Positions 1 through 37,076 of a stretch of DNA of 37,076 nt are shown one piece after another. The notes under the pieces are model-generated. The model saw only the letters and a list, made by a program, of their open reading frames with translations. It did no database searches and was not told the origin of the DNA. The translations under genes were made by a program, and so were the position numbers. Within the stretch, counting starts at the first letter, position 1; the number at the start of each line of letters is the position of its first letter. This DNA is from a candidate division WOR-3 bacterium (lineage in GTDB: Bacteria > Hydrothermota > Hydrothermia > B15-G9 > WFZT01), in contig JALUEE010000071.1 of NCBI GenBank assembly GCA_027053075.1, positions 1-37,076 of the forward strand. Direction: 5' to 3'.

Positions 1-47
1 CCAATTCCCACCATATGAATCTTTTGAAATTTTCTTCTAAAAATCAA
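1..47 (-). CDS. murC: UDP-N-acetylmuramate--L-alanine ligase, 5' fragment (runs off the window)
   Basis: Not in the ORF track. The minus strand reads GGAGG-N7-TTG, with the TTG overlapping the murG stop (TTGA), then (M)IFRRKFQKIHMVGIG, the MurC N-terminal IHxVGIGG motif. This is the canonical position after murG. Confidence 0.85.
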   Translation of the reverse strand, partial: MIFRRKFQKIHMVGI

Positions 48-1105
48 TTTCTATCCTCCAAAATGGTTTGCAAAATTTTCTCTTCGGGATTTTCTGGGGC
101 AAAATTCTTCTGCGCATTGACCATTTCGTTTCTTAGTTCATCTTCTTCGAGGAGTCTTGCAATTTCTCTTGCGAGCTCACGTGGAGTTAAAGTGCTTTCC
201 CTGAGCATGAGGGCGGCGCTCCTTCGGACGAGGGAGCGTGCATTTTCTATCTGATGGCCGCGTGCAATCTCAAGGGGAACAAGTATCAGGGGGATGCCAA
301 AACTCATAACCTCAAAAATGGTTCCCGCTCCAGCCCTGGACACAACTACGTCTGCCAGGGAAAACATAAGTCCCATATCGTTCATAAACGGCTCCACTTT
401 GTAGTTATCTCCAGCAAGCCCAATTTTCTCAAAATATTCAAGGTTTCTTTTACCACATTGAATAAAGAAAAACACGTCCTTCAGGATTTTCGATGTCTCT
501 ATTGCCTTCTCTGCGAGGCTTCGGGCCCCCTGGGAGCCTCCAACGACGAGCACCACTTTCTGATCTTCCGGTATACCCACAAATTTCTTGGGATTTTCGT
601 ACCTTTTTAATTTCCTCACCGGATTACCGGTAAAAATTACCCGTGCATTATCAAGATACTCACGGGTCTCCGGAAATGAGGTAAAAACAGCTTTTGCGCT
701 GCTTGCAAACATTTTTACTGTAGCTCCAGGCACCACATTCTGCTCCATTAAATAGAAATCCATGCCGGTGATTTTTGCAGCAATGAGCGGAGGAACAGAT
801 GGATAGGCACCTGTGGCTATCATAACACCATCATTTTTGTATCTAAGCATCATAAGCATACTTTTAAGGGTTCCGGCAAAAATTTTCAACGAGTTTATTG
901 CCAGATATGATTTTTTGCCGATTATAGGCGCACTTGGAATCCTGTGGATTTCGAAACCGTATAAATCTAAGTCTATTCGGGGATTAGATATAATAAGCGT
1001 TACTTGAAAATCACTTTTTTGTAAAAAATTTGCCACAACTATTGCCGGAAAGATATGACCGCCCGTGGCACCTGTTGCGATTAACACGCGTTTAAGCTCT
1101 TTCAT
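44..1105 (-). CDS. murG: Undecaprenyl-PP-MurNAc-pentapeptide GlcNAc transferase MurG
   Basis: GATGGHIFPA, EQN, TGNPVR, GGSQGA, SRAGAGT and HQxxNA motifs; dcw context. Confidence 0.97.
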   Translation of the reverse strand: MKELKRVLIATGATGGHIFPAIVVANFLQKSDFQVTLIISNPRIDLDLYGFEIHRIPSAPIIGKKSYLAINSLKIFAGTLKSMLMMLRYKNDGVMIATGAYPSVPPLIAAKITGMDFYLMEQNVVPGATVKMFASSAKAVFTSFPETREYLDNARVIFTGNPVRKLKRYENPKKFVGIPEDQKVVLVVGGSQGARSLAEKAIETSKILKDVFFFIQCGKRNLEYFEKIGLAGDNYKVEPFMNDMGLMFSLADVVVSRAGAGTIFEVMSFGIPLILVPLEIARGHQIENARSLVRRSAALMLRESTLTPRELAREIARLLEEDELRNEMVNAQKNFAPENPEEKILQTILEDRN

Positions 1106-2249
1106 CCTTCTCCTTTAAAATACGCAGTAGTATCCCTGCCATTGCGAAGTTAGCAAGCATGGCGCTTCCTCCGTAGCTGATAAAAGGTAGTGGAACGCCG
1201 GTTGCCGGAATGAAGCCAAGGGACGTGGAAATGTTTACATAGGCATAAATCAGATATGTAAACACAATTCCAAATGCCAGGACACTATAGCCCATATCAT
1301 CTACGAAGCTCTTAATTTTTCGCACCACTATGAGGAACAGGGCGAGGTAGATGATAAATACGGAAAATGCCCCCACGAATCCCATTTCTTCGCCGATTAC
1401 GGCGTAAATGAAGTCTGTGTCTGCTTGTTTGATGAGGTAGAAGAATTTCTGCTCACTTTTTCCAATTCCCTGCCCGAATAGGCCACCATTTTTAATCGCT
1501 TCTCTTGCATAATAGACCTGAGAATTTTCTTTTACCTGCTGATGGCTGATAAAGCTGTAAAATCTTTTTCGGGCATTACTTGAAACATGTATACCAACCA
1601 CCAGCACGAGAACAACAATTAATAGAAATCCCAGGATATACCTAAGCCTGAGTCTGCCGATAAATAGCTGTACAGCGGCGATAGTGGTCAGAATTATACT
1701 CGTGGAAATATTGGGTTCAAACACTATGAGGGCCACATTGAGTAGCACGATACTCAGGGGAATGAGAAATGCCCTCTTGAAATTTTTCATTTTTGTAAAG
1801 CCTTTGGCCACATATCCAGCGACAAAGATGATAATCACCAGTTTAGTAAATTCAGATACCTGAAAGTGGAAGGGCCCCAGAGGAATCCATCTGTGATATT
1901 TCATCCCGTGGGTCATTGGATAAACAAGAATGAGGAAGAAAAGAGAGAAGAGGAGTAGAGTGTACCTTGTCATTGGGGCAATAAGCCTGCGAGGACTTAT
2001 GTTGTAGAAGATAAATCCAGTGAGTACACCGAGCAGAATTCTGATGATATGGGCAAGGAAGTATGAAAAATAACTCCGATTGGTACCAATGATCTTGAAG
2101 TACCCTGCACTTGGAGTAATGACAATTGAGAGGAAAACAAGAAGCCCGAGCAAAAACATAACCTGGTGGACAGTGCTATTTCCACCCTTTTTGACCTCAA
2201 TGGTTTCTACACTCTGCAAATCTTCAAATCTCAACTCTTCTGACTTCAT
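1092..2249 (-). CDS. ftsW: SEDS-family peptidoglycan glycosyltransferase FtsW
   Basis: Multi-TM protein with RWI..FQxSEFxK, TDFIYAVIGEE and TGVPLPFISYGGS motifs, between murD and murG. Start moved from 2360 to the ATG at 2249, which is preceded by GAGGGGAG. Confidence 0.93.
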   Translation of the reverse strand: MKSEELRFEDLQSVETIEVKKGGNSTVHQVMFLLGLLVFLSIVITPSAGYFKIIGTNRSYFSYFLAHIIRILLGVLTGFIFYNISPRRLIAPMTRYTLLLFSLFFLILVYPMTHGMKYHRWIPLGPFHFQVSEFTKLVIIIFVAGYVAKGFTKMKNFKRAFLIPLSIVLLNVALIVFEPNISTSIILTTIAAVQLFIGRLRLRYILGFLLIVVLVLVVGIHVSSNARKRFYSFISHQQVKENSQVYYAREAIKNGGLFGQGIGKSEQKFFYLIKQADTDFIYAVIGEEMGFVGAFSVFIIYLALFLIVVRKIKSFVDDMGYSVLAFGIVFTYLIYAYVNISTSLGFIPATGVPLPFISYGGSAMLANFAMAGILLRILKEKDERA

Positions 2250-3558
2250 CCTGAAATCTCTCCCCTCTTTCTTTGTAATTTCTAAACATGTCAAAGCTCG
2301 ATGTGCCTGGTGAGAAAAGTACAGTATCTCCGGCCTCACCTCTCTTAAGGGCAATTTCAACGACCTCTCTCATGGATTGAGCTTTCTCAATATCAACCAC
2401 TCCCCGGAATGTTCTCTCAAGGGATCGTGTATTCTTTCCAAAAAGTATCAAAAGTTTCACCTTTTCACTGACAGACAGAATGAGTGGTGTATAGTCGAGA
2501 TATTTTTCCTCGCCTCCAAGAACAAGGATAATATTTCCTTTAAATGATTGAAGTGCCCACTTTACCGCGTGGGGATTTGTTGCCTTTGAGTCTTCGTAGA
2601 ATTTGATTCCATTGATTTCCCTCACAAATTCCACCCGATGGGGCAGGGCAGTCATTGTTTTTAAAACTTCTCTTATTTTTTCTAATTTCGCCCCGGCAAT
2701 TGATGCTGCAAGAGAGGCAGCAAGCGCGTTGTAAATGTTGTGGACCCCCTTAAGCGCAAGCTCATCAACATGAATGAGCTCAACCTCTCCTTCATCTGTC
2801 CTGATAAATATTTTGCCGCCCTTCAGGAAGGCGTCTACCTCTTCCTTTAGGCTGAAAAACAGCACTCTTGATTTTGCTCTCTTTGCAAAGCTCCTTGTGA
2901 TGGGGTCATCGTAATTCAGGATCAAAAAGTCGCCTTCCTTCTGATTTTCAAAAATCCTTGCCTTTGCGGCAACGTACTCATCGAGGTCTTTATGCCAGTC
3001 GAGGTGGTCCTGGTCAATGTTCAAAACAAGTGCAATTTGGGGTCTGAAATCGAGTATTGACATGAGCTGGAAGCTTGAGACCTCAGTCACAAAAACTCCA
3101 CTTTTGCTATGAAATTTTGAAAGGGGAGCGCCGATATTACCGGCCATAGTTGAATTCTCAATCATTTTTGAAAGCATCGTTACAACCGTGGATTTCCCGT
3201 TGGTACCTGTAACAGCGAAGATTTCGCCTTTCACGAATCTGAAGCCGATCTCAAGCTCCCCCATTATTGGAATACCCGATTGCTTGATTCTTTCAATAAA
3301 AGGTTTGTGAACGTTGATGCCCGGGCTCAGAATAACGAGCTCAGAGCCAAAGACCCTATTTGTATGCCCCATCTCTTCAAATTCGACTCCGTGCCTTTTG
3401 AAGAAATCCTTCTTCCATTCGGCTATTTTTCCCGAATCTGATACGAGGATAGAGGGTGCGCCTATGGATAAAAGCAACTCCACCGCCGCCATTCCTGATG
3501 TGCCGGCTCCGAGCACTGCAATTCTTTTGCTTGTGATGCTTTCCTTTAATCCTATCAT
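2224..3558 (-). CDS. murD: UDP-MurNAc-L-Ala--D-glutamate ligase
   Basis: VLGAGTSG, LSPG, VTGTNGKST, EVSSFQL, DHLDWH, DSKATN and SFDMFRNY motifs. Confidence 0.97.
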   Translation of the reverse strand: MIGLKESITSKRIAVLGAGTSGMAAVELLLSIGAPSILVSDSGKIAEWKKDFFKRHGVEFEEMGHTNRVFGSELVILSPGINVHKPFIERIKQSGIPIMGELEIGFRFVKGEIFAVTGTNGKSTVVTMLSKMIENSTMAGNIGAPLSKFHSKSGVFVTEVSSFQLMSILDFRPQIALVLNIDQDHLDWHKDLDEYVAAKARIFENQKEGDFLILNYDDPITRSFAKRAKSRVLFFSLKEEVDAFLKGGKIFIRTDEGEVELIHVDELALKGVHNIYNALAASLAASIAGAKLEKIREVLKTMTALPHRVEFVREINGIKFYEDSKATNPHAVKWALQSFKGNIILVLGGEEKYLDYTPLILSVSEKVKLLILFGKNTRSLERTFRGVVDIEKAQSMREVVEIALKRGEAGDTVLFSPGTSSFDMFRNYKERGERFQDEVRRVEI

Positions 3559-4643
3559 CTTATTTTCAGAGTTGAGATGGCAATCACTGCGAATATCGCA
3601 GAGATTATCCAGAATCTGACCACGATCTTATTTTCATTCCATCCAAGAAGTTCAAAGTGATGATGAATGGGAGAGCGAAGGAATACCCTCTTCCCGCCTG
3701 TGAACCTGAAGTATAAAACCTGGATAATCACGGAGAGTGCTTCGATAACGAAAAGGAAGCCGGCAATTGCCAACAGGAATTCCTGCTTGGTCAGGATTGA
3801 GACAATACCGAGGGCACCTCCAATGGCCTGTGAACCCGTATCACCCATAAACACATCTGCAGGATGGGCATTGAACCAGAGAAAGCCAAGCAATGCCCCC
3901 ATGAAGGCGCCAACAAATATAGAGAGTTCTCCGGCCCCTTTGAAGTAAAGCAGGTGGAGATAGCTGGAGAGAATTTTATTCCCAGTTATGTAAGCAACGA
4001 CGAGGAAAACGCCGAAGGTGGGAATGGAGGCCCCGGCAGCAAGGCCATCAAGCCCATCTGTAAGATTTACGGAGTTTGTTGCTCCTATAAAAACGAAAAG
4101 GACAAAAAGCAGGTAAAAGATTTTGAAATCAATGAGGAAATTTTTAAAGAACAGGAATTGAGTCTTTGTCCGAATCCCGTCCGGGAAGATTCGATAAATC
4201 ATGAAGAGAACAAACAGGGATAATACCACGTGGCCTGCAATCTTGGCCCAGGCAGAAAGGCCGCGCCGGCTACCAACTCCCTTGAGTTTCGCAAGGTCAT
4301 CTACGAGGCCGAAAATCGCAAGATAAACGGTAACAATCAAGGCAGTGTAGATGTAAAGATTTTTGAGATTTGCCCAGAGAAGGGTGGCTATGACCACTGA
4401 AAGTACAAAGACTATGCCACCTCCGGTGGGGGTTCCCTCTTTCCTTCTATGCGTTTCAGGTGCGTACTCGTTTATCTTTTCTCCAATGCCTGCGGACCGA
4501 ATCTTGTTTATAAAAATAGGCAAAAAAATCACGGTAAGGACAAAAGATGTGACAGATGCATACATGGTGCGAAAAGTAATGTACCGAAACAGATTGAAGA
4601 TGATCGAGTATTTTGCAAGCGGATAAAATATGTGGTAAAACAT
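3555..4643 (-). CDS. mraY: Phospho-N-acetylmuramoyl-pentapeptide transferase
   Basis: KEGTPTGGG, GLVDD, NLTDGLDGLA, FMGDTGS and PIHHHFE motifs. Start is ATG 4643 or GTG 4646, both overlapping the murF stop. Confidence 0.97.
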   Translation of the reverse strand: MFYHIFYPLAKYSIIFNLFRYITFRTMYASVTSFVLTVIFLPIFINKIRSAGIGEKINEYAPETHRRKEGTPTGGGIVFVLSVVIATLLWANLKNLYIYTALIVTVYLAIFGLVDDLAKLKGVGSRRGLSAWAKIAGHVVLSLFVLFMIYRIFPDGIRTKTQFLFFKNFLIDFKIFYLLFVLFVFIGATNSVNLTDGLDGLAAGASIPTFGVFLVVAYITGNKILSSYLHLLYFKGAGELSIFVGAFMGALLGFLWFNAHPADVFMGDTGSQAIGGALGIVSILTKQEFLLAIAGFLFVIEALSVIIQVLYFRFTGGKRVFLRSPIHHHFELLGWNENKIVVRFWIISAIFAVIAISTLKIR

Positions 4644-5986
4644 CACTCACTCCTCAGTTTTTCAATTATTTTTTCAAGCTGAATCGCCCTTGAGGCCTTG
4701 AGCGCTATAAAGATTTCTTCTCCCTCTATACGGGATATCGCAAGGGCAACTTCTTCCGGAGTTTCAAAGTGCAGATTTAGCTCAATTTCATTTACCTGCT
4801 CACCTATGGCAGCGGACGCCCTTCCGACAGTGATTAGTTTTTTAAAACCTAATTCCTGAACAAGTTTACCAATTTCCCTGTGATAGTGCTCCTCATATTC
4901 ACCCAGCTCAAGCATATCACCGAGGATGAGAAGGACGCTATCTCTAAAGGGTTTTAAAGTCGTAAGAAAATCCTTCATCGAATCCGGATTGGCATTGTAT
5001 GCGTCATTCAAAATCCTGTAACGGCCCACCTTCTGGACCTCTTTTCTCATACTTACGCCCTTAAACTCTTCCAGTCCTTCAAGAACCTCATCCTCAGGGA
5101 CGCCAAGAATGCTGGCTATGGCAAGGGAGAAGAGAGCACCGTAGACTGTTCCCATACCACCGGGATGTAGGGTCAGCTCATACCTGTCGTTTAAAACCAC
5201 TCTATTCTCGTTGAAATCCATGTATTTAATCTCTGCATAAAAGTCCGCTTCCTTCGACATTGTTGAAACGGTAATCATATTCTCAAGATGGCTTGAAATT
5301 TCATTAAAATATGGGATATCCATGTTTATGACAGCGATCCTCTCTCCTTCGAGAAAGTCAAACAGATGGCTCTTCTCTGTGGCGACATTTCTCACATTTC
5401 CGAAAAATGCAAGGTGTGAAGGACCAATGGATGTAAGTACGCCAATATGCGGTCTCACGATTTTAGAAAGATATTCAATCTCACCTGGATGGTTGGTTCC
5501 AATCTCACTTATGAGAATTTCTGTATCTTGCTCCGCCGACAGAATGGTTAGGGGCACCCCTATGAAATTGTTGTAACTCTTCCTGTTCCTTACGACCCTG
5601 AAACTGCCTTTTAGGGCGAAGTACAGCATCTCTTTTGTTGTGGTCTTCCCGGTGGAGCCGGTTACGGCTATGACTTTTGTGTTATTAAGATTTGACCTGT
5701 GAAATGAGGCGAGTCTGCCGAGAGCCTGAACAGTGTCATCTACTTTTATCAGATTACCCTTGATATCACCTGTGAAACTTTCACTTACCACCGCGGCTAC
5801 AGCACCTTTGCTGATGGCGTTTAAAACGAAGTCCTCGCCGTTGAACCTCTCACCCCTTATGGCAAAGAAAATATCACCGCTTTGCACCTCTCGTGAGTCA
5901 GTTGTCACTCCCAGTGCCAGAGCTTCGCTATCTCCTCTGAGTTTGCCCTTAATGGCCTTTGCAATTTCTCCGAGTATGTATTTCAT
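4643..5986 (-). CDS. murF: UDP-MurNAc-tripeptide--D-Ala-D-Ala ligase
   Basis: TDSR, VTGSTGKTTTKE, NNFIGVPLT, NDAYNANP and LGDMLELG motifs. Confidence 0.96.
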   Translation of the reverse strand: MKYILGEIAKAIKGKLRGDSEALALGVTTDSREVQSGDIFFAIRGERFNGEDFVLNAISKGAVAAVVSESFTGDIKGNLIKVDDTVQALGRLASFHRSNLNNTKVIAVTGSTGKTTTKEMLYFALKGSFRVVRNRKSYNNFIGVPLTILSAEQDTEILISEIGTNHPGEIEYLSKIVRPHIGVLTSIGPSHLAFFGNVRNVATEKSHLFDFLEGERIAVINMDIPYFNEISSHLENMITVSTMSKEADFYAEIKYMDFNENRVVLNDRYELTLHPGGMGTVYGALFSLAIASILGVPEDEVLEGLEEFKGVSMRKEVQKVGRYRILNDAYNANPDSMKDFLTTLKPFRDSVLLILGDMLELGEYEEHYHREIGKLVQELGFKKLITVGRASAAIGEQVNEIELNLHFETPEEVALAISRIEGEEIFIALKASRAIQLEKIIEKLRSE

Positions 5987-7440
5987 AGGCTCAAAACCAC
6001 CTCTCTGTCGCTAAAATGAAGCTTTTTACCATCTATCTCCTGGTACTCCTCATGTCCTTTGCCGGCAATCAAGATTGTGTCGCCGGGTTTTGAAATCTCG
6101 TAGGCCTTTTTTATAGCCTTCTCCCTCGCAATTTCAATGGTGTAATTTTCACCCGATATACCCTTTTCGATGTCTTTTATTATACTCTCGGGGTCTTCGC
6201 TTCGGGGATTGTCAGATGTAAGTATTATAAAGTCTGCATACCTCGAGGCGACAGCCCCCATTAAAGGGCGTTTCTCCTTCTCCCGGTCACCGCCGGCTCC
6301 AAAGACAACAATCAATCTTCCCTCAGTCAGCCCTTTAAGGGTTTTTGATACCTGTTTCAGTGCCTCTGGTGTGTGCGCGTAGTCAATAAAAATATTTACA
6401 CCGTTCTTCTCAATCCTCTCAAGTCTGCCGGGTATAGAATCAATTTTCTCAATTGCATCCACGATTTCCAACGGTGAGAAGCCGTAGGTATACACCGCTG
6501 CAAATGCCGCGAGGATATTGTAAATATTATGCTTCCCGATCAATTTTGTGTGAACAGGGATTGAATTTCCGTTCCACCGGATGGAAAAAGTGGAGCCTGC
6601 TACTGAGAGCTTTAAGTTTTTCGCAGTAAAATGGGGGAAATCATATTCCTCCTTTGGAGTTTCTATGCCATAAGTTACCAGCCTTTCCCCGCCTGATTCG
6701 AGGAAAGTTCTCATAAAATCTTTACTGTGCGGGTCGTCAATGTTGACAACAGCCTTTGCATTTTGCCTGGCGGCCAATTTAAAAAATTCAAGTTTAGCTT
6801 TTTTGTAATTTTCAAAAGTTCCGTGATACTCGAGATGCTCGTGCGAGAGATTGGTGAAAATGGCGTCGCTGAACTTAATTTCAAGGATTCTTTTCTCGCA
6901 TACACTTGCGGATGAGACCTCCATGACGAAGAAATCTCCACCTCTATCTACAACCTCTCGCATGAACCTCTGGATATCTGCTGACTCAGGCGTGGTCCTT
7001 TCACCTTTGATGATTTTACCTGCGATATCGTAATAAATTGTGCCAAGCATTCCTGTTTTGTGTCCGAGGGTTTTTAGAATGCTGTTGATGATAAATGTAA
7101 CTGTCGATTTCCCGTTTGTTCCGGTGACACCAATGATATTGAGCTTTTCTGAGGGGTGCCCGTAGAAGTGTGCTGAGATTGAGGCCATAGATGTTCTCGT
7201 ATCTTCAACAAGCAAAAGAGGGATTTTCGCATCCACGGGTTTTGAGACAACAGCGCCCACAGCTCCCTTAGAGATGGCATCTTTTATAAACTCGTGTCCG
7301 TCGAAGTTTCTCCCAACGAGTGAGATAAAAAGGTCGCCTTTTGTAACTTTTCTCGAATCGTAGGCAATGCCAGTGAACTCCGGATCACCGAGCTGGGTGT
7401 TTAGGAGTTTACCAAATTTTGCCAGTTCGCTCATTTTCAT
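5983..7440 (-). CDS. murE: UDP-MurNAc-dipeptide--diamino acid ligase, likely meso-DAP specific
   Basis: GVTGTNGKST, TTPES, MEVSS, DYAHTP, GAGGDR, SDNPR (DAP-type motif) and AGKGHE motifs. Confidence 0.97.
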   Translation of the reverse strand: MKMSELAKFGKLLNTQLGDPEFTGIAYDSRKVTKGDLFISLVGRNFDGHEFIKDAISKGAVGAVVSKPVDAKIPLLLVEDTRTSMASISAHFYGHPSEKLNIIGVTGTNGKSTVTFIINSILKTLGHKTGMLGTIYYDIAGKIIKGERTTPESADIQRFMREVVDRGGDFFVMEVSSASVCEKRILEIKFSDAIFTNLSHEHLEYHGTFENYKKAKLEFFKLAARQNAKAVVNIDDPHSKDFMRTFLESGGERLVTYGIETPKEEYDFPHFTAKNLKLSVAGSTFSIRWNGNSIPVHTKLIGKHNIYNILAAFAAVYTYGFSPLEIVDAIEKIDSIPGRLERIEKNGVNIFIDYAHTPEALKQVSKTLKGLTEGRLIVVFGAGGDREKEKRPLMGAVASRYADFIILTSDNPRSEDPESIIKDIEKGISGENYTIEIAREKAIKKAYEISKPGDTILIAGKGHEEYQEIDGKKLHFSDREVVLSL

Positions 7441-7441
7441 G

Positions 7442-9118
7442 TCAGAATTCCAGGTTCATGATACTTTTTGCCACTTCTTTGAAAATGGGAGCGGCTACTG
7501 TTCCACCGTATGCTTCGATACCCTTTTTATGTGGCTCATCTACTACAACATAAATCAGGTATTTGGGAGAACGGGCAGGGAAGAAGCCCACAAATGACAC
7601 AATCCTTGTTCTGGTATTGTATCTCTTTGTTCTGGGGTCCAGTTTGTTTGCTGTTCCCGTCTTACCTGCTATCTCGAGACTATCGATTCTTGCAAGTCTA
7701 CCTGTGCCCCTCTCAACCACTTTTGTGAGTATATCTGTCAATTTTCTTGTTGTTTCCCTGCTAAAGAGAATTTTCCCATAGCGAGGGGCAAAGGTTTTTG
7801 TACTGTCATGGCAATCAATCATTTTGACGATTCTTGGATAAACAATCTTTCCTCCATTGGCAATAGCTCCATAAATAGTGACGATATGAAGGGAGTTTAG
7901 GAGGAATCCGTAACCAATGACCACATTGGCAAACCTCGAGCGGTTCCACTTTATGTAGGAAGTTATATGGCCGGGATTCTCGCCCGGGAGCTCCACGCCG
8001 GTTTTCTCCCCGATTCCTGCTCTTTTAATCGAGTTGTAAATCTTTCTTTTGCCAAGCATAAAAGCCAGTTTTATGGTCCCTACGTTGGATGAGTGAATTA
8101 GCGCCTCCTCCATGGGAATTCTGCCCAGTGGATGTACATCAGATATTGTGTATTTGTCCACTCTTATTTCCCCATGATCAGTGTCTATCATGAGTTTCGG
8201 GGAGATTCCATTTTCGAGGGCGGTGCCGTAGGTGATTGCCTTGAAGATTGAGCCAGGCTCGTAAGGATCAGTAATTGGCCACACTTTTCTGAGATAGGCT
8301 GGGGTTTTCGAATATTTCGCAGGGTTATAGGATGGATAGATGGCAAATGCAAGAATTTCGCCTGTGTGAGGATTTTCAATGATCACGGCCCCTCTTTTTG
8401 CGTGCCAGTCAATGACACTCTCTTTTAAGGCTTCGTATGCAATTGTCTGAAATCTCTGGTCAATGGTGAGTGTGAGGTCACATCCGCGCTCTGGCCTCAG
8501 GATTGTAGAATCAGGGAAAGGCAGCTTCATGAGATTTAAGCCTGTGCTGTCCCTTTTATTTACAAGGAGATAGGCAATTTTTCCGGCTTTCCCTTTCAGG
8601 TATGAGTCAAAGAGGAATTCAAGGCCCCCGAGGCCTGAATTGCTTGACCTCTGGACAAAGCCAATAATGGGTTCGAAGATGTATGGAAGGTTATAATACC
8701 TGAACCAGGCCTTTCGAAAGGTCAGGCCCTTTATCTGGTAAATAGAATCTTTGAGTGCTGCAGGGATGTTTGTTGCAACGGTCAAAAGCCTTGGAGTTTT
8801 TTGCCAGAAATTGGGATCATTATTTATTTTGAATCCATGTTTTTTTAAGAAGGGGACATATTCCTGTGGAACAGGTCCGCGCTGATAGACGTTGTAGCCC
8901 AGCAAATTGGTTGCTATTTTGAAACCTGTTCTATCCCTGATTTCCCCCCGCTGGGCTGGGATCTTCTGGATAAATATGTGTCTTTTTACAGGTGACTTGT
9001 TAAAAATCTCAAACTTAGCGAGAAAGTACAGAATTACTCCCGCGTAAACGATTACCAGAAAGGTGACCAGGCCCGCCCGGAATTTGTAGGAACTTATGTC
9101 CTCTTGGTTTATACCCAT
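7442..9118 (-). CDS. ftsI: Class B penicillin-binding protein (FtsI/PBP3-like transpeptidase)
   Basis: N-terminal TM, RGEIRDR, GLGGLE, and the catalytic EPGSIFK (SxxK), SSN (SxN) and KTGT motifs; dcw position. Confidence 0.92.
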   Translation of the reverse strand: MGINQEDISSYKFRAGLVTFLVIVYAGVILYFLAKFEIFNKSPVKRHIFIQKIPAQRGEIRDRTGFKIATNLLGYNVYQRGPVPQEYVPFLKKHGFKINNDPNFWQKTPRLLTVATNIPAALKDSIYQIKGLTFRKAWFRYYNLPYIFEPIIGFVQRSSNSGLGGLEFLFDSYLKGKAGKIAYLLVNKRDSTGLNLMKLPFPDSTILRPERGCDLTLTIDQRFQTIAYEALKESVIDWHAKRGAVIIENPHTGEILAFAIYPSYNPAKYSKTPAYLRKVWPITDPYEPGSIFKAITYGTALENGISPKLMIDTDHGEIRVDKYTISDVHPLGRIPMEEALIHSSNVGTIKLAFMLGKRKIYNSIKRAGIGEKTGVELPGENPGHITSYIKWNRSRFANVVIGYGFLLNSLHIVTIYGAIANGGKIVYPRIVKMIDCHDSTKTFAPRYGKILFSRETTRKLTDILTKVVERGTGRLARIDSLEIAGKTGTANKLDPRTKRYNTRTRIVSFVGFFPARSPKYLIYVVVDEPHKKGIEAYGGTVAAPIFKEVAKSIMNLEF

Positions 9119-9323
9119 GCCTCAAAGCTTCCCTTTTTATGTTTTTAAAACTTCTCAACCTTGAAATGACATTGTTCAGGCTGTCAATCTCAGCCCTCTC
9201 ACTGGCGAGCTTTGAATTAACGATATTCAGTCTCTTAGCGTTTTCCCATTGCTGCGGCGACGCCAGACCTATTGAAATAAATATGGTCCCAATTAAGATT
9301 GACGTAATGATAAATATCCTCAT
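9015..9323 (-). CDS. Putative cell division protein FtsL-like (single TM plus coiled coil)
   Basis: Lies between rsmH and ftsI. Hydrophobic N-terminus followed by a heptad-like segment (LNIVNSKLASERAEIDSLNNVISRL) and A..HGY.P. SD GGGGGA upstream. The call rests on position and architecture only. Confidence 0.65.
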   Translation of the reverse strand: MRIFIITSILIGTIFISIGLASPQQWENAKRLNIVNSKLASERAEIDSLNNVISRLRSFKNIKREALRHGYKPRGHKFLQIPGGPGHLSGNRLRGSNSVLSR

Positions 9324-10221
9324 CGTTTAATTCCCCCGTTTTTTTATAGGCCCTTAACTTTGCACTCCTTGCACGTGGATTTGTGGCAATCTCTCTCGGG
9401 GTGGGTACCATGGGTTTCTTTAAGAGAGGTTCCACACCCCTCAGTTTTTTAAGCTGCTTCGCCAGTCTGTCCTCGAGAGAGTGGTATGAAATAACGACCA
9501 TCCGGCCTTCCGGAGCGAGGATTTTCAGCCCTTCTGTGAGGCCGGTGGCTATGGATTCAAGTTCCTTATTCACCTGAATCCTCAGTGCCTGATAAACCTG
9601 CGCGAGCAGGCGTTTCTTAAGTTTGTTGTTCCTTCTATAAATTCCCGGCACGGATTTGAGGACAATATCGTTAAGTACAGCAGTTGTGCTGATTCTTTTG
9701 CCCTTTCTATATCTAACAATATTCTCGGCTATGGAATGGGCAAACCTGATCTCACCGTATTCTCTGAAGATACGAGTGAGCTGTTCTTTGCTTAATCTAT
9801 TTATGTAATGATCGGCCGGCAGCCCTTCTTCCGGGTCAAACCTCATGTCGAGGTACTCATTCTGCTGGAAGGAAAAGCCTCTGCCGGAGTTTTCAAGCAG
9901 GAAGGAAGAAATTCCGAGATCAAAAAGGACAGAGTTTACCTTTCCCTTGATTCCCAGGAATTCGGTAATTTCAGTAAGTTTTGTATAAGAACTGTGGATA
10001 AACACAACTCCGTCGGCATCTATTCGTTCCCTTGCATATCTCAGGGAATCGAGGTCCTTTTCTACGGCGACAACTATGCCATCGGGCTTGACCATCTCCC
10101 AGATGGCCTTTGTGTGGCCTCCGAGGCCCGATGTGGCATCAACCACAATGTCTCCGGGCCTGAGAGCCATGAATCTGAGCACCTCGTCAACCATTACCGG
10201 CCTGTGTATTGCTTTCTCCAT
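9235..10221 (-). CDS. rsmH: 16S rRNA m4C1402 methyltransferase RsmH (MraW)
   Basis: HRPVM, DATxGLGGH, DLGISS, LDMRFD, QALRIxVNxEL, ISYHSLEDR and NPRARSAKLR motifs. Confidence 0.97.
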   Translation of the reverse strand: MEKAIHRPVMVDEVLRFMALRPGDIVVDATSGLGGHTKAIWEMVKPDGIVVAVEKDLDSLRYARERIDADGVVFIHSSYTKLTEITEFLGIKGKVNSVLFDLGISSFLLENSGRGFSFQQNEYLDMRFDPEEGLPADHYINRLSKEQLTRIFREYGEIRFAHSIAENIVRYRKGKRISTTAVLNDIVLKSVPGIYRRNNKLKKRLLAQVYQALRIQVNKELESIATGLTEGLKILAPEGRMVVISYHSLEDRLAKQLKKLRGVEPLLKKPMVPTPREIATNPRARSAKLRAYKKTGELNDEDIYHYVNLNWDHIYFNRSGVAAAMGKR

Positions 10222-10693
10222 TTCTTCCTCCTAAAAGGTCTGAAATTTTTAACCCTTTTTCTTTGATCAATTGCCTGATTCTTTCCTCCTCCTGTGCCCA
10301 TGTATCGGCATCCCAGATTTCAACCATATCGGGCAGTTTGATGAAAATTACGTCCTTTTTTAATCCGGCATATTCGATGAAATTGCCGGAGAGAAGAATT
10401 CTTCCCATCTCGTCTATGTCCTGGTAATCAATATCTCCAATAATGAGTCTTAAAAAGTCCATTTTTAATTCATCAAATTTCTCAATTGATGCACTAAAAC
10501 GTGCCTCCTTCTCTTTCCATTTGTCCTCCCTGAAAATGGTGAGGCATTTTTTGTCATTGAATCCTCTTAAGATAACGACTGAACCGCCTTTTTCAACCCC
10601 CAGGTGCTTTCTAATTGAGCGGGGCAAGGAAACCCTTCCCCTTGAGTCGAGGCGGGCTTTAGAATTATGTCTACCGTTTTGTACTCTGGCCAT
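10187..10693 (-). CDS. mraZ: Division/cell wall cluster transcriptional regulator MraZ
   Basis: Two DxxGR motifs (LDSRGRV, IDEMGRI) and VEIWD; first gene of the dcw cluster. Confidence 0.9.
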   Translation of the reverse strand: MARVQNGRHNSKARLDSRGRVSLPRSIRKHLGVEKGGSVVILRGFNDKKCLTIFREDKWKEKEARFSASIEKFDELKMDFLRLIIGDIDYQDIDEMGRILLSGNFIEYAGLKKDVIFIKLPDMVEIWDADTWAQEEERIRQLIKEKGLKISDLLGGRNGESNTQAGNG

Positions 10694-10754
10694 TTTTTAC
10701 CTTTTGGCCGCTTCGATTTGCGGCTCGGTCAGTTTATGACAATTTTTAACATCT

Positions 10755-10800
10755 TTTTCCATTTAATGGGAAATTATGGGAAAAATTCCTCGAGACGCAA
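10755..10800 (-). promoter_or_regulatory. Candidate dcw promoter overlapped by MraZ-box-like repeats
   Basis: Minus-strand TTGCGT (10800-10795), a 16-nt spacer, then CATAAT (10778-10773). TGGGA repeats with a 10-bp period at 10767 and 10777 on the + strand, plus an inverted ATGGAA copy at 10757-10762. Confidence 0.45.
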
Positions 10801-10881
10801 CACTTAAAAATGTGGAAAACTTACGAATCCCTTGAAAATACTGAAAAAACTCATTATGAATTTCCCTCTGGAGAAAATAGG

Positions 10882-11529
10882 ATGAATGTGTGGATGAGCA
10901 TGTTCGAGACACTTTTTGATGCATTTGGCCCCCAGCACTGGTGGCCCGGTGAGACCCCTCTCGAGGTCGCTATTGGGGCCATTCTGACCCAGAATACTAA
11001 CTGGAGGAACGTAGAGAGAGCTATTCAGAACCTGAAAGAACGAGACCTGATTGATGTTGATAAACTTTTAAAACTCAGTGAAGATGAGCTTAAGGAACTT
11101 ATAAGGCCCTCGGGATTTTTCAACGTCAAGGCCAGAAGACTTAGAAACTTCCTTGAATTTTTAAAAGAGCACGGTGGACTTGAGGGCTTGAAAAAATTTG
11201 ACACCCATGAAGTTCGCCAGATACTTTTAAATGTCCCCGGAATAGGCTTTGAGACCGCTGATTCTATCATTCTCTATGCGCTTGAAAAGCCAATTTTTGT
11301 GGTGGATGCCTATACGAGAAGATACCTCAAAAGGCACGGATTCATCGAGGGTACAGAGCCCTACGATGAAATCAGGAAACTATTCGAGGATAATCTACCG
11401 AAGGACGTTGAACTTTACAAGGAGTATCATGCATTGATTGTTAAATTGGGGAAGGTTTATTGTAAGAGTAAACCCGTGTGTGAAAACTGCCCTTTAAATA
11501 AAAAGGAATTCTGGAGGAATGAAAAATGA
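10882..11529 (+). CDS. HhH-GPD superfamily endonuclease III-like protein (MJ1434/COG2231-like)
   Basis: WWPGET, GAILTQNTNW, IRPSGFF, HhH motif LLNVPGIGFETADSI, VVDAY and a C-terminal Cys cluster. Start set at ATG 10882 after GGAG; the ORF is open from 10810. Confidence 0.88.
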   Translation: MNVWMSMFETLFDAFGPQHWWPGETPLEVAIGAILTQNTNWRNVERAIQNLKERDLIDVDKLLKLSEDELKELIRPSGFFNVKARRLRNFLEFLKEHGGLEGLKKFDTHEVRQILLNVPGIGFETADSIILYALEKPIFVVDAYTRRYLKRHGFIEGTEPYDEIRKLFEDNLPKDVELYKEYHALIVKLGKVYCKSKPVCENCPLNKKEFWRNEK

Positions 11530-12758
11530 AAGCTGTGGTGATTTCTGTAGGGGATGAACTTTTGAGCGGGCGGACTCTAAATACCAATTTGAGAACCATA
11601 GCCGAGTTTCTCGCAAGATTTGGCATTCCTGTTGTCAGAAATTGCACCGTGAGGGACGATGTTGAGGAGATAATCAAGATTATGCGCGAGACCCTGGAAA
11701 GTGCTGATATTGTTATTGTTTCTGGTGGATTAGGAATTACAGTTGATGATGTGACCCGCGAGGCCATTGCAAGGGCGATGGGTGTGGAGCTCGTTTTTGA
11801 CGAGGATTTTTATAATGAAGTTGAGAAGAGAATGCTGGAGAGGGGAGTAAAGGTTACAGAAGAGCACAAAAAGTATGGCCTCGTCCCGGCTGGTTTTGAA
11901 CTTATAAAAAACGATTATGGTCTTGCTCCCGGTTATTTTTACGAAAAAGATGGCAAAATCCTTCTTGTCCTGCCTGGGCCGCCTCATGAGCTAAGGAATG
12001 TCCTTGAAAACGCAGCGGAGAAGTTTGAGGGCTTAACAAAGAAAAAAGTCCTTGTAAAGACCGTCAAAACCTTCGGCTTGAAGGAAAGCGATATTGTTGA
12101 AAGAATTAAGGATGTCATTGAAGAGCTTAAGCCCATTGGTTCATATCCAATAATTCCGGGAATGGTAGATCTGAGGCTCACGCTTGTGGGTGAGGATGAG
12201 GAAAAGCTCGAAAAGGAAATGGAGAAAAAACTTGATATCCTCCGGGAGAGACTTGGGGATGCCATCTATGGCTACGACGATGATACACTTCCGGGAGTTA
12301 TAGGCAAAATTTTGCGTTCAAGAGGAATGACTATAGCAACGGCTGAGTCATGCACAGGTGGACTTGTGGCAAACTACATAACCGATGTGTCAGGTAGTTC
12401 AGATTACTTTAAGGGAGGTGTTGTCTCATACTGGAATGAGGTGAAGAGTGGAGTTCTTGGAGTGAGTGACGTGATCTTAGAGCACTTCGGAGCGGTTTCA
12501 GAGCCCACTGCTGTGATGATGGCTGAAGGGGTTAGAAAGTTGCTCGGCACTGATGTTGGGATTTCCACCACGGGAATTGCAGGGCCCACAGGCGGGACCC
12601 CTGAGAAGCCCGTTGGACTTGTTTACATGGGTGTGTCAATTCGCGGCAAAACCTTTGTCTTGAGGAAGATTTTCAAAGGGGATCGTCTTATGGTAAAGAA
12701 ACAGGCTGCCTTAAATCTTCTCGATTTCTTGAGGAGAAAACTTGGAGAGGTACAGTGA
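11526..12758 (+). CDS. cinA: CinA (MocF-like domain plus NMN deamidase PncC domain)
   Basis: GDELLSG, GGLGxTxDDxT, LPGPPHE, AESCTGG, SGSSDYF, GAVS, TGIAGPTGG and KPVGLV motifs. Confidence 0.95.
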   Translation: MKAVVISVGDELLSGRTLNTNLRTIAEFLARFGIPVVRNCTVRDDVEEIIKIMRETLESADIVIVSGGLGITVDDVTREAIARAMGVELVFDEDFYNEVEKRMLERGVKVTEEHKKYGLVPAGFELIKNDYGLAPGYFYEKDGKILLVLPGPPHELRNVLENAAEKFEGLTKKKVLVKTVKTFGLKESDIVERIKDVIEELKPIGSYPIIPGMVDLRLTLVGEDEEKLEKEMEKKLDILRERLGDAIYGYDDDTLPGVIGKILRSRGMTIATAESCTGGLVANYITDVSGSSDYFKGGVVSYWNEVKSGVLGVSDVILEHFGAVSEPTAVMMAEGVRKLLGTDVGISTTGIAGPTGGTPEKPVGLVYMGVSIRGKTFVLRKIFKGDRLMVKKQAALNLLDFLRRKLGEVQ

Positions 12759-14440
12759 AACTCATAGATGTTGCAGCAGGGCGTGAGGTCGCAGACCTGA
12801 TTATTAAAGATGTAAATTTAATTGATGTCAGGTCAGGAGAGGTTCGCAGGACAGATATTGTTATTTACGGAGATAGGATAGCTGCTGTGGGGCAGGGCTA
12901 CAGCGGAAAATCCGTTATTGATGGGGCAGGTCTATACGCTGCACCGGGATTTATTGAAGGTCACATTCATATTGAAAGCTCCATGATGACACCGGCCTAC
13001 TTCGCTCATGCAGTAGCCAGACACGGCACTACCACAGTTATTGCTGATCCCCACGAGATTGCCAATGTGCTCGGAATTGAGGGAGTGAGATTCATGATTG
13101 AGGATTCGAAAAATCTGCCTGTGGATATATTTTTTACCGCTCCATCGTGTGTTCCCGCCACCAATCTCGAAACCTCTGGGGCAGCGATTGGTCGCGAGGA
13201 ATTGCTGAGACTGAAAGATATGGAGAGGGTCATAGGCCTTGGAGAAATGATGAACTACCCCGGGGTGTATTTGAACCTGCCGGATGTCATTGAAAAACTT
13301 GGAATTTTTGAAATTCAGGATGGCCATGCTCCGATGCTCACAGGGAAAAACCTCAATGCCTACGTTGCAGCAGGAATTTATTCTGACCATGAGTGCACTT
13401 CGTTGGATGAGGCGAGAGAAAAGCTGGAACTTGGGATGCACATAATGATTCGTGAAGGGACATCCGAGAGAAACTTGGATGAGCTTTTGCCACTTGTAAA
13501 TAACAATAACTGGCCATTTTTCTCCTTTGTATCTGATGACCGTCATCCATCAACGATTGAGGAAGAGGGACATCTGGATGGTATTATTCGAAAGGCAATG
13601 GATAGCGGACTTGACCTTGTAACAGCCATCAGACTTGCCACTATAAACACGGCCCGCTATTTCAGATTATTTGACCGGGGAGAGATTGTTCCCGGAAAGA
13701 AGGCTGATGTCGTTCTCCTTGATGAAGACCTGAGGGTTAAAATGGTCCTAAAAGACGGGAAAGTTGTCGTAAGGGATGGTATGGTTCTCTCTGAAACTCC
13801 CCTACCAGAGGCAAGAATATTGGGCTCCATAAATATTGAACCTGATATCGAAAGGCTTAAAGTCAGAGCGAGGGGAAATAAAATCAGGGTTATCAAGATT
13901 ATTGAAGGGAACTTAACAACAGACGAAGAGATCCATCCTGCGAAGATTATGGAAAATTTAGCCGTTTCTGACCCTGAAAATGACGTATTAAAGCTCACTG
14001 TGTGGGAGAGACACAGAGGCACGGGCAATGTGGGCATCGGCTTTGTTCGCGGATTTGGCATGAAGTCAGGGGCACTTGCTTCAACGGTTGCCCATGACTC
14101 CCATAACGTCATTGCAGTAGGAGTGAGTGACGAGGATATATTTTTTGCTGTGAAGAGGTTAAAAGAGCTTGGAGGAGGGCTTATCGTTGTCGAAAACCAG
14201 CGTGAGCTTGCCAGTCTACCACTCCCAATTGCGGGTTTAATGACCGATACACCGGTTGATAAACTCGCGGACTTGGAAAAAGAGCTGAACAAATCTTACA
14301 GAAGATTGGGGGGCACACTTAAAAATCCCTTCATGCAGCTAAGTTTTCTCGCGCTCCCCGTTATTCCCAAACTGAAACTCACAGACTATGGCCAGATCAA
14401 GGATTTTCAAATTGTGGACCTATTTGTTGACTCTTTTTGA
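12755..14440 (+). CDS. ade: Adenine deaminase
   Basis: PGFIEGHIHIESS, DPHEIANV, EMMNYPG, DGHAP, DHEC, SDDRH and AHDSHN motifs. The GTG start overlaps the cinA stop. Confidence 0.95.
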   Translation: MKLIDVAAGREVADLIIKDVNLIDVRSGEVRRTDIVIYGDRIAAVGQGYSGKSVIDGAGLYAAPGFIEGHIHIESSMMTPAYFAHAVARHGTTTVIADPHEIANVLGIEGVRFMIEDSKNLPVDIFFTAPSCVPATNLETSGAAIGREELLRLKDMERVIGLGEMMNYPGVYLNLPDVIEKLGIFEIQDGHAPMLTGKNLNAYVAAGIYSDHECTSLDEAREKLELGMHIMIREGTSERNLDELLPLVNNNNWPFFSFVSDDRHPSTIEEEGHLDGIIRKAMDSGLDLVTAIRLATINTARYFRLFDRGEIVPGKKADVVLLDEDLRVKMVLKDGKVVVRDGMVLSETPLPEARILGSINIEPDIERLKVRARGNKIRVIKIIEGNLTTDEEIHPAKIMENLAVSDPENDVLKLTVWERHRGTGNVGIGFVRGFGMKSGALASTVAHDSHNVIAVGVSDEDIFFAVKRLKELGGGLIVVENQRELASLPLPIAGLMTDTPVDKLADLEKELNKSYRRLGGTLKNPFMQLSFLALPVIPKLKLTDYGQIKDFQIVDLFVDSF

Positions 14441-14518
14441 AAACTCATTGTGCAAATGTCATGTGCCCGGAATATCCATTTACTCTGGGTGAAATAATGC
14501 AGCTTCAGCCGTGATTTC

Positions 14519-14549
14519 TTGATTTCATTTTTTTGAAACATTATACATT
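14519..14549 (+). promoter_or_regulatory. Candidate sigma70-type promoter directly ahead of the amidase ATG
   Basis: TTGATT (14519-14524), 17 nt, then TATACA, with an overlapping alternative -10 TACATT. No SD before the ATG at 14555. Confidence 0.35.
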
Positions 14550-14554
14550 CACCC

Positions 14555-15910
14555 ATGAAAACGCTGGTTTTACAGATACTCATCTCTTTCTGGCTGATCA
14601 GTGTCCCATACGTGCATAATCCTGAGGGTGATTTTCTTCACTACAAGAACGTTGTAAAGGCCCTTCGTCTTCGTTACTCGAGAAAAGGGGCGGAAGTTTT
14701 AATTTCAGGTGGTAAAATAAGGATTTCAAGAAGCGGGAAAATTTACCTCCTTGGGAGATTTTCATTTCTCAAGCTCAATGGTGGTTATCTTGAAGCAAAC
14801 TCCTGGGCCTATTTGCTCTCGAGAGTTTCGAAGGTCTACAATTATTACTGGGATTACAAAAGGAAGGGTTTTATACAATCCCATTATCCGCCCAGTGTGA
14901 AGCTTACAAAGGCTCATAAATATAGGACAAAAGCCGTTTTTGTTTTTTCTCATAACAGGGATTTGAAACCCACTTATTCATTTAAAAGGGGGAAGCTGAA
15001 GTTGAGTTTTCCACGCGGGTTTTTGGTTGTCAATCCTGTTTCACTCAAAAATTCCCTATCCGGTGTAAGAATTATTCACACACTTTCGGGACTCACTATT
15101 ATTTTTGCACTTAAAAAGGGTGTGAAGTACAGTGTTAAAAGGGGAGATAGAAATCTAACGCTGGTGTTGAATATGCCATATAGGTCCACTCCGCGAAAAA
15201 AGTTTAGACTGGGGGAACTGATAGTGGTTGATCCAGGGCATGGCGGAAAAGACCCCGGTGCTATCGGGTATCGTGGGATAAGAGAGAAGGACATAACTCT
15301 TGCCATAGCGAGAGAGGTGAGAAGAATTGCAGAGAAAAGACTTGGTGTAAGGGTGGTTTTAACGAGGGACAGGGACGTGTTTATCCCTCTGTGGGAGCGC
15401 TCAAAGATAGCCAACAGGCTGGGGGCAACCATGTTTATTTCGATACATTGTAATTTCTCAAGAAATCGATACGCTCACGGCCTCGAGACTTACTTCCTTT
15501 CAAATGCCCGCACGAGGTGGGAGAGGGCAGTGGCCGCCCTTGAGAATGCGTCTGTTAAGTACGAGATAAACTACAGGAAGCAATACGGTATGGTCAGGAA
15601 AATCCTCGGAGATATGGCTCAAAACAAGTACTTAAAAGAGTCTCAGGTGCTTGCCGAATACATTCAGGAGTCTGTTGTAAAGAAAACGGGGACTCTGAAT
15701 AGGGGCATCAAGCAAGCTGGATTCTACGTTCTACTTTTCACTCATACACCATCTGTCCTTGTCGAAACAGGTTTTATCTCTAACCCAAAAGAGGCAAAAA
15801 GACTGAAAAGTCGTTGGTACATAAGAAGAATTGCAGAGGGAATTGTTAATGGCATTGCTTTATACTTAAACAAGTATGCAGAGAAGAGTTATTTCAGTGG
15901 AAGGGGATAA
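14555..15910 (+). CDS. N-acetylmuramoyl-L-alanine amidase (Amidase_3, AmiC-like), exported
   Basis: Signal-peptide-like N-terminus; DPGHGGKDPGA, REKDITL, LTRDRD, FISIHCN and SVLVETGFISN motifs. Confidence 0.92.
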   Translation: MKTLVLQILISFWLISVPYVHNPEGDFLHYKNVVKALRLRYSRKGAEVLISGGKIRISRSGKIYLLGRFSFLKLNGGYLEANSWAYLLSRVSKVYNYYWDYKRKGFIQSHYPPSVKLTKAHKYRTKAVFVFSHNRDLKPTYSFKRGKLKLSFPRGFLVVNPVSLKNSLSGVRIIHTLSGLTIIFALKKGVKYSVKRGDRNLTLVLNMPYRSTPRKKFRLGELIVVDPGHGGKDPGAIGYRGIREKDITLAIAREVRRIAEKRLGVRVVLTRDRDVFIPLWERSKIANRLGATMFISIHCNFSRNRYAHGLETYFLSNARTRWERAVAALENASVKYEINYRKQYGMVRKILGDMAQNKYLKESQVLAEYIQESVVKKTGTLNRGIKQAGFYVLLFTHTPSVLVETGFISNPKEAKRLKSRWYIRRIAEGIVNGIALYLNKYAEKSYFSGRG

Positions 15911-18900
15911 TGCAGGAAATTCCGGGATACAAAACCGTTGAAAAAATAGGAGAAGGTCTTAGCGGAGAAGTCTATCTTGCTGAAAAAGATGGGCGTCACT
16001 TCGCTGTTAAAGTCCTAAAAAATGGTTTCCTCTATGAATTGATATCAGAGTACTTCATTCTACAAAGCATAAAGCATCCCAATATTGTCAGGGTTATAAA
16101 CGTCAATGCAGAGGCGGAAAATCCATATGTAGTCTTTGAATATGCGGAAAAAGGAAACTTAATGGACAGAGATTTTTCGAGTGATGTCATGTTCTTCCTG
16201 AAAAAATTCACGTCCGACATCCTGCCTGCTGTGGAAGTGCTCCACTCGCGTGGTATAATTCATGGTGATATTAAACCTTCGAATATCCTTGTGTTTGCTG
16301 ATTACACTTTGAAATTATCTGACCTCGGTGGTTCTGTCCGCTATCTTAAGACCGTTAGTTTTCCTGATTCGACAACACTCACTCTGGAGTACACCTCACC
16401 GGAGGTATTAAGAGGCGAACGGTTGAGTCCACAGTCTGATATTTATTCACTTGGTGTTTTACTTTTTGAGATGCTCACAGGAGAACTTCCTTTTCAAGGC
16501 ACACCCGATGAGGTTATAAACGGACATCTTGTGGGGTCTGTACCTTCTCCCCGAGAGCTCAACCCTGAAATACCGATGAGTGTTGCCAACCTGATCCTTA
16601 AAATGCTCGAAAAATCGCCTCTACAGAGACCTGGAAGTGTGAAAGAAATAATGGAAATTTTGAAGAAAATTGTAGCAAGTCCAGAAACTTCTATTTCCTA
16701 CATATCTTCAAAAGAGATTATTGGCAGAGACAAGGAACTCAGAATAGTGGAAAATCTGTTTAAGAGGATCTTACTGGGTGGTAAAACCGGGAAAAATGTG
16801 ATTATCTTTAGCGGTCCAGAAGGAATTGGAAAGTCTTTTCTTGCTGAAGAAATAGTAAATAGGGCCCATCTATCAGGTATTTTCCCGATAAAACTTGATT
16901 TTAAATCGCACGGTTATGCAGAGACCTTGCGAAAAGCACAGGAGTTCCTAGAAAAATTCTTGAACAGAAAGCTGACCCTTTTTGATGTAAACATAACAAG
17001 GGGGCAGATTATCCAGAATCTGTACGAAGCGATAAAACTTGTTACTACCAGATTCCCCGTGCTCGTTGTAATAGACGAACTGCCTTTAGAAGATAGAGTT
17101 GTCTGGGGGATTGCCTCAGAACTTGCAAGAAAAATCAGAAGGGATAGAGCCGGCATCGTGATATTTTCAAAAGATGGAGCGCCTCAGAGTGTTAGAGAAT
17201 TCGGAAGACTCTATCAGCTTCAGCCCCTCAGCCTGCCTCAGACCCGCTTTTTCCTGAGGTCAGAGTTCCCCGAGTTGCAAGAGACCCTGGTACCAACTAT
17301 CTATGAGTTTACACGTGGAAATCCCAAAAGTATTATTCAAATTGCTCGTTGTCTCATAAATCATGAAGAAAAGAACTGCTTTGTGGCAGAGAAAACTCAG
17401 GGTATAAAAAAGCTGAGAGAGCTTTTAAATGATGAAGAATGGAACATATTAAGGCACATCGCTGTTACCGCCAATCCTGTGGATGTATCCTTTCTTGCGA
17501 ACAGGTTTGAGATAAAAAAGCTTACGGATGTCTTAAATAAGTTGCTCGAAAATGGTGTTGTAGAGAAACATGACAACTATATTTTTGACGAGAACCTCAG
17601 GAATGTGATTTTAAGTGAACCTGAGACCAAAAAGATTGCCAGAGATATTGCAAGACAGTATTCAATATCAGGTTTTCATCATAAAGCCTCGAAGATCCTT
17701 TACAACGTTGGTTTTTACAATCTTTCCTTCAAAGAGATTGAGCCTCTTTTGAGGAGGGCTTTCAGGAAGAGGAATTTTATAAAACTTTATGACATCCTGA
17801 GGTATTATGAAGGGGTTAAGCTGAGTCGGGAACAGAAAAGAAACTTTATTGTGTTATACGCATATACCCTGATAAATCTTGGAATGCATAAACAGGTACT
17901 AAAACTCATTGAGGATAACTATCAGTTTATAAATAAAGCCAGAGCAGATTTTCTAAGAAGTTACGCTTTACGGGAACTCGACTATCCTCCCCAAAAATTA
18001 CTTGAGCTGGTCGAGCAGAATGTTCTTGGTAAAATTAAAGGATTTTTGAAAGACGAAGCCGAGGCTTTTTATATTGACTTGCTATCCAACACCAATATAG
18101 ACGAAGTTAGCTTCATGGAATTAACAGGAAGGTTTTTAAAGAAAACGAGGAAACCTGACCTGAAGGTTAAAATACTGCGTATAACGGGTAATTTTAATTT
18201 CCGCCGTGACAAATTAAGGGAAGCTCTAAGGTATTATAAAGAGGGATTGAAGCTCGCCAAGAAGTTCGATATACACTGGGAAATCCCCAACCTGCTGATG
18301 AATTTCTCGGTTACATCAATGAAAATTCGTGAAATCTCTTTTGAGGAGCATCTGGAGAATCTAAAGAATGTTGTAAGATTCGCAGAAAAACAGGCTAACT
18401 ATCCGGTTCTTGAAGCCGCCTATATTAATCTATTTCTGTACTACCTTTCCTTTAAAAAGTTTGATGAGGCAAAGACAATTTTAGAGAAGCTAAAACTTCT
18501 CGGAGAAACCACTGAGAATTCAACTATATTAGCAGAGTACTATGACAACATGGCATATCTATATTTTGAATCCGACGAATGGGAAAGTGCAGATGAATAT
18601 TTCAATAGGGCCTATTCTTTTTACAGGCAATATGGGGTGCCTCCCCTTACTTTTTACGATAAATATTCTCGCTTTCTTGTGCATAGAGGAGAGTTCAGAA
18701 AGGCCCTGAGAATAATAAGAGAAGCCATCAGTGAATGGAAAAATTACACAAATATCAGTATCTCATCATCTCTCTACAGAAGTCTCCTTGTGGTATTAAG
18801 TGTAGTAACAGAGCGGGATTATTTCTCCAAGTTTCTTAAATTTCTACCTCGGGACGTAGTACAACAGCCTTCTGTGGCTTACTTCATAAATTTTCACAGA

Positions 18901-19371
18901 AGAGATTTTGAATCTGCGCTGAGGGATGTTGATGAGCTGATTAAGGGCTTGACGAGATATGGAAAAGAATTTGGGAGATTGGTTTACATTGAAAAAGCTG
19001 AAGCCCTTTACAATCTTGGGCGTGTGGATGAAGCTGAAGAATTTATAAAAGAGTATATCGAGGCCCAGCCTGAAAATTCTTTCAGGCTGGGCCTCGCATA
19101 TGTCATTATGACAAAAATAAATCTCAAAAAGAATCAATGGGATTCGGCACTGAGATACCTGGATAAGGCAGAAGAAATATTTAATCACCTTGGTGCAAAA
19201 TTCCAGCTTGCCAAGGTTCGCTGCTACAGGACCTATCTCGATGCCATCTTTCAGGAAACAGAGATTGATCCTGAAAAACTGAAAGAATGCCACAGGCTAC
19301 TTAATGAACTGGGGGCCATCAAAACTTTTCATGACATAGAGCTTGAAATTTTAAACGCGGTTGAAAAATAA
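15910..19371 (+). CDS. Ser/Thr protein kinase fused to a P-loop NTPase (AAA_16/STAND-like) and TPR-like repeats
   Basis: Kinase motifs GEGLSG, AVK, HGDIKPSN, SDLG, YTSPE and SDIYSLG; IIGRDKEL, Walker A GPEGIGKS, Walker B VVIDE and GNP; long helical C-terminus with TPR-like repeats (e.g. KAEALYNLGRVDEAEEF). Confidence 0.88.
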   Translation: MQEIPGYKTVEKIGEGLSGEVYLAEKDGRHFAVKVLKNGFLYELISEYFILQSIKHPNIVRVINVNAEAENPYVVFEYAEKGNLMDRDFSSDVMFFLKKFTSDILPAVEVLHSRGIIHGDIKPSNILVFADYTLKLSDLGGSVRYLKTVSFPDSTTLTLEYTSPEVLRGERLSPQSDIYSLGVLLFEMLTGELPFQGTPDEVINGHLVGSVPSPRELNPEIPMSVANLILKMLEKSPLQRPGSVKEIMEILKKIVASPETSISYISSKEIIGRDKELRIVENLFKRILLGGKTGKNVIIFSGPEGIGKSFLAEEIVNRAHLSGIFPIKLDFKSHGYAETLRKAQEFLEKFLNRKLTLFDVNITRGQIIQNLYEAIKLVTTRFPVLVVIDELPLEDRVVWGIASELARKIRRDRAGIVIFSKDGAPQSVREFGRLYQLQPLSLPQTRFFLRSEFPELQETLVPTIYEFTRGNPKSIIQIARCLINHEEKNCFVAEKTQGIKKLRELLNDEEWNILRHIAVTANPVDVSFLANRFEIKKLTDVLNKLLENGVVEKHDNYIFDENLRNVILSEPETKKIARDIARQYSISGFHHKASKILYNVGFYNLSFKEIEPLLRRAFRKRNFIKLYDILRYYEGVKLSREQKRNFIVLYAYTLINLGMHKQVLKLIEDNYQFINKARADFLRSYALRELDYPPQKLLELVEQNVLGKIKGFLKDEAEAFYIDLLSNTNIDEVSFMELTGRFLKKTRKPDLKVKILRITGNFNFRRDKLREALRYYKEGLKLAKKFDIHWEIPNLLMNFSVTSMKIREISFEEHLENLKNVVRFAEKQANYPVLEAAYINLFLYYLSFKKFDEAKTILEKLKLLGETTENSTILAEYYDNMAYLYFESDEWESADEYFNRAYSFYRQYGVPPLTFYDKYSRFLVHRGEFRKALRIIREAISEWKNYTNISISSSLYRSLLVVLSVVTERDYFSKFLKFLPRDVVQQPSVAYFINFHRRDFESALRDVDELIKGLTRYGKEFGRLVYIEKAEALYNLGRVDEAEEFIKEYIEAQPENSFRLGLAYVIMTKINLKKNQWDSALRYLDKAEEIFNHLGAKFQLAKVRCYRTYLDAIFQETEIDPEKLKECHRLLNELGAIKTFHDIELEILNAVEK

Positions 19372-19375
19372 TTAA

Positions 19376-20890
19376 ATGATGGACTCCAGCGATTTTATAG
19401 ACCAGTCTTTAAAGGGGATGAGTGCGAGTTACCTGGGGGTGCTCTACAACGTCTCGGTTATACTCAACTCCACTCTTGACCTGAAAAAAACGCTAAGCTA
19501 TCTGACCGACGTGGTGAAAAACCTCGTAAATACTGAGAGATGCGTCATAGACCTCAAAAAAGAGTGCTGTGGAGTAAAACGGGAAACCTACAATTTTTCT
19601 GAAAACTATATCACCGACCTGAGTGAGACGATTCTAAAAAAGGTTTACGAAACAGGTAAGACGCTGAAGCTCATAGATGCCCAGAATCACAGTGAATTTA
19701 AAAACCGCAAAAGTGTCAAAAGGCTGGGTATAAGGTCAGTTCTCGCTGTTCCCATAAAATGGAAAGAAGAAGTGCTTGGAGTGATTTATATTGACAACAG
19801 GAGAATAGTGAACGCCTTCACAGAACGCGAGCAGGCTTTGCTTGAGGCTATTGCCAATGTGGCATCGGTGGCAATTAGAAATTCTCAAAAATACTCCACG
19901 CTTAACCAGTCTCTTAAAGACATAAAGAGCATCTTGAGCAAGGGTTTCTTTTATACGGATAGATTCCTCGTTGTAAGTGACAAAATGAAGAGGGTGGTGG
20001 ATGAGATTGAGAGGATTAAAGACAAGGATGAGATAAACGTCCTCATCCTCGGTGAGACCGGTGTTGGGAAGGAAGAGGTTGCGAGAGCAATCCATGTGAA
20101 ATCAAAAAGAAGGAATAGGATGTTTAATCCCATTAACTGCCCCAATTTGAAAGAAGAGCTGTTTGAATCCATGATGTTCGGACATAAGAGAGGCTCTTAC
20201 ACGGGCGCAATTAAAGACCACGACGGAAAGATACTTGAAGCCAACGGTGGCACAGTTTTTCTCGATGAGATAGGAGACCTTTCTCCATCCCTTCAGGCAA
20301 AATTTTTGAAGGTCCTTGAAACAGGTGAGATAGAAATAATTGGTGCCAGTAAGCCCGTCAAAGTGGACGTCCGATTTATTTCTGCAACCAATAAAGACAT
20401 AGAGGAAATGGTGGAAAGAGGAGAATTCAGGGAAGACCTCTACTATAGACTCGCTGGCTATATCATAGAAATTCCTCCACTCAGGGAGAGGAAAGAAGAG
20501 ATTATTCCCCTTGCCAACTATTTTCTAAACCTCTATTCTCACGATAGAAATATCAAGGGCTTCACATCGAAGGCAAGGGAGAAGCTTTTGAGTTACGATT
20601 ACCCGGGCAACGTCAGGGAGCTTCGAGATGTGGTTAAAAGGGCAATTGTTCTGTCCGAGGGAGATTTTATAACCGAGAATGATATTGTTTTTGGTCGTAG
20701 AAAAAAGAGGAGCAAGAAAACTTATTTTGATGAAAATATTAGCCTCAAAGAACTCGAGAAAGTCCATATACTCCAGGTGCTTGAAAAAACAAACTGGAGT
20801 ATGGCAAAAACTGCAGAAATACTTGGAATTACGAGGCAAACACTGAGAAATAAGATTAAGGAATACGGCCTTGATAAATTCAGGAAGTGA
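19376..20890 (+). CDS. GAF domain-sigma54 activator (AAA+)-Fis HTH transcriptional regulator
   Basis: GAF-like SVLAVPI..LGVIYIDN..FTERE; Walker A GETGVGKE, loop GSYTGA, Walker B FLDEIG, FREDLYYRL, PGNVREL; HTH TAEILGITRQTL. Confidence 0.92.
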   Translation: MMDSSDFIDQSLKGMSASYLGVLYNVSVILNSTLDLKKTLSYLTDVVKNLVNTERCVIDLKKECCGVKRETYNFSENYITDLSETILKKVYETGKTLKLIDAQNHSEFKNRKSVKRLGIRSVLAVPIKWKEEVLGVIYIDNRRIVNAFTEREQALLEAIANVASVAIRNSQKYSTLNQSLKDIKSILSKGFFYTDRFLVVSDKMKRVVDEIERIKDKDEINVLILGETGVGKEEVARAIHVKSKRRNRMFNPINCPNLKEELFESMMFGHKRGSYTGAIKDHDGKILEANGGTVFLDEIGDLSPSLQAKFLKVLETGEIEIIGASKPVKVDVRFISATNKDIEEMVERGEFREDLYYRLAGYIIEIPPLRERKEEIIPLANYFLNLYSHDRNIKGFTSKAREKLLSYDYPGNVRELRDVVKRAIVLSEGDFITENDIVFGRRKKRSKKTYFDENISLKELEKVHILQVLEKTNWSMAKTAEILGITRQTLRNKIKEYGLDKFRK

Positions 20891-20955
20891 GTGCACTTCT
20901 GTAAACTCTGATTTGTTGCCTTTAAAATACACATTGCACATTAAGGAGGAATAAA

Positions 20956-22155
20956 ATGGGATTTTTCATAGCGAAAGAAGATGACATAAAGAAGGGAAAA
21001 ACTACAGATGTTTATTTTGTTAGAACCGAGAAGATTTTGAGAGAGAAAAATGTTCATAACCTTTCAGTTGCCGAGTTCACCGTCTCCGGTTTGCCCAACG
21101 GGTACAGATGGGCCCTGTTTGGGGGACTGGAAGAAGCGGTTGAGCTGCTGAAGGGGAAGAATATAGACCTTTATGCGTTTCCCGAAGGGAGCCTTTTTAA
21201 ACCGAGAGACATCAATGGGGTCCTTGTGCCTGTAATGTACATCGTGGGTGATTACGTGGAATTTGCTATTTATGAGACACCTACACTTGGCTTTCTATGC
21301 CATACAAGCGGAATAATGACAAAGTCTGCCAGGGTGAGACTGGCGGCTGGAGACTCGGTGGTACTTTCCTTTGGTATACGTCGCATGCATCCGGCCCTCG
21401 CACCTATGATTGATAGAGCGGCATATATTGGTGGATGTGATGGTGTTTCGAGTCTCATTGGAGCAGAAACGATAAACCAGCCGGCCAAAGGTACCATGCC
21501 TCATGCCCTTATGATCACAATGGGTGAGGATGAGGCGTGGAAAGCTTACGATGAGCTGATGCCCCCTGAGGTGCCAAGAATTGCCCTCATAGACACTTTC
21601 GGAGATGAGAAGTACGAAGCCATTAAGGCCGCAAAGATATTCCGCAAACTCCAATCAGTCAGATTGGACACCCCTGGCTCCAGGAGAGGGAACTTTGCAG
21701 CAATCATTCGAGAGGTTCGCTGGGAACTGGATGTCCGTGGCTACAAGGATGTCGGCATATTTGTATCCGGCGGTCTTAATGAAAAGACCATACCGGAGCT
21801 AAAAGAGGTGGGTGCCAACGGATTTGGTGTTGGAACGTCTATTTCGAATGCCCCCACAATTGATTTTGCCATGGATATTGTCGAAATTGACGGCAAGCCC
21901 AGCGCGAAAAAAGGCAAATTTGGCGGAAGAAAAGACACTTATAGATGTAAGGAATGTTTCTCTTTTGTCAATGTCAGGCATGGTGAGAATCCTCCTGAAA
22001 GATGCCCGGTCTGTGGTGGAGAGCTTGAGCCCATGCACAGAAAAATTCTTGATAAAGGGAAACTCGTGTATGAACTTCCAGGTGTAGAAGATATGAGAAA
22101 TTACGTGCTTTCCCAGCTGGAGCACCTAAAAAAGGTGGAAGAAAATCCTATCTAA
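20956..22155 (+). CDS. pncB: Nicotinate phosphoribosyltransferase, archaeal type with C-terminal Zn ribbon
   Basis: TDVYF, SFGIRRMHP, GTMPHAL, VRLDTP, VSGGL and FGVGT motifs; CKEC...CPVC; strong SD AAGGAGG. Confidence 0.9.
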   Translation: MGFFIAKEDDIKKGKTTDVYFVRTEKILREKNVHNLSVAEFTVSGLPNGYRWALFGGLEEAVELLKGKNIDLYAFPEGSLFKPRDINGVLVPVMYIVGDYVEFAIYETPTLGFLCHTSGIMTKSARVRLAAGDSVVLSFGIRRMHPALAPMIDRAAYIGGCDGVSSLIGAETINQPAKGTMPHALMITMGEDEAWKAYDELMPPEVPRIALIDTFGDEKYEAIKAAKIFRKLQSVRLDTPGSRRGNFAAIIREVRWELDVRGYKDVGIFVSGGLNEKTIPELKEVGANGFGVGTSISNAPTIDFAMDIVEIDGKPSAKKGKFGGRKDTYRCKECFSFVNVRHGENPPERCPVCGGELEPMHRKILDKGKLVYELPGVEDMRNYVLSQLEHLKKVEENPI

Positions 22156-22165
22156 CGGAGGGAAG

Positions 22166-22873
22166 ATGAAGGTCGTTATCCTCGCAGGTGGAAAGGGCAA
22201 GAGACTTGAACCTTACACCACCCTGCTACCCAAGCCACTGATGCCGGTGGGAGAGTATCCTATTCTTGAAATCATCTTGAGGCAGCTTAAGTACTACGGT
22301 TTTAACGAGGTAATCCTTGCAGTTGGACACCTTGCAGAGTTGATTCAGGCGTACTTCGGGAAAGGGGAAAAACTCGGGATGAAGATTGATTATGTTTTTG
22401 AACCTCATCCGCTTGGAACTGTTGGACCTCTTAAGCTAATGAAGGATAGGTTAAATGATACTCCTTTCCTGGTAATGAACGGAGACATTTTGACAGATCT
22501 TGATTTTAAAGAATTTATGGATTATCACCTGAATTCCGGCGGCACCCTCACAGTTGGAGTTAAAAAGAGAGCTGTAAATATAGATTTCGGTGTGGCTGAC
22601 CTTTCTGGAAATGTGATTGTTAACTATCGGGAAAAACCTACCTTTGAATTCTGGGTTTCTATGGGAATCTACATATTCGAACCTCCAATTCTGCGCTATA
22701 TTCCCGATAAGAAGAAATTTGACTTTCCAGACCTTGTCCAGGAGTTGATTGCTCATGGCGAGAAAATTTCAGCCTACCTTTATGACGGTTTCTGGCTGGA
22801 CATAGGCCGAGAGGAAGACATGAAACGTGCCCAGTACGAGTTTGAAAGCCGGAAGGATACCCTGCTGAAATGA
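22166..22873 (+). CDS. Sugar-phosphate nucleotidyltransferase (NTP_transferase family, substrate unknown)
   Basis: ILAGGKGKRL, PKPL, EPxPLGTxG, MNGD, EKP and WLDIG motifs. Confidence 0.88.
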   Translation: MKVVILAGGKGKRLEPYTTLLPKPLMPVGEYPILEIILRQLKYYGFNEVILAVGHLAELIQAYFGKGEKLGMKIDYVFEPHPLGTVGPLKLMKDRLNDTPFLVMNGDILTDLDFKEFMDYHLNSGGTLTVGVKKRAVNIDFGVADLSGNVIVNYREKPTFEFWVSMGIYIFEPPILRYIPDKKKFDFPDLVQELIAHGEKISAYLYDGFWLDIGREEDMKRAQYEFESRKDTLLK

Positions 22874-23931
22874 AAGCACTGGTTTTAAGTGGTGGAAAAG
22901 GAACGAGATTAAGACCGGTTACGTATAGCCTTGCTAAGCAACTCGTTCCCGTAGCAAATAGGCCGATCCTCTTTTACGTGCTGGATAACATAATTCAGGC
23001 CGGGATAACCGACATCGGAATCGTTATTTCGCCTGAAACAGGTGAAGATATTAAAAGGGCGGTGGAGATGTATCGGACTCGTGACGCGAGGTTTACTTTT
23101 ATTTTACAGGAGGCACCTCTGGGACTTGCCCATGCTGTAAAAATTTCAAGAGACTTTATCGTTGATGAACCTTTTGTTATGTACCTTGGAGATAATTTGA
23201 TCGGCTCCGGGATCGGGAACTTCAAAGAAAAGTTCTTATATGAAAACCCTGATGCCCTTATTCTTGTTAAAGAAGTAGAAGATGCCACCCAGTTTGGGGT
23301 CGTTGAATTTGACCAGGAAGGAAAGGTAATGAGACTGGTGGAAAAGCCAAAGTTTCCTCCGTCCAACTTCGCCCTTGTCGGGGTTTACTTCTTCTCTCCT
23401 GCTATTTTTGAAGCTGTAGAGAAGCTTACTCCTTCATGGCGTGGAGAGTATGAGATTACGGAAGCCGTTCAGGAGTTGATAAATTCCGGTAAAAAAGTAA
23501 TTGCCGAGTATCTTGAATCCTGGTGGCTTGATACCGGGAAAAAGGATGACATTCTCGAGGCCAACAGGGTGGTACTTGACGAGTGGATAAAAAGAAGGAT
23601 AGAAGGGCGAGTTGATGAATCAAGTGTTATATCGGGAAGAGTGTCCATTGCGAAGGGTGCCATTGTGGAGAACTCAGAAATCAGAGGCCCTGTTGTTATT
23701 GGTAGTGGCGCGACGGTAAGGAACTCATTTATAGGACCTTACACGAGCATTGGGGATTTCTCACACGTGGAAGATTCAGAAATCCAATTCTCGGTTGTGC
23801 TTGATGGTGTTGAAATTCTCGGAGTTAAAGGGATTGATAGTTCAATAATAGGGAAAAGGGCCCGCGTAGTGGGCGATGGCAAAAATCGCATTAAACTTTT
23901 CATCGGAGATGATGCAGTAGTTGAATTCTGA
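22870..23931 (+). CDS. rmlA: Glucose-1-phosphate thymidylyltransferase, long form
   Basis: LSGGKGTRLRP, KQLVPVAN, QEAPLGLAHA, YLGDN, SWRGEYEIT and WWLDTG motifs; C-terminal beta-helix-like repeats. Confidence 0.92.
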   Translation: MKALVLSGGKGTRLRPVTYSLAKQLVPVANRPILFYVLDNIIQAGITDIGIVISPETGEDIKRAVEMYRTRDARFTFILQEAPLGLAHAVKISRDFIVDEPFVMYLGDNLIGSGIGNFKEKFLYENPDALILVKEVEDATQFGVVEFDQEGKVMRLVEKPKFPPSNFALVGVYFFSPAIFEAVEKLTPSWRGEYEITEAVQELINSGKKVIAEYLESWWLDTGKKDDILEANRVVLDEWIKRRIEGRVDESSVISGRVSIAKGAIVENSEIRGPVVIGSGATVRNSFIGPYTSIGDFSHVEDSEIQFSVVLDGVEILGVKGIDSSIIGKRARVVGDGKNRIKLFIGDDAVVEF

Positions 23932-23932
23932 G

Positions 23933-24487
23933 ATGGCCCGACTGCTTAAAATTAAGCTTCCCATAGACGGTCCGTTTGTTATAGTCCCTGAGGTCTACTA
24001 TGACCATCGTGGATACTTCATGGAAACCTTTAGTGAAAGGGACTTTAAGGAGATCGGAATCACGAAGAGGTTTGTCCAGGACAACGAATCCTACACGAAA
24101 AAGCGAGGCACAATTAGAGGATTGCACTACCAGATAGCTCCGAAGCCGCAGGCCAAGCTGGTGAGATGTGTTAGAGGAAGTATATTCGATGTGATGGTGG
24201 ATATCAGGCCGGGTAGTCCGACATTTGGTCGGTGGACGGCGGTAATTCTTAATGAATTCAACCACAAGCAGGTCTACATCCCCGAGGGATTCGCCCACGG
24301 ATTCCAGAGCCTCACTGATGACGTAATTGTTGCCTACAAGGTTACTGAATTTTACTACAGAGAGTTTGACAGGGCCATCAGATGGAATGATCTCGAGATT
24401 GGCATCTCCTGGCCCTTTGACAATCCCATACTATCTGAAAAAGACAGAAATGCCCCCCTCTTGAAGGAGGCAGAGCTTATCTTTTGA
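23933..24487 (+). CDS. rmlC: dTDP-4-dehydrorhamnose 3,5-epimerase
   Basis: DHRGYF, FVQDNES, RGLHYQ, QAKLVRC and GFAHGF motifs. ATG at 23933; the ORF is open from TTG 23921. Confidence 0.95.
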   Translation: MARLLKIKLPIDGPFVIVPEVYYDHRGYFMETFSERDFKEIGITKRFVQDNESYTKKRGTIRGLHYQIAPKPQAKLVRCVRGSIFDVMVDIRPGSPTFGRWTAVILNEFNHKQVYIPEGFAHGFQSLTDDVIVAYKVTEFYYREFDRAIRWNDLEIGISWPFDNPILSEKDRNAPLLKEAELIF

Positions 24488-24489
24488 CC

Positions 24490-25494
24490 ATGAGGGTACT
24501 TGTAACAGGTGGAGCCGGCTTCATAGGAAGTGAGTTTGTAAGGCAGTTAAACGAGGAGGTCGCGATATTAGATACCCTGACCTACGCCGGAGACTTGAAT
24601 AGACTCGAAAAGGTGATGTCCCGGATTTCATTTTTCCGTGCAGATGTGCGTGATATGGAGCAAATTCAAAAAATTTTTAAAGATTTTGAACCCGAGATGG
24701 TGGTACACTTTGCGGCAGAGACCCATGTGGACAGAAGCATCCTTTTCCCTACCCAATTCTATGAGACCAACGTAATAGGCACCCACAATGTGCTCCAGGC
24801 TTCTCTTGAAACCGGTGTTGAGCTTTTTATTAATGTTTCCACCGATGAAGTCTATGGTGAGAGGAGGGGCGAAGGGAAATTTAGAGAAGATGATCCGTTG
24901 AGACCGGGCTCTCCCTATGCGGTGAGTAAGGCGGCGGCTGATATGCTCGGCCGTGCATTTATGCGAACCTACGGTCTTCCCGTGATTACTGTAAGACCTT
25001 CGAACAACTATGGTCCATGGCAGTACCCTGAAAAGCTCATCCCGGTTGTCATAGCGAAGGCTCTAAAAGACGAGCCAATCCCGGTTTACGGAACTGGTGA
25101 AAATTTGAGAGAATGGATACACGTTTCGGATACAGCTCGAGCTTTGACAAAAATTCTGGAGAATCCCAGGCCGGGTGAGATTTACAACATAGGTAGTGGA
25201 ATCGAGCTTAAAAACATTGATGTGGTTAAGAAAATACTTCGCATCCTTGGTAAACCAGAGGATTTGATAACCTTTGTCAGGGATCGTGCCGGGCACGATT
25301 TTCGGTACTCCCTCAACACCGAGAAAATCCGAAAGGAGATCGGATGGAGCCCGGAAATAGGCTTTGATGAAGGGCTCTATCAGACTGTGATGTGGTACAT
25401 TGAACACATGGAATGGCTTGAGGAGAAAATAAAAACTGTCCGTAATTTCTGGAAAATGGTCTATGAAAATGAGAGTGGTGATAACAGGAGCTAA
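24490..25494 (+). CDS. rmlB: dTDP-glucose 4,6-dehydratase
   Basis: TGGAGFIGS, LTYAG, HFAAETHVDRSI, STDEVYG, YAVSK, NNYGPWQYPEKLIP and GHDFRY motifs. Confidence 0.96.
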   Translation: MRVLVTGGAGFIGSEFVRQLNEEVAILDTLTYAGDLNRLEKVMSRISFFRADVRDMEQIQKIFKDFEPEMVVHFAAETHVDRSILFPTQFYETNVIGTHNVLQASLETGVELFINVSTDEVYGERRGEGKFREDDPLRPGSPYAVSKAAADMLGRAFMRTYGLPVITVRPSNNYGPWQYPEKLIPVVIAKALKDEPIPVYGTGENLREWIHVSDTARALTKILENPRPGEIYNIGSGIELKNIDVVKKILRILGKPEDLITFVRDRAGHDFRYSLNTEKIRKEIGWSPEIGFDEGLYQTVMWYIEHMEWLEEKIKTVRNFWKMVYENESGDNRS

Positions 25495-26314
25495 TGGCCA
25501 GCTTGGCACTGCACTGGTCGAAAATGCCCCTGAAAACGTTGAAATTGTACCCCACACAAGAGAAGATTTTGACCTGAGGGATATAAATGCCCTTGAACGT
25601 TTTTTGAGAGAAACTTCTCCTTTTGTAGTTATCAATACGGCCGCTTTCCATGATACAGAGGCCTGTGAGACTGAATTTGAAGAGGCTCTGTTTGTTAATG
25701 CGATAATACCGACTATAATGGCAAGAATACTCGAGAAAATTGGGGGAATCGTGGTTTTTATCAGCACCGATTACGTATTTGACGGTGAGAAACGGGGAGA
25801 GCTTTATCTTGAGGATGACTTGCCAAATCCCCTGAACAGGTACGGCATCTCAAAACTTGCAGGTGAAGTGGGGGTTTCAAAACTGTCTGCTAAGTTCTAT
25901 ATTTTTAGACTGTCTTCGCTCTTTGGAAAAACAACGAAACGGACCGGGAATTTTGTCCTTAAAATCATTGAAAAAGCAACTAAAGGCAAGCCCCTCAGGG
26001 TAGTTAATGATATTTTTATGACACCTACTTACGCTCCGGACGCTGCAAAAAGAATCTGGGAAGTCTTGCTTGGGAATTTTTCTCCCGGAGTGTACCACGT
26101 CTCAAACTCAGGTATCACCAGCTGGTTTGATTTTGCAAAGGAAATACTGAGGATCAAGGGTATTGATAAAGATGTGATGCCTGTTTCTCATACCGAGATT
26201 AAAACGAAAGTGAAGAGGCCCCTCTGGAGCCCGCTTGGAAGTAAATATCTTTCTCCATTACGTCATTGGGGGGAGGCACTCAAAGAATATCTGGAGGTAG
26301 AGTCATGGACCTGA
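25463..26314 (+). CDS. rmlD: dTDP-4-dehydrorhamnose reductase
   Basis: TGANGQLG, ISTDYVFDG, YGISK and PTY motifs; rml cluster context. Confidence 0.94.
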   Translation: MKMRVVITGANGQLGTALVENAPENVEIVPHTREDFDLRDINALERFLRETSPFVVINTAAFHDTEACETEFEEALFVNAIIPTIMARILEKIGGIVVFISTDYVFDGEKRGELYLEDDLPNPLNRYGISKLAGEVGVSKLSAKFYIFRLSSLFGKTTKRTGNFVLKIIEKATKGKPLRVVNDIFMTPTYAPDAAKRIWEVLLGNFSPGVYHVSNSGITSWFDFAKEILRIKGIDKDVMPVSHTEIKTKVKRPLWSPLGSKYLSPLRHWGEALKEYLEVESWT

Positions 26315-27108
26315 GTGTCATTACAATCAGTCATGGGCACGATGCCGAGGTAAAAAGGCTTTACGAGTCTATCCTCGGCAAAGACTGGAAGGTTGGTTTA
26401 GAAATAATTCTTATAGACAATCTCCCCCCTCATAAAACGGCAAAGCTGGTAAGCAAGGCTTTCCCCGGAGTTAAAATATTGAAGAATAAGAGACCGAGGG
26501 GATTTGCACACAACGCTAACCTTGGTATAAGCAAATCCTCGGGACGGTACATTTTTCTACTCAATCCTGACATTGTTGTCCTTGATGGTCTCTTTGAAAA
26601 AATGGTTAAATTCATGGATGAGCATCCTGATGTTGGCATAGCAGCCCCGGTTCTCCTTAATGTGGACGGCTCAAGACAACCGTCGGCACGAAGATTCCCA
26701 AATTTCTGGGTAATAATGTTGCGTGGGCTTGGTCTTGACAGGTACCTTGGTTTTATGTCATTAAATCAAAAATATATTGCAAACGATGTACCTCTGAACA
26801 ACGGCTATGTGAACGTGGATTGGGTAACAGGAGCGGCCATGATTATCAGGAGAAAGGCATACGAGGTTATAGGGCCGTTTGACGATAAAAATTTCTTCCT
26901 TTACTTTGAGGATGTTGATTATTGCTATAGACTGTGGAAGGCTGGCTGGCGTGTGGCATATGTCACGGAAGCCAGAGCAGTGCACGAATGGAAGAGACGC
27001 TCGAGAAATCCATTCTCCGTTTATAAATTTTACCACGTTGTAAGTAGCATAAGATTTTTCAAAAAATACGGTCTAAATCTGAAAAATCCCAGGGAGGGTT
27101 TGAAATGA
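26305..27108 (+). CDS. GT2 family glycosyltransferase, probable rhamnosyltransferase (WbbL-like)
   Basis: IDN, GFAHNANLG, LNPD, DWVTGA and FFLYFEDVD motifs; SD GGAGG before ATG 26305; follows rmlD. Confidence 0.85.
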   Translation: MDLSVITISHGHDAEVKRLYESILGKDWKVGLEIILIDNLPPHKTAKLVSKAFPGVKILKNKRPRGFAHNANLGISKSSGRYIFLLNPDIVVLDGLFEKMVKFMDEHPDVGIAAPVLLNVDGSRQPSARRFPNFWVIMLRGLGLDRYLGFMSLNQKYIANDVPLNNGYVNVDWVTGAAMIIRRKAYEVIGPFDDKNFFLYFEDVDYCYRLWKAGWRVAYVTEARAVHEWKRRSRNPFSVYKFYHVVSSIRFFKKYGLNLKNPREGLK

Positions 27109-28568
27109 AAGTTTTTTACATGTCGTCTGAGATATATCCCTATGCTAAAACAGGGGGATTGGCCGATGTTGCCGGCACACTTCCCCTGAGTCTCAAAAAA
27201 CTGGGAGTCGAGATTATCCTCGCAATGCCCTATTACAATAGGTTCGTTGAAAAACACAACCCTGAGAATACCGGAATCGTGCTGGACGTGGAATTCAACG
27301 GGATTACCTACAAAACTCCGATCTATAAAAAGGAAAACAAAGACGTTACCACCTACTTCATCAAAAACGACCAGTTCTTCAATAGAGAGTATCTCTACGG
27401 AACTCCTGAAGGCGATTACCCTGATAACCCACTCAGATTCGGCTTTTTTAACGTAGCATCCCTGAGACTTCTTGAAAAATTGAATTTTAAACCGGCTATA
27501 ATCCATCTAAATGACTGGCAAACAGCCCTTGTCCCTGTTTACCTTAAAAACACGAATCTTTTCCCATTTCTAAAGGATACGAAAACCATTATAACAATTC
27601 ACAATCTTGCCTATCAGGGCACCTTTGATCCCAAATTTTTGAAAGACCTGATGCTCCCTGAATCTCTATTCAACATGGAGGCCATGGAATTTTATGGAAA
27701 AATCAACTTTTTAAAAGGCGGAATAGTTTTCTCCGACGTCATCACAACTGTCAGCCCTACCTATGCACGGGAAATTCAAACCCCGGAGTATGGGTATGGA
27801 CTCGAAGGAGTGCTTTACAAGAGAAGGGAGCATATTTATGGGATTTTAAACGGCATTGATTACGATGTATGGAATCCGGAAAACGATGAAAATATTTACT
27901 ACACGTACTCAGTCGAAGACTTCCATTACAAGAAAATGCTGAACAAAACCCACCTTCAGGAAGATGTGGGCCTCCCGGCAGATTCTGAGAAACCTTTGAT
28001 TGGCATGGTTTCAAGGCTCGCAGCTCAAAAAGGGCTTGACCTCCTTGCAGATGCTATGAAAGAGCTCTCAAATATGGACCTTCAGATGGTTATACTTGGG
28101 ACAGGCGATAAAATTTATCAGGACCTTCTCTCTGATTTTGGGACCAAATTCCCTGACAAATTCGCCGTTAAAATTGCATTTGATCCGGTGCTTGCAAGAA
28201 GAATTTACGCTGGTTCTGACATGTTTCTCATGCCATCAAGGTATGAGCCATGCGGGCTTGGCCAGATGATTGCAATGCGGTACGGAACTATTCCTGTAGT
28301 GAGAAAAACAGGTGGCCTTGCTGATACTGTCGAGGATTTCACCTATGAAAAGCTAAAGCGTGATCCTGGAAAACGTAAGGGATACGGTTTTAGCTTCACT
28401 ACATACACTCATGCCAACCTGATAGATGCCATTAAACGGGCACTCAAGATTTATACGGATAAAGAGACGTGGAACCAGCTTGTAAAAATTGCCATGACAC
28501 GTGATTTTTCTTGGAAAAGCTCGGCAAGGGAGTATATCGCGCTTTACGAAAAGGTCATGTACATGTAA
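27105..28568 (+). CDS. glgA: Glycogen synthase (GT5)
   Basis: SEIYPYAKTGGLADV, HLNDWQT, TIHNLAYQG, TTVSPTYA, GILNGID and PSRYEPCGL motifs. Confidence 0.95.
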   Translation: MKVFYMSSEIYPYAKTGGLADVAGTLPLSLKKLGVEIILAMPYYNRFVEKHNPENTGIVLDVEFNGITYKTPIYKKENKDVTTYFIKNDQFFNREYLYGTPEGDYPDNPLRFGFFNVASLRLLEKLNFKPAIIHLNDWQTALVPVYLKNTNLFPFLKDTKTIITIHNLAYQGTFDPKFLKDLMLPESLFNMEAMEFYGKINFLKGGIVFSDVITTVSPTYAREIQTPEYGYGLEGVLYKRREHIYGILNGIDYDVWNPENDENIYYTYSVEDFHYKKMLNKTHLQEDVGLPADSEKPLIGMVSRLAAQKGLDLLADAMKELSNMDLQMVILGTGDKIYQDLLSDFGTKFPDKFAVKIAFDPVLARRIYAGSDMFLMPSRYEPCGLGQMIAMRYGTIPVVRKTGGLADTVEDFTYEKLKRDPGKRKGYGFSFTTYTHANLIDAIKRALKIYTDKETWNQLVKIAMTRDFSWKSSAREYIALYEKVMYM

Positions 28569-28578
28569 GGAGGCCGAA

Positions 28579-29796
28579 ATGAAGAAACTGTTTATCCTTT
28601 TATTTGTCACGGGCCTGTTATCGGCCCAGTTTGCACCTGATACGACTAACTCCGTGGGTGGCGGGCTTGGTATGGCAGTGATTGATGGCAACCCTTATTT
28701 CACCTTAAATCTTGCAACCGAATTACATTTTGGAAAGTTTGGACTTGGCCTGAATATCCCACTGCTTTACAGCCCAAAAGAAGGGATTAGAAAAGAGGAC
28801 TGGAACTCTAAAAGAGATTACGCAAGAATAATATCCTATGTGAGATACGGATACAAAGGTGATCCGTTCTACATAAGAATCGGCGCACTCTCCCATACGA
28901 CGCTCGGGCACGGTTTTCTTGTTTACAACTACAATAATCGGATACGCGAAGACGAAGTAAAAGTGGGGGCTGAACTTTATGTTGACAGGGGATTCTTTGG
29001 ATTTGAAGGATTTAACAGTGACTTCGGTAGACTTGGATTGATGGGAATAAGGGGATTTGTGCGGCCATTTAAGAACGTCCCTATTGCAGGTAGATTGCAG
29101 TTTGGCGGAAGCTTTGTCCGTGACTTTGATCCAGATGAGAGAGAGGCCACACACGACGGTATCTCCGCTTTGGGGCTTGATGCCGGTTTCCCTATATTCC
29201 AGTACTCTCTTTTAAGTTCCACGGTTTACGCTGACTATGGGACCATCGTTAAGCACGGACACGGATTTGCAGAGGGGATTATCTTCAGCTTGAACGGCAT
29301 TGGAATCTTTGACCTTGGAGTAAAACTTGAGGAAAGGCAACTATCCCCACATTTCACGCCTGCATATTTCAACTCGATGTATGAAGTTGATAAACCATAC
29401 AAAGAGGCGAAGCTTGACAGCATCACTCAAAAGGTTGACGGCACATTTGGTGAACTTTACGGTGAAGCCCTGGGGAAGCTGAGAGTCTCTGGAAATTACT
29501 TCCACAAGAAAAATGTTAAAAACAGTGGGGTTCTAAATATTCTTGCCACCACTGGTGATATGTTCCCTGTCTTCACTCTGAACTGGCGGTACTACAAAGA
29601 CCAGATAGAGACCATGAAAGATGTCTTTACCATCAATGACCGGTCCATTCTTTTCACGGAAATTGGCTACAGGCTAAACCCATACATGACCGTGTTCACA
29701 GTAATTAAAAGAACTTATCGTTATGACGAAGAGACGGGTAAATATAAGCCCACAGACCGCTACGGTGTCAGGGTAGAATTTAACTGGCATTTTTAA
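28579..29796 (+). CDS. Hypothetical exported protein, probable outer-membrane beta-barrel
   Basis: SD AAGGAGG, signal peptide MKKLFILLFVTGLLSA|Q, Gly/aromatic-rich alternating strands, C-terminal YGVRVEFNWHF ending in Phe. Confidence 0.7.
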   Translation: MKKLFILLFVTGLLSAQFAPDTTNSVGGGLGMAVIDGNPYFTLNLATELHFGKFGLGLNIPLLYSPKEGIRKEDWNSKRDYARIISYVRYGYKGDPFYIRIGALSHTTLGHGFLVYNYNNRIREDEVKVGAELYVDRGFFGFEGFNSDFGRLGLMGIRGFVRPFKNVPIAGRLQFGGSFVRDFDPDEREATHDGISALGLDAGFPIFQYSLLSSTVYADYGTIVKHGHGFAEGIIFSLNGIGIFDLGVKLEERQLSPHFTPAYFNSMYEVDKPYKEAKLDSITQKVDGTFGELYGEALGKLRVSGNYFHKKNVKNSGVLNILATTGDMFPVFTLNWRYYKDQIETMKDVFTINDRSILFTEIGYRLNPYMTVFTVIKRTYRYDEETGKYKPTDRYGVRVEFNWHF

Positions 29797-29804
29797 GTTT
29801 TTAA

Positions 29805-29835
29805 GGGGGGGCGTGCACTTCGTGCACGCCCCCCT
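29805..29835. terminator. Strong GC hairpin 8 nt after the operon end (possible atypical terminator or processing stem)
   Basis: GGGGGGCGTGCAC-TTC-GTGCACGCCCCCC forms a 13-bp perfect stem, but there is no U-tract on either strand. Confidence 0.45.
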
Positions 29836-29853
29836 AAATCGGCCCCTGGTTGA

Positions 29854-30134
29854 GAGCTTGTTCGAAAACTCTGAATTAATCCCTGTGTTAAGTCTTGTTG
29901 ATAGCTACACGTAAAAATTTTTCCTCCCCCCGCATAAATTTATTTGCGGGGGGAGGATGAAAGGAGAGGGGTCACATCTGTGAGAAAAGGTTGTGATGAG
30001 GGGTTACATCTTGATTTTTCAAATTTTTGAGCTGAGACTCCACCTGTATCCTTCCAAATTCAAGGTAAAGAAGATACTGACATGCACCAATTATGTGACA
30101 CCAATCTTGGACGTTGTAATTTCTAAACAGGCTC
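29854..30134. mobile_element. Possible MITE-like non-autonomous element (281 bp)
   Basis: The ends GAGCTTGTTCGAAAA and reverse-complemented GAGCCTGTTTAGAAA match at 11/15 positions. No ORF; contains a hairpin repeat; no clear target-site duplication. Confidence 0.35.
29922..29971 (-). repeat. BoxC-like pyrimidine-tail plus hairpin repeat
   Basis: Minus strand CCCCTCTCCTTTCA + TCCTCCCCCCGCA-N10-TGCGGGGGGAGGA (13-bp perfect stem). Confidence 0.6.
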
Positions 30135-30143
30135 ACCCTGTCG

Positions 30144-30173
30144 TTGACATTGTAAATTCGGGAAAAGTATAAT
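30144..30173 (+). promoter_or_regulatory. sigma70-type promoter of glyQ-glyS-polA
   Basis: Perfect TTGACA (30144-30149), 18 nt, perfect TATAAT (30168-30173). Confidence 0.8.
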
Positions 30174-30183
30174 TAGTGCCATC

Positions 30184-31062
30184 ATGTTAACGTTCCAGGA
30201 TATAATTCTTAAGCTACAGGACTACTGGGCAAGACAGAACTGCGTTATCCTCCAACCATACAATTCAGAGGTAGGTGCAGGTACATTTAATCCCGCTACA
30301 TTTTTGAGGTCCCTCGGCCCGGAGCCCTGGAGAACCGCTTATGTCGAGCCTTCAAGACGTCCAAAGGATGGACGTTACGCAGAAAACCCTAATCGCGTCC
30401 AGCAGTACCATCAGTTCCAGGTCATTCTAAAACCCCCTCCGGCTGATGTTCAGGAGCTTTACCTTAATTCTCTGCGTGCACTCGGTATCGAGATTGAAAA
30501 ACATGATATTAGGTTTGTTGAAGATGATTGGGAGTCCCCGACTCTGGGGGCCTGGGGGCTCGGTTGGGAAGTCTGGCTCGATGGGCTTGAGATTACACAG
30601 TTTACGTATTTCCAGCAGGTGGGAAGCATTGATCTTGAAGTGATTTCAGCAGAAATTACCTACGGACTTGAAAGAATAGCCATGTACGTCCAGGGTGTCG
30701 AGTCCATCTTTGACATTGTTTGGGTCGATGGCATTACATGGGGGGAGATTTATAAGGACTTCGAATACCAATTCTCGGTCTATAACTACGAGGAGGCAGA
30801 CGTTGAGTTTCACCGCATGCTCTTCAGTAAATACGAGGAAGAGGCTAATAGACTTCTTGATAAAAAACTTCTTTACCCGGGATACGATTTTGTTTTGAAA
30901 ATGTCCCACACGTTCAACATTTTGGACGCACGGGGTGCCCTCTCCGTTTCTGAGCGCGCGACATATATTCAGCGTGTTAGAAAGATGGCCCGCAAGGCTG
31001 CATCCCTTTACATTGAACTTAGAGAAGAAAAAGGATTCCCACTTTTGAGGGGGAAGAAATGA
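30184..31062 (+). CDS. glyQ: Glycine--tRNA ligase alpha subunit
   Basis: [38 protein letters not shown] and EITYGLER motifs. Confidence 0.98.
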
Positions 31063-33146
31063 AACCGTTACTTTTTGAATTGGGCGTCGAGGAACTACCA
31101 CCTTCTTACGTTACCATTGGTTCTCGTGAGCTGAGAGCCAAGTTTGAGGACTTTTTTAAGAAAAACAGGATTGAATTTGAGGGGCTGCGGGTATTTGCAA
31201 CTCCGAGAAGATTCGCAATTTTAGCCGAGAAAGTTGCCGAAAAGCAGTCCGAATGGGAAAAAGAAATTATTGGACCACCTGTGAGGGTGGCATTTGATGC
31301 GTCTGGTAATCCCACAAAGGCCGCTATTTCCTTTGCAAAATCAGCTGGAGTGGATGTTAAAGACCTGAAAATTGTTACCAACAAAAAAGGCGAATACGTG
31401 GCAGCCGTTGTCAAAGAGGGTGGGGTGGATACAGCAGAGTTGCTGAAAGAGGCGGTTCCTGAGATTGTTGCATCTCTCAAATTTAAGAAAACCATGAGAT
31501 GGGCGGATTCATTTCGATTCCCGAGGCCCATCCGCTGGATTGTTTTTCTCTTTGGTCAGGATGCCATTGAAATTGAAATAGCTGGCGTGCGGTCTGGAAA
31601 CATCACTCGTGGGCACAGATTGATTTCTCCCGGAGAAGTTGAAATTCAGGACCCTCTTAGCTATGAAGAGCTGATGGAGAAGCACTTTGTTATCGCTGAT
31701 TTGAAGAAACGCAGAGAAATGGTGGTGGAGAAGATAAAAGAGGAAGCTTCAAAAATTGGTGGCGAGGTGATTCCCGATGACGAGCTGATTGACGAGGTTA
31801 CAAATCTTGTGGAATTTCCCGAGGCTGTGCTTGGAAGTTTTGAAGAAAAATACCTCGAGCTCTCTGACGATGTGGTCATCACGGCCATGAAGCAGCACCA
31901 GAGATACTTCTCCGTTGTGAACAAAGATGGAAAATTGCTCCCACATTTCGTGGCTGTTATCAACAATCTTGCTGAATACGAGGATTTTATCAGGCCGGGT
32001 CTTGAGCGGGTTCTCCGCGCAAGATTGGAGGATGCAAAATTTTATTATGAAGAAGACCTGAAGATACCCCTTGAGGACCGTGTTGAGAAGCTAAAAGGGG
32101 TTGTCTGGCGCGAGATGGACGGGCAGGTGATTTCGGTTTATGAAAAGGTGATGAGGGTTAAGGAGCTTGCCCTGAAACTGGCAGAGAATGACGATAGTGT
32201 GGATAAAAGCGTTATCGAGCGAGGTGCACTGCTCTCCAAAACCGACCTCACCACTGAGATGATCCGCGACGGAAAAGAATTTACCAAGTTAGAGGGTAAA
32301 ATCGGGATGGAATATGCCCTTGCCCTCGGTGAAGACGAAAGGGTGGCGAAAGTTATCTTTGAGCACCATCTGCCGAGGTTTTCAGGTGACCAGCTTCCAA
32401 CACAAAAAGAGTCTGCTTATGTCGGGATTGCTGACAGGATTGACACGATAGTTGGTATTTTTGCCACCGGTTACGAAGTCAAAGGCTCTCAGGACCCCCT
32501 CGGTATCAGAAAACTTTCCTACGGATTGATTGACCTTATCCTTGGCCTCGAAATAAAGATTGACCTTGAGGATGCCATCGGAAAGTCCATGGAGATTTAC
32601 GGCATCGATGATGAAACCCTGCTGAAGAAGATTCTTGATTTCATCTTCACAAGATTTGAAAACTACCTCGAGGAAAGACTCGGGGTGAGGTATGACATCG
32701 TTGATGCGGTTATCGCATCAGGGATAAAGGACCTTGTTAATCTGAAAAACAGGGCCGTTGCGCTGAACGACCTGCTTCTCAAAGAGCCAGAGGTGTTTGA
32801 AAAGGTGGTGATTGGTCAAAAGAGGGTGGCAAATATTTTAAAAAATGCAGGTGAGCTGCCGGAAATCAATCCTGAACTTTTCGAGAAAGAGGAGGAGCGC
32901 GTCCTCTTTGAAACCGCTAAAAATATTGAGCCAAAGGTAATTGATGCCCTCAATCGCGAGGAATTTAGAGAGGCATTGAACCACCTTCTTGTTCTCAAAG
33001 ACCCCATTGATAAATTTTTCGACAACGTTTTCGTTATGACAGAAAACGAGAGTGTTCGGAAGAATCGGCTCGCGTTACTCAAATTTGTGCGTCGGATTTT
33101 CAACCACTACGGTGACCTTTCTAAGGTCGTCGTTGAAGGACAATGA
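31059..33146 (+). CDS. glyS: Glycine--tRNA ligase beta subunit
   Basis: [17 protein letters not shown]...FPRPIRW, HQRYF, RARLEDA, GSQDPLG and FFDNVFVM...NRLALL motifs. Confidence 0.97.
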
Positions 33147-35638
33147 GTAAGATTCTCCTGATTGATGGAACTTCCCTTGCCTATCGAGCATTTTTCGCAT
33201 TCTCAAAAAATCCGCTGAGGAACTCTAAAGGGGAAAACACCAGCGCTGCCTTTGCCTTCACAAATTCGCTTCTAAAACTCTTAAAAACCGTTAAGCCTGA
33301 TTATGTTGCTCTCGTTTTTGATGCCAAGGGGCCAACCTTCAGGCATGAGAGATTTAAGGAGTACAAAGCTCAGCGACCTCCCATGCCAACAGAGCTCTCC
33401 ATGAACCTCCAATGGATTAAGGAAATCGGCGAGGGTTTCGGCATCACAATATACGAAATTCCCGGCTTTGAGGCAGACGACATTCTCGTGACCCTTGCAA
33501 AAAAGGCCGCAGACAAGGGACTCGAAGTTGTTATTGTAACAAGCGATAAGGACCTGCTACAGATTGTAAACGATAGGATTCACGTCCTCGACACGAGGCC
33601 CAAAGAGGATATTCTCTACACGCCGGAAAAGGTTAAAGAAAAGTTTGGAATCCCACCTGAAAGGATACCAGACCTCCTTGCTTTGATGGGTGACCAGATT
33701 GATAACATCCCGGGAGTGCCGGGAATAGGTGAGAAGACCGCCATAAATTTGATCAATGAATTTGGATCCCTTGAGAATCTTTACGAAAATATCGACAAAG
33801 TGAAGCGGAAAAATGTCCGTGAGAATTTGAAAAGATTCAAAGATCAGGTCTTCATGGCAAGGGAGCTTGCAAAGCTCGATATTGATTCCCCTGTGGAGCT
33901 TGACCTCGAAAAACTTAGGCTGAGGCCGCCGGACAGGGGCAAGCTTTTTGCAATTTTCAGACGACTCGAGTTTACCAGCCTGATGAAGGAGATGGCAAAA
34001 AGGCCCGAGGGAATCGAAATCCTCGAGGTGGAAGAGCCCGAGATCAAAGATGGAGTCGCATTAAGCGTAAGAGAAAATGCACTTTTTGTGGGAAATGACC
34101 CGCAGAAGATATTTAAAACTGCGAAAGAGAAGCTCCCATCTGTTATCAAGAATTCGCCAAAGTGGACTTTTGATTCAAAAAATGTGTATAAACATCTGCT
34201 TGAGCTTGGTCGTAAGCCTGAGATATTTGATTTTGACATGATGCTTGCAGATTACCTTATGGAGCCCGAAAGGCCCAAATACGATTCATCCTACCTGGCA
34301 ATGCATTACCTTGGGCTTGCCTTTGAGCAGGATGAACCTGAAGCGCCCGCCTACGAAGTCTCCCTTGTCCTTCAGACCCGGGAGTTTATTGAGGAAGAGC
34401 TTGAAAAACTCGAGCTCGCAAAACTTTATCGCGAGATTGAGCTTCCACTTGCCTATGTCCTTGCGAAGATGGAACATCGGGGCATTTTGCTTGATAGACA
34501 GAGGCTTAAGAAGTTGGATATTGAGATTCAAAAGCAGTTGATCAAGCTGGAGCAAAAAATCTATGAGCTCGCAGGAACCAAATTCAATATCAATTCACCA
34601 AAGCAGCTGTCCCACGTGCTTTTTGAGCGTCTAAAACTTCCACCTATAAAAAAGACAAAGTCGGGATACTCCACCGATGCAGAGGTTTTAACTAAGCTTG
34701 CAGCTATCCATGAGCTGCCGAAGACCATCTTAGAATTCAGGGAACTTTACAAGGTTCGGTCTACCTATGTGCTTTCATTGCTCGACCTTCAGGACCCCAA
34801 AACCGGCCGAATCCATCCCACTTATAATCAGACGGGAACCGCCACGGGCAGGATTTCATGCACAAACCCCAATATTCAAAATATCCCCATCCGCGGTGAA
34901 ATTGGCAGAATGGTGAGGGATGCCTTTGTGGCGCCCGAGGGATACGTTCTCATTTCCGCTGATTACTCACAGATTGAGCTCAGAATTCTTGCACACATCA
35001 CGGGAGATGAAAATCTAAAGAAGGCATTTTTAGAAGGTGAGGATATCCACAGGAAAACTGCTTCGTTTATCACGGGCAAGGCCCCTGAAGACGTGGATGA
35101 AAATGACAGGAGAAGGGCAAAGGTTGTTAACTTTGGCATAGCTTATGGTATGAGCCCATTTGGACTCGCGAAGGAGCTTGGAATCTCCAACGAAGAGGCC
35201 GCCGGGATAATTTTGAACTATTTCCTTTCATACCCACGTGTGAAGGAGTGGATTGACAGAACCCTCGAAGAAGCGAGGAAAAAGGGATATGTGACGACCA
35301 TAATGGGTCGCAGGAGGTATGTTTACAACATTAACAATCCCAACCGCCAGGTGAGGGAATTTTTTGAAAGAATAGCCATCAATGCCCCTATTCAAGGCTC
35401 TGCCGCTGATTTGATCAAAAAAGCGATGATTGATGTGAATAAGGCATTTGAGGAGGAAGGGCTGGATGCTCATCTCATTATTCAGGTGCACGATGAGCTC
35501 CTTGTGGAGGTGAATGAAAAAGATTTTGAGCGTGCACGTGAAGTCATAAAGGAAAAGATGGAGAATGCGATAAAGTTAGATGTGCCAATAGTTGTAGATA
35601 TTGGCTCGGGACACTCCTGGCTCGAAGCCCACAGCTAA
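33143..35638 (+). CDS. polA: DNA polymerase I (5' nuclease plus polymerase; reduced 3'-5' exonuclease domain)
   Basis: LLIDG..LAYRAFFA, EADD, DNIPGVPGIGEKTA; motif A DYSQIELR, motif B RRRAKVVNFGIAYG, motif C QVHDEL. Confidence 0.97.
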   Translation: MSKILLIDGTSLAYRAFFAFSKNPLRNSKGENTSAAFAFTNSLLKLLKTVKPDYVALVFDAKGPTFRHERFKEYKAQRPPMPTELSMNLQWIKEIGEGFGITIYEIPGFEADDILVTLAKKAADKGLEVVIVTSDKDLLQIVNDRIHVLDTRPKEDILYTPEKVKEKFGIPPERIPDLLALMGDQIDNIPGVPGIGEKTAINLINEFGSLENLYENIDKVKRKNVRENLKRFKDQVFMARELAKLDIDSPVELDLEKLRLRPPDRGKLFAIFRRLEFTSLMKEMAKRPEGIEILEVEEPEIKDGVALSVRENALFVGNDPQKIFKTAKEKLPSVIKNSPKWTFDSKNVYKHLLELGRKPEIFDFDMMLADYLMEPERPKYDSSYLAMHYLGLAFEQDEPEAPAYEVSLVLQTREFIEEELEKLELAKLYREIELPLAYVLAKMEHRGILLDRQRLKKLDIEIQKQLIKLEQKIYELAGTKFNINSPKQLSHVLFERLKLPPIKKTKSGYSTDAEVLTKLAAIHELPKTILEFRELYKVRSTYVLSLLDLQDPKTGRIHPTYNQTGTATGRISCTNPNIQNIPIRGEIGRMVRDAFVAPEGYVLISADYSQIELRILAHITGDENLKKAFLEGEDIHRKTASFITGKAPEDVDENDRRRAKVVNFGIAYGMSPFGLAKELGISNEEAAGIILNYFLSYPRVKEWIDRTLEEARKKGYVTTIMGRRRYVYNINNPNRQVREFFERIAINAPIQGSAADLIKKAMIDVNKAFEEEGLDAHLIIQVHDELLVEVNEKDFERAREVIKEKMENAIKLDVPIVVDIGSGHSWLEAHS

Positions 35639-35675
35639 AGCCTTAAAAACTATTTTGGCCTTGCTGTATCAAAAA

Positions 35676-36158
35676 ATGGATCTCTTTGGTTTTGAGGTTA
35701 ATGTACTATTTCTCGTGCAGGACAATGTAGTAGTTGCCTATGGCTGGCATTTTAACAAAGACAAAGCCAGAAAACATCTTGGAAAAATTAAGGAATACCA
35801 CGCTCTCGGGGGCAGGATAATCAAATCGGAGTCACTTGAGGTATGGCTTGAAGAAAGGCTGAGGGGAGTGGTTATTGGAGGCGAGAAATTTAACCTCCCG
35901 GACATTGATTACACGAACAGAAAGGTTTATGAACGTATTATTGAGATTCCCCGAGGTAAAATGGCAACTTATTCAGAAATTGCGAGGCTGAGCGGTGTCC
36001 GTTTTACCGAAATGCTTGTAACTTTAACGCGAAATCCCTTTCAGGTACTGATCCCCTGTCACAGACTCTTAACCAATAAAGGCACTCTTATGGGCTTTTA
36101 CCCCCTCGGAACCAGAGTCAAAAGAAAATTACTCGAATTGGAAGGGGTAAGTATTTGA
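35676..36158 (+). CDS. Methylated-DNA--protein-cysteine methyltransferase (MGMT/Ogt family), divergent
   Basis: IPRGKMATYSEIA, NP..LIPCHR and KRKLLELEG motifs. Start uncertain: ATG 35676 chosen, ORF open from 35601. Confidence 0.8.
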   Translation: MDLFGFEVNVLFLVQDNVVVAYGWHFNKDKARKHLGKIKEYHALGGRIIKSESLEVWLEERLRGVVIGGEKFNLPDIDYTNRKVYERIIEIPRGKMATYSEIARLSGVRFTEMLVTLTRNPFQVLIPCHRLLTNKGTLMGFYPLGTRVKRKLLELEGVSI

Positions 36159-36235
36159 AGATAACTAACTGTGTTTAGTAACAAAAGCGCAGGATAGTTC
36201 CTTTTAATTGGGAATTTATAAAATTCAATATAAAG

Positions 36236-36276
36236 CCCCTCACCCCGTCCCTCTCCCACGTCGTGGGAGAGGGGGA
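36236..36276 (+). repeat. BoxC-like pyrimidine-tail plus hairpin repeat
   Basis: CCCCTCACCCCGT + CCCTCTCCCAC-GTC-GTGGGAGAGGG. Confidence 0.7.
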
Positions 36277-36372
36277 TTAATTAATTTTGGATGTTTTGTT
36301 AGATTCTGATTGTGAATCGCACATTATTTTCATTATTATGTTCTTGGTAAATATAAAATATTTTCACCCATT

Positions 36373-36408
36373 CCACCCCGACCCTGCCTTCCCGGAGGGA
36401 AGGGAGGG
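36373..36408 (+). repeat. BoxC-like pyrimidine-tail plus hairpin repeat
   Basis: CCACCCCGA + CCCTGCCTTCCC-GGA-GGGAAGGGAGGG (11/12 paired). Confidence 0.6.
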
Positions 36409-36538
36409 AGTTCCATTAGCGCTTAAACCAGCATGACAGTTTGAAACTTTTACCAGAAGGCTTGTCCCGTCCTGATATATGTTTACAGTACAACTCCCCA
36501 CGTGGATGATTATAAAACTATTAAAGGAGGTCACTTTT

Positions 36539-36916
36539 ATGCCTGATAACAACAAACATTATACCGAAGCCCTAAAACTCAAGGTTATTAGGGAATTTGA
36601 AGATGGTGCCTCTATTAGTCATTTACGCAGAAAATACGGAATCGGTGGTAATTCCACTATTCAAAAATGGATAAATAAATACAGTCACAAGGCTCAAAAA
36701 ACGTCAAAAATTAAAACAGACAACCAGGAAGAAGTTAGAAGGTTAAAAGAGAGAATAGCCCAGCTTGAGAAGGCTGTATTGAATTTAACAGTAGAGAAGC
36801 TGGTTCTTGAGAGCACATTAGAGGTATATGAGGAAGAGTATGGAGCGAGATTAGGTCAAAAAAAAGAACGCAGATCATCGAGAAGGCGAAGCAGAAAGGA
36901 AAGGGAGAGAAAATAA
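36539..36916 (+). CDS. IS3-family transposase OrfA (HTH plus leucine zipper)
   Basis: SD AAGGAGG; YTEALKLKVI...SISHLRRKYGIGGNSTIQKWINKY HTH followed by coiled coil EVRRLKERIAQLEKAV. Confidence 0.85.
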   Translation: MPDNNKHYTEALKLKVIREFEDGASISHLRRKYGIGGNSTIQKWINKYSHKAQKTSKIKTDNQEEVRRLKERIAQLEKAVLNLTVEKLVLESTLEVYEEEYGARLGQKKERRSSRRRSRKERERK

Positions 36917-36951
36917 AGATGGAAGCTATATGCAGAGTTAAAGGTATAAGT
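36859..36951 (+). pseudogene. IS3 OrfB 5' remnant, truncated by an insertion
   Basis: The -1 frame from the A-run reads KKRTQIIEKAKQKGKGEKIKMEAICRVKGIS, which resembles the OrfB xxlCxxlGiSR start. Similarity ends exactly at the IS256-like end. Confidence 0.65.
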
Positions 36952-37076
36952 GACACTTGTCAAGAATTTTGTGTAAACCATCATTTCACTCCTCCTCATA
37001 AACTTCTCTAAACATCCTGTGTAACTCAGGTAATACACCCTTAAACCTCGGCTCTGGCTTACTCCACACACCTTCT
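36952..37076 (-). mobile_element. IS256-family element, right end (continues beyond the window)
   Basis: Terminal sequence GACACTTGTCAAGAATTTTGTGTAAA resembles IS256-family inverted repeats (G..TGTC..AA..TGTGTA), with a transposase-like C-terminus upstream on the minus strand. Confidence 0.7.
36986..37076 (-). CDS. IS256-family transposase, C-terminal fragment
   Basis: Not in the ORF track. The minus frame reads EGVWSKPEPRFKGVLPELHRMFREVYEEE-stop, ending just before the inverted repeat; it resembles the W...L..MF...Y tail of IS256 transposases. Confidence 0.6.
   Translation of the reverse strand, partial: EGVWSKPEPRFKGVLPELHRMFREVYEEE

Follow-up and report, generated by a model that had tools for sequence, protein, structure and literature searches.

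Predicted halves of a one-chain regulator: a kinase-STAND-TPR protein and a GAF-sigma54 activator encoded behind an amidase gene in a WOR-3 bacterium

The window, the whole stretch of 37,076 nucleotides analysed from contig JALUEE010000071.1 of a candidate division WOR-3 bacterium, carries three adjacent genes encoding in turn an amidase, a kinase-STAND-TPR protein and a GAF-sigma54 activator (Table 1). In agreement with the first-pass annotation, ORF coordinates and Pfam indicate that all three ORFs are real, lie on the plus strand and hold the domains claimed for them. The TAATG overlap described between the amidase stop and the kinase start is present (TAA 15908-10, ATG 15910-12) but is kept in only two of the six genomes of the genus, the spacing running at -1, -1, 6, 18, 14 and 7 nt, and the kinase gene has its own GGGGA Shine-Dalgarno sequence upstream in all six. 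Gene overlaps are the norm in this part of the window, with 12 of 17 adjacent same-strand pairs overlapping when the longest-ORF starts are used. The activator was said to start after a 4-nt gap with no Shine-Dalgarno sequence, which holds for the first in-frame ATG; the conserved start is however the second ATG, lying exactly 7 nt behind the kinase stop in all six genus genomes.

Table 1. Features of the amidase-kinase-activator locus (positions in the window)
Feature	Position	Strand	Details
Predicted sigma70-type leaderless promoter	14519..14547	+	-35 TTGATT (14519-24), 17 nt, -10 TATACA (14542-47); 7 nt before amidase ATG
Amidase ORF	14555-15910	+	451 aa
N-acetylmuramoyl-L-alanine amidase (AmiA/B/C type)	14555..15910	+	Amidase_3 residues 223-435, Pfam E 4e-55
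Kinase Shine-Dalgarno and stop/start overlap	15903..15912	+	GGGGA 15903-07; TAATG 15908-12
Kinase-STAND-TPR ORF	15910-19371	+	1153 aa
Hanks-type Ser/Thr kinase domain	15928..16653	+	Pfam Pkinase residues 7-248, E 1.2e-48; Foldseek PknB matches
STAND NTPase module	16717..17340	+	Pfam AAA_16 residues 270-395, ATPase_2 273-477; motifs conserved
Helical TPR-like sensor region	17707..19371	+	About residues 600-1153; Pfam TPR_12/TPR_MalT/TPR_14 in 829-1058
Putative fission junction	19369..19381	+	Kinase stop TAA, 7 nt, activator ATG 19379; second TAA at 19373-75 in activator frame
GAF-sigma54 activator ORF	19376-20890	+	504 aa, counted from first in-frame ATG 19376
GAF - sigma54 AAA+ - Fis-type HTH enhancer-binding protein	19379..20890	+	Pfam, alignment, AlphaFold pLDDT 77.7, Foldseek

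The amidase is an ordinary housekeeping enzyme encoded by a single copy in each genus genome, with a dN/dS of 0.07. Its N-terminus is hydrophobic, consistent with export, and its best NCBIfam model is AmiA, with a score below the cut-off. The geometry of the predicted leaderless promoter is identical in all five genus genomes having that stretch assembled, and a pattern search for such promoters matched 20 of the 1476 ATG genes of the genome, with a shuffled rate of 0.0018. A general sigma70 scan, with counts at chance level (16 against 16.7), missed it. This predicted promoter probably drives all three genes, and no terminator-like site was found on the plus strand inside the unit. A single transcript for amidase, kinase and activator, starting from this conserved promoter, is likely.

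The kinase protein has the three parts attributed to it, with HMM searches and structure prediction of 15910-19371 finding a Hanks kinase, a Walker A/B NTPase and a TPR-like region. The kinase domain carries the Gly loop (GEGLSG14), the VAVK lysine (K34), the alphaC glutamate (E47), a non-RD catalytic loop of HxDxKxxN form (HGDIKPSN118), the DxG motif (DLG138) and the xPE motif (SPE163). The STAND module shows the hhGRExE motif (IIGRDKE270), Walker A (GPEGIGKS302), an atypical Walker B (VVIDE386) and GxP at 470, together with a winged helix and superstructure-forming repeats, and the best Foldseek match of the kinase protein is 6mfv, a STAND protein with a TPR sensor (E 1.1e-12). The TPR-like region is helical in the AlphaFold model, with pLDDT mostly 80-95, and contains the conserved patches WEIPxLLxN790 and AEKQxNxP825. 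As had been noted earlier, there is no obvious TM segment: hydropathy averaged over 19 residues peaks at 1.56, within the TPR helices, the AlphaFold model consists of soluble domains throughout, and the protein is predicted to be cytoplasmic. When the kinase alignment was searched against genome contigs for related loci only generic kinases were recovered, while a profile search of 1.84 billion representatives gave matches swamped by kinase domains and an ESM Atlas search returned generic AAA-TPR clusters only. A distant stand-alone kinase-STAND-TPR protein of 1147 aa, P0135, groups with the genus kinases at 98; a metagenome scan with P0135 found nothing.

The activator has a GAF domain and lacks a receiver domain, as first described, with Pfam placing GAF at residues 35-167, Sigma54_activat at 201-363 (E 2.5e-61), an AAA lid and HTH_8 at 457-497. 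The Walker A/B, sensor II and R-finger region expected of an enhancer-binding AAA+ protein are present, its motifs including GETGVGKE, the GSYTGA loop, FLDEIG and GNVREL, and its Foldseek matches include the sigma54 activators 1ojl, 1ny5 and FleQ. The loop reads GSYTGA in G000 and G004 and either GAFTGA (three) or GSFTGA (one) in the other four orthologues; functional loop variants on record include GSFTGA and GAYTGA, but not the two changes combined as in GSYTGA (PMC6615313). Between G000 and G004 the dN/dS is 0.01 for the activator and 0.10 for the kinase. The activator missed the NCBIfam equivalog cut-offs of nifA, its best model (358 bits against 529), NorR (300 against 476) and ntrC (248 against 559).

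That kinase and activator belong together, as originally proposed, is borne out by their matching two parts of one-chain relatives and by the fixed 7-nt spacing. Single-chain kinase-AAA_16-TPR-GAF-Sigma54-HTH proteins of 1566-1706 aa are encoded in G006, G034, G030 and G025, and fused relatives occur within the order, the class and the phylum of this bacterium. Aligned with hhalign, the kinase alignment matches the G006 fused protein over 1041 columns (E 1.2e-51), with the activator aligning to residues 1218-1696 of the same chain. An N-terminal kinase lies in the same chain in 105 of the 120 best longer activator homologues, and the 15 best GAF matches from outside the genus, among 272 phylum genomes, include 12 that sit in frames of 1652-1710 aa. 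All domains of the fused family are found here collinear, but on two ORFs rather than a single polypeptide in each of the six genus genomes.

An assembly error, a pseudogenising frameshift or a single gene bridged by recoding would also place an activator close behind the kinase in the +1 frame relative to it, and the fused form is dominant among relatives, and in G250 another gene of this kind is interrupted within its STAND region. Such an explanation is nevertheless hardly credible, since the split is shared by all six genus genomes with the same 7-nt stop-to-ATG distance, among kinases that are 45-95% identical, and both genes are under purifying selection. In addition, seven independent database entries of the kinase protein stop at 1152-1160 aa. 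At the junction stops close both frames in four of the six genomes, including an in-frame stop in that of the activator, and a tandem TAA TAG closes the kinase frame in the other two, on which grounds programmed frameshifting or readthrough was rejected.

Other split kinase-STAND-TPR and GAF-activator pairs are found in G250, G177, G110 and G130 (two). A single clade for the seven tested split activators was rejected (p-AU 1e-29) and in both trees the G250 and G177 splits have fused proteins as neighbours (SH-aLRT 97-100), indicating repeated origins of split forms within the phylum. These repeated splits near the TPR/GAF boundary suggest that the halves are able to communicate in trans. The genus activator groups with fused proteins of class-mates at a support of only 57, and an alternative grouping with stand-alone GAF activators paired with small PEGA kinases was not rejected (p-AU 0.23), such that the pair may have formed by re-pairing of two separate genes. 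A second kind of kinase and GAF-activator gene pair, lacking STAND and TPR, is common in the phylum. The reversed gene order in G247, in which the activator has a GGDEF domain, points to loose pairing.

The first-pass annotation had joined the amidase to the pair in one envelope-linked signalling system. As a working third member the amidase would generate muropeptides or envelope damage sensed by the TPR region, with the response via sigma54. In keeping with this the order amidase-kinase-activator is kept in all six genus genomes while the outer flanks change, the three genes have a common conserved promoter, exported proteins with T9SS/FlgD-type tails are often driven by sigma54 promoters that neighbour related kinase-activator genes, and a MalT-like STAND regulator follows the amidase in 2 of 24 loci outside the genus. 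However, in none of these 24 loci, examined for about 1.5 kb each side, does the amidase have a kinase or activator beside it, its neighbours being murI in 14 and smpB in 11, and no amidase lies near the fused or other split forms in 25 loci. The amidase is moreover the sole housekeeping copy, its overlap with the kinase is not conserved, and neither a TM segment nor a PASTA-type domain is present in the kinase. The conservation in relatives that a three-part system called for is thus absent beyond the genus, leaving the muropeptide proposal unsupported, an amidase with a working role improbable and the envelope link of the pair weak. From the gene neighbourhoods compared, the adjacency appears confined to the genus, where murI was not found and the pair sits in the slot held by murI in sister families.

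STAND NTPases have an ADP-bound closed rest state from which ligand binding leads to ATP exchange and oligomerisation. The reading towards which we lean is that the pair represents two halves of a one-chain regulator that together form a single switch in the cytoplasm: the activator would be bound and phosphorylated by its cognate kinase and would then act on sigma54 promoters elsewhere. At rest the TPR region or arm would hold the ADP-bound STAND module closed until opened by a cytoplasmic ligand, with ATP exchange driving oligomerisation and the oligomer gathering the non-RD kinase domains, so switching the kinases on. The kinase would then phosphorylate the activator, with the GAF serines S83, S113 and S121 as candidate sites, and phosphorylation would free the AAA+ ring from inhibition by the GAF domain. 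The amidase would be on the same transcript through the genus-specific gene order, with no place in the signal path implied. Phosphorylation of the activator by the kinase is plausible, and a precedent for a transcription regulator under Ser/Thr kinase control is PknK, which phosphorylates VirS, PrrA and MtrA (PMC9045387). The three serines are conserved at 99-100% in 106 long homologues, chosen by likeness to the query activator, and may be structural.

The same pair could alternatively work by stoichiometric binding, in the manner of NifL/NifA or PspA/PspF, with the TPR end gripping the GAF domain, as in the fused chain it would, and the kinase phosphorylating itself or other proteins. The fixed junction, suggesting 1:1 coupled translation, would suit such a mode, as would the TPR directly adjoining the GAF domain in fused relatives and the about equal conservation of GAF (73%) and AAA (76-80%) within the genus. 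Pfam found no FHA domain in the activator, unlike that of G226, and therefore no dedicated phospho-reader. Binding in place of phosphorylation is made rather unlikely by the HGDIKPSN loop and the other catalytic motifs, which are invariant in all seven orthologues, by the retention of the kinase in so many of the long homologues and by the common gene pairs lacking STAND and TPR, which point to the kinase as the shared link.

An Avs/NLR-like phage sensor with a kinase and sigma54 transcriptional output would share the STAND and TPR architecture and the non-RD kinase loop; Avs3 (8dgc) is among the Foldseek matches (E 1.1e-8, TMq 0.17), and the kinase protein, 45-49% identical across the genus, diverges faster than the activator at 71-75%. 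The gene is however a stable single copy amid housekeeping genes in all six genomes, and PADLOC matches fall only on generic domains, at about residues 4-270 for the kinase and in the AAA/HTH part, with no full-length model. The TPR region is likewise under purifying selection, its dN/dS of 0.04-0.11 not exceeding that of the kinase domain (0.17). The phage-protein sensing suggested from the sequence is as such unsupported and a defence role is very improbable. STAND clades with and without a defence role are described as interspersed (PMC13581612).

The output proposed for the activator presupposed an rpoN gene, and one is present in the genome (E 4.9e-43). The sequence TGGCA-N6-TTGC occurs 52 times in the genome against 13-18 in three shuffles, with about ten sigma54 promoters in the genome and conserved promoters in relatives. 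Neither the window nor the intergenic regions of seven genus loci yielded a sigma54 promoter, indicating no local target or autoregulation, and the predicted promoters on which the activator likely acts would lie at other places in the genome. Elimination alone leaves as candidate targets genus-specific sigma54 promoters that carry a TGG(T/G)AAA-N3-TTT(A/C)CCA-like enhancer and stand before either short non-coding RNAs rich in GGA or exported lipoproteins. The GGA-rich tracts had no Rfam match at the gathering score and no csrA was detectable in the genome. The assignment of targets is not unique since all genus genomes also encode two rival regulators, a 329-aa activator and a PAS activator. 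The enhancer TGTAAC-N5/6-GTTACA accompanies a promoter in 3 of 272 genomes, all of this genus, and was set aside as the site of this activator: in G003 similar sites immediately follow 303-309-aa activators, and G002, G004 and G005, all of which retain the activator considered here, gave no exact site together with a promoter. Another conserved element, 29 bp long and close to a minor pilin gene, resembles the chromosomal dif site and was rejected as an enhancer. A His-Asp-free two-gene system in which an NLR-like STAND receptor, oligomerising on a cytoplasmic ligand derived from the cell wall, would act through the non-RD kinase and GAF phosphorylation on a genus-specific family of GGA-repeat small RNAs, tied to peptidoglycan status via the sole amidase and the failure to find murI in the genus, is decidedly doubtful in its entirety.

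Receiver phosphorylation, small ligands and protein partners are known ways of controlling sigma54 activators. A large database family, on which no study was found, implies that a STAND-gated Ser/Thr kinase can do so as well, and the natural split with its fixed junction spacing would provide two separately expressible proteins, making phosphorylation or binding a simple question in vitro.

The fused Pkinase-AAA_16(STAND)-TPR-GAF-Sigma54_activat-HTH_8 proteins of WOR-3, TA06, Gemmatimonadota and Acidobacteriota, which databases label for example 'sigma 54-interacting transcriptional regulator', agree with the pair in domains and domain order, with collinearity across ~1040 columns and the whole activator. 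They differ from the pair described here in being encoded by one gene rather than two, the pair also having no adjacent sigma54 target and being transcribed behind an amidase; its catalytic loop is non-RD HGD, a form present in 6 of 120 long homologues compared with HRD in 71. A kinase-bearing activator in Pirellula was reportedly mentioned by Studholme and Dixon in 2004. The description of the system as undescribed stands insofar as no published account of the kinase-STAND-TPR-GAF-sigma54 architecture was found in the searchable literature, although subscription journals or supplements such as the STAND clade tables of PMC13581612 may hold one, but the architecture itself is common in databases.

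The GAF-type activators NifA, NorR, FhlA and Aquifex Nlh1 have the GAF-AAA+-HTH layout in common with the activator, whose GAF domain matches that of Nlh1 (E 1e-6), whereas here the activator falls below every family cut-off, is partnered by a kinase-STAND protein and has a GSYTGA loop (GAFTGA or GSFTGA in orthologues). Walker A/B, GxP, helical arm and TPR are shared with the STAND proteins with TPR sensors 6mfv, MalT and Avs3, but the N-terminal effector is here a Hanks kinase with a separate sigma54 activator as output. The TM helix and PASTA repeats of PknB/Stk1 are lacking, with NF033483 reaching 166 against 450 over the kinase domain only, and the pair differs from Avs and bacterial NLR anti-phage systems in matching no full-length defence model and in having housekeeping neighbours. 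The C-terminus of Mycobacterium tuberculosis PknK is STAND/MalT-like. PknK, which phosphorylates transcription regulators (PMC9045387), and the cyanobacterial dual kinases HstK/Pkn41, with the layout STK ... GAF-HisKA (PMC2176072), resemble the pair in that an extended central portion links a cytoplasmic Ser/Thr kinase with an output module headed by GAF, the output here being a sigma54 AAA+ activator in place of a histidine kinase or sigma70-type regulator.

A housekeeping amidase gene leads the probable operon, and the kinase and activator genes downstream of it form the split version of a kinase-STAND-sigma54 regulator that is widespread but has apparently not been studied. The observations of the first-pass annotation were confirmed: the three reading frames lie where it had placed them, the amidase and kinase genes overlap by TAATG, 4 nt separate the kinase from the activator, and by Pfam the activator has a GAF domain and lacks a receiver domain. 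The source genome G000 (2.44 Mb, 44% GC, 95% complete), of which the window is contig C71, carries rpoN on contig C47 (E 4.9e-43) and eight sigma54-activator domains (E < 1e-46). Going by how its homologues are named, its phylum is probably WOR-3. Pfam matches in the window identify the neighbours as housekeeping genes, with the mra/mur cluster, nth, cinA and adenine deaminase upstream and nicotinate phosphoribosyltransferase, rml genes, glyQS and polA downstream.

Locations of the three genes and of other features observed (G, genomes; C, contigs; L, fetched loci)
Feature	Location	Remarks
Amidase gene	window 14555-15910, +	Amidase_3 (Pfam)
TAATG overlap	window 15908-15912	amidase/kinase
Kinase gene	window 15910-19371, +	1153 aa; Pkinase, AAA_16/ATPase_2, TPR (Pfam)
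Activator gene	window 19376-20890, +	504 aa; GAF, Sigma54_activat, lid, HTH_8 (Pfam)
Open reading frame	window 28501-29796	431 aa; downstream of glycogen synthase; without Pfam match
IS630-like transposase HTH fragment	window 36479-36916	at contig end
rpoN convergent with activator gene	L028:5160-8061 (G002:C29)	13 nt apart; one genome only
Amidase, then MalT-like STAND regulator (family f11)	L084:2267-3673 (G038); L088:2305-3669 (G025)	second amidase-STAND adjacency
Ser/Thr kinase fused to UvrD/REP helicase	G000:C17:25978-28662 (L245)	894 aa
Class III-type lanthipeptide synthetase	G000:C78:90975-93575 (L246)	RamC_N, kinase, LANC_like; then transporter-like gene
GGA-tract promoters	G000:C65:413, C21:50403, C90:33474; G005 L272, L314, L315; G002 L301/L438	without conserved ORF
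TGTAACA-N3-TGTTACA palindromes	G000:C17:36207-36983 (L235); G001:C1; G003:C15, C137	two to three before sigma54 promoter
Small protein gene	G000:C55:11129-11548 (L236)	~123 aa, without Pfam match; sigma54 promoter with pilA's enhancer; conserved in G001

Among 40 relatives, single-chain proteins of 1566-1706 aa were found in one genome of the same order (G006) and three of the same class (G034, G030, G025), carrying Pkinase, a P-loop/TPR middle, GAF, Sigma54_activat and HTH_8. Aligned kinase sequences matched the G006 fused protein at its residues 12-1152 (1041 columns, E 1.2e-51), while the activator corresponds to residues 1218-1696 of that protein. Judged from such comparisons, the two genes correspond to the halves of a single-chain regulator. 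An N-terminal kinase was present in 105 of the 120 best longer homologues of the activator, which is not a fused-to-split ratio because the search covered only proteins of 883-2520 aa. The best non-genus GAF matches in 272 phylum genomes lay within frames of 1652-1710 aa in 12 of 15 cases, the other three comprising two truncated by contig ends and one in a gene broken in the STAND region.

The split is real and recurrent in the phylum. The order amidase, kinase, activator was found in all six genus genomes, with the kinase gene spread over two contigs in G002 and G003 and a contig end cutting the amidase in G001. That the split is an artefact or recoding is scarcely credible, as the kinase stop stands exactly 7 nt from the conserved activator ATG in 6/6 genomes. 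Stops in the activator frame (four genomes) or in tandem in the kinase frame (two genomes) argue against recoding. Between G000 and G004, more distant pairs having saturated dS, dN/dS was 0.07 for the amidase, 0.10 for the kinase and 0.01 for the activator. Other split pairs occur in G250, G177, G110 and G130 (two), with a GGDEF insert in the G110 and G130 activators, and in G247 with reversed gene order. GAF-GGDEF-sigma54 activators paired with kinase-STAND-TPR genes (L212, L213, L216, L217) join c-di-GMP synthesis to the switch. A single clade of the seven tested split activators was rejected (p-AU 1e-29; quick LG+G4 tree of 36 rows, excluding the long-branch row solo_G006), with the G250 and G177 splits adjoining fused proteins in both trees. 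Fission is likely rather than certain as the origin in the genus lineage: the activator groups with class-mate fused proteins at a support of 57, and placing it beside stand-alone activators whose partners are small PEGA kinases is not rejected (p-AU 0.23). The genus kinases cluster with P0135, a distant stand-alone 1147-aa kinase-STAND-TPR protein (support 98).

The three genes are likely to share one leaderless transcript, given a conserved sigma70-type promoter (TTGATT-17-TATAxx-7-ATG) ahead of the amidase in 5/5 genomes having that stretch and no terminator-like site seen on the + strand within the unit. The promoter expression matches 20 of 1476 ATG genes (rate in shuffles 0.0018). Within the genus the amidase-kinase spacing varies (-1, -1, 6, 18, 14 and 7 nt) and the kinase gene has its own Shine-Dalgarno. 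The amidase, single-copy in each genus genome and present in 40/41 genomes searched, was accompanied by neither kinase nor activator in the 24 non-genus loci fetched (34 non-genus genomes gave a match; ~1.5 kb each side), nor was it found near fused or other split forms (0/25 loci). The linkage proposed earlier holds throughout the genus and is absent from these outside loci. Overall, the trio is an arrangement particular to the genus whose members probably share transcription; the amidase may be tied to the pair in function, but this is unsupported. The earlier interpretation is partly supported: the kinase and activator belong together, a three-part envelope-linked signalling system being unsupported. 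A muropeptide system including the amidase is improbable on these locus counts, a small point in its favour being a MalT-like STAND regulator downstream of the amidase in 2/24 non-genus loci. Outside the genus the amidase is flanked by murI in 14/24 loci and smpB in 11/24, murI (glutamate racemase) being its usual downstream partner in sister families. No murI above cut-off was found in the five genus genomes searched (G000, G001, G002, G003, G005), so that the pair occupies the place murI holds in sister families and another D-glutamate source in the genus is implied.

Residues G14-E15-G16, K34, E47, HGDIKPSN, D138 and P164-E165 of the kinase are kept in 7/7 orthologues, the catalytic loop being non-RD; among the 120 long activator homologues this loop was HRD in 71, HGD in six and without a regex match in 26. 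The NTPase motifs are IIGRDKE, GPEGIGKS, VVIDE and GNP. An AlphaFold model from seven sequences (mean pLDDT 75, pTM 0.57, activation segment < 50) contains kinase, P-loop, helical/winged-helix parts and ~25 TPR helices. The activator is predicted to fold as GAF, coiled linker, AAA+ and HTH, resembling sigma54-activator structures, and it fell under every NCBIfam equivalog cut-off. Its loop reads GSYTGA in G000 and G004, while three orthologues have GAFTGA and one has GSFTGA.

On balance, a cytoplasmic STAND-gated kinase probably acts in trans on its cognate GAF activator, controlling it through phosphorylation. The STAND module would gate the kinase, with a cycle as in MalT/NLR biology, and the gated kinase would phosphorylate the activator and thereby control it. 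Phosphorylation is suggested by the likely ancestry in a fused protein, by the invariance of the kinase and of GAF serines, and by the occurrence in the phylum of another pairing between a kinase and a GAF activator; control by binding of the kinase protein alone is unlikely, if still an appreciable chance. A phage sensor is very unlikely, with PADLOC matches confined to generic kinase and AAA domains and the TPR region under purifying selection.

No -24/-12 site was found in the window. The genome gave a clear signal (52 sigma54 sites against 13-18 in shuffles) with about ten intergenic promoters, whose enhancers were derived by comparing G000 with G001, G002, G003 and G005. TTGCAA-W-TTGCAA ahead of pilA probably serves a PilR-like activator and TGTAAA-N5-TTTACA ahead of lipB-aco a PAS activator; the TTCGACAA palindrome adjoins a response regulator, and TGTAAC-N5/6-GTTACA ahead of exported lipoproteins is more likely the site of a 303-322-aa activator. 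The TGTAACA-N3-TGTTACA promoters are genus-specific (3/272 genomes) and drive exported lipoproteins in 3/4 cases, TPR-only genes following in G000. In G000, G005 and G002, a TGG(T/G)AAA-N3-TTT(A/C)CCA-like site, its pattern derived from G000 and G005, lies ahead of short GGA-rich tracts that lack an ORF. With a promoter it occurs in 3/64 class genomes, all of the genus (reversed control 0), and a G001 match adjoins a response-regulator cassette. By elimination this class could belong to the trio's activator, a 329-aa activator or the PAS activator, all three of which occur throughout the genus; assignment to the trio's activator is tentative and less likely than not. The GGA tracts, whose promoters are confined to the genus, are short runs of repeated GCAGGAGGG-like motifs, some of them ending in a strong hairpin (z about -4 in the two G005 tracts), and look like CsrB/RsmZ-type small RNAs; csrA was not found in G000 and the tracts had no Rfam match. 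Elsewhere, 5/22 loci of fused or split relatives have an intergenic sigma54 promoter, and both targets checked are exported proteins whose tails are of the FlgD/T9SS type. Four genus genomes (L310, L303, L324, L320) share a near-identical 29-bp element that lies upstream of a minor pilin gene and resembles a chromosomal dif site.

A second arrangement widespread in the phylum (L188-L195, L227, L229-L231) consists of a GAF-sigma54 activator followed by a Ser/Thr kinase with a C-terminal PEGA domain (3/3 scanned), often starting with a ~320-aa gene (without Pfam match in 3/3 tested). In many cases a sigma54 promoter that serves an exported protein comes next. Kinase-bearing frames similar in length to the kinase-helicase fusion recur in many class genomes.

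The kinase-STAND-TPR-GAF-sigma54 architecture was not described in the literature searched, which included passages of PMC13581612, PMC7159879, PMC12316311, PMC1262709, PMC11032199, PMC9045387, PMC6615313 and PMC2176072. The portion of PMC1262709 covered lists kinase-TPR-GGDEF and kinase-GAF-HisK architectures and does not contain the word 'sigma'. The top Foldseek match of the kinase protein was 6mfv, a STAND protein with a TPR sensor (E 1.1e-12); PknB structures and a long TPR chain of no relation ranked below it, and the match to Avs3 was weaker.
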